Sequence record: DRR723986_19395
Length of the DNA stretch: 64,000 nucleotides
Reading direction: 5' to 3' (one strand)
A program made the translations under genes and the position numbers. This document shows positions 1 to 64,000 of this stretch, piece after piece; position 1 is the first letter of the stretch; each line of letters begins with the position of its first letter. The notes beneath the pieces were generated by a model, which worked only from the letters and a program-made list of their open reading frames with translations, searched no databases and was not told the DNA's origin.

Positions 1-2
1 CA

Positions 3-797
3 TTTGCAAATGGAATTGGCGCATTGATTTTCTTTTTTCTATTTCTCTGGGGTTTCAATTACCAACGTACTCCTATCGTAAAGCAACTCAACCTCAGTCC
101 GCGTGCCATGAATTTGGACGAGTTGAAAAGCGAAGTGCTCATTACCCAGCGTCTAGCTCTGCAATACCGGAATGCGATCACTCGTGATACTACGGCAATT
201 GAGGAGATTCTTGCCTATCCAGATTTGGAAAAGTTAGTGAGGGCAAACATAGCTGACAACCTAGACATGATGGGCTTGAATTTCACTGGTCGTCCACGGA
301 CAAAGCTGTTTCCACCACATGGCTTTATGCGTAAGATGGGAATCTTGGGCATCTATTTTCCTTTTACCGGGGAAAGCTACATCGATCCAACCTTGCATGC
401 CTTAGAGAAGCCTTTTACAGTAGCCCACGAGATGGCACACAGCTATGGCGTTACCGATGAAGGTGAGGCCAACTTTATTGCCTGGGTAATTTGTACCAAT
501 TCTGATGACCCACTGCTTGGCTATTCAGGCCAGCTCCGATTATTGAATTATCAGATTTCGGATTTCTACCGAATGGCTCCGGAAGAGTATAAAATCTGGG
601 TGAAAACCTTGGATCCTGGAATCAGAAATGATATGATTTCCCTTCGAAAAGCAAGTGAAGCGATCAAAGCATATTCTTTAGAGTTAAGCAGAAAAACGAA
701 TGATGTGTTTCTAAAAACTCAAGGCGTAAAAGCTGGAATCAACAGTTACCAGCAATTACCTAAGTTGGCATTTGCCTGGAGAGAGCGAATGAAGTGA
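3..797 (+). CDS. DUF3810-family putative zinc metallopeptidase, 5'-truncated by the window edge
   Basis: Frame is open from position 3. It contains WGFNYQR, GIYFPFTGE and the HEMAH...EGEANF zincin-like motif typical of DUF3810. Confidence 0.8.
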   Translation, partial: FANGIGALIFFFLFLWGFNYQRTPIVKQLNLSPRAMNLDELKSEVLITQRLALQYRNAITRDTTAIEEILAYPDLEKLVRANIADNLDMMGLNFTGRPRTKLFPPHGFMRKMGILGIYFPFTGESYIDPTLHALEKPFTVAHEMAHSYGVTDEGEANFIAWVICTNSDDPLLGYSGQLRLLNYQISDFYRMAPEEYKIWVKTLDPGIRNDMISLRKASEAIKAYSLELSRKTNDVFLKTQGVKAGINSYQQLPKLAFAWRERMK

Positions 798-923
798 GGT
801 AGCGGTGTACAAAACAAGCTTCGAACTTTTCTATCTTTAGTTTGAGACATCCTTATAAAAACACTATTTTAGGAACTGTATTATTTTAATAGTTTCAAAT
901 AGCTGTTTTTAAACTTTCTATCT

Positions 924-1823
924 ATGCGCTCAATTGCATTCCTACTCATTGTATTGTTTTCCAGTCATACTACTTTCTCTCAAATCACCATAGAGACTGA
1001 GTGGAATAGCGATGGGGATATTGAGTTGTATGCGACTAATACCGAAAGATTACCCTATACTGTTTTGATCGATGTGACTGCCCACAACAATGTGCTTCCT
1101 ATTGGATCATCTGGTTTGGTAGTGGCAAGGTCTGGGAGATCCAAAGTGTCCACGTTGAAGCGGAGAACGGAAGGTCAGAGTACAAGTATTAGTTATACCT
1201 ATTCCTTCATCAAGGGAGATTACTTTGCCAAATCGCGTTCTGAGCCGTTGTATCTCATTCCACTTCCCGAAGGTACGCTAGCTTCAGGTATTCGTATGAC
1301 GCATATAGAAAATCATCTTCAGCCAGAGAAAGCCAACATGGACTATGTTGGGATATCGTTTAGGTTTGATTTGCCAACGGAGATTCTTGCGCCACGGAAA
1401 GGGATCGTTTCAGCAGTTAGCATGGAGCAATACGACGAGAAGCAAAACCTGGATTATGACAGATCCGAGAATTTCATTGAGATATTTCATGACGATGGAT
1501 CATTGACTAAAATAATGGTTTTGCGTCCGGGAAGTCAAAAAGTGAAAGTTGGACAAGAAGTGTTTCCTGGAGACGTGCTCGCTGAGTCGGCTGGGGAGGA
1601 GTATAATTCAGGTTTACATGTACGATTAGTCAATATGAAACCTATAAAAGATGAGGAGGGCAAGTTGAAGTACTTACTCGAGCCCATGAAATTCGTTTTT
1701 AAGGAAGGGCAGTCAGATTTTCCTGAAACGCAAAAAGTGGAGGTAGCTTATCCTGAAGAGATAGTCACTGCCGAAATGAATAAAAAAGAGAAGAAAACCT
1801 TTGCTGCGAAGGGTCAGGATTGA
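924..1823 (+). CDS. Secreted protein with a degenerate M23 peptidase-like (LytM) domain
   Basis: N-terminal signal peptide; ILAPRKGIV, NFIEIFHDDG and VKVGQEVFPGDVLA are M23-like segments. Confidence 0.6.
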   Translation: MRSIAFLLIVLFSSHTTFSQITIETEWNSDGDIELYATNTERLPYTVLIDVTAHNNVLPIGSSGLVVARSGRSKVSTLKRRTEGQSTSISYTYSFIKGDYFAKSRSEPLYLIPLPEGTLASGIRMTHIENHLQPEKANMDYVGISFRFDLPTEILAPRKGIVSAVSMEQYDEKQNLDYDRSENFIEIFHDDGSLTKIMVLRPGSQKVKVGQEVFPGDVLAESAGEEYNSGLHVRLVNMKPIKDEEGKLKYLLEPMKFVFKEGQSDFPETQKVEVAYPEEIVTAEMNKKEKKTFAAKGQD

Positions 1824-2725
1824 ATTATTTTCTTTCTATTACCAAACCAAACTCCAATAATTACAGCTACGATACCGATGTAGTGTCCTAGAAGTAATAC
1901 TTCTCCATCAAGTACTCCCCAGAAAATTGCCACAATTGGGATAATATATGTCACAGAAGCAGCGAAGACTGGGGTAGCTGTTTTTACCATCACATTGAAA
2001 ATAATCAATGCGATAGCAGTACCCATCACTCCCAGTAAAGTCACATATCCCAGAGCTAGCATTGCCCCATCCATATTCACTACTTTGTAGGAAAACTGTG
2101 TGCCAGCCATCAAGTAAACTAATGCCATTGGCAAGACCATCAATAAGGATATTGCAGTGATCTCAATGGGTTTTAGCTTTACAAATTTGTACTTGATGAT
2201 GTTCAGATTGAATCCATAGCAGACACAGGCCAAGAGTACGAAAAATGCGTAGGAGTTAATGTCGGTGAATGCTCCAAATCCAGAACCTTCCTTCACAGTA
2301 ACTAGGATAAATACACCGATAAAAGCGATTGCAAGCCCTATTCCATTACGTCTCGTAATTTTGGAATTAAAGAATAAAGCTCCTATGACAACTACTGCGA
2401 GAGGCGTAAGTGCATTCAGAACGCCCGTAAGTGAGCTACTGAGTTGAGTCTGTGCTTTGGCAAAAAGGAACGCAGGAATGAAGCTGCCTACCAATCCCAC
2501 AATTATGAGATTTTTGATTTGGCTTTTGTCCAGATTCCTAATCCTAGGAATGGAAAGTGGCAGGAGGAAAGTTGCCGCAGCCACAATTCTGTAAGCTCCA
2601 ACCTCTCCCGGAGAGAAAACTTCCAATCCTCGCTTGATCAAGATAAATGAGCTGCCCCAGATTAGAGACAACAGAATAAGTAAACCCCAGTTTTTGAGAT
2701 TGCTATCGTTGGTGGTAGTGGACAT
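1814..2725 (-). CDS. DMT/EamA family transporter
   Basis: LSLIWGSSFILIK motif, about 10 TM helices, two EamA repeats. Confidence 0.9.
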   Translation of the reverse strand: MSTTTNDSNLKNWGLLILLSLIWGSSFILIKRGLEVFSPGEVGAYRIVAAATFLLPLSIPRIRNLDKSQIKNLIIVGLVGSFIPAFLFAKAQTQLSSSLTGVLNALTPLAVVVIGALFFNSKITRRNGIGLAIAFIGVFILVTVKEGSGFGAFTDINSYAFFVLLACVCYGFNLNIIKYKFVKLKPIEITAISLLMVLPMALVYLMAGTQFSYKVVNMDGAMLALGYVTLLGVMGTAIALIIFNVMVKTATPVFAASVTYIIPIVAIFWGVLDGEVLLLGHYIGIVAVIIGVWFGNRKKIIQS

Positions 2726-2792
2726 TGGCTATGGCGGATATTTGTCCGCTACACAAAGGAAGCAAAACCAAAGAATATTTGTTTCGAAAAAT

Positions 2793-2885
2793 AGAGTCAG
2801 AGGGTAAAAAGTTTAAGAGACAAAAAATAGAAAAGTGGTAAGATTGAAGAGAACCTTTCAACCTAACCACTTTTCAACTTTCTCC
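2793..2885. repeat. Degenerate octamer arrays in inverted orientation forming a hairpin at the dusB 3' end
   Basis: Purine-rich 8-mers (aagtttaa, aaatagaa, aagtggta, agattgaa) are followed by pyrimidine-rich 8-mers (ctttcaac, ctaaccac, ttttcaac). aaaagtggtaagattgaa pairs imperfectly with ttcaacctaaccactttt. Confidence 0.5.
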
Positions 2886-3874
2886 TAAAAAACGTGATCT
2901 GCATAGACGTCAGAAACTTGATTTAGAATTTCGCACACATGTTCGTAAGTTTCTGCTGTTACCATTTCAGTACGATACTGTTTGAAGTTTGGCATTCCGC
3001 GAAAATAGTTGGTGTAATGTCTTCTCATTTCGAGAATCCCAAGTTTTGGGCCTTTCCACTCTACAGAGAAATCCAGATGCTTCTTTGCGACAGCAATTCT
3101 TTCGTCCAATCCAGGAGCAGCCAACTTTTCTCCAGTAGCTAAGAAATGCTTGATTTCATTGAAGATCCAGGGATATCCAATAGATGCACGGCCAATCATC
3201 ATACCGTCTACGTTGTATTTGTTTTTGTATTCCTGCGCTTTTTCAGGAGTGTCTATATCCCCATTTCCGAAAACAGGAATGTGAAGACGCGGGTTGTCTT
3301 TAACCAGATTCAAATAACTCCAATCTGCTTCGCCTTTATACATTTGAGCTCTGGTACGGGCGTGAATGCTGATTGCTTGAATTCCTACATCTTGGAGGCG
3401 TTCAGCCACTTCCACGATACGGATGGTGTTTTGATCCCAGCCGAGTCTAGTTTTCACTGTAACTGGAATGTTTACAGCTTTTACGATCTCCGCAGTCATC
3501 GAGACCATTTTGTCGATATCAAGAAGAATGCCCGCTCCAGCGCCTTTGCATGCAACTTTGTTTACTGGACAGCCATAATTGATGTCTAGAATGTCTGGTT
3601 TTGCTTCTTCTACGATTGCTGCTGCTTCACGCATGGATTCGATCTCATTTCCAAAGATTTGAATGCCAATTGGCTTTTCATAATCGAAAATGTCCAGTTT
3701 GGCCACACTCTTTGCAGCATCGCGGATCAATCCTTCCGAGCTGATAAATTCCGTGTACATTAAGTCTGCACCGTTCTGTTTACAGACTGCTCTAAACGGC
3801 GGATCGCTCACATCTTCCATTGGTGCAAGCAACAATGGGAAGTCCCCTAACTCCAAGTTTCCTATCTTAACCAC
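2885..3874 (-). CDS. dusB: tRNA-dihydrouridine synthase DusB
   Basis: LAPMEDVSD, DINYGCP, VTVKTRLGW, HARTR, GNGDI and MIGRA motifs; GTG start. Confidence 0.93.
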   Translation of the reverse strand: MVKIGNLELGDFPLLLAPMEDVSDPPFRAVCKQNGADLMYTEFISSEGLIRDAAKSVAKLDIFDYEKPIGIQIFGNEIESMREAAAIVEEAKPDILDINYGCPVNKVACKGAGAGILLDIDKMVSMTAEIVKAVNIPVTVKTRLGWDQNTIRIVEVAERLQDVGIQAISIHARTRAQMYKGEADWSYLNLVKDNPRLHIPVFGNGDIDTPEKAQEYKNKYNVDGMMIGRASIGYPWIFNEIKHFLATGEKLAAPGLDERIAVAKKHLDFSVEWKGPKLGILEMRRHYTNYFRGMPNFKQYRTEMVTAETYEHVCEILNQVSDVYADHVF

Positions 3875-3883
3875 TTCTTATTT

Positions 3884-3891
3884 TAAATTTG
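3884..3891 (+). promoter_or_regulatory. Bacteroidetes -7 promoter box (TAAATTTG) for the CPBP-DUF2007-cdsA genes
   Basis: Exact TAnnTTTG match 20 nt before the ATG at 3912. Confidence 0.55.
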
Positions 3892-3911
3892 CGCGTAAAT
3901 TTACCTCAATT

Positions 3912-4862
3912 ATGGAGATATACGAAACGGAATCAGAAATTGCCAAGAGGAAGAGTTGGCTTTTGTCCCTGGTAGTCATTGTTTTAGTGGGTTTGGGAGT
4001 ATTAGTAGTGCTTCAAGTAATTGCTTTAGCTGTTGCGCCTTTTCTATTTAACATCACTATAGAAGAGATAATGGGGCTTATGACAGGTGATTATTCCGCT
4101 AATAATGGGCGGATGGCCATGTTTTTTGTTCAAGGAATTGGTTCTGGAATTGGTTTTTGGCTGGCAGCCTATGTGATTACTCATTTTATAGATAAAGCGG
4201 ACCTGCATTGGGAAATTCAATTACCGAGATTTAATGCTAAAGGCGCGGGGTTGGTCTTTCTGATCGCAGTAGGAGGTATGCTTTTCAATGGGCTGTTAGT
4301 CTATTGGAACTCTCAATTGGTTCTTCCGGAGGCTTTTTCTGGCCTCGAGATTTGGATGCAAGAAATGGAGACCCAGTTAATGGAGATGACTAAATACCTC
4401 ACCGATTTTCAGACTATACCAGAGCTACTAATGGGTATTTTAGTCATTGGAATTCTAGCTGGAATAGGTGAAGAAATGTTTTTCAGAGGTCTTATCCAGC
4501 CAAAGATGCATTTATATACAGGGAATGGTCACGCTGGTGTATGGGTGACGGCTTTTATATTTTCAGCAATTCACCTTCAATTTTACGGGTTTCTTCCCCG
4601 TTTATTTTTAGGAGGTATGTTTGGTTACCTTTATTATTATTCCGGAAGTCTTACCTATCCTATTTTAGCCCATATTTTAAATAATACGGTGACTGTATTG
4701 ATGGTATATGCGGCTAATCAAGGAATGATAGATTTTGATATGGAGTCAACAGACACAGTGTCATATCCTGCTGCTATGATAGGATTATTGGTTCTTGTGG
4801 CTGGAATCTATTACTTTAAGAAAATAAATAAACCCAATGGAAAACTGGATCAAGGTATTTGA
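3912..4862 (+). CDS. CPBP (Abi/CAAX) family intramembrane metalloprotease
   Basis: EEMFFRG, FSAIH and HILNN motifs with multiple TM helices. Start moved to ATG 3912 to avoid overlap with dusB. Confidence 0.9.
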   Translation: MEIYETESEIAKRKSWLLSLVVIVLVGLGVLVVLQVIALAVAPFLFNITIEEIMGLMTGDYSANNGRMAMFFVQGIGSGIGFWLAAYVITHFIDKADLHWEIQLPRFNAKGAGLVFLIAVGGMLFNGLLVYWNSQLVLPEAFSGLEIWMQEMETQLMEMTKYLTDFQTIPELLMGILVIGILAGIGEEMFFRGLIQPKMHLYTGNGHAGVWVTAFIFSAIHLQFYGFLPRLFLGGMFGYLYYYSGSLTYPILAHILNNTVTVLMVYAANQGMIDFDMESTDTVSYPAAMIGLLVLVAGIYYFKKINKPNGKLDQGI

Positions 4863-5043
4863 AAGTGCTCAGCAAGTGAGAGCTGAAATCGTGAAAGGAG
4901 TATTGGAAGAGCACCAGATACAAGCTGTCGTATTGAATAAAAAGGAAACAGTATACCAGATTTTCGGCAATTATGAAGTTCATGTACAACGTGAAAATAT
5001 GATAGCGGCGAATAACCTAATTCAGAATGAGATCACGTTTTAG
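4837..5043 (+). CDS. DUF2007-family small protein
   Basis: W..VF...QVRAEIVKGVLEEHQIQAVVLNK pattern; overlaps both neighbouring genes. Confidence 0.75.
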   Translation: MENWIKVFESAQQVRAEIVKGVLEEHQIQAVVLNKKETVYQIFGNYEVHVQRENMIAANNLIQNEITF

Positions 5044-5866
5044 TATTAATAATTACAGTAATCTAGGGCAAAGAGCCATTACTGGATTGTTTGGAGCATT
5101 GGTGATAGTGGGGGGATGCATCTATTCCGAGTATACTTATTTCTTGGTGTTTGCAGGGATTCTTGGTTTTTCTCAAATGGAGTTTTATAAACTCAGTGGC
5201 CTAGATGGAATGCTGCCCTTGAAGAGTTTTGGGACATTTCTAGGCCTGATGATTTTTTGTTTAACCTTTTTGGTTGAGCAAGAGCATCTTTCCAGTAACT
5301 ATTTCTTTCTGATCTTCCCCATTGTCTCACTCACCTTTTTTATAAAGCTTTATCGTAAAACTGACAAAAAGCCTTTCACTGGTGTAGCTTTTACTTTTTT
5401 AGGTCTTTTCTATGTGGCTGTACCGTTTTCTCTGCTAAATCTTGCAGTATTCTCAGTAGATGCTACCTATAATTATGAGATCATTATTGGCTGCCTATTG
5501 ATTCTTTGGGCAAGTGATACGGGAGCATACTTTGCGGGAACAAAATTTGGTAAGACTAAGTTATTCGAACGTGTCTCGCCGAAGAAGTCTTGGGAAGGAT
5601 TTTTGGGTGGCGCATTTTCAGCAATAGGAGTCGCTTTCATCTTAACTCGGTATTTTCACGTTATTGAAGATTGGAAGTGGCTAGTCATAGCTGGGATTAT
5701 CATTATTGCAGGCACCTATGGGGATCTGATTGAGTCGCTTTTCAAGCGATCAATAGAGATCAAGGACTCAGGAAAAGGGCTTCCTGGCCATGGGGGATTT
5801 ATGGATCGTTTTGACGGATTGTTACTTTCGGCCCCTTTTATCACTGCCTTTTTGAAAATCTTCTAA
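5027..5866 (+). CDS. cdsA: Phosphatidate cytidylyltransferase
   Basis: WASDTGAYFAG, SPKKSWEG and KDSG..LPGHGGFMDRFD signature. Confidence 0.95.
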   Translation: MRSRFSINNYSNLGQRAITGLFGALVIVGGCIYSEYTYFLVFAGILGFSQMEFYKLSGLDGMLPLKSFGTFLGLMIFCLTFLVEQEHLSSNYFFLIFPIVSLTFFIKLYRKTDKKPFTGVAFTFLGLFYVAVPFSLLNLAVFSVDATYNYEIIIGCLLILWASDTGAYFAGTKFGKTKLFERVSPKKSWEGFLGGAFSAIGVAFILTRYFHVIEDWKWLVIAGIIIIAGTYGDLIESLFKRSIEIKDSGKGLPGHGGFMDRFDGLLLSAPFITAFLKIF

Positions 5867-5936
5867 TTTGAAGCCCTCTTGATTGAAAATCTGCTTAATA
5901 TTGCACCGCATTTGAATAACTAAATCAAACCCGAAT

Positions 5937-7214
5937 ATGGCTTACATTGAACCGGCTCCGATTAAGGACAAAGAAAATCCTCTGGAGTCAATGATGGAAA
6001 GATTCAACATTGCAGCTGAAAAGCTAGGCCTCTCTGACGAGGTGTACAATGTCCTGAAAAATCCAGCCAAACAAGTTATCGTATCCTTACCTATCACCAT
6101 GGACAATGGAAAGATTCAGGTCTTCGAAGGGATACGAGTAATTCACTCAAATATTCTTGGCCCAGCAAAAGGCGGTATCCGCTTCGCTCCCGATGTACAC
6201 ATCGACGAGGTGCGTGCTTTAGCGGCTTGGATGACTTGGAAATGTGCCGTAGTGGACATTCCATACGGTGGAGGCAAAGGCGGTGTGAGATGTAATCCTA
6301 GAGAAATGTCTAAGGGTGAAATCGAACGTCTTGTCAGAGCTTATACCATGGCTATGATTGATGTTTTTGGTCCGGACAAGGATATTCCAGCGCCGGATAT
6401 GGGAACTGGTCCCCGAGAAATGGCATGGCTAATGGATGAGTATTCCAAAGCAAAAGGGATGACAGTAAGTTCGGTTGTAACTGGTAAGCCTCTAGTTTTG
6501 GGAGGTTCATTGGGCAGAACTGAGGCGACAGGCCGTGGAGTGATGGTGACTGCTTTGGCAGCTATGCAAAAATTGAAAATTAATCCATTCCAAGCGACAT
6601 GCGCTGTTCAAGGCTTTGGAAATGTGGGTTCTTGGGCAGCTAGACTGTTGGAAGAAAGAGGGTTGAAAATCGTAGCAATCTCTGACCATACAGGTGCTTT
6701 TTATAATGAAAATGGGATCAATATTGTAGAGGCCATCGCTTATCGCGATTCTAATAACAATAACCTGGAAGGCTTCAAAGGCGGGGAGAAAATGCTGGAT
6801 GCCGGTGATTTGCTTACATTGGAAGTGGACGTGTTAGTTCCTGCTGCTGTAGAAGATGTGATCACTATTCACAATGTAAACGACATTAAAGCCAAGCTCA
6901 TCGTAGAAGGTGCAAATGGTCCTACGTCGGCAAAAGCTGATGCAATCATTAATGAAAAAGGCATCATGGCAGTACCTGATATCTTGGCAAATGCCGGTGG
7001 GGTGACTGTTTCTTATTTCGAATGGGTTCAAAATAGATTGGGATACAAATGGACTGCTGACCGTGTAAACAGACGCTCAGACCGTATCATGAAGGATTCC
7101 TTTGAAATGGTCTATCAAGCTTCCCAGAAGTACGATGTACCAATGAGAATAGCTGCATATATCGTTGCAATCGATAAAGTAGCGAAGACATATACATTTA
7201 GAGGAGGATTCTAA
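5937..7214 (+). CDS. gdhA: Glu/Leu/Phe/Val dehydrogenase (glutamate dehydrogenase)
   Basis: GPAKGGIR, GGGKGG, DIPAPD, QGFGNVG, EGANGP and NAGGVTVSYFEW motifs. Confidence 0.92.
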   Translation: MAYIEPAPIKDKENPLESMMERFNIAAEKLGLSDEVYNVLKNPAKQVIVSLPITMDNGKIQVFEGIRVIHSNILGPAKGGIRFAPDVHIDEVRALAAWMTWKCAVVDIPYGGGKGGVRCNPREMSKGEIERLVRAYTMAMIDVFGPDKDIPAPDMGTGPREMAWLMDEYSKAKGMTVSSVVTGKPLVLGGSLGRTEATGRGVMVTALAAMQKLKINPFQATCAVQGFGNVGSWAARLLEERGLKIVAISDHTGAFYNENGINIVEAIAYRDSNNNNLEGFKGGEKMLDAGDLLTLEVDVLVPAAVEDVITIHNVNDIKAKLIVEGANGPTSAKADAIINEKGIMAVPDILANAGGVTVSYFEWVQNRLGYKWTADRVNRRSDRIMKDSFEMVYQASQKYDVPMRIAAYIVAIDKVAKTYTFRGGF

Positions 7215-7246
7215 TACCCTTCTCTCAAAAGAATATTTTATCTTTG

Positions 7247-7274
7247 AGGCGTGGGGAGATTCCCCGCGCCTTTT
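7247..7274 (+). terminator. Intrinsic terminator after gdhA
   Basis: aggcgtgggga-gat-tccccgcgcct followed by a T run. Confidence 0.7.
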
Positions 7275-7287
7275 AGTTTATAAGCAT

Positions 7288-7950
7288 ATGACCATACACC
7301 GCGAAGGACGAGTTTTGTTATTTTGGCTACTAATTATTTTAGTTGCCGGGAATTATTTGATCATCTACTTTATGCCAGATGCTCGAGTGCTTTCTAATGT
7401 TTCTGTTTTAGGAAGTATAGTGCTTTATCTAATTATCCTCCAGTTTTTCCGTAGCCCCATCATTCAATTGCCAACCGATGAAAGCCTGGTCTATGCTCCT
7501 GTTGATGGGAAAGTGGTAGTGATTGAAGAAGCATTTGAAGATGAATATTTGAAAGAGAATCGCAGGCAGGTGTCGATCTTCATGTCTCCAATCAATGTGC
7601 ATATCACCCGATCTCCGATTAAGGGTATTGTGGAGTTTTTCCAGTATCATCCGGGGAAATATCTCGTAGCTTGGCATCCAAAATCAAGCACTGAAAATGA
7701 GCGAACTTCTATGGTAGTGACTCATGAAGGTGGTACGAAGCTCATGGTAAGACAGGTAGCTGGAGCTCTAGCTAGAAGAATCAAATGGTATGTAAAGCCA
7801 GGTTCAGAACTTGCTGCAGGCGGAGAATTTGGGTTTATTAAATTTGGCTCACGAGTGGATATTTATCTTCCACTGGATGCTGAGATCTTAGTGGGATTGG
7901 AAGAGAAAACTAAAGGTGGAAGAACTCCGATTGCGAGATTGAAAGCTTAA
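7288..7950 (+). CDS. psd: Phosphatidylserine decarboxylase proenzyme
   Basis: QFFR, APVDGKVV, IFMSPINVH, ENER and FIKFGSRVD (pyruvoyl-forming GS site). Confidence 0.93.
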   Translation: MTIHREGRVLLFWLLIILVAGNYLIIYFMPDARVLSNVSVLGSIVLYLIILQFFRSPIIQLPTDESLVYAPVDGKVVVIEEAFEDEYLKENRRQVSIFMSPINVHITRSPIKGIVEFFQYHPGKYLVAWHPKSSTENERTSMVVTHEGGTKLMVRQVAGALARRIKWYVKPGSELAAGGEFGFIKFGSRVDIYLPLDAEILVGLEEKTKGGRTPIARLKA

Positions 7951-7969
7951 TCTTTTGAGAAACTTTTAT

Positions 7970-8005
7970 AACCAAAAATGCTCCAATTAAGGAGCGTTTT
8001 TGGTT
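7970..8005. terminator. Bidirectional terminator between psd and the convergent gene
   Basis: aaccaaaaatgctcc-aattaa-ggagcgtttttggtt. Confidence 0.75.
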
Positions 8006-8479
8006 TTATGCCTTGATGACTTTTTTGTACACCACAAATCCAAGCCCTAGCGTAACCAAGAATAAAATCAGACTGATCCATTCAAAAGTTCTTTTTTCTG
8101 AGAGCTTTTCTTCGATTAATTTGTCTCTTTCTGCAACCGCTCTTTTTAACGCCTGCACATCCTTTTCCTGCTTGAAAGCAATTGCTTTGTAGTCTTCCCC
8201 TGTCTGAGTGGCTACTGTGGTTTCTATATCCCCGATCATTCTAAGTTCATCCATGATCAGGTTGTCCTTAGCGATAATGCGCTCCAGCCACTCGTTGGTT
8301 TCTATCATGTCCTTTTTGGTGCGATTTCCAAAGATACCAGACTTCTTGCTTTCAGATTCCTTCCATTGGCGGGTTAGTGCATCGCGCTCTTGAACCATTT
8401 TTTCAAGCTTTGCTTTGCCAGCTTCAGTGAATTGCGGTGTTAGTATATTTAGAAAAGTCAGGAGAACTATTAGAATCAT
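8006..8479 (-). CDS. Hypothetical exported coiled-coil protein with C-terminal TM anchor
   Basis: Hydrophobic N-terminus, coiled-coil core, C-terminal TM followed by basic residues. Confidence 0.75.
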   Translation of the reverse strand: MILIVLLTFLNILTPQFTEAGKAKLEKMVQERDALTRQWKESESKKSGIFGNRTKKDMIETNEWLERIIAKDNLIMDELRMIGDIETTVATQTGEDYKAIAFKQEKDVQALKRAVAERDKLIEEKLSEKRTFEWISLILFLVTLGLGFVVYKKVIKA

Positions 8480-8988
8480 TTTTCTTGGGATATTAATGGA
8501 CTTAAAAGTAAAGAATCAGGAAACTTGAAATTCACTTTCGTACGAATATATAAGAAAGCGAATATGAGCATGCCAACGGAGAATATAAGAATAGCGGATT
8601 CATCTTGCCAAGAAGCAAATTGCAGGGTTTTTATTTCCTGAGTTTTCTGAGCCAATGCGTTTTTTAGCTTTTGAATATCTTTTTCTTGGGAAAGTGTAAT
8701 CGCTTTGTAGTTTTCGTTTTCTGAAATAAGTGAAGCTTCGTCGATACGATTATTCAACTTCAGTTTTTGGATAATTGCATTATCTTTTTCGATGATCTGC
8801 ATTGCTAGTGCATAATTTACCGTCTGATTTGTGGGGATTTCTAACCCAAATACGACTGAGCTTTCATTTGATTCTGCTTTTAACTGCTGAATCATAGACT
8901 CTCGCTCTGTCAATAATGTGGACGTAGCATTGCTAGCGTAGATCTGAATTGGTAATAAAAATAGCCAAGTAAAAATTGCAGTTTTCAT
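8476..8988 (-). CDS. Hypothetical exported coiled-coil protein, paralog of 8006-8479
   Basis: Same architecture and shared II.KDN.I...L...YKAI...QEKD.Q.LK.A.A motif; 4-bp ATGA overlap. Confidence 0.7.
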   Translation of the reverse strand: MKTAIFTWLFLLPIQIYASNATSTLLTERESMIQQLKAESNESSVVFGLEIPTNQTVNYALAMQIIEKDNAIIQKLKLNNRIDEASLISENENYKAITLSQEKDIQKLKNALAQKTQEIKTLQFASWQDESAILIFSVGMLIFAFLYIRTKVNFKFPDSLLLSPLISQEK

Positions 8989-9057
8989 AAGAGTAGAGTT
9001 AAGATAAGGTTGGTGGTTTATCTACTTTCTTTCCAAACAGCATTCCAGTTGGCCAAC

Positions 9058-9741
9058 TTATTTTTTCCAGCCTCTCGTCATTTCCTTTTTACCAGGAGGG
9101 CCAGGAAGGGATTCAACTTCAAGTCCGAGTTCTTTCAGATCTCTCCTCAGTTGTCCTGTTGCACAGTAGGTAGTGAAGATTCCTCCAGGGTTAATGGTAT
9201 CGCAAACCTTCCCTAACACCTCTTTTTGCCACATTTCAGGCTGTTTACTTGGTGCAAACGCATCGTAGAATACTACATCTGTAGGGTAAAGGACCACGTC
9301 ATTAAGCGTAGTATTTTCTTTTTTCATATTGAAATACTCAGACATGATTACGCCTTTATCCCAATCGGCTTTGTGCAATCTTTGCAAATATGGCTTGTAG
9401 TGAAATATAGCATCGTCCATATCTCCATAATTAAGCTGGGAATAAATGTCCTCAGGTAGTGGAAATGGCTCAATGCTGTGATAGAGTACAGGTATCTGGT
9501 TTTGCTCAGCCCATACAAGTGTTAGCCAGGCATTCAGACCGGTGCCAAATCCTACCTCAAAAATGCGAAGTGGCTTTTTTCTAGGATGATTCATTACCCA
9601 TGAATCCAACCCATAAAGCATAAAAACATGAATTGATTCTTTGAAGGCACCATGAAAACTATGGTAAGTTTCTTTTAACTCTTCATTGTAAAGAGAATGA
9701 GAGCCATCCTCCGTAGTGATGATTTTTAACTTGTTGCTCAT
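9058..9741 (-). CDS. mnmD: Stand-alone tRNA mnm5s2U34 methyltransferase (MnmC methyltransferase domain)
   Basis: TEDGSHSL, ETYHS, EVGFGTGLN, YDAFAP and PGPPGKKEM motifs. Confidence 0.88.
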   Translation of the reverse strand: MSNKLKIITTEDGSHSLYNEELKETYHSFHGAFKESIHVFMLYGLDSWVMNHPRKKPLRIFEVGFGTGLNAWLTLVWAEQNQIPVLYHSIEPFPLPEDIYSQLNYGDMDDAIFHYKPYLQRLHKADWDKGVIMSEYFNMKKENTTLNDVVLYPTDVVFYDAFAPSKQPEMWQKEVLGKVCDTINPGGIFTTYCATGQLRRDLKELGLEVESLPGPPGKKEMTRGWKK

Positions 9742-10220
9742 ACAGAGTAGATTAAAGCTGTACAGTACGCCGAAACTCCCTCTTGCCGACCTACAAAACC
9801 TAGCTTTTCGGTTGTAGTAGCTTTGATGGAAATGTCATTTTCTGAGACATTCATTACCTCAGCCAGACAAGTTTTCATAGTTGGTATATGGGGGTTGACC
9901 TTAGGAACTTGAAGACAGATCGTAGTGTCTAAATTCCCTACTTCAAAGCCAGCTTCCCGAATTAAAACCATAACTTCTGATAGCAAAATTTTGCTATCAA
10001 TGCCTTTAAATTGCGGGTCTTGATCAGAAAAATGATGTCCTATGTCACGTAAGTTTGCAGCACCAAGAAGCGCATCACAAATCACATGGATCAATACATC
10101 CGCATCGGAATGTCCGACCGCACCTTTCTCGTGTTCTAGTTTTATTCCTCCCAGCCAAAAGTCGTAGCCTTCCTTTAGTTGATGGACATCGTAGCCGAAA
10201 CCTATTCTGAATTTGTTCAT
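9738..10220 (-). CDS. ispF: 2-C-methyl-D-erythritol 2,4-cyclodiphosphate synthase
   Basis: RIGFGYDVH, GHSDADVLIH and KATTTEKLGFVGR motifs. Confidence 0.96.
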   Translation of the reverse strand: MNKFRIGFGYDVHQLKEGYDFWLGGIKLEHEKGAVGHSDADVLIHVICDALLGAANLRDIGHHFSDQDPQFKGIDSKILLSEVMVLIREAGFEVGNLDTTICLQVPKVNPHIPTMKTCLAEVMNVSENDISIKATTTEKLGFVGRQEGVSAYCTALIYSV

Positions 10221-11458
10221 GCAGGTACAGATTTATAATATAAGACAGAAGAGTTTTCTTCACGGATTAAGCGATTTGCCCAAGTCATGATTTCCTCCCC
10301 TTTTATGTTTGATTTATTTTCGAATTCCTCGTAATACAGGTCTGGATTACCAAGCTGTGCATAATTAGCCAAGTTCATTGCCCGATTAAGAACTTGAATT
10401 GACTCATAGGTTTTCATTGCTTCACCTTGGTTCTTTACTTTTTGTAAGGCGTGTTCGGATATTTCAGAGTTTAGAAATTTAGAAATCACTTCATCCAGCC
10501 CCTGTTCTGCTTCTTCGGCAGAAACTCCATTTTCCATTTTTCCGGAGAAAATAAGTAAGCCGGGGTCTACCGAACCTAAAATATAAGCGCCTACCGCCGC
10601 GAAAAGTTTTCCGTTTTTCACAAGAGTTTGCTCAAGGAGTGAAGACTTCCCAAAGCCAATAATGTCGGTAATCAAATCAGCTTCCAAATATCCTTGGGTA
10701 AGTTTAGCTGGCATTTTATAGGCTTTGTACAGTGCGTCAGTTGGGACGTCAGCTTCTACTACTTTGCTTCTTTTGGCGAGCTGAGCAGGTTCGACTGGTA
10801 TCTGATGGTTTGCTTTGGAAAGATTAGGAATCGGTTCAAACCACTTCTTGGCCAAGCGCTCTACCTCCGCTTGAGTCACTGCTCCAGCGACGACTAGGAC
10901 AGCATTGTCCGGTCTATAATTCGCCTGATAAAATTCCCAAACATCCTCTTGGGTATAGTTGATGATATCGTTTAGATTTTGGCCAATGGTTGGCCATCTA
11001 TAAGGGTGTGTTGTATAGGCAAGGTCTCGCAAATGGTGAAATACATCCCCATAAGGCTGATTGAGGTAGCGCTGCTTGTATTCCTCCATCACTACTTTCC
11101 GCTGAGTTTCGATTGTTTTTTCGCTCAGCGTCAATTGTAGCATACGGTCAGATTCCAGCCAAAAGGCTGTCTCCAGATTTGCGGCAGGAATCGTAATGTA
11201 GTAGTTCGTAATATCAGGACTGGTAAATGCATTACAGGCACCACCAACACGCTCGAGTTCACGATCGAATACAGGAACATTTGCAGAACTGCCGAACATT
11301 AAATGTTCGAAGAAATGAGCAAGGCCGGTTTTGCCGAGTTTTTCATTTCGGGATCCGACTTTATATAATAGGTTGAAAACAGCGATTTTGCTGCCGTGAT
11401 CCTCGTGGACGATCACTTCTAATCCGTTTTCTAGGAAAAATCTTGTGTAGGGTAGCAT
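10217..11458 (-). CDS. M16 family (insulinase-like) zinc peptidase
   Basis: Inverted HFFEH motif, NAFTS and WLESDRM. Start set at ATG 11458, downstream of a TAGCTTTG box at 11471-11478 on the minus strand. Confidence 0.9.
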   Translation of the reverse strand: MLPYTRFFLENGLEVIVHEDHGSKIAVFNLLYKVGSRNEKLGKTGLAHFFEHLMFGSSANVPVFDRELERVGGACNAFTSPDITNYYITIPAANLETAFWLESDRMLQLTLSEKTIETQRKVVMEEYKQRYLNQPYGDVFHHLRDLAYTTHPYRWPTIGQNLNDIINYTQEDVWEFYQANYRPDNAVLVVAGAVTQAEVERLAKKWFEPIPNLSKANHQIPVEPAQLAKRSKVVEADVPTDALYKAYKMPAKLTQGYLEADLITDIIGFGKSSLLEQTLVKNGKLFAAVGAYILGSVDPGLLIFSGKMENGVSAEEAEQGLDEVISKFLNSEISEHALQKVKNQGEAMKTYESIQVLNRAMNLANYAQLGNPDLYYEEFENKSNIKGEEIMTWANRLIREENSSVLYYKSVPA

Positions 11459-11661
11459 AATTGTAGCTTGCAAAGCTAAGATAATTGGCAATTATGGCTA
11501 ATCAGCTGGATAGATTTTAAGTAAACCTTAGCAATCAAGCTTGAGTTTAACCATAAACTATCCCTTTGGTGTAAGCATTCCTGATTTTTTCGAAAAAAAA
11601 ACGAACTTTGGAATGATTGCTTAAGTTAGTTTTCCAATATAACCCTCAGCTCAATTCCCTT

Positions 11662-13227
11662 ATGAAAAAACATTGCGTAGAACTTCACAAGACTGGACAG
11701 TTTTCACAATTTTTTTTGGATTATATCGGAGGGAAAAAAGAATTACAACCTTTTTATGCTCACGCTCCTAAGCTGGAGAGTTTCAAGCAGGCAATTGAGC
11801 AAAAGACTTTTTCAGATGAAAATCGCAAAGTGCTGGTAGAAGCGCTGCATAGTCAATATGCAAATCAGGAAGTGAGTTACGCTGTTTCTTCCAACATTAA
11901 GGCATTGGCTTCAGAAGGTACATTCACGGTGACTACAGGTCATCAATTGAATTTATTCACCGGTCCACTTTACTTTATTTACAAGATTGTTTCTACAATT
12001 AATCTAGCCAAAAAATTGGCTGAAACATATCCGAACTACAAGTTTGTGCCTGTTTATTGGATGGCCACTGAGGACCACGATTTTGATGAGATCAATTATT
12101 TCAAACTTGATGGCAAGAAATATCAATGGAATTCTGATCAGACTGGTGCAGTTGGAGATTTTCAACTTGATAAAAGTTTTAAGGAATTTCTTAAATCAGT
12201 ATCCTTTGCTCCGCAGGTATTTTTAGATGCATATTCTTCATCTAAAACGCTAGCAGAGGCAGTCCGCAAGTATGTGAATTCACTTTTTGGCGAGGAAGGT
12301 TTGCTGATTGTGGATGGAGATGATGCGAGTTTGAAACGGGAATTTACAGAGGTCATACTTTCTGATTTGTTCAAACATACTCCTTTTATAAAGGCAACTG
12401 AAGCGACTGAGGAATTGGAGGAATTGGGATATAGCAGTCAGATCTTCCCGAGGGAAGTTAATTTATTCTACTTGGATAAAGGGATTCGGGAGCGGATTGA
12501 AAAGATGGATTCTGGATTTGGTGTGGTAAATACCGAATTGCGATTTTCCGATGAAGAAATGGAGGCTTTGGTAGAGTCAAATCCAGAGCGATTTAGTCCG
12601 AACGTAGTCTTGCGTCCACTTTATCAGGAAACCATTCTGCCTAATCTGGCTTATTTGGGAGGTCCAGCTGAAGTAGTTTATTGGCTGCAGCTAAAGAGTG
12701 TTTTCGATCATTTTAAAACTCCTTTCCCTGTCTTACTACCTCGGAATTTCGCTTTGCTCGCAAACGAAAAAGTACAGCGCAAAATGCAACAATTGAATTG
12801 GAGTGTTGAGGATTTATTTGTGGACGTGGAGCACTGGAAAAAGACTTTTGTGAAGGCTGAAGCTAGCATGGACATAGAGCTCACTAAGCAGAAAGAGGTG
12901 ATTTCAGCACTATTCGATATGAAAGGTAAGGAAGCTGCGCATTTGGAGAAGACCTTGGAAAATGCATTCGAAGCTGGGAAAATGAGATCATTGAAGATCA
13001 TTGATCAAATGGCCAGAAAGCTGCGTAAAGCAGAGGAACGTCGTCTGCATACACAAATTGAGCGTGCCTGTTGTATTCAGGAGTTAGTGAAGCCAGGAGG
13101 TAGCCCACAGGAGCGGGTGGTAAATATGATGGAGTTTTATCTTGCTAACCCAGATCTGATCTCTGAGCTTCTGGATTGCTTCGATCCGCTGGATTTCAGA
13201 ATGATGGTATTGACAAATGAGTCTTGA
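11662..13227 (+). CDS. bshC: Bacillithiol biosynthesis cysteine-adding enzyme BshC
   Basis: TTGHQLNLFTGPLY, YWMATEDHDFDEI, FSPNVVLRPLYQE, YLGGPAEVVYW and PQER motifs. Confidence 0.93.
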   Translation: MKKHCVELHKTGQFSQFFLDYIGGKKELQPFYAHAPKLESFKQAIEQKTFSDENRKVLVEALHSQYANQEVSYAVSSNIKALASEGTFTVTTGHQLNLFTGPLYFIYKIVSTINLAKKLAETYPNYKFVPVYWMATEDHDFDEINYFKLDGKKYQWNSDQTGAVGDFQLDKSFKEFLKSVSFAPQVFLDAYSSSKTLAEAVRKYVNSLFGEEGLLIVDGDDASLKREFTEVILSDLFKHTPFIKATEATEELEELGYSSQIFPREVNLFYLDKGIRERIEKMDSGFGVVNTELRFSDEEMEALVESNPERFSPNVVLRPLYQETILPNLAYLGGPAEVVYWLQLKSVFDHFKTPFPVLLPRNFALLANEKVQRKMQQLNWSVEDLFVDVEHWKKTFVKAEASMDIELTKQKEVISALFDMKGKEAAHLEKTLENAFEAGKMRSLKIIDQMARKLRKAEERRLHTQIERACCIQELVKPGGSPQERVVNMMEFYLANPDLISELLDCFDPLDFRMMVLTNES

Positions 13228-13789
13228 TAAGCACCAGCTAAGAACTTTTTACAAAGAGCTTCGTGCGGCTTTGACAAACGAAGAGATCGAACAGAAATCG
13301 CTTCAGATTTCTAACAATGTGATTGATTTTTTGAAAGAGCGAAAAGGCCTCAATCATATTCACCTATTCTTTCCCATTCCAAAGCAACTGGAAGTGAATA
13401 CCTATCCTATCAAAGAGTATATACAAGAGAGGGGTGGAACGGTTTATACTTCAAAGGTTGATCCAGGTTCGTTGAAACTGCAGACTTTGCTTTTAAAGTC
13501 TGGCACAAACTTTCAGCTTGATAGTTGGGGAATTCCGATTCCAGAAGAGTATGAGTTCGCTTCGAATGAGATGATTCAGTTGGTTTTTGTGCCCTTGCTA
13601 GTTTATGATCAAAAAGGGAATAGAATTGGATTTGGCAAAGGGTATTATGATGTGTTTTTGGCCAGTTTGTATCCTTCAGTAATAAAGGTCGGATTGAGTT
13701 TTTTCTCTCCAGAACTGAGTATTCCATCTGAATTACATGATATCCCACTGGATTATTGTATTACGCCAGAAAATATTATTACTTTTTAA
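13217..13789 (+). CDS. 5-formyltetrahydrofolate cyclo-ligase
   Basis: K..LR N-terminus, WGIP and VPLLVYDQKGNRIGFGKGYYD signature. Confidence 0.92.
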   Translation: MSLDKHQLRTFYKELRAALTNEEIEQKSLQISNNVIDFLKERKGLNHIHLFFPIPKQLEVNTYPIKEYIQERGGTVYTSKVDPGSLKLQTLLLKSGTNFQLDSWGIPIPEEYEFASNEMIQLVFVPLLVYDQKGNRIGFGKGYYDVFLASLYPSVIKVGLSFFSPELSIPSELHDIPLDYCITPENIITF

Positions 13790-13799
13790 ACTTGAATTA

Positions 13800-14309
13800 A
13801 TGAGCTACTCTATGCGATTTACTTTACTCGTGGTTTTTGTTACGCTTTCTCTTTTGTTTTCAGCAGTAGTTGAATCCAAAGCGCAAATCCAAGATTACAA
13901 TACCATGATTGGGATTACTGGCGGAACTAATATTGGCGGAACTATAAAACAATTTATTTCTTACAATGGCGCCGTTGACCTGCTTGTTTACAAGAGATGG
14001 AAAGGCTGGGTTGCAGCTGCATTATATGAGCACCATATGGACATTCGAGAATTCCGAGGGCTTGAGTGGTATTTTGGTGGCGGAGCTCATTACGGAATAT
14101 GGAAAGATGGAAAAGGTGAGCCACCTTGGGTGTATAAGATTGATCAGGATTATAAGGTGTTCGGAATTGATGCAATTACCGGAGTGGAATACAACATTAA
14201 TAAGAGTAATTTTTTTGTAGGGTTGTATTGGAAGCCTGCCTATAATTTCACCGACTTTACTAAGTTTTGGGAGGATGAAGTGGCATTTACGCTACGATAT
14301 TCTTTGTAA
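13800..14309 (+). CDS. Small outer-membrane beta-barrel protein
   Basis: Signal peptide; WYFGGGAHYG, GIDAITGVEY and C-terminal LRYSL. Start may instead be 13812. Confidence 0.7.
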   Translation: MSYSMRFTLLVVFVTLSLLFSAVVESKAQIQDYNTMIGITGGTNIGGTIKQFISYNGAVDLLVYKRWKGWVAAALYEHHMDIREFRGLEWYFGGGAHYGIWKDGKGEPPWVYKIDQDYKVFGIDAITGVEYNINKSNFFVGLYWKPAYNFTDFTKFWEDEVAFTLRYSL

Positions 14310-14389
14310 TGGAAAACTTTTTTTATTGAATGGTGAGACTTCTAATCCTAGGTTTAATATAGATAGTTGAGGAAGCTAAAATTTAAATG

Positions 14390-14418
14390 AGCAGCGCCAG
14401 ATCGGCGCTGCTTTTTTT
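14390..14418 (+). terminator. Intrinsic terminator
   Basis: agcagcgcc-agatc-ggcgctgct followed by a T run. Confidence 0.8.
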
Positions 14419-14500
14419 ATTCAATTTATTTTATATCACTGATATTAAGTATATTAAAATATCATTTTTAATACATTACTCTTTTTAAAACTAGATTTTT

Positions 14501-16165
14501 ATGTCGCAATCAACGGAGGTTTCTGAAACGCTTAAACCATTTAAATCCATTGGAGTCTGCTTTAGCGGCGGTGGCTACAGAGCTACAGCTTTCAGCTTGG
14601 GGGTTTTAGATTACCTGAATAGAATTGAGTTTGAAGGAAAACCGCTACTTGAAAACGTAATAGCGCTTAGCTCAGTAAGCGGAGGGACAATTACTGCAGG
14701 TTTATTTGCCGCGAGCAATGCCAAAGGGGAATCCTTCGAGGCTTTTTATTCAAAACTTTATTCTTTTTTAAAGGAAGATAAGCTGGTAGGGGAGGCTACG
14801 GCAAAGTTTATGGATAATGAATTTTGGCAGACCACGACTAGGAGTAGATCAGTGATTAATGGCTTTGCATTGACATATTATGAGAAGCTAGTTGCTGAAA
14901 GCTTTGAGGATTTAAAGCCGCAGAAAATACAAGGTCACTTGAAGTATGTCTGCTTTAATGCTACTGAATTTACATATGGGTTGACTTTTAGATTTCAGAA
15001 CGTTAATAAGTTTGGGAATTATGAATTGAAATGTGATCAGCTTCAAGCTGTATTGAGCGACATACGGATTGCCGATGCAATTGCTTCTTCCTCATGTTTT
15101 CCCGTAGGGTTTGCGCCCATGATTTTCCCAAATGATTACTTAGAAAATCACGAAAGTCAAGAATATATTAACCTGATCACTGTTCCCAAATTTGCCAAGG
15201 GTGTAGGTATAATGGATGGAGGTATTGTGGATAATCAAGGGATTGGCAGCATGGTGAATTTTGATAAGAGTTCTCAGGAAGGTTTTCCTTTAGATCTACT
15301 TATTGTGAATGATGTAGATGGTTTTGTTATGCCACCTTGGAATCTTTATCAAGGCGCAAATTCAAGTGAGGGTAAAGAACCGTTCTCTTCCTATGTTGCA
15401 GGGTGGCTAGGGCACCTTCAAATGAAGTCTATTTATTGGATTGGTCTGTTGATAGGCTTATTTGGATTAATATTCACTAGTGTTTTAGACGTATTTTTTG
15501 AGAAAACCTGGATTTTGGTTTATGGTATTTCAAGTGGGTTGATCGGCATATTTGCCGTATTAACTAGCTTGGGGCTTTTGGGTGATTACGTAGTGAAAAA
15601 AGCTAAGAATGAAGTGCAGGGAATGGTTAAAAATGTCTTGCCACATGCCTTGCTGGATGACGTGGAGAGATTCGCCAATTTGGAAGTAAATCAGGTAAAA
15701 GATATGGTGATCAATAGATGGACTTCAGCGCTACTAATGATTAATGAGATATTCCTCAGACAAATAAGAAGGTTGAATTTTGACTTGCTTTATACCACCC
15801 CAAAATTCGTTAATCGAAGAGTAACTTCAACAGTGTACCAACTGAACGGAAAGCAAAACACGATCAGTGATGAAAAACAAAAAGAAAAGGCGGATGATAT
15901 CACTGTATCGAAAAAAATTAAAGAATCTGCGCTTCTCGCTTCGCAGATGCCTACCACATTGTGGTGGGATAGCGAGGACTTAAAAGTGCACCGTCAGGAT
16001 AACCTTATCGCTTGCGGACAGTTTACTACTTGTTACAATCTAATAAAGTACATTCAGAAACTTCCTTCAGAATATCAAACGGATCAGGTAAAGAATCTCC
16101 ATAAAGCCCTTTTGGAAGATTGGGAACAATTCACTGCCGACCCATTAATTTTTGTAAGGAAATAG
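14501..16165 (+). CDS. Patatin/cPLA2-like phospholipase with an internal TM hairpin
   Basis: SGGGYRA oxyanion motif, SVSGG nucleophile elbow, ASSSCFP and DGG; two hydrophobic helices near residues 310-360. Confidence 0.85.
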   Translation: MSQSTEVSETLKPFKSIGVCFSGGGYRATAFSLGVLDYLNRIEFEGKPLLENVIALSSVSGGTITAGLFAASNAKGESFEAFYSKLYSFLKEDKLVGEATAKFMDNEFWQTTTRSRSVINGFALTYYEKLVAESFEDLKPQKIQGHLKYVCFNATEFTYGLTFRFQNVNKFGNYELKCDQLQAVLSDIRIADAIASSSCFPVGFAPMIFPNDYLENHESQEYINLITVPKFAKGVGIMDGGIVDNQGIGSMVNFDKSSQEGFPLDLLIVNDVDGFVMPPWNLYQGANSSEGKEPFSSYVAGWLGHLQMKSIYWIGLLIGLFGLIFTSVLDVFFEKTWILVYGISSGLIGIFAVLTSLGLLGDYVVKKAKNEVQGMVKNVLPHALLDDVERFANLEVNQVKDMVINRWTSALLMINEIFLRQIRRLNFDLLYTTPKFVNRRVTSTVYQLNGKQNTISDEKQKEKADDITVSKKIKESALLASQMPTTLWWDSEDLKVHRQDNLIACGQFTTCYNLIKYIQKLPSEYQTDQVKNLHKALLEDWEQFTADPLIFVRK

Positions 16166-16378
16166 TTATCACTTTTGCTGCTTTTTATCGAGTAGTAGGG
16201 GGAAATGAGGTGGTTTTTGTACAATAAAATTAACTAGTAACAACGGTTTTCAATGAGTTTTATGAAATATAGATTCAAGAAGCTGTTTCTTGGCTGAATT
16301 TTCCATACGTGTTGAATAGAATCAATTAGTATATTTGGAAAGGCAAATAAGCAATTTTTTATTGTAGGATTAAGACCT

Positions 16379-16386
16379 TAGCTTTG
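16379..16386 (+). promoter_or_regulatory. -7 promoter box (TAGCTTTG) of sucA
   Basis: Exact TAnnTTTG match 22 nt before the ATG. Confidence 0.55.
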
Positions 16387-16408
16387 GATTCTTCTTGAAC
16401 AATTAACA

Positions 16409-19201
16409 ATGGATAAGTTTTCTTATATCGCTAATGCTCACGTGTCTTATATCGATGAGCTATACTCTTCTTACAAGAGTGACCCAGAATCAATCGACCC
16501 AAGCTGGAAAGAGTTTTTTGACGGCTTTGACTTTGCACTAACCAACTACGGTGAAGAAGAGGTCGGAGCTTTGTCAAATGGAAAGTCTACTCCTCCTGCC
16601 AAAAATGGCGCACTTGCCACTCCAGGTACCATTATGGACATGGAGCAATTGCCTAAGGAAATTAAGGTAAGAGCATTGATTCATGCTTACAGATCTCGAG
16701 CTCACTTGAGATCAAAGACTAACCCTGTACGAGAGCGAAGAGATAGAAAAGCTTTGATCGACCCTCAGGACTTTGGGTTGGGGCAGGAAGACATGAATAC
16801 CGAATTCCAAGCTGGTAACGAGATTGGTATTGGTTCTGCAAAACTTTCTAAGATTTTAGATTCTTTAAAGTCTATTTACGAAGGATCTGTAGGGTTTGAA
16901 TACTTATATATACGCGATCCGGAGATGTTGGATTGGTTTAAAACTAAAGTAGAAAAAGAAGCTTTAGCATTTAACCCAACTCATGAGGAGAAAAAAAGAA
17001 TCCTTTCGAAACTTAACCAAGCGGTGGTTTTCGAAAACTTTTTGCACACCAAATATCTTGGTCAAAAGCGTTTTTCACTGGAAGGTGGAGAAAGCACCAT
17101 TCCATTCTTGGATGCTGTAATTAATACTTCTTCTCAGTTAGGCGTGAAGGAAGTGATGATAGGCATGGCTCACAGAGGTCGTTTGAATGTTTTGGCAAAT
17201 ATAATGGGCAAAACCTACGAGCAGATTTTCTCTGAATTCGAAGGAACAGCCAAGCCGGATTTAACAATGGGCGATGGGGATGTGAAATATCACATGGGTT
17301 ATTCCAGTGATATTGTGACGCATTCGGAGAATAAGGTTCACCTGAAACTAGCGCCAAACCCTTCTCACCTAGAGGCTGTGGATCCAGTAGTGGAAGGTTT
17401 CCTACGTGCAAAGATCGATTCAGAATACAAAGGTGATTATACCAAAGCACTTCCAATTTTGATTCATGGAGATGCTGCTATCGCTGGTCAAGGAATCGTT
17501 TACGAGGTGACTCAGATGGAAGATCTGAAAGGTTATAATACGGGTGGTACGATCCACTTTGTAATCAATAATCAAGTTGGTTTTACTACCGATTTTGATG
17601 ATGCCCGTTCTTCTATCTATTGTACTGACATTGCCAAAATCATTGACGCACCTGTCATTCACGTGAATGGTGATAATGCTGAGGCTGTAGTATTTGCAGC
17701 AAAACTTGCAGCGGAATTCAGACAAAAATTCAGCCGTGATATTTTTGTGGACATGGTCTGCTATAGACGTCATGGGCATAATGAGTCTGACGAACCGAAG
17801 TTCACTCAGCCAGAACTTTACAACATCATTTCTAAACACCCAAATCCAAGAGAGATCTACGTGAAGCGCCTCGCTGAACGTGGTGATGTGGAAGCTAAAT
17901 TGGCTTCGCAAATGGATGAGGAATTCAGACAGTTGCTTCAGGATCGTTTGAATTTGGTAAAGGAAAAGCCTCTTCCATATCAGGCAACTCGATTCGAAGA
18001 AGAATGGAGTAACTTGAGAAGATCTAAGCCAGAGGATTTTGATCAATCCCCTCAGACTGGTGTAACTCAGGAGCAAATAGAAAAAGTTGCTGAAGCGCTT
18101 ACTGTGATTCCTAAAGGATTTAAGCCGCTTAAGCAGATTGAAGCCCAGCTGAAGCAGCGTAAAGACATGTTTTTCCAGTCTAAATCATTAAACTGGGCAG
18201 CAGCAGAATTACTTGCTTACGGTTCCTTGACTTTGGAAGGAAAGACTGTTCGATTGACTGGCCAGGATGTGCAAAGAGGGACTTTCTCTCACCGTCATGC
18301 GGTCCTTCATGATGCCAATACAAATAAAGCCTACAATTCCCTAAAAGAAATGAAGGACAGAAAAGGTGAATTCTATATCTACAATTCACTTCTTTCTGAA
18401 TACGCGGTTTTAGGTTTTGAATATGGTTATGCCATGGCAAACCCAAATTCCTTGACGATCTGGGAAGCACAATTTGGTGATTTCGCCAATGGCGCTCAAA
18501 CCATGATTGACCAGTTTATTACCTCTGGTGAATCAAAATGGCAGAAAATGAACGGTTTGGTAATGTTGCTTCCACATGGCTATGAAGGTCAGGGACCAGA
18601 GCACTCCAATGCACGTCCGGAAAGATTCCTGCAGCTTGCTGCTGAATACAATACAATTGTCGCTAACGTAACTGAGCCGTCTAACTTCTTCCACTTGCTG
18701 AGAAGACAGCTGGCTTGGGAATTTAGAAAGCCATGTATTGTCATGTCGCCTAAGTCTTTGCTTAGACATCCAAAAGTAGTTTCTCCACTTTCCGAATTTA
18801 CTTCGGGTACTTTCAGAGAAGTACTTCCAGACACTACCGTGAATGCTAAAGATGTGAAACGTGCAGTGCTTTGCTCAGGCAAGATTTACTACGATTTGGA
18901 AGAAGCTCGCGAGAAAGAGAAAGTAAAAGATGTGGCTATCGTTAGGATCGAGCAACTACACCCACTTCCTAAGAAGCAGATGCTGGATGCTTTGTCTGCT
19001 TATCCAGAAGCTGAATTAGTTTGGGTACAGGAAGAACCATCTAACATGGGCTATTGGAATTATATGTTAAGACTCCTTTATAAAGAATTACCTATGGAGG
19101 TGATCGCAAGAAAAGCAAGTGCTTCGCCTGCCACAGGATATAATAAAGTCCACGTAGAAGAGCAGAAAAATATTGTTGCTCAGGCACTTAAATTGAAATA
19201 A
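16409..19201 (+). CDS. sucA: 2-oxoglutarate dehydrogenase E1
   Basis: KRFSLEGGE, GMAHRGRLN, HGDAAIAGQG, RGTFSHRH, WEAQFGDF and PHGYEGQGPEHS motifs. Confidence 0.97.
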   Translation: MDKFSYIANAHVSYIDELYSSYKSDPESIDPSWKEFFDGFDFALTNYGEEEVGALSNGKSTPPAKNGALATPGTIMDMEQLPKEIKVRALIHAYRSRAHLRSKTNPVRERRDRKALIDPQDFGLGQEDMNTEFQAGNEIGIGSAKLSKILDSLKSIYEGSVGFEYLYIRDPEMLDWFKTKVEKEALAFNPTHEEKKRILSKLNQAVVFENFLHTKYLGQKRFSLEGGESTIPFLDAVINTSSQLGVKEVMIGMAHRGRLNVLANIMGKTYEQIFSEFEGTAKPDLTMGDGDVKYHMGYSSDIVTHSENKVHLKLAPNPSHLEAVDPVVEGFLRAKIDSEYKGDYTKALPILIHGDAAIAGQGIVYEVTQMEDLKGYNTGGTIHFVINNQVGFTTDFDDARSSIYCTDIAKIIDAPVIHVNGDNAEAVVFAAKLAAEFRQKFSRDIFVDMVCYRRHGHNESDEPKFTQPELYNIISKHPNPREIYVKRLAERGDVEAKLASQMDEEFRQLLQDRLNLVKEKPLPYQATRFEEEWSNLRRSKPEDFDQSPQTGVTQEQIEKVAEALTVIPKGFKPLKQIEAQLKQRKDMFFQSKSLNWAAAELLAYGSLTLEGKTVRLTGQDVQRGTFSHRHAVLHDANTNKAYNSLKEMKDRKGEFYIYNSLLSEYAVLGFEYGYAMANPNSLTIWEAQFGDFANGAQTMIDQFITSGESKWQKMNGLVMLLPHGYEGQGPEHSNARPERFLQLAAEYNTIVANVTEPSNFFHLLRRQLAWEFRKPCIVMSPKSLLRHPKVVSPLSEFTSGTFREVLPDTTVNAKDVKRAVLCSGKIYYDLEEAREKEKVKDVAIVRIEQLHPLPKKQMLDALSAYPEAELVWVQEEPSNMGYWNYMLRLLYKELPMEVIARKASASPATGYNKVHVEEQKNIVAQALKLK

Positions 19202-19288
19202 TTACAGCTCTTTTTATAAAGACATCCAAAATAATCGTATCATTTTGTTCCTCTCTTTTTGACTAGAAAGAGAAAAATAGAAAAACTT

Positions 19289-20815
19289 ATGAGCAAAGAA
19301 ATTAAAGTCCCAGCGGTAGGAGAATCCATCACGGAAGTAACTATCGGTCAATGGTTTAAAAAAGATGGAGAGGAAGTTCAGATGGACGAAGTCCTTTGTG
19401 AACTGGAATCTGATAAAGCCACTTTTGAATTGCCGGCAGAAGCTGCGGGCGTGCTTAGAATCAAAGCCCAAGAAGGTGATGTACTGGAAATAGGAGCTGT
19501 GATCTGTGAAATCGACGAAACTGGAACTCCAGGTAAATCTGAGCCAGCTGCTGAAGCTGCACCTAAAGCTGAAGCAAAATCTTCTGAATCAAAAGCTACC
19601 GGAGAAGTGAAAGACATGGTAGTGCCTACTGTAGGTGAGTCTATCACGGAAGTTACTTTGGCTAACTGGCTAAAAGGTGATGGAGATTATGTGAAGTTGG
19701 ATGAAATCATCGCTGAGGTAGATTCTGATAAGGCTACTTTTGAATTGCCAGCTGAGGCATCAGGAATTCTTCGCCACGTGGCGCAAGAAGGCGATGTGCT
19801 TGAGATTGGTGGAATGATCTGTAAAATCGAAGTGACGGAAGGCGAACCAGCGGCTGCAGCTAGTTCTGAATCTTCTTCTGAATCAGCTCCAGCAGCTGCC
19901 TCAGGAAATACAAACTATGCTACTGGACATGCGTCTCCTGCAGCTTCGAAGATTTTGGCAGAAAAAGGAGTTTCTCCTGAGTCTGTAAAAGGAACTGGAA
20001 AAGACGGTAGAATTACTAAAGAAGATGCTCAATCTGCTCAAAAAGCTGCTCCAGCTCCAGCAAAAGCTGAAAGCAAACCAGCGGCGGCTTCTGCTCCTGC
20101 ACCAGTTGCTGGTTCTAGAAACGAGCGCAGAGAGAAAATGTCTTCTTTAAGAAAAACAGTTGCAAAGCGTTTGGTTTCTGTGAAAAATGAAACAGCCATG
20201 TTGACCACATTCAATGAGGTGAACATGAAGCCGATCATGGATTTGAGATCCAAATTCAAAGAGCAATTCAAAGAGAAGCATGGTGTAGGACTTGGTTTCA
20301 TGTCCTTCTTCACCAAAGCTGTTTGTGTAGCCCTTCAGGAATGGCCTGCAGTAAATGCTAAAATTGACGGAAACGAGATCGTTTACAACGATTACTGTGA
20401 TATCTCAATTGCCGTTTCTGCTCCAAAAGGATTGGTAGTTCCGGTAATCAGAAATGCTGAAACACTAAGCTTTGATCAGGTAGAAAAAGAGGTTGTAAGA
20501 TTGGCGATGAAAGCTAGAGACAACAAGCTTTCTATAGAGGAAATGACTGGCGGTACGTTCACATTGACTAACGGAGGAATCTTCGGTTCTATGATGTCAA
20601 CACCTATCATCAATGCTCCACAATCTGCTATTCTAGGTATGCACAACATCGTGCAGCGTCCGATGGCTGTGAATGGTGAGGTTGTTATCCTTCCGATGAT
20701 GTACTTGGCACTTTCTTATGATCACAGAATCATCGATGGCCGTGAGTCAGTAAGCTTCCTGGTTCGAGTAAAAGAATTGCTTGAAGATCCGACCAGATTG
20801 TTGTTTGGAGTTTAA
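19289..20815 (+). CDS. sucB: Dihydrolipoyllysine-residue succinyltransferase E2 with two lipoyl domains
   Basis: Two E(L/V).[11 protein letters not shown] lipoyl motifs, [12 protein letters not shown] subunit-binding domain, YDHRIIDG catalytic motif. Confidence 0.96.
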
Positions 20816-20820
20816 TTGTT

Positions 20821-20848
20821 GTACAAAGTACCAAGTACAATGTACAAC
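20821..20848 (+). repeat. Left heptamer array, 4 x GTAC(A/C)AN
   Basis: gtacaaa gtaccaa gtacaat gtacaac, starting 5 nt after the sucB stop. Confidence 0.9.
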
Positions 20849-20872
20849 GTGTTGTAGTATAGGTAATTATGT

Positions 20873-20913
20873 TGTTTTAGGTTAAATTGATAGTTGATTT
20901 TTAACCTAAAACA
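20873..20913 (+). promoter_or_regulatory. 14-bp perfect hairpin directly upstream of the four-helix-bundle start codon
   Basis: tgttttaggttaaa (20873-20886) is the exact reverse complement of tttaacctaaaaca (20900-20913). Confidence 0.75.
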
Positions 20914-20920
20914 CAATCCT

Positions 20921-21274
20921 ATGAATCGTTTCAAAGAATTACTTGTTTGGCAAAAAGCCATTGATTTAGCTGTTGAAGTTTACCATATCACAGAGAAATT
21001 ACCTAAAGAAGAACGGTATGGTTTGATAAGCCAGATCAACAGAAGTGTTATTTCGATTCCATCTAATATTGCAGAAGGTGCAGGTAGAAACACAAGTAAA
21101 GAATTTAATAATTTCTTGGGAATAGCCCAGGGATCTTCTTTTGAATTAGATACTCAGTTGATTATTTCTAATCGCCTGAATTTTATTTCGAAAGAAGAAT
21201 ATCAAAAAGTAGAATTAGAGCTTGAGCATATTCAGAATATGATTGCTAAGCTTAAGAAAAGTCTAAATGTTTAA
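20921..21274 (+). CDS. Four helix bundle protein (23S rRNA intervening-sequence protein / TIGR02436-like family)
   Basis: FKELLVWQKA, LPKEERYGLISQINRS..SIPSNIAEGAGR and FLGIAQGSSFELDTQL are family signatures; ATG at 20921. Confidence 0.92.
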   Translation: MNRFKELLVWQKAIDLAVEVYHITEKLPKEERYGLISQINRSVISIPSNIAEGAGRNTSKEFNNFLGIAQGSSFELDTQLIISNRLNFISKEEYQKVELELEHIQNMIAKLKKSLNV

Positions 21275-21278
21275 TTTC

Positions 21279-21313
21279 CGGATACTTGGTACTTTGTACT
21301 AAGTATCTGGTAC
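21279..21313 (-). repeat. Right heptamer array, 5 units, inverted relative to 20821-20848
   Basis: cggatac ttggtac tttgtac taagtat ctggtac; 21283-21299 is the exact reverse complement of 20821-20837. Confidence 0.9.
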
Positions 21314-21325
21314 AAAGACAATAAA

Positions 21326-22723
21326 ATGTACGACGTAATAGTTATAGGTTCTGGTCCAGGTGGATATGTTGCAGCGATTCGCTGTGCGCAGCTTGGGTTG
21401 AAAACCGCCATTGTTGAAAAATACCCAACGCTAGGAGGGACTTGCCTGAATGTGGGTTGTATCCCGTCCAAGGCATTGTTGGATTCCTCTGAGCATTATC
21501 ATAATGCAGCTCACACGTTCGAAACTCACGGCATTAAGTTGAGCAATTTGAAAGTAGATTTGAAGCAAATGATTACCCGTAAGAATGACGTGGTAAAGCA
21601 AAATACAGATGGGATTGATTACTTGATGAAGAAGAACAAAATCGATGTTCATCAAGGAGTTGGCTCTTTCGTAGATAAAACTACTGTGAAAGTGACTAAA
21701 GATGACGGTTCTGCTTCTGACATTCAGGGTAAAAACATCATTATAGCAACCGGTTCTAAACCATCTACTTTGCCTTTCATTAAGATCGACAAAGAAAGAG
21801 TGATCACTTCTACTGAAACTTTGAACTTGAAAGAGATTCCAAAGCATCTAGTAGTAATCGGTGGCGGAGTAATCGGTTTGGAGCTAGGTTCTGTGTATGC
21901 GAGATTGGGAGCGAAAGTTTCCGTGATCGAATTCATGGATTCATTAATTCCTACCATGGATCGCACCATGGGCAAGGAACTTCAGAAGTCCTTGAAGAAA
22001 ATTGGCTTTGAATTTTTCCTGAAGCATAAAGTAACTTCTGTTGAAAGCAAAGGCAAAGAAGTGACTGTGAAAGCTGAGAATGCAAAAGGTGAAACGGTAG
22101 AAGTGAAAGGCGATTATGTCTTGGTTTCAATTGGTAGAAGACCTTACACTGATGGCTTGAATGCTGAAGCTGCAGGTGTGAAAATCACCGACAGAGGTCA
22201 AGTGGAAGTGAATGATCATCTTCAGACTAATGTGCCAAATATCTATGCAATCGGTGATGTGGTGAAAGGCGCTATGCTAGCTCACAAAGCTGAAGAGGAA
22301 GGTGTTTTTGTTGCTGAGACAATTTTGGGTCAAAAGCCACATATCAACTACAACCTGATTCCTGGTGTAGTTTATACTTGGCCGGAAGTAGCTGCAGTTG
22401 GATATACTGAAGAGCAATTGAAGGAAAAAGGCATCAAGTACAAGGCTGGTAAATTCCCTTTCATGGCTTCCGGCCGTGCGAGAGCATCCATGGATACGGA
22501 TGGATTGGTGAAAGTTTTGGCAGATGCTGAGACCGACGAAATCCTAGGTGTGCACATGATTGGTCCAAGAACAGCTGATATGATTGCTGAGGCAGTAGTT
22601 GCTATGGAATATAGAGCGTCTGCTGAGGATATTGCTAGAATGTCTCATGCTCACCCAACTTATACAGAGGCATTCAAAGAAGCTTGTTTGGCTGCTACTG
22701 ATAATAGAGCGCTACATATTTAA
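21326..22723 (+). CDS. lpdA: Dihydrolipoyl dehydrogenase E3
   Basis: GSGPGGY, GGTCLNVGCIPSK, GGGVIGLE and HAHPTYTE motifs. Confidence 0.97.
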   Translation: MYDVIVIGSGPGGYVAAIRCAQLGLKTAIVEKYPTLGGTCLNVGCIPSKALLDSSEHYHNAAHTFETHGIKLSNLKVDLKQMITRKNDVVKQNTDGIDYLMKKNKIDVHQGVGSFVDKTTVKVTKDDGSASDIQGKNIIIATGSKPSTLPFIKIDKERVITSTETLNLKEIPKHLVVIGGGVIGLELGSVYARLGAKVSVIEFMDSLIPTMDRTMGKELQKSLKKIGFEFFLKHKVTSVESKGKEVTVKAENAKGETVEVKGDYVLVSIGRRPYTDGLNAEAAGVKITDRGQVEVNDHLQTNVPNIYAIGDVVKGAMLAHKAEEEGVFVAETILGQKPHINYNLIPGVVYTWPEVAAVGYTEEQLKEKGIKYKAGKFPFMASGRARASMDTDGLVKVLADAETDEILGVHMIGPRTADMIAEAVVAMEYRASAEDIARMSHAHPTYTEAFKEACLAATDNRALHI

Positions 22724-22747
22724 TAAAATTAGTACCCTTGCTGATTT

Positions 22748-22783
22748 AAGCCATTCGGAGAGATTCGAGTGGCTTTTTCTTTT
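22748..22783 (+). terminator. Terminator of the sucAB-lpdA operon
   Basis: aagccattcg...cgagtggctt followed by a T run. Confidence 0.7.
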
Positions 22784-22808
22784 TGAGGAAAAATGAGTTA
22801 TTTCCATC

Positions 22809-23582
22809 ATGAAGTTCAAAATTGCAATTATTGGAGCGGGAAACGTGGCCTGGCATTTGGCTCCAGCTCTGGAAGATGCCGGACATGTTATCACAGAGGT
22901 TTATGCGCGCACGATAAAAAGTGCCGAAAATATCACTGGTCGTGTTTATGCCGGAGAGTCTAAGGATGATCTTGATTTTTCGGCTAGCGAAGCAGAGATT
23001 TTCATTTTGGCAGTCAAAGATTCTGCGATACTTGAAGTTGCAGATGAGATAATTTTACCGGAAGATTCTATTCTGGTTCATACTTCTGGATCTGTAGGCT
23101 TAGATATTTTGAATTATAGCTCAGCCAGCTACACAGGAATATTTTATCCCTTGCAATCCTTTACTAAGGGGAGAAAAATTGAATTTGATGAAGTTCCTTT
23201 TTTGCTGGAGTCTGATGATGAAGAGACCTTACAAAAACTCAAAAAGCTAGCTAAAAGCTTATCCCCTCTGATTTATACTGTGAGATCAAAGGATAGGAAA
23301 GCGATGCATATTGCAGCTGTTTTTGCGAGCAACTTTTCCAATCATATGATTAGAATAGCGGAGGAGGTAATGCACCGGCAAGGGTTGGATTTCGAAATGC
23401 TTAAACCGCTGATAATCGAAACTATTTCAAAAAGTCTTCAAATGGGAGCTAAGGCTGCTCAAACTGGCCCTGCAATTCGGGAGGATTATGAAACCCTGGA
23501 AGACCATCATCGCTTTTTGAATTACAACGAATCAATAGCAGAAATCTACAGATTAGTCTCCCAGGATATTATTGATAGCTAA
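22809..23582 (+). CDS. Rossmann-fold plus DUF2520 oxidoreductase
   Basis: IIGAGNVA, HTSGS, YPLQSF, HIAAVFASNF and QTGPA.R.D motifs. Confidence 0.88.
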   Translation: MKFKIAIIGAGNVAWHLAPALEDAGHVITEVYARTIKSAENITGRVYAGESKDDLDFSASEAEIFILAVKDSAILEVADEIILPEDSILVHTSGSVGLDILNYSSASYTGIFYPLQSFTKGRKIEFDEVPFLLESDDEETLQKLKKLAKSLSPLIYTVRSKDRKAMHIAAVFASNFSNHMIRIAEEVMHRQGLDFEMLKPLIIETISKSLQMGAKAAQTGPAIREDYETLEDHHRFLNYNESIAEIYRLVSQDIIDS

Positions 23583-24437
23583 TTAATGGTTCCAAGTTCC
23601 GAATTTCCCGGCTTGGTAATCAGCATAGGCTTCTTGGATTTGCTTGGTGGTGTTCATTACAAATGGACCTTGAGCAACCATCGGCTCATTGAAAGGGGCT
23701 GCATGGCCTAAAATCAAAATGGCTTCTTCGCTAGCTTCTACTGATATTGATCCATCTTGATTTTCAAATTCTACCAAGTTTCTGAAATTGACTTCTTCGC
23801 CATTTACAATGAGTGTACCGCTAACGAGGTAGAAGAATATATTCTCTTCAGCAGAAATTGACTTCTCGAATTCCCCTCCTTTTCCCAAATAAATAGTACT
23901 CATCGTGATTGGGAAGTTTCCCTCAAAAGCACCTTCAGTTCCTTCCCATTCTCCGAACAACTGCTGGACCTTTACTTTGCCTCCATCCAATTCGAAAGTT
24001 GGGATTTCTTCTTTTTGCAGGCCGAAATAACTCGGTTTCATCATCTTTTTATCCGCAGGAAGATTCAGCCAAAGCTGTAAAATTTCAAGGTCTCCACCTT
24101 TTTTCTTGAATTCATCGCTACTGACCTCAGCATGTATCAGCCCGCTACCAGCGGTCATGTATTGAACCCCTCCTGGTCCGATGACAGATTCATGTCCGGA
24201 TGAATCTTTGTGCATGATATCTCCCGCTAGTATAAAAGTTACAGTCTCCATTCCCCGATGCGGGTGCGGACCAAAAGGCAAGCCTTCATTGTTGGATGGA
24301 TAAGTTTGAAAACCGTGATGGTTTAGAAAAATAAATGGGTCTAAATGATCCAAAGATCTGGTAGGCATAGGACTATATGTCACCAAATCCGCTATAGGTC
24401 GGTATTCTGCTTTATGTATTTTTTTAATTGCTCTCAT
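23583..24437 (-). CDS. Pirin family protein
   Basis: DPF, HPHRGMETVT, MTAGSGLIHAE, QLWLNLP and GPFVMNT motifs. Confidence 0.93.
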   Translation of the reverse strand: MRAIKKIHKAEYRPIADLVTYSPMPTRSLDHLDPFIFLNHHGFQTYPSNNEGLPFGPHPHRGMETVTFILAGDIMHKDSSGHESVIGPGGVQYMTAGSGLIHAEVSSDEFKKKGGDLEILQLWLNLPADKKMMKPSYFGLQKEEIPTFELDGGKVKVQQLFGEWEGTEGAFEGNFPITMSTIYLGKGGEFEKSISAEENIFFYLVSGTLIVNGEEVNFRNLVEFENQDGSISVEASEEAILILGHAAPFNEPMVAQGPFVMNTTKQIQEAYADYQAGKFGTWNH

Positions 24438-24443
24438 GATATT

Positions 24444-24470
24444 TCAATTAATGTATATACATGTAATTGA
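24444..24470. promoter_or_regulatory. Palindromic operator candidate upstream of pirin
   Basis: tcaatta-atgtatatacat-g-taattga is a perfect dyad apart from one extra base. Confidence 0.6.
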
Positions 24471-24502
24471 TTTCAAGTCAATTTGGTTTGCCTAAATTCA
24501 AC

Positions 24503-26041
24503 TTATTTTGGAATATCCTTGAGTCTAAGCTCGAACAAGTCTGTTCGACGATCCTTGCGATTTCTCACGCTTCCAAATTGCTCTAACTCCCGCAACAAGG
24601 ATAGATCAACATCTGCAATCAGTGTCATTTCGCTATTTGGAGTGGCTTCAGCCTTGATGCCATTACTAGGGAATGCGAAATCACAAGGTGTAATGACCAT
24701 AGACTGTGCGTATTGCATATCCATATTGTGAACCTTTGGCAAGTTGCCCACACTTCCTGCCATGGCTACGTAGCATTCATTTTCTATCGCTCTTGCCATT
24801 GCACAATTGCGGACTCTGGAATAGCCATTCTGGGTATCTGTCAAGAATGGGATGAAAAGAATATCCATTCCTTCATCAGCTAGAATTCTGCTTAGTTCCG
24901 GGAATTCTGCATCGTAGCAGATCAAGATTCCGATTTTTCCACAGTCAGTATCAAAAGCTTTCAGTTGCGTTCCGCCTTGCATGCCCCATACTTTAGCTTC
25001 CAAGGGTGAAATATGCAGCTTCTCATACATTTCAACGGATCCATCACGTTTGCAGAGGTAGCCTACATTGTACAGCTTATCATTTTTTATTTTCGGCATA
25101 GAGCCAGTGATGATATTGATATTATAGGACACAGATAGCTGCGCAAAACGCTTCACGATCTCATCAGTATATTTTGCTAATCCACGAACAGCCTGTGCTT
25201 CACTTAAGTGATTGAATTCTGCCATCAACGGAGCATTAAATAGCTCAGGGAAAAGCGCGAAATCTGAGCGATAACCAGATACTGCATCGATGAAGTACTC
25301 TGCTTGCTGCATCAACTCATCCAAATTGTCATACAACCGCATCTGCCATTGAATCAGGCCAAGACGAACAATAGTCTTATTTGTGGAGGCTTTTTTATTT
25401 GGCTTTTCGTAGAAAATATTATTCCATTCCAGCAAGACTGCAAACTCACTTGATGCAGCATCACCTTCCAAATAGTTCTTCATAATCCGCGCTGGATGGA
25501 AGTCATTTGCCAATTGGAAATTCAAAACCGGATCATAAATCTCCTTAAGTTTTACTTTTTCCAAATATTCCTTTGGTCCCATTTTATCCGCATACTTGTG
25601 ATAATTTGGGATTCTTCCACCAAATACGATTCCTTTCAGGTTCAGTTTCTCGCAGAGTTCTTTTCTATAGTCATATAATCTTCTTCCAAGTCTCAATCCG
25701 CGAAATTCGGGTTTGATGAAGACGTCAATACCATACAACATATCTCCTGCATTGTTATGGTTGTCGAAGGTGAAGTCAGTCGTAATATCTTTGTATGTAT
25801 GCTCACCTTCCAGATCAGCGTCGCTCACAATAATCGAAAGCGCACAGCCAGCTAGTTTGTCGTTGATGCGAATGACTACCTGACCTTCAGGAAACTTGGT
25901 GATCAAACTTTCAATTTGACTTTCCTTCCAATACGAACCAGGCATACTTCTGTATGCTTCGATCATTGCCGATTTGAGATCTGCGTAATCAGAAGGTTGT
26001 AGGTAGGATAATGATATGTTTTCTACTTGCGTATTGTCCAT
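24503..26041 (-). CDS. Bifunctional GNAT acetyltransferase / carbon-nitrogen hydrolase
   Basis: N-terminal PEFRGLRLGRRLY acetyl-CoA motif; C-terminal FPE, YEKLH and ICYDAEFPE nitrilase triad. Confidence 0.92.
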   Translation of the reverse strand: MDNTQVENISLSYLQPSDYADLKSAMIEAYRSMPGSYWKESQIESLITKFPEGQVVIRINDKLAGCALSIIVSDADLEGEHTYKDITTDFTFDNHNNAGDMLYGIDVFIKPEFRGLRLGRRLYDYRKELCEKLNLKGIVFGGRIPNYHKYADKMGPKEYLEKVKLKEIYDPVLNFQLANDFHPARIMKNYLEGDAASSEFAVLLEWNNIFYEKPNKKASTNKTIVRLGLIQWQMRLYDNLDELMQQAEYFIDAVSGYRSDFALFPELFNAPLMAEFNHLSEAQAVRGLAKYTDEIVKRFAQLSVSYNINIITGSMPKIKNDKLYNVGYLCKRDGSVEMYEKLHISPLEAKVWGMQGGTQLKAFDTDCGKIGILICYDAEFPELSRILADEGMDILFIPFLTDTQNGYSRVRNCAMARAIENECYVAMAGSVGNLPKVHNMDMQYAQSMVITPCDFAFPSNGIKAEATPNSEMTLIADVDLSLLRELEQFGSVRNRKDRRTDLFELRLKDIPK

Positions 26042-26087
26042 GTTAAGTTACTGAATGTGGATTTTAGGCTGCTAACTGGGTGCGATA

Positions 26088-27392
26088 TTAGTCTAATTCT
26101 TTGTCAATTCTAAGAATGGTCTGAAGTAAGACATTCGCTCCATTTGCAATGTCCTCTGGAGATGAATATTCCTGCGGGGAATGGCTGATTCCATTTTTAC
26201 TTGGGATAAAAATCATCCCAATAGGACCAATTCTGGCCATTTCCTGCGCATCGTGGCCGGCACCACTTGGTAAATACATCGTGCTCAGACCAAGTGTGGA
26301 GGCAGAACTTTCAATTGCTTTTTGAATAACGGGATTGGCAATTGCTGGCTCGCTAGCCACTTCTTGGTGTACAATCTGGAGCTCGGTACCATTTTCCTCA
26401 ACAAATGTCTTCGCTTTGCTCTCAAGTTCTGAATAAATTTTCCAGATTTTTTCAGAAGAAAGGTCTCGCAACTCCAAATTCAGAGTTACTTCACCTGGGA
26501 TTACATTTCCAGCACCTGGGAAAGCTTCTATTTTCCCTACGGTTCCCACCTGAGCTCCAGCGTATGAATTGACTGTTTCATTCACTGCCAAAATAAATTT
26601 AGCAGCAGGAAGCATAGGGTCTTTTCTCATGTTCATTGGAGTGGTTCCAGCGTGGTTTGCCGTCCCTTTAAAAGTGAATTGCCACCATTCTATGGCGACA
26701 ATTCCTTCAACTACTCCAATCTGCTTTTGGTTTTTTTCAAGGTTTCCACCTTGCTCGATGTGAAGCTCTAGGAAAGCAGCTATATCGCCCTTTTCTCTCT
26801 TTACTTCCATTATCCGATCTGGATTTCCTCCTACTGCTCTGATTCCTTCGGATTGAGTCAGTCCACTACTACTTTTTGTTGTCAAGGCTGCTGCAGAAAG
26901 TTGTCCAGCAATAGCGCGACTGCCAACTACTCCGCCTTCTTCATTGGTGAAAAGAATGAGCTCTAAAGGATGCAGTGTAGTGACGTTGTTTTCGATTAAT
27001 GTTTGCATTACTTCAATAGCTCCCATGGATCCCACTGGTCCATCGTAATCTCCACCGTTTGGGACTTCATCTATATGAGATCCGAAAGCTATGGGCTTTA
27101 ATTTAGGATTACTTCCAGTCTTTTTTGCGATAACGTTGCCTGCAAAATCAATCGATACTTCCAGGCCAAGCTTTTCTAATTTTCCCAATAAAAACTTACG
27201 AGCTGCGATATCATGGGTGCTGTAGGCAACTCGATCAGATCCGCCAGCATCATTTTTCCCATAAGTAGAAAGTTCATGGATTAGGCCTGTAAGTCGTTCT
27301 TGGTTAACTTGAATAGTCTGAGAGTAGACGTCTGCGCCAAAAAAAACTGTAAGAAGGCAAATGGAAAAGAGCTTAATAAAAATATGTTTCAT
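26088..27392 (-). CDS. M20-family Zn-dependent amidohydrolase (N-carbamoyl-amino acid/allantoate hydrolase-like), exported
   Basis: GSHID, DG..G, NEEG, ELHIEQG, NHAGTTPM, SGAGHDA and GISHSP motifs; signal peptide. Confidence 0.9.
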   Translation of the reverse strand: MKHIFIKLFSICLLTVFFGADVYSQTIQVNQERLTGLIHELSTYGKNDAGGSDRVAYSTHDIAARKFLLGKLEKLGLEVSIDFAGNVIAKKTGSNPKLKPIAFGSHIDEVPNGGDYDGPVGSMGAIEVMQTLIENNVTTLHPLELILFTNEEGGVVGSRAIAGQLSAAALTTKSSSGLTQSEGIRAVGGNPDRIMEVKREKGDIAAFLELHIEQGGNLEKNQKQIGVVEGIVAIEWWQFTFKGTANHAGTTPMNMRKDPMLPAAKFILAVNETVNSYAGAQVGTVGKIEAFPGAGNVIPGEVTLNLELRDLSSEKIWKIYSELESKAKTFVEENGTELQIVHQEVASEPAIANPVIQKAIESSASTLGLSTMYLPSGAGHDAQEMARIGPIGMIFIPSKNGISHSPQEYSSPEDIANGANVLLQTILRIDKELD

Positions 27393-27436
27393 AAGGTAGA
27401 ATCTAGTACGATAAGATAATTATAGTAGATGCAAAC

Positions 27437-27469
27437 AAAAAATCCCTTCCAGTATGGAAAGGATTTTTT
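27437..27469 (-). terminator. Terminator after the desaturase gene
   Basis: aaaaaatcccttcc-agtat-ggaaaggatttttt. Confidence 0.7.
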
Positions 27470-27484
27470 AGGAGAATTTATTGA

Positions 27485-28486
27485 TTATTTAAGCCATGCT
27501 AATTTTACTTCCTCAGGAGCTTTCATCCTGTCTGCTAACCTCATGTATCTATCAGATAGCTTTACAAGGTAATCTTGAGCTTTTGATGCCACATCGTTAA
27601 GGCCTGTGAGACTTTCGATTTTCCAGAGTTGAACCAAATGGTCAATTATTCTAGCATAATCCCATCCAGTATATATCCCGACTTTCTGTGTAATAGCTGA
27701 GAATTGGGTGAATAGAGAAGGGTTTGAGCCACCTTCGCCCATTAATACGGCAGGCATAACAATCTGCTTTCTCATTAGTTTTTCGAAAGCGATAATTGCT
27801 CCATTTGGATCTATTTCAAAAATGGCTGACATAAAGCTCTTGTAAGCTTTTTCATGTCTTGCTTCATCACCCGCAATTTGCTTACAGATTCTGCCTAGGA
27901 CTGGATCTCCCGCGATATCAGCAAGTTTGCCAGTATTTACGTGAGAAACCTTGGTAGCTCTTTCCTGAAAGGATGTATATACTATTGCCTGATAAGGATC
28001 TCCTCCAGTATTGGCATCAAAACCATTCATAAGAAGCCTGTGGATAGTTTGCTCTACGGCTTTCATATCCACCCTTCCTGTGATGTAAAGGTATTTATTG
28101 AGCAGGTCGCCGTGGCGGTTTTCTTCGGCCGTCCAAGACTTACTCCATCTCACCCATCCGGATGGCGACAGAAGTGAACGTTCTGGATTAATGCCTTCAA
28201 GTAAATTGAAATAGGTCTGATAACTTGGAAGGGCTTCCTCTGTAATCATATTACCTACGAGTGAGGTCAAAACTGTATCTGGTATTCCCTCAGATCTTTG
28301 CTGAAGTAATTTCACCTGATCATGTATGTCGGGATCGCTAAAGTCAGGTAGAAAATCTGAAGGTTGCCAACACTTGTCTGGGTCAACCAGAATATTATCC
28401 ACCGCTTCACTAACGAGACCATCCAATTGGGATATGACCTCTATATTCTTTTCTAGTTCGTAATCTATTTCTCCTGATTTCATCAT
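27485..28486 (-). CDS. Soluble acyl-ACP desaturase (di-iron, plant/mycobacterial DesA type)
   Basis: WQPSDFLP, TEEALPSY, WTAEENRHGDLL, YTSFQERAT and DEARHE motifs. Confidence 0.92.
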   Translation of the reverse strand: MMKSGEIDYELEKNIEVISQLDGLVSEAVDNILVDPDKCWQPSDFLPDFSDPDIHDQVKLLQQRSEGIPDTVLTSLVGNMITEEALPSYQTYFNLLEGINPERSLLSPSGWVRWSKSWTAEENRHGDLLNKYLYITGRVDMKAVEQTIHRLLMNGFDANTGGDPYQAIVYTSFQERATKVSHVNTGKLADIAGDPVLGRICKQIAGDEARHEKAYKSFMSAIFEIDPNGAIIAFEKLMRKQIVMPAVLMGEGGSNPSLFTQFSAITQKVGIYTGWDYARIIDHLVQLWKIESLTGLNDVASKAQDYLVKLSDRYMRLADRMKAPEEVKLAWLK

Positions 28487-28538
28487 GGATAAATTTAAGC
28501 CCGAATTATAATTGATTCGGTACGGATTTGAATTAGGA

Positions 28539-28546
28539 CAAATTTA
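28539..28546 (-). promoter_or_regulatory. -7 promoter box (TAAATTTG) of the desaturase gene
   Basis: caaattta on + reads TAAATTTG on -, about 50 nt before the start. Confidence 0.5.
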
Positions 28547-28758
28547 CTCACAAATGGACAAATTACAGATAGAAAGTACCTATCAATGATTTGTCTTTCT
28601 GTAAGTAGCCAGCTTACAGATATTTAACTATTCAAAACATGATAAAATTCATAAAATATGGCATGTTTTGCTTTTCTGCACTCCAAAAAGGGTGAGATTC
28701 TCTTGAATGCATGTTTATTAATATAAGGAAAATTTTCACCTTCTCGTTCACCTAACTT

Positions 28759-28784
28759 AAAAAAGCCTCCAAGGGGAGGCTTTT
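28759..28784 (-). terminator. Intrinsic terminator
   Basis: aaaaaagcctcc-aagg-ggaggctttt. Confidence 0.75.
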
Positions 28785-28806
28785 AACTCTAATGCGAAAA
28801 GATGGA

Positions 28807-29691
28807 TTAATAGTCCAACTTATAGGCTACAACTTTGTTTTTGAAAAATGTTGGGACCAAAATGATGTTGTCTTCCGGTATAAACCCAATATCTGCTGTA
28901 TTAGAGGACGCGTCTTTCGTATCTAAAAGCAAAGTCTCACCTTCTGCACTTACAAAGTAAATTTCTCCCGCCCAGCGAGAAGCCACATAATTTCCATCTC
29001 CCAAAATAACAAGCCCATCACCTCCAGTTACTGTGCTATTCATGATATTTGCTGTTCCATCTGAATTGAGCGACACTAGGCCAGATTTATCTAACCCATA
29101 AATGGCTCCATCTTCTCCGACAGCAATACCATTGATAGACTCATGGCCTTCAGTTACGGTAGAAATTGCACCCCCATCAAGCATATGTACTTTACCAGTA
29201 TTCATGTCTGTAAAGTAAACTTTGCCTTCGTATGTGGCCAAATCGTTAAGAAACTGTCCTCCTTCTATTGGGTATTTATTGGAGATTTTTCCTGTTTCCA
29301 AATTGATTTCGACCAATTGATCAATGTCAGTTACATACAAGTTTCCATTTGCAATACCCATTCCTTTTGGAGCATTTAGACCAGTGACCCACTCCTGAGT
29401 GACTATATTTCCTTGTTTATCAATGATGGCAATAGATCCCTTACCATCTTTATCTGTAGGTTGACCTTCGATATTGGAAACATAAATTTTACCTGTAGTA
29501 GCATCATATAAAACAGATTCGTTAGTAGTTAAGGTAGAATCAGTTTCCCAGATTTTGGTTAATGTGGGGGTTTTTACCTCTTCTACCACGACTTCTTCGG
29601 TTGTTTCTTCTGTTTTAGGGGAAGAGCAACTCGCGATTAGGACTGCGCTTGAAAGTCCAAGAAGACCAAGTTTAAATGTTGTAGATTTCAT
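28807..29691 (-). CDS. Beta-propeller lipoprotein (SMP-30/gluconolactonase-like)
   Basis: Lipobox LIASC; ESVLYD, YVSNI, GLNAPKGM, FLND, DGL and ADIG repeats. Confidence 0.75.
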   Translation of the reverse strand: MKSTTFKLGLLGLSSAVLIASCSSPKTEETTEEVVVEEVKTPTLTKIWETDSTLTTNESVLYDATTGKIYVSNIEGQPTDKDGKGSIAIIDKQGNIVTQEWVTGLNAPKGMGIANGNLYVTDIDQLVEINLETGKISNKYPIEGGQFLNDLATYEGKVYFTDMNTGKVHMLDGGAISTVTEGHESINGIAVGEDGAIYGLDKSGLVSLNSDGTANIMNSTVTGGDGLVILGDGNYVASRWAGEIYFVSAEGETLLLDTKDASSNTADIGFIPEDNIILVPTFFKNKVVAYKLDY

Positions 29692-29692
29692 A

Positions 29693-31420
29693 TTAGTTTT
29701 TAGTTAAGGTCCAGTTGTATTGATTGAAATTTACAGGAGCTGTATCTTTTAGGCGTTCACCTATTTCTTCAAGATAGAGGGTGTTGTACCTAAGTCTTGA
29801 AATATAATTGGGTAATGTAGGATCTCCATTCCAGCAATGTTCGGCACGATCGCCGTATGCGACGGTGCCGGCATAATATGGGTTTTGAGTTTGTTCCAAA
29901 AATTCTTCAGTCAAGTAAACAGCATTATTCAGGTAATAATTATCCATATCTCCACAGAATATGTTTACTTTTCCTTCAAGTTTTGGACCTAAAGTGTCCC
30001 AGTCCCGCTCCATAATATAACGAAGGTCGTAATTTTCCTTCCAATAAGAAGCTACTTGCGGGTCGATTTCTCCGGAATATTTGTCCCAAATGGGTTTTGG
30101 ATAGCCATCTTCTCCAGCTGGAGAATAAACAGCTTGCCAAATATCGAATTGGTCACCAGATCTACTTTTGGTGCCCCCGATAGCCAGTTCTTTATGGTTC
30201 ATATCCTGCACAGTAGCTGAAATATGGCCTAAATAATCCCTGTGACTTGGACGAAGAGTCTTTCGGAATTCTCCTTCCTGATAGTAAGCATTCTGATCTT
30301 CATAGAGATTAATAGAAGTATAAGCCCTAAAGTCAATTGGGTCTGGGCATGCTGCAAAACAGCCATTATATTCATCAGGATAAAAAACCTGTACAGCTAA
30401 AGCTTCCCATCCACCAGTGGATCCCCCATAAAGGAAGCGTGACCAGCCTTCGCCTATACCTCGGAATTTTTCCTCAATATGGGGGATTAATTCATAGGTA
30501 ATAGCATCGCCGTATGGTCCTAGATTGGCAGAGTTGACTGCATAGCTATCGTCATAATAGGGGTTTGCGTGTTGGATCTCAATAATAATGAAGCGCTGGA
30601 AGTCAGGCGAAATCCATTTTTGATAAAAATCATAGGCTTCTTGCTGCTGAATTTTTTCATAGCCATAGATTCCAAATCGTGCACTGTAATCATCTTCAGA
30701 AAGGTTGGGGTCGGGTGGGATTGTTCTAAATCCTGAAAAATCCGAAGGAAAATGTCCATGGAAAATCATCAAAGGATAATACTCTTTTGAGTTTTCATCA
30801 TAACCTTCTGGAAGTAGAACGTTTGCTCCAAGGAACATGTCTCTTCCCCAGAATTCTGTAAGTTTTTCTGATTTGAATTTAATGTGCTTGATGTATTTTG
30901 TGTCTTCGGGCTGGGTGACTTCTGGGATACTATTATCAATCGTCAAGCTTAGCTTTTGGCCTTTTTTCCATTCCACTTTTACTGGAGTGCTGTATATGTT
31001 TTTAGGAGCCCGCGCCCATTGCCTTCCTTCTCCTTGATCCATTGGAAGTTTTACAGTATGCCCGTCAGCTCTTTTGAAGGTGTCGTGCTTTTGAATAAAA
31101 GCTTGAATGTAATAGAAACCTTCTTCCAGATCTTTGAGGTTTTCTACTGGGTATCCAAAACTTTCATTGTCGAAAAGGATATGTTTTGAAGCTTCATAAT
31201 TTTCAAAGTCCATTCCGAAAACTTGATTTGTATTTACATTGTCACTGATGCCAAATCTAGGTTCTGAGGTGCTATCTGTAGAAAAAATTAAAAGTACTCT
31301 ACCATCTTTTAGGTCGGCTTGCACGGATTCATCAATTTCGATTTCGATTTGAGATTCGTTTATAGATGTGCAGGCCCAACTAGCAAAAAGCATCAAGGCG
31401 TAATAGATGAATTGTTTCAT
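29693..31420 (-). CDS. Alpha/beta-hydrolase (esterase-like) lipoprotein
   Basis: Lipobox SWAC; VLLPEGY, ELIPHIE.KFR and GGSTGG nucleophile motif. Confidence 0.75.
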   Translation of the reverse strand: MKQFIYYALMLFASWACTSINESQIEIEIDESVQADLKDGRVLLIFSTDSTSEPRFGISDNVNTNQVFGMDFENYEASKHILFDNESFGYPVENLKDLEEGFYYIQAFIQKHDTFKRADGHTVKLPMDQGEGRQWARAPKNIYSTPVKVEWKKGQKLSLTIDNSIPEVTQPEDTKYIKHIKFKSEKLTEFWGRDMFLGANVLLPEGYDENSKEYYPLMIFHGHFPSDFSGFRTIPPDPNLSEDDYSARFGIYGYEKIQQQEAYDFYQKWISPDFQRFIIIEIQHANPYYDDSYAVNSANLGPYGDAITYELIPHIEEKFRGIGEGWSRFLYGGSTGGWEALAVQVFYPDEYNGCFAACPDPIDFRAYTSINLYEDQNAYYQEGEFRKTLRPSHRDYLGHISATVQDMNHKELAIGGTKSRSGDQFDIWQAVYSPAGEDGYPKPIWDKYSGEIDPQVASYWKENYDLRYIMERDWDTLGPKLEGKVNIFCGDMDNYYLNNAVYLTEEFLEQTQNPYYAGTVAYGDRAEHCWNGDPTLPNYISRLRYNTLYLEEIGERLKDTAPVNFNQYNWTLTKN

Positions 31421-31590
31421 GATGGGTGGTTTTGTATTGGAATTTACATATTTCCCATTAATTCTCGGGGTGATTGGGTTTTTTATGGTTTAAAATTGGC
31501 GATTATTTGGTTCAGAATGCCATTGATGGATTAATTGGATATCAAATAGAAAAACACCTTATCTTACGCTATAAATCAACCCACCAACTT

Positions 31591-32847
31591 ATGAGAAAGT
31601 ATTTAAATCTTGCCATGATGGCCACTATGGTATTTTCATGTGCCCCAAAAGAAGAAGTAACAGTCGATTACACAACTTTATCTGATGAGGAACGCCTTGA
31701 AGTCGCCACCCAAATTGCGCATGAGACTATCATGGTAGATGGCCATGTAGATTTACCCTACCGCATGAAAGTAGGTGGATTCACACTGCAGCGTGAGATT
31801 TTGGATGTATCAGTTCGTACACCGGATGGCAATTTTGATTTTCCAAGAGCAAAAGAAGGTGGTCTGGATGCGCCTTTCATGTCTATCTACATTCCCGCAG
31901 GGCTCCAGCAGACCCCAGGTTCCTCTAAAGCTTTGGCTGATTCACTTATTCTAATGACTGAGCGATTGGCAGAGACTTTCCCAGATCAATTTGCTATGGC
32001 ATATAGTCCAGCCGATGTTGAGGCTAATTTTGCTTCTGGCAAAGTCTCTCTTCCGATGGGTATGGAAAATGGATCTGCACTAGAAGATGATATTTCTAAT
32101 GTTGAATATTTTCACGGAAGAGGTATTCGCTACATCACACTAACTCACGGAAAAGCCAACCTAATTGGTGATAGTAGTTATGATACAGTTCGTCTGTATA
32201 ATGGATTGAGCGAATATGGAGAGCAGGTAGTAGCTGAGATGAATCGAGTGGGAATTATGGTCGATCTTTCTCATGTATCTGATGATACCTTTAAGGATGC
32301 ATTAGCTATCACAAAGGTGCCCGTAATTGCCTCTCACTCTTCAGTTAGAAAGTTTACTCCAGGCTTCGAAAGAAATATGAATGATGAGCTTATTCAGGCT
32401 ATGGCTAAAAATGGAGGAGTGATGATGATTAATTTCGGCGGGACTTTTATTGATTCTGCTTACGCTGCGGGTAGTTCGGCCGTACGCGAGCACCTTGTTA
32501 ACTATCTGGCAGAAAATAATCTTTCAAGAAGAGACTCTGCTGCTCAGGCTTATATTTCTGAATACACAGCTGCTAATAATCCATTCCCGACAGTGCAACG
32601 AGTTGCTGATCACATAGATTATGTAAAAGACTTGGTAGGCATTGACTACGTAGGTTTAGGGTCTGATTTTGATGGGGTAGGGGATTCCCTTCCTACAGGA
32701 TTGAAAGATGTTTCCATGTATCCAAATTTGATAGCAGAACTCTTGAAAAGGGGATATTCTAGGGAGGAAATTGAGAAAATCTGTTATATAAATGTGTTTA
32801 GAGTATGGCAGGCTGTAGAGGATTATGCAGCTTCTCAAAAGGGATAA
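31591..32847 (+). CDS. Membrane dipeptidase (peptidase M19) lipoprotein
   Basis: Lipobox VFSC; DGHVD, GMENG, VDLSH, ASHSS and GLGSDFDG motifs. Start set at ATG 31591. Confidence 0.92.
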   Translation: MRKYLNLAMMATMVFSCAPKEEVTVDYTTLSDEERLEVATQIAHETIMVDGHVDLPYRMKVGGFTLQREILDVSVRTPDGNFDFPRAKEGGLDAPFMSIYIPAGLQQTPGSSKALADSLILMTERLAETFPDQFAMAYSPADVEANFASGKVSLPMGMENGSALEDDISNVEYFHGRGIRYITLTHGKANLIGDSSYDTVRLYNGLSEYGEQVVAEMNRVGIMVDLSHVSDDTFKDALAITKVPVIASHSSVRKFTPGFERNMNDELIQAMAKNGGVMMINFGGTFIDSAYAAGSSAVREHLVNYLAENNLSRRDSAAQAYISEYTAANNPFPTVQRVADHIDYVKDLVGIDYVGLGSDFDGVGDSLPTGLKDVSMYPNLIAELLKRGYSREEIEKICYINVFRVWQAVEDYAASQKG

Positions 32848-32871
32848 ATATTTGAAAGATATTTTTAATTC

Positions 32872-32903
32872 AACCCTGTTTCATGTAAATGAAGCAGGGT
32901 TTT
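32872..32903 (+). terminator. Intrinsic terminator
   Basis: aaccctgtttcat-gtaa-atgaagcagggtttt. Confidence 0.75.
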
Positions 32904-33146
32904 ACTTTTTAAAATCAACTGTGCCCTAAACTATACTTTAGATGTTCTTCTGTCATTTAATAAATAGATGTGGTGACTTTATTGATAGCTCTAAATCCAG
33001 CTCTTCATTATTAGATCACGCATAGTGATTGTATTAAAATGAGTAAACTAAACTTGTTTTGAATATTCATAATGTCCCAAAACCATCATGTTTCAAATAA
33101 AATTCTGTCAAAATTTCCGTTTTAGGGTATAAAACTCAATTTTTCC

Positions 33147-33189
33147 AGCCATTATGACCGAAAAACGTAATTGGAAGTAGTTTTGATAA
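33147..33189 (+). promoter_or_regulatory. Candidate heat-shock promoter/operator of clpB
   Basis: AGCCA-tta-TGACC-N12-TGG-N8-TTGATAA, with the same spacing as the motif before grpE. Confidence 0.5.
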
Positions 33190-33277
33190 TATGGGATAAG
33201 AGAAGGGCGAAAAGTTAAGGCACTCTTCTCAAATTTCTAATTGTAGATACCACTATTGCTAATAACCAACTATACCT

Positions 33278-35896
33278 ATGAACTTTAAACAATTCACTAT
33301 AAAATCTCAGGAGGCGATACAGAAAGCTCTTGAGCTCGCTACCGCGGCTGGTCAGCCCAACATTGAGCCAGCACATTTGCTGAAAGGAATTATCTCAGAA
33401 GATGAGAATGTCACTGAGTTCTTGTTTAAGAAACTTGGGACCAATAAGCAGTTTATTTCTCAAAGACTGGATGAGCAATTGGCGAGACTACCGAAAGTAA
33501 GTGGTGGTCAACAGCCTCATTTATCTAATTATTCTAATCAGGTGCTTACAAAAGCGAAAGAATATCTGAAGACTTTTGGAGATGAATATGTCGCAATAGA
33601 GCATTTATTGCTGGCTATTTTGGCCTCAGGAGATGGGACTTCCCAATTATTGAAGGATCAGGGTATTTCAGAAAAAGCATTGATTGAAGCTATTAAAGAA
33701 CTTAGAAAAGGAAATAAAGTGACCGATCCAAATGCAGAAAGTAAATATCAGGCGCTAGAGAAATACTCCAAGAACCTGAATGAAATGGCTAAGAAGGGGA
33801 AAATTGACCCTGTGATTGGCCGAGATGAAGAAATCAGAAGAGTACTTCAGATTTTAGCAAGAAGAACCAAAAACAACCCAATTCTACTCGGCGAGCCGGG
33901 AGTAGGTAAGACAGCTATTGTAGAAGGCCTGGCACAAAGAATTGTATCTGGAGATGTGCCTGAAAACCTAAAATCAAAGACATTGATTTCTTTGGATATG
34001 GGTTTACTGGTAGCAGGCGCCAAATACAAAGGAGAGTTTGAGGAGAGATTGAAGGCTGTCATAAAAGAAGTAACCGATGCCGAAGGGGAGATTATTCTCT
34101 TTATCGATGAGATTCATACGCTCATTGGTGCAGGCGGTGGTGGAGAAGGAGCTATGGACGCTGCAAACTTACTTAAACCCGCTTTGGCTCGTGGAGAACT
34201 TCATGCAATCGGTGCTACTACGCTAAAAGAGTATCAGAAATACATCGAAAAAGATAAGGCGCTGGAGAGAAGATTTCAGGCTGTAATTGTAGACGAACCT
34301 GATGCTGCCGATGCGATTTCCATCCTTCGAGGAATCAAGGATAAATATGAATTGCATCATGGAGTACGTATCAAGGATGACGCTGTGATAGCCGCAGTTG
34401 AGCTTTCTCAGCGATACATTTCAGATCGTTTCTTGCCGGATAAGGCAATTGACTTGATGGATGAAGCTGGCGCTAAATTGAGAATGGAAATTGATTCATT
34501 GCCTCAGGAATTGGATGAGTTAAATCGTAGAATCATGCAGCTGGAGATCGAGCGAGAAGCTATCCGTAGGGAAAAGAACAAAGATAAAGAGACAGTTTTG
34601 AGCAAAGAACTAGCTGAACTCGCTGAAAAGCGTGACAATGTTAAAGCGAAGTGGGAAAGTGAAAAAGCTGTTATTACTGGGATCCAAAGAGAAAAAGAGC
34701 GAATTGACAATTATAAAATTGAAGCTGAGCAGGCGGAACGATCAGGAGATTTTGGTAAAGTCGCTGAAATCAGATATGGGAAGATCGGGGAGGCAGAGCA
34801 GAAATTGGAGTCATTCAAAAGCCAATTGAAAGAAATGCAGGCCGGTTCGCCTTTGCTCAAAGAGGAAGTTGATCAAGAGGATATTGCCGCGGTTGTTTCT
34901 AAATGGACTAGCATACCAATGAATAAAATGATTCAATCTGAGCGGGAGAAATTGCTTCATCTGGAGGAAGAGCTTGGAAAAAGAGTCGCTGGTCAGAAAG
35001 AGGCAATCACAGCATTATCTGATGCAGTTCGCCGAAGCCGTGCTGGCCTGCAGGATCCAAAACGGCCGATTGGTAGCTTCATCTTTATGGGTACTACAGG
35101 TGTCGGAAAGACTGAACTTGCAAAAGCTTTGGCCGAATACCTGTTCAATGATGAGAATTCCATGGTTCGGATCGACATGTCCGAATATCAGGAAAGGCAT
35201 GCAGTAAGCCGATTGGTGGGAGCGCCTCCAGGCTATGTAGGATATGATGAAGGTGGTCAGTTGACTGAGGCGGTTCGTAGAAAACCATATTCTGTAATTT
35301 TGCTGGATGAAATTGAAAAAGCACATCCTGATGTGTTTAACATTCTCCTACAGGTGTTGGATGACGGACGGTTGACAGATAACAAAGGTCGTGTGGCGAA
35401 TTTTAAAAACACGATTATCATCTTGACTACAAATATCGGTTCTCATTTGATCCAAGAGCGATTTGCTGAGATGGAGGAATGGAACAAGGAAGATGTTTTG
35501 GAAAAGACCAAAGCTGAGGTGTTTGATTTGTTGAAGAAGTCCGTAAGGCCTGAGTTTCTTAACCGAATTGATGAGACGATAATGTTTGAACCATTGAATA
35601 AGGGGATCATTCGCAAAATCGTAGATATACAATGGAGAGAGATTCAGCATAGATTATCTGAATCAGGAATCGAAATCGAAGCGACCAAGGAGGTCTTGGA
35701 TTACCTTGGAGAAATGGGATTTGATGCCAACTTCGGAGCCAGACCGCTAAAGAGAACTATGCAGCGATTGATCTTAAATGAGCTTTCCAAGCAAATCTTA
35801 TCCGGCTATATCAAAAATGATTCAGCTGTATTGGTTGATCTTGATGCAGATAAGCAAGTCTACTTTAAGAATGTAGATGCAGAAATAGAAGTGTAA
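33278..35896 (+). CDS. clpB: ATP-dependent chaperone ClpB
   Basis: Two AAA+ modules ([16 protein letters not shown]), coiled-coil M domain, [12 protein letters not shown]. Confidence 0.97.
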
Positions 35897-35917
35897 TTTA
35901 GGTTAGTAGTTATAGTT

Positions 35918-35950
35918 AAACCCTCGGAGTATGTAGCTTCGAGGGTTTTT
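35918..35950 (+). terminator. clpB terminator
   Basis: aaaccctcgga...ttcgagggttttt. Confidence 0.75.
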
Positions 35951-35969
35951 ATTTTAGTTAAATTAAAGG

Positions 35970-36152
35970 ATGCTTGAACACTTCTTCCAATGTCCCTATT
36001 GTGTAGGTGAAATCTCTATGCTGATTGATCCTTCGGTCCCTGACCAAAAATATATAGAAGACTGTGAGATTTGCTGCAACCCGATTGAAATTCAATTTGC
36101 AGTAGAGGAAGGAGGAATTATTTCTTTTGAGGCAAAATCTATTGACCAATAA
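35970..36152 (+). CDS. CPXCG motif-containing cysteine-rich protein
   Basis: CPYC...YIEDCEICCNPI; here the motif reads CPYCV rather than CPYCG. Confidence 0.85.
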   Translation: MLEHFFQCPYCVGEISMLIDPSVPDQKYIEDCEICCNPIEIQFAVEEGGIISFEAKSIDQ

Positions 36153-36153
36153 C

Positions 36154-38388
36154 TTAATTAACTGGCGTGTGTCCTAACAAATAATTTGTCAACAAAGTGT
36201 ATAAATGCAGTGATGTGCCTTCCCCTTCATAAATCCCATGAGAACGGTTTGGATAGGGCATCATTTGGAATTGCTTGTTGTGCTTGATCAGCTCGTTCAT
36301 AAGCATTTCGGCTCCTTGATAATGCACGTTGTCATCGCCGGTGCCATGCACGATTAAAAGATTTCCTTCGAGGTTTTTGGCATAGGTGATAGGAGATCCA
36401 TTTACGAAGTCCTCCATGTTTTCCTGAGGCAATCCCATATAGCGCTCTTGATAGATATTGTCATAGATGAGCTGATTGGAAACCGCTGCCACGGACATTC
36501 CTGTCTGATAAATTTCGGGGAATTTAAACATTAGATTAAGCGTCATAGATCCACCGCCGCTCCATCCCCAAACAGCTACCCTTGTTTCATCAAGATAAGG
36601 AAGCTTCAGTAATTCCTTTGCTGCCAAACCTTGATCTTGGGCATTGATCACGCCGATTTTTCGGTAGATACTTTTTCTCCATGCACTTCCTTTGAGAGTC
36701 GGCGTGCCCCGATTGTCCATGTCGATGATGAAGTAACCTTTTTGCGCAAGCATAATATTATAAAGTCCAACTTGCGTATCCGTCGCCACTGTGCTCCAAG
36801 GTTCACCATAGACATGGAATAGCACAGGGTATTTCTTTGTCTCATCAAAATCAATTGGATAAATAACCCTTGCGTCTAGCGTCACACCTTCTGAAATAGT
36901 CACGGTAGTGAATTTGATTTCTGGAGTTTTGAGAGAAGCCAGTTTCTGTTTGTAGGCAGTGTTTTCTACCAGATTTTTTACGATATCATGCTTAGGTAGA
37001 GATACCAATCTTACACTCAAAGGATCGTTAGTGCTTTGGTGACTATGCACCGCTACCATTCCATTAGGAGCAATATTATAAGTGTTTACACCTGAAAAGG
37101 ACTCTGGAGTAACTTTTCTAAGTTTACCTTTTCCTGCCAAATCAATCGCATAAAGGTAGCGCTGAACAGGGTTGTTTGGAGATGCAATAAAATAGATTTC
37201 CTTATCAGTAACTCCCCCAAAAGAGGCTACATCAAAAGCTCCAGGGGTAATTAGTGTTTTCTGTCCATTGCTGATATTTACCTTATATATGTGCCTCCAT
37301 GCATCCTTTTCTGTCATTCGGAGAAAAGCTTTTCCACCATCTACAATTGGTAAACTATTGTCGCTCCAGCCATTTTTGGACAAATCAGGATAGGCCAAGT
37401 CAACCCAAGTTTCTTCAGATTCAGTATAAATCTTCTTCAGCTCAGAAGTGGATGGTTTGAAAGTCCAAATGGTCAGTAAGTTTTGCTTTCGATTCATCTG
37501 CTGGATGAGGAGCAAATCGGCGTTGATCCATTGCATCCCGGGCAGGTAATTTTCTTTTTCTCCTCCCGGAACTGGAATCCATTTAGTTTGCTTCGTCACC
37601 ATGTCTACCAATCCGATTTTAGCGCCGGCCGGCTCTTGTCCCACTTTTGGATATTGCAGTGGGATAGGCTTAGAATAGACCGAGTCGGTATTATTGATCA
37701 TGTAAAAAGTGCCGATTTTCGATGCGTCAATCTGCCAGTATGAAATGAACTTATCATCAGGACTCCATTGAAAACCGTCTCTTTTACCAAACTCTTCTTC
37801 ATACGCCCAATCGAATGTTCCATTGATGATTTTATCTGTGCCATCAACTGTCAACTGAGTGACTTTTCCTGTCACGAAATCTTCTAAATACAAATTGAAT
37901 TTCTGTACGTAGGCAACCTTTGAATTGTCTGAGGAAAACTTTGCAAACATCAGAGATGAGGGCTCAAACTCACTTCCCAATTGCTTCAATTCTTTGCTTA
38001 CTAAATCATATACAAAATAGTCTCCTTTGGTATTGGATCTCCAAACCCTGCTGGAATTAGTGAATACCAAGACTTTTGATCCATCATCAGAAAGGCTGAA
38101 AGATTCTATATTAATTGGTTTACCACTGCTTTGCAGTGCTGAGCCAGGAACAAAGACACTTTTTTCTAAACTCTTGCTATCCCATCTTGCCAATTCATTT
38201 CCTTTCTCCACAGTCACATAAGCGGCTCCATTTTCGATCCACTGAATCGGTTGAAGTCTCTCCTGCTGAAATTCACTTGAGGCATAGATCCGCTCTAAGG
38301 TGAGTAGGTCTTTTTGCTGGGCAAATGTGGAAGTACTGACTAGAGAGAAAAGAAATATTATGCAAAGAAATAGGGTAGGAAAACGCAT
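36154..38388 (-). CDS. S9B dipeptidyl peptidase IV family
   Basis: NGTFDWAYEEEF, GWSGGG, HGTGDDNVH and SHG motifs; signal peptide. Confidence 0.93.
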   Translation of the reverse strand: MRFPTLFLCIIFLFSLVSTSTFAQQKDLLTLERIYASSEFQQERLQPIQWIENGAAYVTVEKGNELARWDSKSLEKSVFVPGSALQSSGKPINIESFSLSDDGSKVLVFTNSSRVWRSNTKGDYFVYDLVSKELKQLGSEFEPSSLMFAKFSSDNSKVAYVQKFNLYLEDFVTGKVTQLTVDGTDKIINGTFDWAYEEEFGKRDGFQWSPDDKFISYWQIDASKIGTFYMINNTDSVYSKPIPLQYPKVGQEPAGAKIGLVDMVTKQTKWIPVPGGEKENYLPGMQWINADLLLIQQMNRKQNLLTIWTFKPSTSELKKIYTESEETWVDLAYPDLSKNGWSDNSLPIVDGGKAFLRMTEKDAWRHIYKVNISNGQKTLITPGAFDVASFGGVTDKEIYFIASPNNPVQRYLYAIDLAGKGKLRKVTPESFSGVNTYNIAPNGMVAVHSHQSTNDPLSVRLVSLPKHDIVKNLVENTAYKQKLASLKTPEIKFTTVTISEGVTLDARVIYPIDFDETKKYPVLFHVYGEPWSTVATDTQVGLYNIMLAQKGYFIIDMDNRGTPTLKGSAWRKSIYRKIGVINAQDQGLAAKELLKLPYLDETRVAVWGWSGGGSMTLNLMFKFPEIYQTGMSVAAVSNQLIYDNIYQERYMGLPQENMEDFVNGSPITYAKNLEGNLLIVHGTGDDNVHYQGAEMLMNELIKHNKQFQMMPYPNRSHGIYEGEGTSLHLYTLLTNYLLGHTPVN

Positions 38389-38466
38389 GAACTATTTGGT
38401 TTAAACTGAAGTCTTCAAAAATAAGGGAATATCCCAATACTTTTCAGTAGAGGTCAATTCAAAAGA

Positions 38467-38491
38467 AAAACAGGTCAATCAGACCTGTTTT
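38467..38491 (-). terminator. Intrinsic terminator
   Basis: aaaacaggtc-aatca-gacctgtttt. Confidence 0.65.
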
Positions 38492-38539
38492 GAGCTTTTG
38501 TTAAGAATGGGGATTTCTGACTTCAGCTAATAATAAAAA

Positions 38540-38902
38540 CTATAAAACCCCGTCTTTCAATTTGATCTGTCCTAAGGACTTCGGGAGTTCTTTGATTTTC
38601 ACCTCTATCGAATTTGATTCCTTCCCAATATACCCAATATTCAACGTGATACTTTTGTTTTTGAATTGGCTAAGATCTAACTCAAAGAATCCATTTTCGT
38701 CCGAAACCACTCCTTTGGTAGTGCTATCCACTAAAATCGTTGCACCGATTATTGGAGAATTTTTCTTATCAACGATTTGACCTCTGACAATAGGTGTACT
38801 TGCAGGTCTTTCCATTTTTTGAGCAATGGATTCTTGGCTTAAGGAAATGCACAAGATAACTCCTAGAAAAAAGTAAATGCGAAGGAAATTAGATGTTAGC
38901 AT
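38540..38902 (-). CDS. Small exported protein made of a single carboxypeptidase-regulatory-like domain
   Basis: Signal peptide followed by VRGQIVD..PIIGATI...GVVSDENGFF...YIG. Confidence 0.75.
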   Translation of the reverse strand: MLTSNFLRIYFFLGVILCISLSQESIAQKMERPASTPIVRGQIVDKKNSPIIGATILVDSTTKGVVSDENGFFELDLSQFKNKSITLNIGYIGKESNSIEVKIKELPKSLGQIKLKDGVL

Positions 38903-39059
38903 GGTTCAAGGATCAAGAAGTATGAATTGTTTGAATGAATTAACTAAGATTATTGGTGTAAATCAAGTTATTGAATAGTAAATATTTACATCTTTACAAT
39001 CCTGGCGAAATCAGATTCTCCTCGGTGAGCATCTTTATTATAAATGATTTTGACAGCAC

Positions 39060-41456
39060 TTACTGTTTCAAACGATAATTCATTGTTAAGTTAATTTGTC
39101 TCATTTGACGTTGAGAGCTTGCTTCAGTATAGAAATTATCCCCTTCTGTGATGTTTCTGTTTATTCGGGAATTCAGGATATCTGTAGCATTTAAGGTTAA
39201 GGTTCCGCGATCTTTAATTATATCCTTACTTGCAGACAAGTCCATGAAAAATATCCCTTTTCTGATCCCCTGTGCTGTTTTTTGCTTTGCTTCATAATTA
39301 GCGCGAAACTGTATATCCAAGCCATTTTTTAAAGTGAACCGGGAAGTTTGTCGGAATAGCCAAGAGTAAGTTTTAGCTGTGTAGTCAGCTTGGATGTTAC
39401 TTCCATCAATTTTTGCATGAAAGAAATTCACATTTACGTCAATTTTCCACCACTCTTTTGGCCGATAATCTCCACTAAGTTCTAATCCAAATGATTTTTC
39501 TCCATTTAAATTGTAGGGTTTTGTCACCGAACTCCCATCATTATTTACAGTTCTCAACCGTTCTATTTTTTCATCAGTACTTCTGTAATAAACAGTCGAA
39601 AAAAGAGTCCCTTTGTCGAAATATTTAATATGTCCAAGTTCGAATGCATTGGTGTATTCTGGGTTCAAATCTGGATTTCCACTACTGAAATTTCTAGCAT
39701 CTGAGAACGTTACATAAGGACTCAAATCATTATAAACTGGCCTTTGCACTCTTCTGCTATAGCTGAGTTGAAAAGCATTTTCTTGCGTGATGTTGTAAGT
39801 CAAGTGAGCACTCGGAAAAAGATTTGTGTACTTTCGTGGATTCTCTTCATTTGTCTCTTCGAGAATAGTTTTGACATCTGTATTTTCCACTCGCAAACCT
39901 GCCTGATAGCTCCAGTTATTCGTTTTATTGCCAATGATTCCGTAAGCGGCCATGATGTTTTCATTGTAAAGAAAAATATTATCTAGTCCTGGAATCGGAG
40001 TAAACTCTCCATCCTCACCTTTCTCCTGAACTAGGTAGTCATTTTTCATTCTTCTAAAACTTGTTCTAAAGCCTGTTTCAAACTTCCCCTCTTTTGCAAA
40101 AGGCTTGACGTAGTCCAACATGACCAAATATTGGTTTTCATATTCGTCATTTAGCGAGGTTTGAACTTGCTCAAGGGAGGTGTCTTCGACTCCTTCAGGC
40201 GAATAGGTGTTTTGTGTAAAAATTTGATCAGAATTTTCCCAATAATTCAAATAGGTAAACGTAGCTGTGAGCTCATGACCTTTCTGCTCAAATGCCCGCT
40301 TGTAGTTCGCTGAGATTTCTGAGTTTGGTTCTTGCTCAGTTTCATCCTGAGTTCTTAAACTATAAGTCTGCAAATTACCAATGGTATTCCAAGAGTCTTC
40401 ATAACGAAAATCTGTGAGTCTATGTGCATCACTTCTTCGCCAGATGTAGGATAAAGTCAGAATACTATTTTCATTGAAATAATAATCCAGTCCACCTCTG
40501 ATATTGTTATTCCAACTAGCCACCGTGCCTTCTCTAGTCTGATTTGAGATAAATGTGGTGTCTTGTGTATAGACTTCCTGATACAAATCTGCCACATTTG
40601 GTGAGCGTCGGTGGGCCAAACCATAGTTTATAAACCAGTTGATTTTTTTGTGCCTGTAGTTCAAATTCGCAGTGAAACCAAGGTTCGTGGGAGTTCCAGC
40701 GATTACTTCAAAGGAACCGTTGAACCCTTGATTATTTTCTTTTTTCAAAATGATATTAATGACACCAGCCATACCTTCAGCTTCATATCTGGCAGACGGA
40801 TTCGTGATCACTTCTACTCGATCTATCATATTGGCTGGGAGCTGGCGCAACCCACTACTTCCTTTGAAACTAACCAACCCAGAGGGCTTCCCATCGATCA
40901 AAATTCTAACATTAGATGAGCCTCTCAATCGTACATTTCCTTCCGGATCTAATGCAATAGAAGGCAAATTCATCAGAATGTCATTTGCCGTTCCACCGGC
41001 ATTTGCCAAATCCTTACCCACGTTGAAAATTCGCTTATCAAGTGAAAGCTCCATGATCGTTTTTTCACCGCGAACTACCACTTCTTCTAAATCTTCAGAG
41101 GTTGATTCCAACGTTATAATACCAAGATCAACTTTGTTGTTTTGAGGTGAAAAATTGATTGATCTAGTCTTATGAGATTCAAAGCCCATGAATTCAATCA
41201 ATGCGTAAAAGTTACCATTAGGAACATCTATGCTGAACTTCCCATTTTCTTCCGATATCCCACCGGCCACCAAGCTGTCTTTTTCTGAATAGATGCCAAC
41301 AGTAGCGAAACCTAATGGGTTTTCACTCCCTTTTTCATGGATTGTTCCAGAAAGTTTGGCCTGGTTTTGTTGAGCAAAAGCGTAGGTGTTAAATAGGATT
41401 GCTATTGAAAGGAAAGCCCCGAATTTCCCAAGACAGCTAAGTTTGGTTTGGTCCAT
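39060..41456 (-). CDS. TonB-dependent receptor / outer-membrane beta-barrel protein
   Basis: CarboxypepD_reg N-domain, LEEVVV, plug RVEVITNPSARYEAEG..GVINIILKK, GNPDLNPE barrel motif. Confidence 0.9.
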   Translation of the reverse strand: MDQTKLSCLGKFGAFLSIAILFNTYAFAQQNQAKLSGTIHEKGSENPLGFATVGIYSEKDSLVAGGISEENGKFSIDVPNGNFYALIEFMGFESHKTRSINFSPQNNKVDLGIITLESTSEDLEEVVVRGEKTIMELSLDKRIFNVGKDLANAGGTANDILMNLPSIALDPEGNVRLRGSSNVRILIDGKPSGLVSFKGSSGLRQLPANMIDRVEVITNPSARYEAEGMAGVINIILKKENNQGFNGSFEVIAGTPTNLGFTANLNYRHKKINWFINYGLAHRRSPNVADLYQEVYTQDTTFISNQTREGTVASWNNNIRGGLDYYFNENSILTLSYIWRRSDAHRLTDFRYEDSWNTIGNLQTYSLRTQDETEQEPNSEISANYKRAFEQKGHELTATFTYLNYWENSDQIFTQNTYSPEGVEDTSLEQVQTSLNDEYENQYLVMLDYVKPFAKEGKFETGFRTSFRRMKNDYLVQEKGEDGEFTPIPGLDNIFLYNENIMAAYGIIGNKTNNWSYQAGLRVENTDVKTILEETNEENPRKYTNLFPSAHLTYNITQENAFQLSYSRRVQRPVYNDLSPYVTFSDARNFSSGNPDLNPEYTNAFELGHIKYFDKGTLFSTVYYRSTDEKIERLRTVNNDGSSVTKPYNLNGEKSFGLELSGDYRPKEWWKIDVNVNFFHAKIDGSNIQADYTAKTYSWLFRQTSRFTLKNGLDIQFRANYEAKQKTAQGIRKGIFFMDLSASKDIIKDRGTLTLNATDILNSRINRNITEGDNFYTEASSQRQMRQINLTMNYRLKQ

Positions 41457-41618
41457 TTTGCAATTCTAGGTTTGATTTTTTGGGTTTCTTTACTCCAAAT
41501 CAACTGTTGAAGGGAGTGGATTTGACAGGAATATATTTTGAATATTCGGGAAATCCAGAGATTAAGTGATCAATGGTCTAAAAGTTTGCTGGGAAATAAC
41601 GTTTAGACCTTTGCGTTA

Positions 41619-42284
41619 CTATTTCTTTGTTAGAAGACCTACTTTAATTCCCAAAGTCACATGTGGCATATAGTCCCTTCCGTTTATTCGGTATCGATCA
41701 CTACCCAAAAAATTCTCGTCTTCTTTATTTTGAATTGGAGATACTTTTAGCATAGTTATTTTGGTGTACCTAGTCCGAATTCCAATTCCGACAAAACTGT
41801 CTAATAGTATATTTTGAGAAATGAATTTCTGCTTACCTAATTTTAATCCGGTGCCCAGCACCTGAAAGTCAATGTGTGCTTTATCATACCAAGTTTTGGA
41901 ATTTGAAGAATAGTAGTAATCATCTGTACGATTGAAGTCCTTTTCGACAAAAAATAATTCAACCCCCCAATAGTTCTTTGCAGAATAAAGTTTTAATTCG
42001 TTCTTCGTTCTCCACATAGAGAACTGTTCATTTTTTCCTCTACCTGAAGAGATTCCAATAAAGCCGCCATTCAATCCTATTTCTGACTGAATACTAAGTT
42101 TTGGACTCAAAAAGTATTCAATTCCGCCCTGAACGACAACGGTCTCAGGTTCCAAAAGTGCCATAGGAGAGGCCTTAATCAAAATGTTTTTGTCAAGTCT
42201 AGGTATTTGTTGAGCGAAGTTTTTCGAAGGCATTAGCCAAAATAGTAGAATACATACCACTTTGAGCCAACAGCTTGATTTCAT
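41619..42284 (-). CDS. DUF3575-like outer-membrane protein
   Basis: Signal peptide from ATG 42284, which removes the overlap with the antiporter; IKASP..L, DSFVGIGIR and LGIKVG beta strands. Confidence 0.6.
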   Translation of the reverse strand: MKSSCWLKVVCILLFWLMPSKNFAQQIPRLDKNILIKASPMALLEPETVVVQGGIEYFLSPKLSIQSEIGLNGGFIGISSGRGKNEQFSMWRTKNELKLYSAKNYWGVELFFVEKDFNRTDDYYYSSNSKTWYDKAHIDFQVLGTGLKLGKQKFISQNILLDSFVGIGIRTRYTKITMLKVSPIQNKEDENFLGSDRYRINGRDYMPHVTLGIKVGLLTKK

Positions 42285-42342
42285 TTTAAGATCAAAATAT
42301 CTGGTACTTGCATTGTTTTCTGGTGTCAACTTATTGAAATTT

Positions 42343-44493
42343 TTATTTCCTTCTAAATAGCTTTGCAACCAATTTCCTGGTATAATCAAATCGCTCAATT
42401 GGTCCAATAAGTGAGCCATGTATCATTTCCATTCCGTCCATTCCAGCGAATTTGGGTTGGTTAGGATAGATTAATATGAAGCTATTATTCTTCAACCAAG
42501 TATTGATCAAGTTTGGAACCTGCTCCAATTTTGGATGGTAGGAAATGGTGCCTTTTCTGCTCAAAATCATGATCAAATTATCATCAGACTTTAGATGAAT
42601 ATTAAGATTTGAAAGCTCTTCCCATCCTGGAAATGCACGAAAATCAACTCTGATTGGATGATTTTTTAGGATATCGGCCAGGTATTCTCTTGTTTCAGGT
42701 GCTACATAAAAGATAATTCTAGCTCCAGTATTTCTAGCTATATTCCAGACTTTGACCAGCCAAAACGGGAATCCTAGCTCTTTTTCTGCATTCGGAGGGA
42801 CTAGGATCAAATGTCTCTTGTGTGTATCGAACGGTTGATGGGATTTGTAAATAAAGGTCGTTGTATTTGATTTACTTAGCAGACCTTCCGTGAGATTTCC
42901 CAAAAAGCTATCATCTATACCTTGTTTTTCATGAAGGCCTAATACTAGGTCGGTAATTTTATTCTCATGGATTACACCTGTAATTCCTTGTTCAACATTT
43001 GTGTCATAACGAAGCAGTTCAATCAGAAAGTGGTCTGTAGCCGATGCTGTTTCACTCGCTTTGTTTAACGTTTTTTGAGCCTTCATTTCTGCCGCAGAAT
43101 CCTGTAGATCTGGGTTGATGATACTCAAAGCATACATACCACTTTTCCTTTTTGGCGACTGGATTAAGATACTTAGATTGATAAGTTGATCCGATGTTTC
43201 CTGATTTCTGACAGGGATAAGAATTCGCTCCACTATTTCTTTTTCACTATTTGCATCGTCAATAACCGTTTCAGCTAGTGCAATATTCTTAGCGCCTTTT
43301 TGAGCTTCCAAAGAGGCAATGGTACAGGTGATGAGTATCATGATGATTGTACCATTTAAGATAGATTCTGATAAAAGGCGGATGGGCTCACCTAAATCAT
43401 CATATCCTATGAATGTATTAAACCCGATGATTACAGCTGCTAGAGTTGCTGCTGCTTGGGCATTACTAAGTCCAAAAATTATCCTACGTTCATCTATTGT
43501 GAATTTGTATGTTTTTTGTGTTGCTAAGGCAGCTAGCCATTTTGCGGTAATAGCAATAGTCGTCATCACAAACGCTACCCAGATCGTTTCCCAACTTTGA
43601 AAAAACACCCTGAAATCAACTAACATTCCTACTCCAATTAGGAAAAATGGGATAAAAATTGAATTACCTACAAACTCTATCCGATTCATCAGAGGCGAAG
43701 TATGGGGAATCATTGAATTGATGGATAGACCAACAAGGAATGCCCCAATAATAGCCTCAATTCCTGCAAGTTCAGCCAAAGTGGCACCTAAAAAAACTAG
43801 TACTAATACAAAAATGTATTGAGAAGAATTATCTAAGTATTTTTTGAAAAACCATCGAGCAAGCCGAGGGAAACCAAAGATGATAGTCAGTGCAAATAAA
43901 GTGATAGAAAGAATTAGTTTTAGCCAGAAAAGAGTGTTTACTTCTCCTTTGGTAGAGCCAATAATTATTGCCAAAATCAATAAGGCCAAGGTGTCTGTGA
44001 TTAAGGTTCCTCCGACTGTAATATTTACCGCTCGGTTTTTCCCAATTCCCAATTTTGAAATTAAAGGATAGGCAATTAAGGTATGTGAAGCAAACATGCT
44101 GGCAAGCAAGACTGAAGAGATCAATGACAAATCAAGAAGGAAGAGCCCTGAGATGATTCCTAATATCATGGGAATTAGGAAGGTATACATTCCAAAAACC
44201 AGGCTCTTATTCCGGTTTTTCTTAAACTCATGCAAATCGATCTCTAATCCAGCGAGAAACATGATATAGAGTAGTCCAGCAGTGCCAGAAAGAATAATCC
44301 CACTGTCCCGCTCAATTAGGGCCACTCCATTTGGGCCAACAATAGCACCAGCTATGATTAACCCTAATAATGGAGGGATTTTTATACGGTTTAATAGTAT
44401 GGGAGCCAAAAGGATGATCAATAGAATTAATAGAAATTTGATCACCGGATTGGTAATTGGCAATTCGGATGAAAAAATCGATTCTAGGATCAT
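42343..44493 (-). CDS. Cation:proton antiporter (CPA2/Kef-type) with C-terminal USP-like domain
   Basis: GAIVGPNG, MFLAGLEID, ASHTL, FIPFFLIGVGM and QAAATLAA motifs; soluble RILIPV C-terminal domain. Confidence 0.9.
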   Translation of the reverse strand: MILESIFSSELPITNPVIKFLLILLIILLAPILLNRIKIPPLLGLIIAGAIVGPNGVALIERDSGIILSGTAGLLYIMFLAGLEIDLHEFKKNRNKSLVFGMYTFLIPMILGIISGLFLLDLSLISSVLLASMFASHTLIAYPLISKLGIGKNRAVNITVGGTLITDTLALLILAIIIGSTKGEVNTLFWLKLILSITLFALTIIFGFPRLARWFFKKYLDNSSQYIFVLVLVFLGATLAELAGIEAIIGAFLVGLSINSMIPHTSPLMNRIEFVGNSIFIPFFLIGVGMLVDFRVFFQSWETIWVAFVMTTIAITAKWLAALATQKTYKFTIDERRIIFGLSNAQAAATLAAVIIGFNTFIGYDDLGEPIRLLSESILNGTIIMILITCTIASLEAQKGAKNIALAETVIDDANSEKEIVERILIPVRNQETSDQLINLSILIQSPKRKSGMYALSIINPDLQDSAAEMKAQKTLNKASETASATDHFLIELLRYDTNVEQGITGVIHENKITDLVLGLHEKQGIDDSFLGNLTEGLLSKSNTTTFIYKSHQPFDTHKRHLILVPPNAEKELGFPFWLVKVWNIARNTGARIIFYVAPETREYLADILKNHPIRVDFRAFPGWEELSNLNIHLKSDDNLIMILSRKGTISYHPKLEQVPNLINTWLKNNSFILIYPNQPKFAGMDGMEMIHGSLIGPIERFDYTRKLVAKLFRRK

Positions 44494-44515
44494 GTTTTAG
44501 GATTTTATTTCTTAT

Positions 44516-45472
44516 TCAAAGCTCCATGCTAACTAAGTAGGTAGTATATCCAATGTATGCTAGTAATAGTATGATAGCCTCCCATCTGTCCAGACTCTTT
44601 CTTTTGCCGGAAAACATAGCAATGAAGAGAAATAGCGTGCCACCTAAAAGCAAGTATATGTCGTTATTAAAAGTGATTTGAAAAGGTAAAGGTCTAATGA
44701 TTGAACTTACACCGAGTATCAAGAAAATATTAAAAATATTGGAGCCAATTATATTACCTATTGCGATATCATTGTTCTTCTTTAAAGATGCCACTACAGA
44801 GGTAGCCAATTCTGGCAGGGATGTTCCGGCAGCAATGATGGTGAGTCCGATGATTTTCTCGCTCACACCTAAACTGTTGGCAATTGTCACAGCGTTATCC
44901 ACTACTAGTTTTCCGCCCAAAACAAGCCCCGCTAGCCCGCCTAAAATCAGAGTCCAGATTTTGAGATTTGAGTAGACTTTTTGCTCGATTTCTTGATTAG
45001 TAGTTTCTGATTTGAGTTGTGTGAAAACATAATATAGAAATGCAGCAAAACAAACCAATAGAACTATCCCTTCAATCATCGATAAACTAGGTGCTGTATT
45101 TGAGAAATAATTATTGACCATCAGCAATAAGATGATAGCCGCGATAAAAGAAAAAGGAATCTCTTTCCAAACCGAACTAGATTGAACGGCTAGCGGGGTA
45201 ATTAATCCTGCTACTCCAAGAATGAAAAACAGATTAAAATTATTGGATCCGATTACATTACCGAAAACTATATCTGCGTAGCCTTGTGCGGAAGCAACTG
45301 AATTGACTACTAATTCTGGTGCGGATGTACCAAAAGCCACTATAGTCAGACCGATAGCCAAGTCCGAAACTTTGTGTTTTTTTGCTAGTACCGATGCACC
45401 ATCTACCAGCCAATCAGCACCTTTTACTAATAGTAAAAGACCTGCAATAAGAATGACACTTTGAAGAATCAT
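44516..45472 (-). CDS. Calcium/sodium antiporter (CaCA, YrbG-like)
   Basis: Two alpha repeats: GTSAPEL..GSN and GTSLPEL..GSN. Confidence 0.93.
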   Translation of the reverse strand: MILQSVILIAGLLLLVKGADWLVDGASVLAKKHKVSDLAIGLTIVAFGTSAPELVVNSVASAQGYADIVFGNVIGSNNFNLFFILGVAGLITPLAVQSSSVWKEIPFSFIAAIILLLMVNNYFSNTAPSLSMIEGIVLLVCFAAFLYYVFTQLKSETTNQEIEQKVYSNLKIWTLILGGLAGLVLGGKLVVDNAVTIANSLGVSEKIIGLTIIAAGTSLPELATSVVASLKKNNDIAIGNIIGSNIFNIFLILGVSSIIRPLPFQITFNNDIYLLLGGTLFLFIAMFSGKRKSLDRWEAIILLLAYIGYTTYLVSMEL

Positions 45473-45679
45473 AGCTTTGGTGATTTTTCTTCTACAGCTA
45501 AATGCTTTAAAAATCTATCAAAAGTAGAATGAAATATGTAGGTAATTTCATGCTATACCAATAAATATTTTTAAAGCAAAAGTGGTTTGACTTTAGCCTA
45601 TCTTTTATCATCCACAATTTTAACTTGCTTTGTTGTTTTTATTTGATGTTTTTCCTAACACACTTATGAACAAATTCTT

Positions 45680-46115
45680 ATGAAGCTGTTTTATTTGCCG
45701 TTAATATTCATATTTACTTTTTCCGTTTCCGCAGCTTTGGCCCAAGAAAATATGCCTCCACATATAAAGGAAGGTATTACTTATCGTGTAATGAATTTTC
45801 ACCTTGGGTGGGAGTGATGCCAGTTGCCAATCCGGCTATTACTTACGATTCTACTCTTAACTATAAAATCGTTTTTGATTTGAATGGGAAAGTGAAAGAC
45901 TCTACAGTCGCAAACCCTATTCTTTTAGAAGTGGCAAGGACTTATAATCTCACCGTTGCAAATGGAGTTCCTGCTGAAAAATTCAAGTAGCGGCTGTTAT
46001 CCATGGAGGTTTGGTGGATGTGATATTAACAGAAGAGGACTACCAACCTCTGATGCTCAAGGTGCCTTAAATTGAATCAGTCGTTAAACCAGAGGTAAAG
46101 CATGGGCGATACTAA
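45680..46115 (+). pseudogene. Fragmented DsrE-family exported protein
   Basis: Three consecutive frames: signal-peptide piece (45680-45817), YKIVFDL...EVARTYNL..ANGVP (to 45990) and IQVAAVIHG (from 45981). In-frame TAA at 46068-46070. Confidence 0.75.
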
Positions 46116-46399
46116 TGGGCAATGGTCTCGGTTTTTTAAATTTCTAAATCACTTTTGTGATTTTAAAATCAGATTCATTGTAGGATACATAGATAATTAA
46201 GTAGTAATTCTACTGATACGAGGGGCGAATTCTAAGTAAGATAGATTCTGTTTGTGATGATCTTAAGTAAGCAACATAGCTTGAAAATTCTATCCGAACA
46301 GATTGCATAAGGGTTTTAGGCAGGATGACAGTAAGTGCTACAGTATCAGCAAAAAGCTTGGAATTTGAGACTACTAAAAAAAATCAATTTAGCTATTAA

Positions 46400-46439
46400 A
46401 TCAAAAAAGGGGTTCGATAATAAATCGAACCCCTTTGAT
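46400..46439 (-). terminator. OmpA-gene terminator
   Basis: aaaggggttcgat-aataa-atcgaaccccttt with a flanking A run. Confidence 0.8.
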
Positions 46440-46456
46440 TATGTATTGAGTGCTAA

Positions 46457-47743
46457 TTACTTCACTTCGAAGCTAGCTCTTCTAGCCATTTGTCTTGCAT
46501 CTGCTGATGACTTATCTACGCTGGTATCTTCACCATATCCTTTGTAGGATAATCTTGAAGCATCAACTCCTGAAGCTACTAAGATGTCATAAACAGCCTT
46601 AGCTCTTCTTTCAGAAAGTTTCATGTTGTAATCTTCAGGACCTAATTCATCAGCATAACCTTTGATTTCAACACTTACTCCTGGATTCTTTTTCAAGAAA
46701 TTTGAAACATAGCTAGCTGCGCTAGTAGAGTATCCAAGTGGCTTAGAGCTATCGAATGCGTAGTAAACATTAACATAACCGTCATTGATAGCTTTCTTGA
46801 AGAAATCAAGTTGCTCTTGTACTTCTTCAACTGGACATCCATTTGTTGATGCTGGACCAGGAAGGAAAGGACACTTATCCATGTGATCAGGAGTTCCGTC
46901 ACCGTCAGAATCCAAAGTCATACCTGCGGAGTTAACTCTTGCACCAGCTGGAGTATTAGGCTCTTTATCTAAATAATCAGGAACGCCATCACCGTCAGAA
47001 TCCTTCAACATATCTTTGATTCCGTTGATTTGAGTAGCAAGTTCTTCTTTTGTAGCATATTTATCTGCAGCAATGTACCAGTCAGCGTGCTCTTCATTTT
47101 TACCTAAGTAGAACTGAAGACCTATTGTACCAGTCCACAATACGCTATTAGCTCCGAAGAAACCATTGTCGATCGCTGGTCCGATTGGAGTAGATCCATC
47201 CCAAGTAACTGTCTGGCGACCGTTAATGATGGTACTGATGTCTCCATAAAGAGCAACACCTTTACCCAACTTCAATTGAGGAGTTACACCAACTATAAAG
47301 TTGTAAACGTCATCAGTTTCACCTGCATAAAGGTTTTCTTGAGGTTTCACACTACCGATACCACCACCAAAATGACCTAGCAAACCTAGAGATCTTGAAA
47401 ATGATTCGAAATTCATGATTCTACCAAGGTTGGAAACCATTTGAAGATCCAAACGATAATATTTGGTGTCAAATGAACCTGTCATAGCATCGTCATTACC
47501 TGCTTCTTTCACAGATCCGAAACCGTAATCTAGTTTCAAACCAAATTTCTCGTTAAACATGTACCTAGCACCGAAATCGATGTGACCTAGGTTGAGAGTA
47601 GGAGACAGATATCCAGCTGCAATGGGTGCCATCGGTTTATTAAAACCTCCGCCAACTTCCAGAGAGAATTTGTCGAATTCCTGTGCATTTGCTCCAACTG
47701 AAAGAGCGCCTGCGATAATTGTTGATAGTATTAGTTTTTTCAT
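46457..47743 (-). CDS. OmpA-family outer-membrane protein with TSP type-3-like Ca-binding repeats
   Basis: N-terminal barrel, DSDGDGVPD/DSDGDGTPD repeats, GYAD..G..YNMKLSERRA peptidoglycan-binding domain. Confidence 0.92.
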   Translation of the reverse strand: MKKLILSTIIAGALSVGANAQEFDKFSLEVGGGFNKPMAPIAAGYLSPTLNLGHIDFGARYMFNEKFGLKLDYGFGSVKEAGNDDAMTGSFDTKYYRLDLQMVSNLGRIMNFESFSRSLGLLGHFGGGIGSVKPQENLYAGETDDVYNFIVGVTPQLKLGKGVALYGDISTIINGRQTVTWDGSTPIGPAIDNGFFGANSVLWTGTIGLQFYLGKNEEHADWYIAADKYATKEELATQINGIKDMLKDSDGDGVPDYLDKEPNTPAGARVNSAGMTLDSDGDGTPDHMDKCPFLPGPASTNGCPVEEVQEQLDFFKKAINDGYVNVYYAFDSSKPLGYSTSAASYVSNFLKKNPGVSVEIKGYADELGPEDYNMKLSERRAKAVYDILVASGVDASRLSYKGYGEDTSVDKSSADARQMARRASFEVK

Positions 47744-47789
47744 AACAAAAAATTTTTGTTCAAATTTTAAGTGTTGATTGATGTGAATA

Positions 47790-47797
47790 CAAATTTA
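47790..47797 (-). promoter_or_regulatory. -7 promoter box (TAAATTTG) of the OmpA gene
   Basis: caaattta on + strand, 46 nt before the start. Confidence 0.5.
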
Positions 47798-47914
47798 TAA
47801 ACTTTTAATTTACTACAAATCTAGCTGAATTATTTAAAACCCACTGAGGATAAAAAATAAATTCCTGTCTTTTTTCAAATATAACATCGAAATATTAACA
47901 TAATTTATGCCACA

Positions 47915-48823
47915 ATGAAATTTTTATTCGAAATCCTAAAACAAAACAGTGTTTCGGGAGATGAATCCAAAACGTCAGAATCCATATTAAAGTATATAGC
48001 ACAACGGAAGAAAAGTTGGAAAGTTTTGCCAGAAATCTATTCTGGAGAAGATTTTCATGATTGTATTTTACTGAAATTTGGAAAGCCTAGAACAGCTGTT
48101 TTTGCTCATATAGATACCATAGGATTTATGTCAAGGTATAATAATCAGCTGATTAGCATTGGAGGGCCAGAGGTAATTGAAGGTACTTTATTGGAGGGGA
48201 AGGACTCGTTAGGAGAGATATCTTGTAAAATAAAAGGTGATGAAAATAATATTTCTCATGATTTTCCGAGAGGTATAGACCCTGGTACTCGCCTATCTTT
48301 TGCTCAGAATATTAGAATAAACGATGAATTTATTCAGGCAGCCTATTTGGATAATAGGTTAGGAGTTTATTCTGCGCTAGAGCTCTGCGAAAAAATTTCC
48401 GATGGTTGGGTGGTATTTTCCACATATGAGGAACATGGCGGAGGAAGCATGCCATTTTTACTCAAGTTCATTCAGGAAACATCTCCCGTTAAACAGGCAT
48501 TGATCTCTGATATTACCTGGATTACAGAAGGGGTTCAGTTTCATAAAGGCGTGGTGATTTCCATTAGAGATAAATTTGTCCCCAGAAAAAAGTTTATTGA
48601 TAGAATAATAAGTCTTGCAAATGAAAGTGGAATACCCTTCCAGCTTGAAGTGGAGGAATATGGCGGAAGTGATGGTAGAGAGGTGCAGTTTTCCCCATAT
48701 GCAATAGATTGGTGTTTTATAGGTGCAGCTGAAGAAAATGTACATTCTCCGGATGAAAAGGTTTCTTTGGTTGATTTGGAAGCGATGCTAAAGATTTATC
48801 CCTACTTACTAGAGAGACTTTAA
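47915..48823 (+). CDS. M42/M20-like metallo-aminopeptidase
   Basis: AHIDTIG, LDNRLG, YEEHG, SD, GGSDG and VHSPDE motifs. Confidence 0.85.
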   Translation: MKFLFEILKQNSVSGDESKTSESILKYIAQRKKSWKVLPEIYSGEDFHDCILLKFGKPRTAVFAHIDTIGFMSRYNNQLISIGGPEVIEGTLLEGKDSLGEISCKIKGDENNISHDFPRGIDPGTRLSFAQNIRINDEFIQAAYLDNRLGVYSALELCEKISDGWVVFSTYEEHGGGSMPFLLKFIQETSPVKQALISDITWITEGVQFHKGVVISIRDKFVPRKKFIDRIISLANESGIPFQLEVEEYGGSDGREVQFSPYAIDWCFIGAAEENVHSPDEKVSLVDLEAMLKIYPYLLERL

Positions 48824-48832
48824 TTATATAGG

Positions 48833-49369
48833 ATGAGTATTATTTTAAAAGACAAGATATTTGAGATTTACCTAAGCGCCGAAAAGATTCGTGTTAGGAA
48901 TACAGAACTTGGGAAAGCTATATCTCGGGATTTTGTAGGCAAGGAATTGGTTGTAATTGGGATTATGAATGGATCCTTTGTGTTTATGGCTGATCTATGT
49001 AGGCAAATAGATTTACCAATTTCTACTTCTTTTATAAAAGTGAGTAGTTATTCAGGAACAGAATCAACAGGGAATGTGCGGTCTATCTTAGGCTTAGAAG
49101 AAAAAATTGAGGGAAAAAATGTACTGATTGTAGAGGATATAGTTGATACTGGAATCAGCATGGATTATTTGTTAAAGGCACTTTCTGAGTTCAATCCTGC
49201 CAAAATTTCCATAGTAACTTTGCTACACAAACCTGATGCTTTTCAGTTTAATTACGCGTTGGATTATGTGGGTTTTGAAATTCCCAATAAATTTGTGGTC
49301 GGTTACGGCCTTGATTACGATGGTTTGGGTAGGAATTTACCTGATATTTACCAGCTCAGTACTCCTTAA
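48833..49369 (+). CDS. hpt: Hypoxanthine phosphoribosyltransferase
   Basis: VLIVEDIVDTG PRPP motif and FVVGYGLDY. Confidence 0.95.
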   Translation: MSIILKDKIFEIYLSAEKIRVRNTELGKAISRDFVGKELVVIGIMNGSFVFMADLCRQIDLPISTSFIKVSSYSGTESTGNVRSILGLEEKIEGKNVLIVEDIVDTGISMDYLLKALSEFNPAKISIVTLLHKPDAFQFNYALDYVGFEIPNKFVVGYGLDYDGLGRNLPDIYQLSTP

Positions 49370-49384
49370 ATAATAGACTTACGA

Positions 49385-49957
49385 ATGTATAATATTGTAT
49401 TATTTGGTCCTCCGGGTGCAGGCAAAGGCACTCAAAGTGAAAAACTTATTGAGAAATACGGACTTACTCATTTATCCACTGGGGATCTTTTTAGAAAGCA
49501 CCTAGGAGAAGGAACGGAACTTGGCCTACTCGCCAAAAAGTACATGAACGAAGGTCGATTGGTTCCTGATGAGGTTGTGATTGGAATGGTTGAGGATAAG
49601 ATCAATGAGACTAAAAATGCCAAAGGATTTATTTTTGATGGCTTTCCACGTACTACCGCACAAGCAGAGGCTTTGGATAAAATGCTCTCTAAGCATAGTC
49701 TTGAGATCAATGGCATGATAGCTCTTGATGTACCTGAAGAAGTATTGAGAGTGAGAATTAAAGAGCGGGGTAAAACTTCTAACCGAGTGGATGATCAAGA
49801 TGATGAAAAAATCAACACACGTATAAAAGTATACTTGGATGAGACTCTCCCGGTAGCTGATTATTATGGTTCACAAGAGAAACTTCAGAAAATCAATGGC
49901 GTAGGAGAGATCGATCAGATCTTCTCAGACATCACTTCGGTAATTGATAGCTACTGA
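49385..49957 (+). CDS. adk: Adenylate kinase (short LID type)
   Basis: GPPGAGKGTQ, HLSTGDLFR and FDGFPRT motifs. Confidence 0.96.
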   Translation: MYNIVLFGPPGAGKGTQSEKLIEKYGLTHLSTGDLFRKHLGEGTELGLLAKKYMNEGRLVPDEVVIGMVEDKINETKNAKGFIFDGFPRTTAQAEALDKMLSKHSLEINGMIALDVPEEVLRVRIKERGKTSNRVDDQDDEKINTRIKVYLDETLPVADYYGSQEKLQKINGVGEIDQIFSDITSVIDSY

Positions 49958-49992
49958 TTGCCTTTAATTTCCTAATTTTGCAAATCATATAT

Positions 49993-50019
49993 GGCTAAGC
50001 TAGTAAGCTTAGCCTTTTT
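49993..50019 (+). terminator. Terminator-like hairpin between adk and obgE
   Basis: ggctaagc-tagtaa-gcttagcc-ttttt. Confidence 0.65.
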
Positions 50020-50031
50020 CTTTATCACAAA

Positions 50032-51027
50032 ATGGCTGATTCAAATTTCATAGATTATGTAAAGTTCTGTTCCAGGTCTGGGGCAGGTGGACCTGGATCT
50101 ACGCATTTTCGGAGAGAAAAGCATGTGCCTAAAGGAGGACCCGATGGCGGTGATGGCGGAAGAGGGGGACACATTATAGTAAGAGGCACGACTCAAGTAT
50201 GGACTTTGCTACATCTCAAGTACAAAAAACATGTTATTGCCGAGGCTGGGAAAAGTGGCGAGGGAGGAAGAAGAACTGGTGCTGACGGTAAGGATATAAT
50301 TTTGGAAGTACCACTTGGTACCATTGCAAAAGATGCTGAAACAGGAGAAAAACGCTTCGAAATCACAGAAGATGGCCAAGAAGTAATTCTTACCAAAGGC
50401 GGGAGAGGTGGACTGGGAAATGACCATTTCAAAACATCTACGAATCAAGCTCCTCATTATTCTCAGCCTGGAGAAGAAGGAATCGAAGAGTGGATTATTT
50501 TAGAGTTGAAGCTTCTGGCGGATGTAGGTTTGGTAGGATTTCCAAATGCGGGCAAATCGACCTTGCTTTCTTCTATATCTGCAGCTAGACCTGAGATTGG
50601 AGATTATCCTTTTACTACCCTTGTGCCAAATCTTGGCGTTGTAGCCTACAGAGGAGATCAATCTTTCGTGATGGCAGACATCCCAGGAATCATCGAAGGA
50701 GCTGCAGAAGGCAAAGGGCTAGGAATTCGTTTTCTCCGCCATATCGAGCGCAACTCGATTTTACTATTCATGGTGCCTGCAGACGCTGCTGATATTGGAG
50801 AGCAATACAGAATTTTACTGGGAGAACTGGAAAAGTATAATCCAGAATTGCTAGATAAGCGAAGACTGCTTGCTATATCCAAAGCAGATATGCTGGATGA
50901 AGAACTTGTCAAGGAAATGGAAAAAGAAGTCCCGGAAGGAATTCCTTATGTGTTTATATCTTCTGTCTCCCAATACAATCTTGACAGGCTTAAAGATCTA
51001 ATCTGGCAGGCTATACACGAGGGGTAA
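50032..51027 (+). CDS. obgE: GTPase ObgE/CgtA
   Basis: [27 protein letters not shown] and DIPG motifs. Confidence 0.97.
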
Positions 51028-51029
51028 GG

Positions 51030-51072
51030 TGTCAGTTTGTCAGACATCGCGCAATGGCAACAATATTGATAA
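51030..51072 (+). promoter_or_regulatory. Candidate heat-shock promoter/operator of grpE-dnaJ
   Basis: TGTCA-gtt-TGTCA-N12-TGG-N8-TTGATAA. Confidence 0.55.
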
Positions 51073-51104
51073 CCCCATAACGCCAACTATTGTCTATTTC
51101 AATT

Positions 51105-51677
51105 ATGACTAATAAAGAACAAGTGGATCAAGAAATGAATCTCAAGGACGAGAATATCAATGAGGAAACGGTAGAAAACGCTTCTTCCGAAACGGAACTT
51201 GAAGAACAAGCTCCTCAAACTGAATCAGAAGAAAATAAATTGGAGTATGAAGTAGCCGATCTTAAAGATAAATACCTTCGTCTCTATTCAGATTTTGAGA
51301 ATTATAGAAAAAGAACTGCAAAGGAGCGATTGGATTTGATTTCAACAGCTTCCGAGGATGTTATTAGAGATCTAATTCCAATTTTGGATGATTTTGAGCG
51401 AGCTTTAAAAGCCAGTGAAAATGAGGCTGAAGGAGCTAAAGTAAGAGAAGGTAACCTTCTTATTTTTCAAAAATTCGGAAAAATACTTGGTTCAAAAGGC
51501 TTAAAGCCAATGGATGATCTAGTAGGTAAGCCTTTCGATCCGGAAACCCAGGAAGCAATAACCCAGATCCCGGCACCTAGCGAAGACTTGAAAGGAAAAG
51601 TAGTTGATGTAATCGAAAAAGGTTACGTATTAGGAGATAAAGTAGTACGCTACGCAAAAGTAGTGACAGGAGCATAA
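51105..51677 (+). CDS. grpE: Nucleotide exchange factor GrpE
   Basis: [17 protein letters not shown]...EA and [14 protein letters not shown] motifs. Confidence 0.96.
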
Positions 51678-51681
51678 TATT

Positions 51682-52797
51682 ATGGCGAAAAGAGATTATT
51701 ACGAAGTACTTGGAGTAACAAAGTCCGCATCTGCCGATGAAATAAAAAAGGCGTATCGGAAACTAGCGATTCAATTTCATCCGGATAAAAATCCTGACAA
51801 TCCAGAAGCTGAAGACAAATTCAAAGAAGCAGCTGAGGCTTACGAGGTTTTAAGTAATCCTGAGAAAAAGCAACGTTATGATCAATTTGGTCATCAAGGT
51901 GTTGGTGGAGCTGGAGGTTTTGGCGGCGGTGGAATGAACATGGATGACATCTTTTCCCAATTCGGCGATATTTTCGGCGGAGGAGGCGGAGGCGGTTTCG
52001 GTTCATTTTTCGGCGGAGGCGGCGGTGGCCGTCGCACCAAAAAAGGAACGAATCTTCGCGTAAAGATGAAGTTAACTCTTGCTGAGATTGCTAATGGCGT
52101 GGAGAAAAAGATTAAAGTGAAACGCCATCTTATAGCTGATGGAGTCACTTTCAAATCTTGTTCAGCATGCCAAGGATCTGGCCAGGTTAAGAAAGTAGTG
52201 AATACGATGTTGGGCCAAATGGTTTCAGCTAGCACCTGCGGTGTTTGTGGGGGAAGTGGTCAGATTGTAGATAAAAAGCCTGCTGATGCTGACGCAAGAG
52301 GTCTAGTGGTGAAAGAGGAAGTGATTTCTATCAATATCCCTGGCGGGGTAGCTGAAGGAATGCAGCTAAGTATGTCTGGCAAAGGGAATGAGATTCCTGG
52401 TGGAATTGCCGGAGATCTTCTTATAGTTATAGAGGAAATTGAAGATAAAGTACTTCAACGTGATGGGAATAATGTGATCTATGATCTATACGTTTCCTTT
52501 GTAGATGCAGCACTTGGTGCTTCTATAGAGGTGCCAACCATAGAAGGAAAAGTAAAAATCAAAATTGAGCAAGGAACTCAAAGTGGTAAAATGCTCCGTT
52601 TGAAAGGAAAGGGTATTAAAGATATAAATGGATATACCAAAGGTGATCAATTGATCATGGTCAATGTGTGGACGCCTACCCATCTATCCAAAGATGAAAA
52701 AGAAGCGTTAGAAGGACTGAGATACTCAGACAACTTCAAACCAGATCCAGGAAACAGCGAGAAATCCTTCTTTGATAAAATGAAAGAGTTCTTTTAA
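51682..52797 (+). CDS. dnaJ: Molecular chaperone DnaJ
   Basis: J domain with HPD, G/F-rich region, two CXXCXGXG motifs, C-terminal domain. Confidence 0.96.
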
Positions 52798-52803
52798 TAC
52801 AAT

Positions 52804-52831
52804 AAAGCCAGAAGCAATTCTGGCTTTTTTT
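52804..52831 (+). terminator. dnaJ terminator
   Basis: aaagccagaa-gcaa-ttctggctttttt. Confidence 0.8.
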
Positions 52832-52876
52832 ATATTTTTAAAAAACCTTTTTAAAGTCGCCTCGTAACCTTACCGT

Positions 52877-53764
52877 ATGCTTAAAAGATTGTGTCTGCTT
52901 TTTCTGATGATGATTGGATGGGTAGCTGTGGGTAAGGCGCAACTAGTCAAAGAGTTCAAGGCGACAGAAAAAGACGGTTTTGATATGGTTGCTTTGGAGT
53001 TCACCTCCTACAAGAGTACCACACAGCTGAAGAGAACCAAATCTTCAGATCCTGTCTATATTCATGGGCATCTCGATCAAACGAATATCCTTCCGGTATT
53101 TTCTCAGAAAGTATCAAATAATATACTTCAGACCACATTGGTTCATAAGAACGTGGAGTCCGAAAATCTCGGTAAAAGTATCACATCCAAACTCTTTTCG
53201 GGATCTTCGGATGATTTTGATCACAGCTGGAATGTAGGTTTAAGTACCAATTATCTTTATCATCTCGATTTTAATTTGGGAATGGGCAAGTCAGACTTTG
53301 ACCTTGCCAATCTAACCATCAGTCAGCTGAAAGTGAAAAGTGCCAGTGCTGATGTGGCTATCCGCTATAGTAGCGATTCTCCAAATCAAGTTCAGATGGA
53401 TACCCTTTTGGTAACCCTAAATATGGGGACCGTGGTGGTAAATGATGCCAATTTCACCAATGCCAAGAGAATGATATTCGAAGTTAACTATGGCAAAATC
53501 GATTTGGATTTCTCAGATGGCATGCATAATGCCAGCCATATTATTGCTGCAGTTGGTGCAGGAACACTTCACGTGCGTTTGCCTTCTGACTCTTTTCCCA
53601 TCAAAATAAAAATGAGAACTACGGCTATGTGTAAAACCTCCATGCCTAAGTATTTAAAGACTTTAGAAAAAGGGACTTACGTTACAAAAGGCTATAAACC
53701 CAATGATCCAAGACTGATGGAATTGATCATTGATGTAGGAGTGGGTTCTTTAACAGTGGAATAA
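52877..53764 (+). CDS. Hypothetical exported protein, probably beta-solenoid (DUF2154/DUF4097-like)
   Basis: Signal peptide; repeated strand-turn units (LGMGKSDFDL, LNMGTVVV, VNYGKIDLDF, VGAGTLHVRL, VGVGSLTV). Confidence 0.6.
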   Translation: MLKRLCLLFLMMIGWVAVGKAQLVKEFKATEKDGFDMVALEFTSYKSTTQLKRTKSSDPVYIHGHLDQTNILPVFSQKVSNNILQTTLVHKNVESENLGKSITSKLFSGSSDDFDHSWNVGLSTNYLYHLDFNLGMGKSDFDLANLTISQLKVKSASADVAIRYSSDSPNQVQMDTLLVTLNMGTVVVNDANFTNAKRMIFEVNYGKIDLDFSDGMHNASHIIAAVGAGTLHVRLPSDSFPIKIKMRTTAMCKTSMPKYLKTLEKGTYVTKGYKPNDPRLMELIIDVGVGSLTVE

Positions 53765-53781
53765 TTCCTATTTTTTCAGAT

Positions 53782-54675
53782 ATGCTAAAAATCGAAAAGC
53801 TTAATAAATCCTATGGGGCCAATAAGGCGCTAACAGATGTGGATTTAAATGTATCGGAAGGAGTGGTTTTTGGACTTCTCGGGCCTAATGGAGCGGGTAA
53901 AACCACGCTGATTCGGATTATCAATCAGATTATAGATAGCGATAGCGGTGAAGTTTACATTGGGGGTGAGCTTTTGGCACCTAAGCATATTGGACTGATT
54001 GGCTACTTGCCAGAAGAGCGTGGGCTTTATAAGAAAATGAAGGTCTGGGATCAGATGCTTTATTTCGCGAGATTAAAAGGACTTAGTCCTCATGAGGCCA
54101 AACTGAAGATCAAATACTGGCTGGAAAAGCTGGAAATGGAAACTTGGAAGGACAAGAAGATTGAAGATCTATCAAAAGGCATGGCGCAGAAAGTCCAGTT
54201 TATCTCCACAATAATTCATAATCCTCCGCTCTTGATCCTCGATGAACCTTTCTCCGGTTTTGATCCAGTAAATGCAGAAATTATCAAAAATGAGATTTTG
54301 GAACTCAAGGAGAAAGGCACCACAGTGATCCTCAGTACTCACAGAATGGAGTCTGTAGAGCTGCTGTGTGACCAGGTCGCAATGATCAATCGCTCGAAGA
54401 AAATCTTGGATGGTACAATCAAGCAGGTGAAATCCATCTATAGACCGGAAGTCTATACGATAACTCTTGATCACCTTACTAGAGATTTGCCGACGGAGTG
54501 GATATCCAAACAAGACGAAGGAAGCTACAGTTTTACGCTACCTCTTAGTGGGAAATTGCCGAATGAACTTCTCAATGAGTTAATGCAATATGGTCAAGTG
54601 AGCCAGTTTCAAGAACTGATTCCGAGTATGGAAGAAATTTTTATTCACCAGGTAAAGTCAACAGAAAATGGATAA
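53782..54675 (+). CDS. ABC-2 transporter ATP-binding protein (NatA-like)
   Basis: GPNGAGKTT, YLPEERGLY, LSKGMAQK and DEPFSGFDP motifs. Confidence 0.93.
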   Translation: MLKIEKLNKSYGANKALTDVDLNVSEGVVFGLLGPNGAGKTTLIRIINQIIDSDSGEVYIGGELLAPKHIGLIGYLPEERGLYKKMKVWDQMLYFARLKGLSPHEAKLKIKYWLEKLEMETWKDKKIEDLSKGMAQKVQFISTIIHNPPLLILDEPFSGFDPVNAEIIKNEILELKEKGTTVILSTHRMESVELLCDQVAMINRSKKILDGTIKQVKSIYRPEVYTITLDHLTRDLPTEWISKQDEGSYSFTLPLSGKLPNELLNELMQYGQVSQFQELIPSMEEIFIHQVKSTENG

Positions 54676-55978
54676 AATCTGGTTAGTAATTCAGCGTGAA
54701 TATGTCGCTCGGGTTAAAAAGAAATCGTTTTTGCTTGTCACCTTATTGACTCCTTTGATTTTCCCAGCCATCATGGGGATTTTCGTGTGGATTGCTTTAG
54801 AAGAGGAAGACAATCAAGCGCTGAGAATCATCGAGGTGGTAGATGATAATAAGCTGTTTTTCTTGGAAAGTTCTGAGCAGTATGCTTTTTCCTTTTCGGA
54901 TATAAACTCTGAAGAAGCCAAGAAATTAGTACAGGACGGAGACCGTTACGGCTTTCTGCATATCCCTAAGTTTGATATAAAAGATCCAACGGGGATTTCT
55001 TTTTATGGAGAAGAAAATCCTAGTATGAGTCTGATCAGCTATTTGGAAAATAATCTGCGGAAGAAAATCGAGGAACAACGGCTTTTTGAAAGTGGAATTG
55101 ATCCAAAAATTATAAATGATGTTCGTACAAAAGTGGCGATCAAATCCATTACGCTAGATGAAGAAGGGACAGAAACTGTAAGTGATGCAACTGTGAATTA
55201 TGCGATTGGCTTTGTAGCTGGGATTTTGATTTACATGTTCATTTTCATCTATGGCAATCAGATTATGCAAGGTGTGATTGAAGAAAAGTCCAGTAGGATC
55301 GTGGAGATATTGGTATCTTCACTCAAACCATTTCAGTTGATGCTGGGGAAAATCATTGGCATTGCTGGAGTAGGATTAACTCAGCTTCTAATTTGGATCG
55401 TGCTAGTGGGAACGTTGACGACTATTGTGACGGGCTTTCTGGGGATGCAAATGCCCCAGCAACAGGCGATGGAATTGGCCAATCCTGAATTGGCTCAAGG
55501 ACTAGCTCAAAACACAGAAATGGGTGAAATACTGCAAGTGATCGCAGGAATTAATTACATGCAGATAGCCTTAAGTTTTGTTTTTTACTTCTTGGGCGGA
55601 TACTTATTGTATGGAGCTTTGTTTGCTGCAATTGGATCTGCGGTGGATGCACCTTCGGACGCGCAGCAGTTTATGTTACCCGTAACTATTCCTTTGATTG
55701 TAGCCTACATGGGTTTGTTTGTTTTTGTACTGAATGATCCTACCAGCACTACGTCATTTTGGCTATCAGTAGTTCCGCTGACTTCGCCGATTGCGATGAT
55801 GGGTAGGGTAAGTTATGGCGTGCCATTTTGGGAGCTAGCCTTATCTATGGGGCTTTTAATCGTTGGCTTTTTATTTACTACTTGGGTAGCGGGTAAGATC
55901 TACCGAATAGGAATTCTGATGCATGGAACAAAGCCAAGCTATAAGACACTTTGGAAGTGGATCAAGACGAATAATTGA
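54668..55978 (+). CDS. ABC-2 transporter permease (NatB-like)
   Basis: REY..RV, VIEEKSSRIVEIL.SS and GKIIG motifs; multiple TM helices. Confidence 0.92.
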   Translation: MDKIWLVIQREYVARVKKKSFLLVTLLTPLIFPAIMGIFVWIALEEEDNQALRIIEVVDDNKLFFLESSEQYAFSFSDINSEEAKKLVQDGDRYGFLHIPKFDIKDPTGISFYGEENPSMSLISYLENNLRKKIEEQRLFESGIDPKIINDVRTKVAIKSITLDEEGTETVSDATVNYAIGFVAGILIYMFIFIYGNQIMQGVIEEKSSRIVEILVSSLKPFQLMLGKIIGIAGVGLTQLLIWIVLVGTLTTIVTGFLGMQMPQQQAMELANPELAQGLAQNTEMGEILQVIAGINYMQIALSFVFYFLGGYLLYGALFAAIGSAVDAPSDAQQFMLPVTIPLIVAYMGLFVFVLNDPTSTTSFWLSVVPLTSPIAMMGRVSYGVPFWELALSMGLLIVGFLFTTWVAGKIYRIGILMHGTKPSYKTLWKWIKTNN

Positions 55979-55992
55979 GAAGCTAAAATCTT

Positions 55993-56080
55993 AGTATTAA
56001 GTAGCAAGATAGAAATATCAAGGTGGTAGAGCTAAATACCAATGAATCAAGAGTCAGGAAAAAAGAGTCAAGAAGTAGCA
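55993..56080 (+). repeat. Degenerate solo heptamer array
   Basis: agtatta agtagca agataga aatatca aggtggt agagcta aatacca / tgaatca agagtca ggaaaaa agagtca / agtagca. Confidence 0.55.
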
Positions 56081-56092
56081 ATTTTTGAGAGA

Positions 56093-56124
56093 AAAAAATC
56101 CCGATCAGTTGCTGGTCGGGATTT
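56093..56124. terminator. Bidirectional terminator between the ABC permease gene and dps
   Basis: aaaatcccgatcag-ttg-ctggtcgggatttt. Confidence 0.75.
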
Positions 56125-56158
56125 TAGTTTAGGCGTTATTGGGGGAAGATCATTCTTA

Positions 56159-56629
56159 TTATCTCAAATACGCAGAAAGCATCCATACTACTTTTTCTTT
56201 TGCAGTAATGTAGTCACTCATCAGGGAAGCCGTTCCCTCATCGCCTGAAATTCCTGCTGCTTCGAGCGTTTCTCTTTCGAGTTGCAAAAGGGTGTTCATA
56301 TTTGACTTGATTATCTCCACCATTTTCATGGGATCTGTAATTTCTTTTGCCTCTTTGATAGAAGCAGTGTCAATGTATTCCTGATATGAAGAAAGTGGTC
56401 TGGCCCCTAAAGTCAAAATTCGTTCTGCAGTTTCGTCTACTGCCAAGTTCGCAGCATTGTAAAGTTCTTCAAATTTGGCATGAAGCTCAAAGAAATTTGG
56501 GCCGGAAACATTCCAATGAAAATTCCTCAAATTCTGGTAGTAAATCTGATAATTAGCTAGTAGGTCATTAAGTTTTTCTACCAATACCTTACTTTCTTTG
56601 ATTTCTAATCCAATGTCGTTCGTTTTCAT
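56159..56629 (-). CDS. dps: DNA protection during starvation protein (Dps ferritin)
   Basis: HWNVSGPNFFELHAKFEELY and DETAERI motifs. Confidence 0.95.
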   Translation of the reverse strand: MKTNDIGLEIKESKVLVEKLNDLLANYQIYYQNLRNFHWNVSGPNFFELHAKFEELYNAANLAVDETAERILTLGARPLSSYQEYIDTASIKEAKEITDPMKMVEIIKSNMNTLLQLERETLEAAGISGDEGTASLMSDYITAKEKVVWMLSAYLR

Positions 56630-56867
56630 ATGTCTGTTGTTTGTTTTTCTAGTGTCATATGGAATCTAGCATGCGATATAACTATCCCGTTTTGTGACGC
56701 CGGAGGGATGCTCGATTTCATATTTAAGTTGTTTAATTTTCTCTGCTTGAATTAAAGTATAAATTTACTCCATAGGTCGATACCTTCCCAACTGATAAAT
56801 TCTATCTTCAAGTCATACTATCTATGTGATTGGGAAGTTAGTAACGGTAGTAATTCAAGTTTGATTA

Positions 56868-58103
56868 ATGAAAAAAAGATTTCAAGACCTTACCTCTTTA
56901 GATTTTTATACAAATAAGAAGCAAGTCAAATGGCTTGTCGTTGCGGCCTCACTAATCATAGGAGCAGGTTCGATTTGGTATACTAATAGTCTGGTGGAGG
57001 AATTGCGCGAGCGGGAAAGGAGGCAGATCGAATTGCTGTCCAGTGCGCTGGAGTATGCAGCTACTACGATGGAGAATCTCACGTTTATCAATCAGGAGAT
57101 CATCCAACAGAATTATTCCATTCCGATCATTATGGTGGATGATTCGGCCAATCCTATTGAATTTAGAAATATACCTTTTAAGAATAATGCAAGTGCTGCC
57201 GATTCTGCAGAAACGCTGCAAAAGGAGCTGGCAGAGATGCGAGCGGAGTACGAACCTATTTTGCTTCCAGAGGCAGATATTCTGGTTTATTACAGGAACT
57301 CTGAATTGCTGATTAATCTAAAGTATTATCCTTACGTGCAATTAGGAATTATTCTGATTTTTGGGGTATTGGCTTATGCGCTTTTCAACCAAAGTAAAAT
57401 TGCCGAGCAAAACCGTGTGTGGGCTGGTCTTACTAAAGAAACTGCGCATCAATTGGGAACGCCGATCGCTTCTTTGATGGCTTGGATTGATTACCTGCGA
57501 AACTCTCCAGTCTGGGAGGAAAATAAGGAAATCATCACCGAAATGGATAAGGACGTGGTGAAGCTGAGGATGGTGACGGAGCGATTTAGCAGTATTGGCA
57601 GTAAGCCCGTGATCCAATCAGGGAATGTCTACGAAGCAATTGACGAAACAATTAATTACCTCCGTCCGAGAATATCTACCAAAGTGGATTTGAATATTCA
57701 TGCAGACACTAAGGATCTCGATGCGATGATGAATAAGCCACTGTTTGAGTGGGTGATAGAAAATATCTGTAAAAATGCTGTAGATGCGATGAAGGGTAAA
57801 GGGCAGATTGATATTACCATTCTACAGGATAGTGATAAGTATGTGATTATAGATATCACAGACACCGGGAAGGGCATGGAAAAGCGAATGTACAAACGTG
57901 TATTTAATCCAGGATTCTCTACCCGTCAAAGAGGTTGGGGGCTGGGTTTGACGCTCGCAAAAAGAATCGTGGAAGGATATCATGGCGGGAGGATTTTTGT
58001 CAAAAACTCAGAAGTTGGAGTAGGAACCACCTTTAGGATATTGCTTCACGGAAATCATGAAGGGGCCTCACAGTTTATTACCGAGGGAATCTTGGAGTAT
58101 TAG
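56868..58103 (+). CDS. Orphan membrane sensor histidine kinase
   Basis: Two TM helices; H box ETAHQLGTP, N box ENICKNAVDA, DTGKG, F.PGFST and GWGLGL. Confidence 0.92.
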   Translation: MKKRFQDLTSLDFYTNKKQVKWLVVAASLIIGAGSIWYTNSLVEELRERERRQIELLSSALEYAATTMENLTFINQEIIQQNYSIPIIMVDDSANPIEFRNIPFKNNASAADSAETLQKELAEMRAEYEPILLPEADILVYYRNSELLINLKYYPYVQLGIILIFGVLAYALFNQSKIAEQNRVWAGLTKETAHQLGTPIASLMAWIDYLRNSPVWEENKEIITEMDKDVVKLRMVTERFSSIGSKPVIQSGNVYEAIDETINYLRPRISTKVDLNIHADTKDLDAMMNKPLFEWVIENICKNAVDAMKGKGQIDITILQDSDKYVIIDITDTGKGMEKRMYKRVFNPGFSTRQRGWGLGLTLAKRIVEGYHGGRIFVKNSEVGVGTTFRILLHGNHEGASQFITEGILEY

Positions 58104-58104
58104 G

Positions 58105-58260
58105 GATTTGTGATTTCGGATATATGATTTACGAGATTCCCGATAGAGTTAAGCGAAAACTACTATTCTGAGCTTTTTGAAAAAAGAATGAAGGTAAACT
58201 TGTAGGCAAAGATCGAAGTCCCAATTGAACTCGTAAATCCAAAATCGTAATTCGTAAATT
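58105..58260. repeat. Inverted heptamer arrays enclosing about 90 bp, possibly a decayed four-helix-bundle cassette
   Basis: Left arm gatttgt gatttcg gatatat gatttac gag; right arm ctc gtaaatc caaaatc gtaattc gtaaatt. 58126-58135 is the exact reverse complement of 58230-58239. Confidence 0.75.
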
Positions 58261-58280
58261 CTTTCCACCTATTTTTTCCC

Positions 58281-58288
58281 TACCTTTG
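58281..58288 (+). promoter_or_regulatory. -7 promoter box (TACCTTTG) of prfC
   Basis: Exact TAnnTTTG match 22 nt before ATG 58311. Confidence 0.6.
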
Positions 58289-58310
58289 CAGCCTTAATTT
58301 GATGTCACCC

Positions 58311-59891
58311 ATGAGTTTGAAAGAAGAAATCCAGAAGCGTAGAACCTTTGCAATTATTGCTCACCCTGATGCAGGAAAGACTACTTTGACTGAAAAGTTG
58401 TTGCTTTTTGGTGGTGCGATACAGACAGCGGGTGCGGTGAAATCCAATAAAATCGACACAGGAACCAAGTCGGATTGGATGGCAATAGAGAAGCAAAGAG
58501 GGATTTCCGTGGCTACTTCTGTCATGGGCTTTGAATATAAAGACATCAAAATCAACCTGCTTGATACGCCTGGTCACCAAGATTTTGCTGAGGATACTTA
58601 CCGCACATTGACGGCGGTCGATTCAGTTATCATGGTGATAGACTGTGTGAAAGGGGTGGAGATTCAGACGGAGAAACTGATGGAAGTTTGCCGGATGAGA
58701 AATACCCCAGTAATCTGCTTTATCAACAAACTCGATAGAGAGGGCCGTGATCCATACGAGCTGATTGAAGAAGTTGAGCAAAAGCTGAATATACAGTGCC
58801 GTCCGCTTTCTTGGCCTATCGGCATGGGAAAGACATTCAAAGGTGTTTACAATCTGTTTGATCACAAACTCAATCTTTTTACCCCGTCTCAACGAAAACT
58901 CAGTGATGTTCGCCAATCTTTTGAAGATGTGAATGATCCTGAATTGGAAGAATTAATCGGGAAAAACTACGCTAATCAGCTTCGCGAAGATGTGGAATTG
59001 ATCGAGGGTGTGTATCCTGATTTTGATCCTACAGAATATTTGGAAGGCAAAGTGGCACCGGTATTCTTTGGCTCAGCAGTGAATAACTTCGGCATCAATG
59101 AGATGTTGGATACGTTTATCAAAATTGCACCAGCACCGAAAAGCCGAAGAACCGAGGAACGTGAGGTGAAGCCTGATGAGAAGAAATTCTCTGGCTTTGT
59201 ATTTAAGATTCACGCCAACATGGATCCAAATCACCGAAACAGGATTGCATTCTTGAGAATATGCTCAGGGACTTTTGAGAGAAATAAACCTTACAATCAC
59301 GTGCGCGGGCCAAAGCCTTTGCGCTTTTCCAATGTGACCCAATTTATGGCGCAGGATAAGGAGATGATCGATGAGGCATTCCCAGGTGATATTGTGGGAC
59401 TTTACGATACTGGAAACCTGAAAATCGGGGATACGCTGACAGATGGAGAAGACATGCAGTTTGTTGGGATTCCGAGTTTCTCCCCGGAGATTTTCCGTGA
59501 GGTGGTGAACAAGGATGCCATGAAAACCAAGCAACTTGAGAAAGGCTTGAAGCAACTGATGGAAGAAGGAGTAGCGCAGCTTTTTACCTTCGATATGGGT
59601 TCTAGAAAAGTAGTCGGGACAGTCGGGCAGCTTCAGTTTGAAGTAATCCAGTTCCGATTGAAAAACGAATACAATGCCACGGTAGAGTTTCATCCTATGA
59701 ACCTGTACAAAGCCTGCTGGATCACCAGCAAGGACAAGAAGCAGCTGGAGGAATTTGTCCGCTCCAAAAACCGTCACATTGCCCATGATAAAGACGGTAA
59801 GCTGGTATTTATGGCCGAGTCAAAAGCCTGGCTTCAGATGGTAATGGATAATTATCCTGAGATAGAGTTTCACTTTACTTCGGATATTTGA
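58311..59891 (+). CDS. prfC: Peptide chain release factor 3
   Basis: [42 protein letters not shown] and VGQLQFEV motifs. Confidence 0.97.
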
Positions 59892-59893
59892 TA

Positions 59894-59931
59894 ATAACCC
59901 CTCCAGGTTTTTTGGAAACTGGAGGGGTTAT
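59894..59931. repeat. REP-like palindrome, probably also a bidirectional terminator
   Basis: ataacccctccag-N12-ctggaggggttat; resembles 61104-61136. Confidence 0.65.
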
Positions 59932-59934
59932 ACT

Positions 59935-60999
59935 TTATTCTCCACCTAGCTTGTAGCGAGTCAAGTTGGGCTTCCCGTCGTCATGATAGGATATTAGAAA
60001 TTCATCATTTGGAGAAACTGCGATCTGATTTACTTCCTGATCAAGTAGAAATTTTTTAATTGGATTCCCATCCCAATCATAAACCCAGATTTCATCTGCA
60101 TAATTTTCATTTCCTTGAACTCGAGTTTTTCCAGAGTACAAAAGATATATGAAATCATCGGTCGTACTGCTACTGATGAAGCCATAGATATTTTCATCGG
60201 TCATTACTGCGCTCATGCCACTTGGGCTATCAGAACCTTTGAAGTCAGGAGCTTCCCCTTCCATTCGGAATTTTAAAGTGATGTTGTTATTCTCTATTTC
60301 CAGAATGTCAAAAAATGGATTTGAACTATGTGTAAATAATATGCTCTTCCCACCAGGCTTGATCCTAAATTTTCCTTGCTGGGACATTGGGATTGAATTC
60401 GGTACAGATTTCATCTCTGCAGACAAGTAAGGATAATCAATAGCTAGTTCTTCATAACTCTGTTCACCTATTTTGAAAGAGGCATATTTTTTTTGAAAAA
60501 TACCTGTTCCTATAAATAATGAGTCAGCTACCTTGACATAATTCATGAAATCGAATGCGATCTTTTCTATCCCATTATTGCAATTCGATTCCTCGGATTT
60601 ATCAAATGACACCAACGACATCTCTTGATATCCGAAATTTGATTTGAGTACAAGTCCAATGTCCTCAAAATTATTGGGCACTGCTTGTAAGTAAGTTGGA
60701 AACCCTATTTCACAGGGTCCTTCTCCTATTTTTCCGAGATCTCCTTCGAATTTTTCTTCCAAGATATTGAAGACCTTAAAGTAATATTCATCATCCTTAT
60801 CAGCTATGACCATTTTGTCATTGATAATGATCATGTCCGACGATCTATTTATTTCATCAGATAGTGATAGGCGCTCTCCATTGTTTAGCGAAATGCTTTT
60901 GTCAAAACCTAAATCTGATTGCTCTTCAACTGACTTTTGAGAACAAGAGAAAAAGAACAAGTGAAATACTGAAAAAACTATTATGCCTCTTTTGTACAT
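59935..60999 (-). CDS. BF3164-family / TolB-like six-bladed beta-propeller lipoprotein
   Basis: Lipobox FFSC; GKIGEGPCE, IYLLYSGK and IWVYDWDGNPIKKF.LD motifs. Confidence 0.8.
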   Translation of the reverse strand: MYKRGIIVFSVFHLFFFSCSQKSVEEQSDLGFDKSISLNNGERLSLSDEINRSSDMIIINDKMVIADKDDEYYFKVFNILEEKFEGDLGKIGEGPCEIGFPTYLQAVPNNFEDIGLVLKSNFGYQEMSLVSFDKSEESNCNNGIEKIAFDFMNYVKVADSLFIGTGIFQKKYASFKIGEQSYEELAIDYPYLSAEMKSVPNSIPMSQQGKFRIKPGGKSILFTHSSNPFFDILEIENNNITLKFRMEGEAPDFKGSDSPSGMSAVMTDENIYGFISSSTTDDFIYLLYSGKTRVQGNENYADEIWVYDWDGNPIKKFLLDQEVNQIAVSPNDEFLISYHDDGKPNLTRYKLGGE

Positions 61000-61103
61000 A
61001 TTGAGATGGTAAGTGATCAGTGTGGGTGTTTAGTTTCAATATATGGGAAAATTCGGAATTGGACTCCGGACTTTTCCACATTACTTCAGAATATTAAAAG
61101 TCG

Positions 61104-61136
61104 AAACCTTCCAGGTTTCAAAAACCTAAAAGGTTA
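61104..61136. repeat. Degenerate REP-like palindrome
   Basis: aaaccttccaggtttcaaaaacctaaaaggtta shares the aaccyytccaggttt arm with 59894-59931. Confidence 0.55.
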
Positions 61137-61149
61137 TTTACTTATCCGC

Positions 61150-63585
61150 TTACTTTTCAATAATGTAGCTAAATCTTGAAGTTCCAGGTTTACCACCTTT
61201 ACTAATTCCTTCTATCTCTCCATAAATCACATTCTCCACATCAGAATTGTAAAAGGAAACAGAGGATTTTCCATGTGAATCCGTTTGAATATTCGGTGCC
61301 CAAAAAAGTGTTGCACGCCGATCTGGTTTTGAAAGTGAACTGATATCTGCTGGATATTTGGGTGAGTAGAATTCCTTTTCCACCTGATAGCCCTTCATGG
61401 TCAATGCGGCATCCTGTTGGATTGTTTTTTTATCAGTACCAAGGTCTTTCCTAGTGTAAAATCCAATTACTCCATTTGATCCTCTTGCACCGAATATCGC
61501 CGTGTCCGCTCCCTTCCATACTCGGTAGCCTTCGATTTCTTGCACAGGGATAGTGAGCAAGGATTCTAGTCTGACTTGAATGTCATCCACCATGAGCATC
61601 GGTTCCATACTGCTGTTGATGGAATTCACTCCTTGGATGAGAATCTTCGCGCTTTCTCCATATCCCGTTATTTGCACGCCGGCTACTCTACCTCTCAGTA
61701 GGTCTATCGGATTCAGCAGGTTTTCCAGTGCCGGCTTGCCAGCCACTTGCATCTGTACAGTTCCAGCGCCATAAGTACTGGAGATATTGGAGGGTTGATC
61801 TATTCTTTTTGCCCTCACTTCTACTCCCTCAAGGGCAAATTCCGAGTTATCAAAGTCAAATGCTTTATCAATAGCTAGACGCACGGCAGCGTTGGTTAAG
61901 AAATTTTGATCGAGAGCAGAAGGCTGGGTAAAATCAGAATAGAGTTGGTAGAATAGCTGTGGCGAACTATAGGAGCTTTCTGTCAAAATAGTAGCTATTC
62001 TACCATTGCTTGTTTTCCCCTGTAGGATTATTTTCGTAGAGTCAAAGAAGATAAGGTCTTGGATTTCAAACTCACCTTTAGAATTGGTTACTGCAGTTTT
62101 TGACTCTGGGAAGGGGAATAAGGATAGGTAGGATACAGTTCCCGATTCTATAGGCTGATTTTTCTTTTCATCAGTAAGTACTCCTCTGATCGTCAATCCT
62201 TTTTCAACGCCATATTCAGGATCTGTCACCTTTTCGCTCAATGCCTCTTTTATCGTAAATCGCCGCCAGCCTTGCGTCAGCATAAGGATGTCCAGGTCTT
62301 TTGCGCGATCCTGATTGCTGGGATTGAAATAATAACCCGGCGATTCGATATGTCCTTTCAGTTCTGAGGAAAGTAAAAGGTTCGATTGTATCGTTTCTTT
62401 GTTTTCAGACAAAGCTACCTGACTTCCGTCAACTACGCTTAAAGACATATTAGCAGCGACTGGATTTCCTTCTTTATCCTTTGCTTCAATGTCAATTTGA
62501 ACTCGTTCTCTAGGCTTATAAACCGATTTGTCCATGGATGCTGTGATGGTCATCTGATCTTGATGATCGATGAAAACTAGCCGCTCTGCCAAGGGATTTC
62601 CGGCCTCATCTAAAACAGTGATTTGAGCGATTCCTGAGGGAAATTCTTTCTTTGGGATTCGGGTAAAGCTTACTTTCTTTGATAGATCAGCTTGACTGGA
62701 TGCACAGACTATTCCACGTGTTTGCGCCAAAAGATAGACAGTTTGAAGGGTGGAATTCTCTGAAGCTTGAACCTTCACGAGGAGATCTGCTGTAGTAGGC
62801 GAATTCGTCACAGAGAGAATTATTCCTGAATCAAGGGCTTTTGGTAGCGTTACTATTTCTTGGCTATTCTCGATCGTTGCCGTGTATTTCTTCCCTTCTT
62901 TGGGCATCAAGGCAAAAACGCCCATCCCAAATTGATTGCTTTCAAATGTGGCAACTTCCTTTTCGCCTTCATAGACTTTTCCGCTCACCACTTTACCCAA
63001 GCCATCCATTCCGATAGCTTTGAAGCCTACTTTACTCATGATCCCATTGATTAAATTACCTCCTTCGGGAAAGAACTGAAGAGCTATAGTTTCATCACTT
63101 AGGGCGTTATTGATGGGGTCTTGGGTATTCCATATTTTTATCTGCTTATGAAAAAAATAGGCTTCATCGGCATTCCGCATCCAATTGGTATAGGAGCGAA
63201 CTAGGTAGTTTCCTGAGGGAAGTGATTCATCTAATTCTAGCTGACCTGCCGCAAAACCTTCTCTAGAAAATAGCTGATCCTGCTGTATTACTTCACCGGA
63301 ACTATTGATCAACTCTACATAAATAGTGTTGCTGAATAACGATGGTTCATGGTATGAACCCGCTGTGAGATAGACTTTAAACCAAATTGTCTCACCTGCG
63401 GAATAGTTTGGTCTGTCTAGGTGGAGATAAACCTTTTCTTGAGGAAGCTCGGTGATATACCTTTTGAATCCTGCGATGATCCTCTCTAAGGGATTAGAGA
63501 GTGGAGAAAAGGAGAAGAGTAAAATGGTAAAGATGGTAATAAATACCGTCGAGCTAAACTTATTTATTTTTAGATAAGCCATCAT
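61150..63585 (-). CDS. MG2 (alpha-2-macroglobulin-like) domain protein with a TonB plug domain but no barrel
   Basis: QEKVYLHLDRP.Y.AGETIWFK, FFPEGG.L, LDILMLTQGWRR, plug AIFGARGSNGVI, C-terminal PDRRATLFWAP. Confidence 0.85.
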   Translation of the reverse strand: MMAYLKINKFSSTVFITIFTILLFSFSPLSNPLERIIAGFKRYITELPQEKVYLHLDRPNYSAGETIWFKVYLTAGSYHEPSLFSNTIYVELINSSGEVIQQDQLFSREGFAAGQLELDESLPSGNYLVRSYTNWMRNADEAYFFHKQIKIWNTQDPINNALSDETIALQFFPEGGNLINGIMSKVGFKAIGMDGLGKVVSGKVYEGEKEVATFESNQFGMGVFALMPKEGKKYTATIENSQEIVTLPKALDSGIILSVTNSPTTADLLVKVQASENSTLQTVYLLAQTRGIVCASSQADLSKKVSFTRIPKKEFPSGIAQITVLDEAGNPLAERLVFIDHQDQMTITASMDKSVYKPRERVQIDIEAKDKEGNPVAANMSLSVVDGSQVALSENKETIQSNLLLSSELKGHIESPGYYFNPSNQDRAKDLDILMLTQGWRRFTIKEALSEKVTDPEYGVEKGLTIRGVLTDEKKNQPIESGTVSYLSLFPFPESKTAVTNSKGEFEIQDLIFFDSTKIILQGKTSNGRIATILTESSYSSPQLFYQLYSDFTQPSALDQNFLTNAAVRLAIDKAFDFDNSEFALEGVEVRAKRIDQPSNISSTYGAGTVQMQVAGKPALENLLNPIDLLRGRVAGVQITGYGESAKILIQGVNSINSSMEPMLMVDDIQVRLESLLTIPVQEIEGYRVWKGADTAIFGARGSNGVIGFYTRKDLGTDKKTIQQDAALTMKGYQVEKEFYSPKYPADISSLSKPDRRATLFWAPNIQTDSHGKSSVSFYNSDVENVIYGEIEGISKGGKPGTSRFSYIIEK

Positions 63586-63634
63586 AGGATAGGTGTTTAG
63601 ATGAAAAAGAGATATAATCTATATTGTAAAAATG

Positions 63635-63665
63635 AAAGCACAACCCATAATCAATGAGTTGTGCT
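63635..63665 (-). terminator. Terminator after the small peptide gene
   Basis: On the minus strand: agcacaactcat-tgatt-atgggttgtgct-ttcattttt. Confidence 0.65.
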
Positions 63666-63693
63666 GACTTGCTTCTACAAGACTATTAATTCA

Positions 63694-63894
63694 TCAAGTG
63701 TCACATTCTGTCTCTATTAAAACTACAATTACATTCTGACAAAATGGGTCGCCTGTTGACCAAAATAGCTCTCCACATCCATTGTAATAATCTGTTCTAG
63801 TACAACCATTCATTCCATATCCAGATTGATATGGCAATAAAGTATTGATTAAAATGGCTAAGGTAACGACAAGCACTGTCTTTAATTTTTTCAT
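63694..63894 (-). CDS. Small secreted cysteine-containing peptide (66 aa)
   Basis: MKKLK plus hydrophobic signal-like stretch; Cys at 31, 40, 52 and 64; A-rich initiation region upstream and a hairpin downstream. Confidence 0.65.
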   Translation of the reverse strand: MKKLKTVLVVTLAILINTLLPYQSGYGMNGCTRTDYYNGCGELFWSTGDPFCQNVIVVLIETECDT

Positions 63895-64000
63895 GATTTT
63901 TTTAATTTGGGTTTATTTTTGATGGATTATACGCCATTTTATTTGAAGGGTTTTCCTAATTCTAGGAATTCAAACTATTTTTTAAATCAATCCTATATGT

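Follow-up and report, generated by a model that had tools for sequence, protein, structure and literature searches.

A four-helix-bundle gene between inverted heptamer arrays in the sucB-lpdA spacer of an Algoriphagus and its likeness to 23S rRNA intervening sequences

The closest described counterparts of the element considered here are the intervening sequences (IVSs) of 23S rRNA. The IVS in the Coxiella 23S rRNA carries an S23p open reading frame (ORF), a 28-bp terminal stem and tandem heptamers (GACAGAT repeats), is cut in vitro by RNase III at the first heptamer, and has an ORF that its authors regard as decaying and probably untranslated (available part of PMC4990558). As in the rRNA IVSs of Coxiella, Leptospira and others, including the plasmid locus L088 described below, the insert between sucB and lpdA of an Algoriphagus contains a gene of the PF05635/S23p family in the sense of the host transcript, is bounded by terminal inverted repeats of tandem heptamers, and combines ORF decay in some lineages with a patchy distribution. 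However, rRNA IVSs sit in a helix of the rRNA, whereas the sucB-lpdA cassette lies in an intercistronic spacer of an mRNA, and excision by RNase III has been demonstrated only for the rRNA cases. In addition, the Coxiella ORF is described as decaying, whereas the protein of the sucB-lpdA cassette bears the mark of purifying selection.

The four-helix-bundle fold of this protein is shared with Avd of diversity-generating retroelements (DGRs), and further structure matches lead to DGR ribonucleoprotein entries. In sequence, the matches to Avd are weak, with 3e-7 for the PHROG Avd entry and 26.8 bits for NF033474. An assignment as DGR Avd was rejected, as the NF033474 score lies below the cut-off of 80, bAvd (PF22296) reaches 21.1 against a cut-off of 40, and the immediate neighbours are sucB and lpdA instead of a reverse transcriptase or template/variable repeats.

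Arrays of 7-nt units also occur in bacteria outside IVSs, and the cyanobacterial STRR sequences are tandem heptanucleotide repeats. TAACTGA repeats are described from Beggiatoaceae, Cyanobacteria and some Bacteroidetes, and GGGNATC repeats from Xanthomonas and Nostoc (available parts of PMC4679880 and PMC4692102); the TAACTGA sets are mostly positioned just upstream of start codons (MacGregor 2015, in the part available). As described there, these repeats resemble the cassette arms in being short intergenic arrays of 7-nt units that often abut start or stop codons and are patchily distributed across phyla, but they are stand-alone direct arrays, whereas the arms are inverted relative to each other with a PF05635 gene between them. 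The available text of PMC4679880 and PMC4692102 mentions no four-helix-bundle, S23 or IVS protein, and a literature search found no paper that connects PF05635 genes with heptamer arrays located outside rRNA. Like the cassette, MITEs, REP elements and integron cassettes are small, with terminal inverted symmetry and either no transposase or a promoter-less gene, insert into intergenic DNA and are expressed from outside. The sucB-lpdA cassette differs from them in showing no target duplication, in having no adjacent integrase or integron platform, and in arms made of tandem heptamer arrays instead of a unique inverted repeat or attC site.

The DNA analysed here, a window of 64 kb (the whole stretch under study), belongs to an Algoriphagus closely related to A. 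winogradskyi and carries the PF05635 gene in its sucB-lpdA spacer (Table 1). An initial annotation made from the sequence had described this 117-aa four-helix-bundle gene, four left heptamers starting 5 nt past the sucB stop codon (TAA, 20813-20815), five reverse-oriented heptamers ending 12 nt before the lpdA ATG (21326), and a perfect 17-bp inverted repeat between the arms, all of which were confirmed. The 12-nt distance is measured from the final GTAC of the right array, in which two of the five cores are degenerate (ATAC, GTAT). With four and five head-to-tail units in an intergenic position, the arms fall within the definition of tandem heptanucleotide arrays (at least 3-4 units), and the inverted repeat, which extends to 32 nt at 75% complementarity, gives the insert complementary ends that could close a stem around it, as is typical of IVSs. 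The motif GTACNNNGTACNNNGTAC, searched with at most one mismatch, has five matches in the window, all at the cassette, compared with 0.02 expected and a count of five in none of 100 shuffles; the heptamer pattern is therefore not due to chance.

Table 1. Positions of the features of the sucB-lpdA cassette, its host genes and a second element in the window
Feature	Position	Strand	Basis or sequence
sucB (2-oxoglutarate dehydrogenase E2), upstream host gene	19259..20815	+	NF004309 646.9 bits, TIGR01347 606.6 bits, Pfam 2-oxoacid_dh
Left arm, 4 tandem heptamers	20821..20848	+	GTACAAA GTACCAA GTACAAT GTACAAC; GTACNNN units
Perfect 17-bp inverted repeat, left half	20821..20837	.	100% complementary
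14-bp perfect hairpin immediately 5' of cassette gene ATG	20873..20913	+	
Four-helix-bundle gene, 117 aa (PF05635 / TIGR02436, 'S23p' family)	20921..21274	+	Profiles, structure model, dN/dS
Right arm, 5 inverted heptamers	21282..21316	+	ATACTTG GTACTTT GTACTAA GTATCTG GTACAAA
Perfect 17-bp inverted repeat, right half	21283..21299	.	100% complementary
lpdA (dihydrolipoyl dehydrogenase), downstream host gene	21326..22723	+	TIGR01350 600.9 bits
Second element, no gene, inverted GATTTNN / TCGTAAN heptamer arrays around ~90 nt	58104..58262	.	

The hairpin in front of the gene recurs at the same place before the ATG of orthologous cassettes with different stem sequences, and in 7 of 15 its fold z-score does not exceed -2. 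Rfam returned no rRNA or other RNA family, either for the whole window at gathering thresholds or for the cassette at E values up to 10. A scan for sigma-70 promoters and intrinsic terminators, which does not model Bacteroidota promoters, gave 4 sites versus 3.1 expected, and its sole terminator-like site falls within the cassette ORF. PADLOC reported no match to any defence system, no transposase is present among the neighbouring genes in the window, and the 64 kb show no identical copy of the cassette. No heptamer element is present in the divergent block (approximately 16166-16408) that precedes sucA.

The assignment of the protein is supported by the profiles PF05635 (E 2.2e-41, 140.8 bits, cut-off 33.8), TIGR02436 (133.5 bits, cut-off 24) and NF008911 (144.4, cut-off 137). 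Its structure model (pLDDT 94.9) consists of helices 8-24, 29-54, 59-85 and 91-115 and superimposes with a TM-score of 0.95 on 2gsc (Xcc0516), which phmmer also matches at 2.7e-23, and of 0.85 on 2rld. To Avd 4dwl the TM-score is 0.80. Structures 2gsc and 2rld contain five chains each, and the S23p protein of Xanthomonas is a homopentameric toroid according to the available part of PMC4990558. The conserved S23p motif R-x3-S-x3-N-x2-E, as given in the accessible portion of PMC3936711, is found in the window protein as R41, S45, N49 and E52; in the protein alignment S45 and E52 do not vary, and R41 and N49 are nearly invariant. The protein is not basic (pI 6.7, with K+R and D+E both 15), a composition that does not speak for nucleic-acid binding in general. 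Besides the cassette gene, tblastn recovered no further PF05635-like gene in the window; a weak match at 58247-58279 (E 5.1) was taken as noise.

Sites with and without the cassette were found upon alignment across relatives, a comparison that the initial annotation had suggested. Among 41 related genomes with adjacent sucB and lpdA, 16 sites are filled and 25 empty, a pattern that takes no fewer than 12 changes of state to explain. Well-supported branches force at least 9 of these, and the state is not clustered on the host tree (187 of 500 shuffles were as low). The site is empty in the closest relative, A. winogradskyi (98% host-protein identity), which has a different 103-nt spacer; DNA identity between the two extends to the sucB stop and resumes approximately 17 nt before the lpdA ATG. 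The flanks adjoining the cassette are 95.5-97.5% identical to those of A. winogradskyi, and divergence beside the cassette, as would be raised by an imported recombination tract, does not exceed the genome-wide mosaic. Of the 16 copies, 11 are intact and five damaged: two have early stops, one an aberrant C-terminus, one is a multi-stop pseudogene and one a deletion remnant in which both arrays are retained. As far as sequence comparison goes, the alleles show that the insert is a cassette and not a member of the operon.

For the intact copies, dN/dS of the cassette gene versus its orthologues amounts to 0.04-0.10, and the GTAC cores are invariant in eight aligned orthologous cassettes whose synonymous sites are saturated. 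These substitution patterns show that purifying selection acts on both the cassette protein and the GTAC cores. All 16 chromosomal copies have the gene co-oriented with its upstream neighbour, and the identity of the cassette gene follows host identity at this site (Spearman 0.80). Synonymous divergence is saturated even for the nearest cassette gene (L014), so recent movement is not indicated. Furthermore, no target-site duplication was recognised in six filled/empty comparisons and no mobility enzyme was seen. At the sucB-lpdA site the cassette looks old, often lost, and exchanged between related lineages.

The same layout surrounds relatives of the gene elsewhere. Away from sucB-lpdA, just one paralogue was found in 80 related loci, namely in Pontibacter, where it sits between two other genes with the same inverted heptamer layout. 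Twenty-two plasmid-borne PF05635 relatives, scored for period-7 arrays within 150 nt of the gene, have arrays upstream in 15 cases and downstream in 16; at the threshold used, 14 carry them on both sides and 8 do not. Other periods were found in the same flanks of 0-4 loci. Array density in these flanks (31 hits per 6.6 kb) is approximately 30-fold higher than elsewhere in the plasmid loci (8 per 58 kb). The arrays comprise 3 to approximately 38 units, and the heptamer sequence varies between cassettes while the two arms of a cassette are inverted copies of each other; one copy (L082) has direct instead of inverted arrays. In 18 of the 21 plasmid loci with annotation, the gene points the same way as the gene or rRNA upstream of it, and the contexts include cas operons, conjugation operons and rRNA. 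One of the 14 loci with two-sided arrays, on an Azospirillum lipoferum plasmid (L088), has the gene located inside an LSU rRNA gene (2540 bits) and is therefore a true 23S rRNA IVS. A second plasmid search, using a Riemerella protein as query, yielded no additional Bacteroidota loci. Judged by sequence, the inverted-heptamer layout is recurrent around relatives of the gene in several bacterial phyla. The initial annotation had stated that its proposal would suffer if the gene were fixed at its site and paralogues lacked such flanks; with empty and filled alleles, and with inverted heptamers flanking relatives, neither is the case.

Arrays also exist apart from a gene. The second element of the window lies between two plus-strand genes and folds with a long closing stem. 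The left arrays of this element and of the 'empty' A. winogradskyi sucB-lpdA spacer can be aligned. Among close relatives, the same left array follows stop codons at two loci unrelated to each other. Period-7 arrays are still found just before lpdA in the 'empty' spacers of relatives, as well as in sucA-sucB spacers of other genera with no PF05635 gene nearby.

The initial annotation further proposed that the arms close a long-range stem in the polycistronic mRNA. This receives support from 11 of 15 orthologous cassettes, which form a stem of at least 17 pairs in their minimum-energy fold, but the window copy is not among these: its spacer prefers local hairpins within each array, with only six long-range pairs, and a long-range stem in this copy is weakly supported. 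The arm duplex of the window copy has a value of -30.5, compared with -12.8 plus -20.9 for the self-folds. For the chromosomal cassettes, own-arm duplexes average -30.9 versus -11.5 for shuffled arms (permutation p 0.0018), own-arm pairing at the plasmid loci was equalled by none of 5000 permutations, and the inverted repeat score is 12 or more in 28 of 38 loci. Mismatches between the arms show no excess of G.U pairs (31 G.U, 38 A.C and 83 transversions, p 0.47), so the mismatches give no reason to place the function of the arms in RNA rather than DNA. Arm complementarity could equally be explained at the DNA level, for instance as terminal inverted repeats.

The preferred explanation, to which a probability of roughly one half is assigned, is a promoter-less, single-gene selfish cassette of the 23S rRNA IVS type that is lodged in a spacer of the sucA-sucB-lpdA mRNA. 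That an IVS-like cassette is tolerated inside a core operon is well supported by the empty and filled alleles and by the same flanks in a true 23S IVS. The cassette gene would be expressed by read-through of the operon transcript, because it is placed on the same strand, with the cassette starting 5 nt past the sucB stop and ending 12 nt ahead of the lpdA start, and promoter or terminator signals do not rise above chance. In the transcript, by analogy with the rRNA cases, the arms may pair into a stem of at least 17 bp as an RNase III-type substrate, and cleavage at this stem would free the cassette RNA from the sucAB cistrons on one side and lpdA on the other. Alternatively, each arm can fold on itself, and the pairing may therefore be switchable. 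Since the heptamers are conserved as GTAC sequence and not for pairing potential alone, they are probably also a protein recognition site. A candidate for the recognising protein is that of the cassette itself, a member of a family of pentameric rings, with approximately one heptamer per subunit; given arrays of 3 to approximately 38 units, such a ratio fits loosely.

The element might instead be a non-autonomous, MITE-like DNA transposon whose arrays are terminal inverted repeats for a transposase elsewhere or for the four-helix-bundle protein, with RNA pairing being incidental. The absence of a G.U excess between complementary arms agrees with this, as do presence or absence between near-identical flanks with breakpoints at the spacer edges, a layout common to many unrelated contexts, the gene-less array pair at 58104-58262 and the left array shared by two unrelated loci, and a role of the IVS ORF in mobility is an old idea cited in PMC4990558 (available part). 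It is nevertheless considered unlikely: neither target-site duplications nor a nearby transposase were found, the co-orientation with host transcription on plasmids and chromosomes would be unexpected for a DNA-only element, and the cassette genes at sucB-lpdA are anciently diverged (dS saturated) and track their hosts in identity.

The heptamer arrays can alternatively be read as cis-regulatory sites of the host genes, for example in translational control at positions shortly before start codons, with the four-helix-bundle protein as a trans-acting regulator encoded beside a target. The closeness of the right array to the lpdA start, the arrays kept before lpdA in 'empty' spacers and those in sucA-sucB spacers of other genera would suit such a role, and a post-transcriptional regulator has been proposed for TAACTGA repeats (MacGregor 2015, in the part available). 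However, many genomes that retain the operon lack the gene or have a broken copy, the same layout occurs within an rRNA gene, and heptamers that differ by cassette, with mutually inverted arms, fit an element better than a regulon, which makes regulation quite improbable. An ordinary accessory role in the 2-oxoglutarate dehydrogenase operon, with the repeats as unrelated, slippage-prone simple sequence beside the gene, is very unlikely indeed, despite the gene's co-transcription by position, the purifying selection, the occupation of the same site in several genera, and the report that no long simple repeats are commoner in bacteria than heptamers (Mrazek 2007, as cited in the available parts of PMC4679880 and PMC4692102). 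Membership of the dehydrogenase operon was rejected on the 25 of 41 empty sites, the closest relative included, and the 5 of 16 damaged copies; moreover, relatives are found in cas operons, conjugation operons and rRNA, and arrays are concentrated in the 150-nt flanks of the gene.

Returning to the selfish-cassette explanation, a wider reading can be offered as a tentative and rather doubtful speculation. PF05635 pentamers and heptamer arrays may together make up a single class of one-gene selfish elements that is widespread but has gone unrecognised. The ring protein would recognise runs of 7-nt units and might even contribute to their creation or spread, and the element would lodge in transcribed operon spacers and rRNA helices. 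Facets of this class would then be the ORF-bearing 23S IVSs, the 'CRISPR-associated' 23S_rRNA_IVP genes and, as solo or decayed arms, many of the heptamer simple repeats found in Cyanobacteria, Bacteroidota and other phyla.

One sequence signature joins three long-standing loose ends, namely the function of the large family of PF05635 proteins ('S23p', Avd-like), the origin of ORF-bearing 23S IVSs and the meaning of intergenic heptamer repeats. A harmless Algoriphagus with filled and empty sister strains makes a tractable model in which RNA processing, protein-repeat binding and mobility are open to direct study. Should the cassette reading hold, IVS-type elements would not be peculiar to rRNA but would colonise ordinary operon spacers, including that of a TCA-cycle operon, without breaking them, and PF05635-family genes in cas and conjugation operons would be hitch-hikers instead of components of those systems.

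The spacer between sucB and lpdA holds a PF05635 gene enclosed by two heptamer arrays of opposite sense, the final GTAC of the right array ending 12 nt 5' of the lpdA ATG. The encoded protein clearly belongs to PF05635, with profile matches to this family (E 2.2e-41) and to TIGR02436 that both lie far over the cut-offs. Structure prediction yields a four-helix bundle at high confidence (pLDDT 94.9); TM-scores are 0.95 to Xcc0516 (2gsc), 0.85 to BT_0352 (2rld) and 0.80 to the DGR accessory protein Avd (4dwl). An identity of the window protein as a DGR Avd was rejected. The initial annotation had described this gene, its four and five flanking heptamers and the perfect inverted repeat, all of which are present.

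Features of the cassette and its surroundings in the window
Feature	Position	Description	Basis
sucA	16409-19201	upstream of sucB	profile matches
sucB	19259-20815	host gene 5' of the cassette	equivalog model
Left array	20821-20848	four GTACNNN heptamers; begins 5 nt past the sucB stop	
Hairpin	20873-20913	perfect, 14 bp; directly 5' of the cassette ATG; no T-run after it	
PF05635 gene	20921-21274	117 aa; sole ORF of the 510-nt sucB-lpdA spacer	
Right array	21282-21316	five units of opposite sense; degenerate cores in two of the five	
Inverted repeat	20821-20837 and 21283-21299	perfect over 17 bp; reaches 32 nt at 75%	
lpdA	21326-22723	host gene 3' of the cassette	equivalog model
Array pair without gene	58104-58262	inverted, between two + strand genes; GATTTNN units right past the stop at 58103, TCGTAAN units ~90 nt on	

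A three-unit GTAC pattern with at most one mismatch matches five times in the 64-kb window, always at the cassette, with 0.02 matches expected, and tblastn found no second PF05635-family gene within the same 64 kb. The window is overall poor in GTAC (125 sites versus 229 expected from base composition); despite this scarcity the two arrays hold seven perfect GTAC sites. The hairpin 5' of the ATG is kept in orthologous cassettes with other stem sequences, and has a fold z-score of at most -2 in 7 of 15 cassettes.

The window SucB was run against a species-representative genome collection, yielding 80 loci. The closest match is Algoriphagus winogradskyi (L001; SucB 97% and LpdA 99% identical), and the window is therefore placed in Algoriphagus (Cyclobacteriaceae, Bacteroidota). 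Adjacent sucB and lpdA genes occur in 41 sequences including the window, 16 of them filled, with the PF05635 gene or its remains, and 25 empty. The comparison of empty and filled sites suggested in the initial annotation thus reveals a labile site, at which the closest relative is empty. All 16 filled sites share one layout: GTACNAA-type units follow the sucB stop, and units of the TTNGTAC type precede lpdA. The most divergent copies (L005, L044 and L066) show sequence variants of the heptamers. The A. winogradskyi spacer measures 103 nt and contains GATTTAC-type heptamers and a short GC hairpin. Its DNA identity with the window runs up to the sucB stop codon and returns ~17 nt before the lpdA ATG, and the cassette flanks are 95.5-97.5% identical, which is unremarkable in a 50-100% mosaic profile. 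On a quick SucB plus LpdA tree, the distribution of the two states implies no fewer than 12 changes, of which well-supported branches force 9 or more, and it shows no clustering beyond that of shuffled labels (a count as low arose in 187 of 500 shuffles). Five sister pairs combine a filled with an empty site: window/L001, L010/L019, L044/L050, L002/L017 and L066/L079.

Several further observations concern these loci. At L010 10119-10282 and L018 12058-12109, the remnant of Belliella buryatensis and the intact Indibacter cassette have an identical 52-nt right flank; in B. pelovolcani (L019), the sister of B. buryatensis, the spacer is another one and contains no gene. Upstream of sucA, window ~16015-16415 is 50-67% identical to A. 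winogradskyi, compared to 93-100% for the adjoining genes, and no heptamer element was found in this stretch. The 4214-nt locus L003, titled as an uncultured Limnohabitans MAG, encodes a SucB 80% identical to that of Algoriphagus and is probably mis-binned.

Eleven of the 16 cassette genes are intact. Those of L004 and L014 have stops at codons 3 and 5, respectively, that of L044 has an aberrant C-terminus, that of L012 contains stops throughout, and in L010 ~30 C-terminal codons are left with both arrays retained. Purifying selection acts on the intact genes, judging from dN/dS values of 0.04-0.10 in Algoriphagus-type pairs with estimable dS, with dS saturated in several others. In eight aligned cassettes the GTAC cores do not vary, unlike the three intervening positions and the adjacent non-coding DNA, and therefore the arrays themselves are constrained. 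Cassette-protein and host identities correlate (Spearman 0.80, 91 pairs). The cassette alignment (~120 columns, L010 and L012 excluded) rejects the host topology (AU p 2e-5), and the window gene pairs with that of L014 (bootstrap 99), with 89% identity versus 84% for the host proteins. We read these data as pointing to a cassette that has long resided at the site, has often been lost and has to some extent been exchanged among related lineages, and not to recent transposition.

The same architecture recurs around relatives of the gene elsewhere. Searching with a profile of the cassette proteins turned up one paralogue off the sucB-lpdA site, in Pontibacter mucosus (L059), which lies between two other genes of the same strand and is preceded by TTAACAA-type and followed by TGATAAN-type units. 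In a plasmid collection, tblastn matched 33 records, of which 22 were examined; those left out (rows H3, H6, H11, H16, H22, H25, H28-30, H32 and H33 of the match list) looked like near-duplicates or partial matches, as judged from the match table only. An automatic lag-7 detector, applied within 150 nt of the gene, found period-7 arrays upstream in 15, downstream in 16 and on both sides in 14 of the 22 loci, counts that overstate independence because of the close copies L096/L097, L089/L099, L092/L093 and L086/L094. Control lags of 5, 6, 8 and 9 gave arrays in 0-4 loci, and the remainder of the same loci contained 8 arrays in 58 kb, 6 of these 8 sharing their heptamer with the arms of the local gene. 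The plasmid heptamers vary by locus (GGGAACA/TGTTCCC, AGGGTGT/ACACCCT, GGTTTAA/AACCTTG, CAGAGGA/TCCTCTG), and the two arms of one locus match each other: none of 5000 cross-locus permutations gave duplexes as good as those between own partners, and the own-arm permutation test on the chromosomal cassettes gave p 0.0018. Unbiased local alignment identified an inverted repeat scoring at least 12 in 28 of 38 loci; repeats are weak or absent in L083, L086, L094, L095, L101 and L102. Of the 21 plasmid loci whose host strand is determinable (20 by annotation and L088 by rRNA match; L101 has neither), 18 carry the gene in the same orientation as the gene or rRNA 5' of it, the exceptions being L083, L084 and L095. 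The gene is typically mere tens of bases from both neighbours. On an Azospirillum lipoferum plasmid (L088), the gene lies within an LSU rRNA gene (Rfam, 2540 bits), and this locus is a genuine 23S intervening sequence (IVS) with the same kind of heptamer arms.

Heptamer arrays are also found without the gene. The left array of the pair in the window resembles that of the empty A. winogradskyi spacer. In Pontibacter and Pedobacter, period-7 arrays without a four-helix-bundle gene occupy the sucA-sucB spacer (L022 9892-10009, L028 9928-9959, L031 8324-8371, L034 9855-10013 and L059 9881-9990), several being inverted pairs with a short loop. Aquiflexum lacus has a solo GTAC-type array right past the lpdA stop (L004 13553-13585) with no inverted partner nearby. 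Over all loci, intergenic arrays of period 7 number 51 versus 6-24 for other periods, and L034 21074-21176 contains 15 perfect ACTATGG heptamers in a run.

The Coxiella 23S IVS combines an S23p (PF05635/TIGR02436) ORF with a 28-bp terminal stem, carries two or three tandem GACAGAT heptamers 5' of the ORF, depending on the strain, and is cut by RNase III in vitro, the 5' cut being at the first heptamer (Warrier et al. 2016, PMC4990558). Cited in the same paper are a pentameric toroid structure of the Xanthomonas S23p and an earlier proposal of the IVS as a former mobile element whose ORF provided mobility. The cassette probably works like, and is evidently related to, the ORF-bearing 23S IVSs, although it falls outside this class by location, since it is seated in an mRNA spacer, whereas the defining site of a 23S IVS is rRNA. 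Symmetric arms and gene-less array pairs, such as that in the window, would also suit a MITE-like element acting at the DNA level; this strongest rival is nevertheless unlikely, as no target duplication was seen at the sites compared and co-orientation with host transcription is strong. Slightly less probable still is a regulator adjoining its own binding sites, which overlaps with a recognition of the heptamers by the cassette protein. That the gene is an ordinary operon member beside unrelated simple repeats is highly improbable: empty and decayed alleles contradict it, as does the ~30-fold enrichment of arrays in gene flanks.

As an IVS-like cassette, the gene would be expressed through read-through of the operon transcript, given the shared strand, the tight junctions and a scan, made without a Bacteroidota promoter model, that found no promoter or terminator signal above chance at the cassette. 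By analogy with rRNA IVSs, the arms may pair in the transcript to form an RNase III-type stem, which would release the cassette RNA and split sucAB from lpdA. A long-range stem of 17-42 pairs appears in the whole-spacer minimum-energy fold of 11 of 15 cassettes. In the window, the arrays pair locally because GTAC is self-complementary, and only six long-range pairs are expected. The proposal in the initial annotation of an IVS-like cassette tolerated within a core operon is partly supported, its long-range mRNA stem being predicted in most cassettes but not in the window's own fold. Arm mismatches show no G.U excess (31 G.U versus 38 A.C, p 0.47), which, together with conservation of sequence and not of pairing alone, weakens an RNA-only reading. 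The heptamers are probably also recognised by a protein, the candidate being the cassette's own ring protein. Indirect support comes from the five chains each of 2gsc and 2rld, the match of the fold to Avd chains in DGR ribonucleoprotein entries and the 4-6 heptamer units of Bacteroidota cassettes, while the charge-neutral window protein (pI 6.7) and cyanobacterial arrays of up to ~38 units count against such recognition. Cyanobacterial STRR are tandem heptanucleotide repeats. HutP and TRAP serve as analogies.

Intergenic heptamer repeats of unassigned function have been described in Beggiatoaceae, Cyanobacteria, some Bacteroidetes and Xanthomonas (MacGregor 2015, PMC4679880; Rehm et al. 2015, PMC4692102), and a term search of the text of these two papers returned no mention of four-helix-bundle, S23 or IVS proteins. 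Full-text searches of the main text of openly accessible papers found no paper tying PF05635 genes to heptamer flanks outside rRNA. The family itself has been called uncharacterised, Avd-like or cas-locus-enriched (PMC11270868, PMC10053308, PMC10910872, PMC3936711). On cyanobacterial plasmids, a four-helix-bundle gene lies between cas6 and cas4 in L082 (1501-1860; arrays direct, not inverted) and L090 (1483-1851; arrays inverted), and between cmr2 and cmr3 in L100 (1486-1842), where the inverted repeat is weak and period-7 arrays are absent. Such genes wedged in cas and cmr operons may explain the scoring of the PF05635 family as CRISPR-associated.
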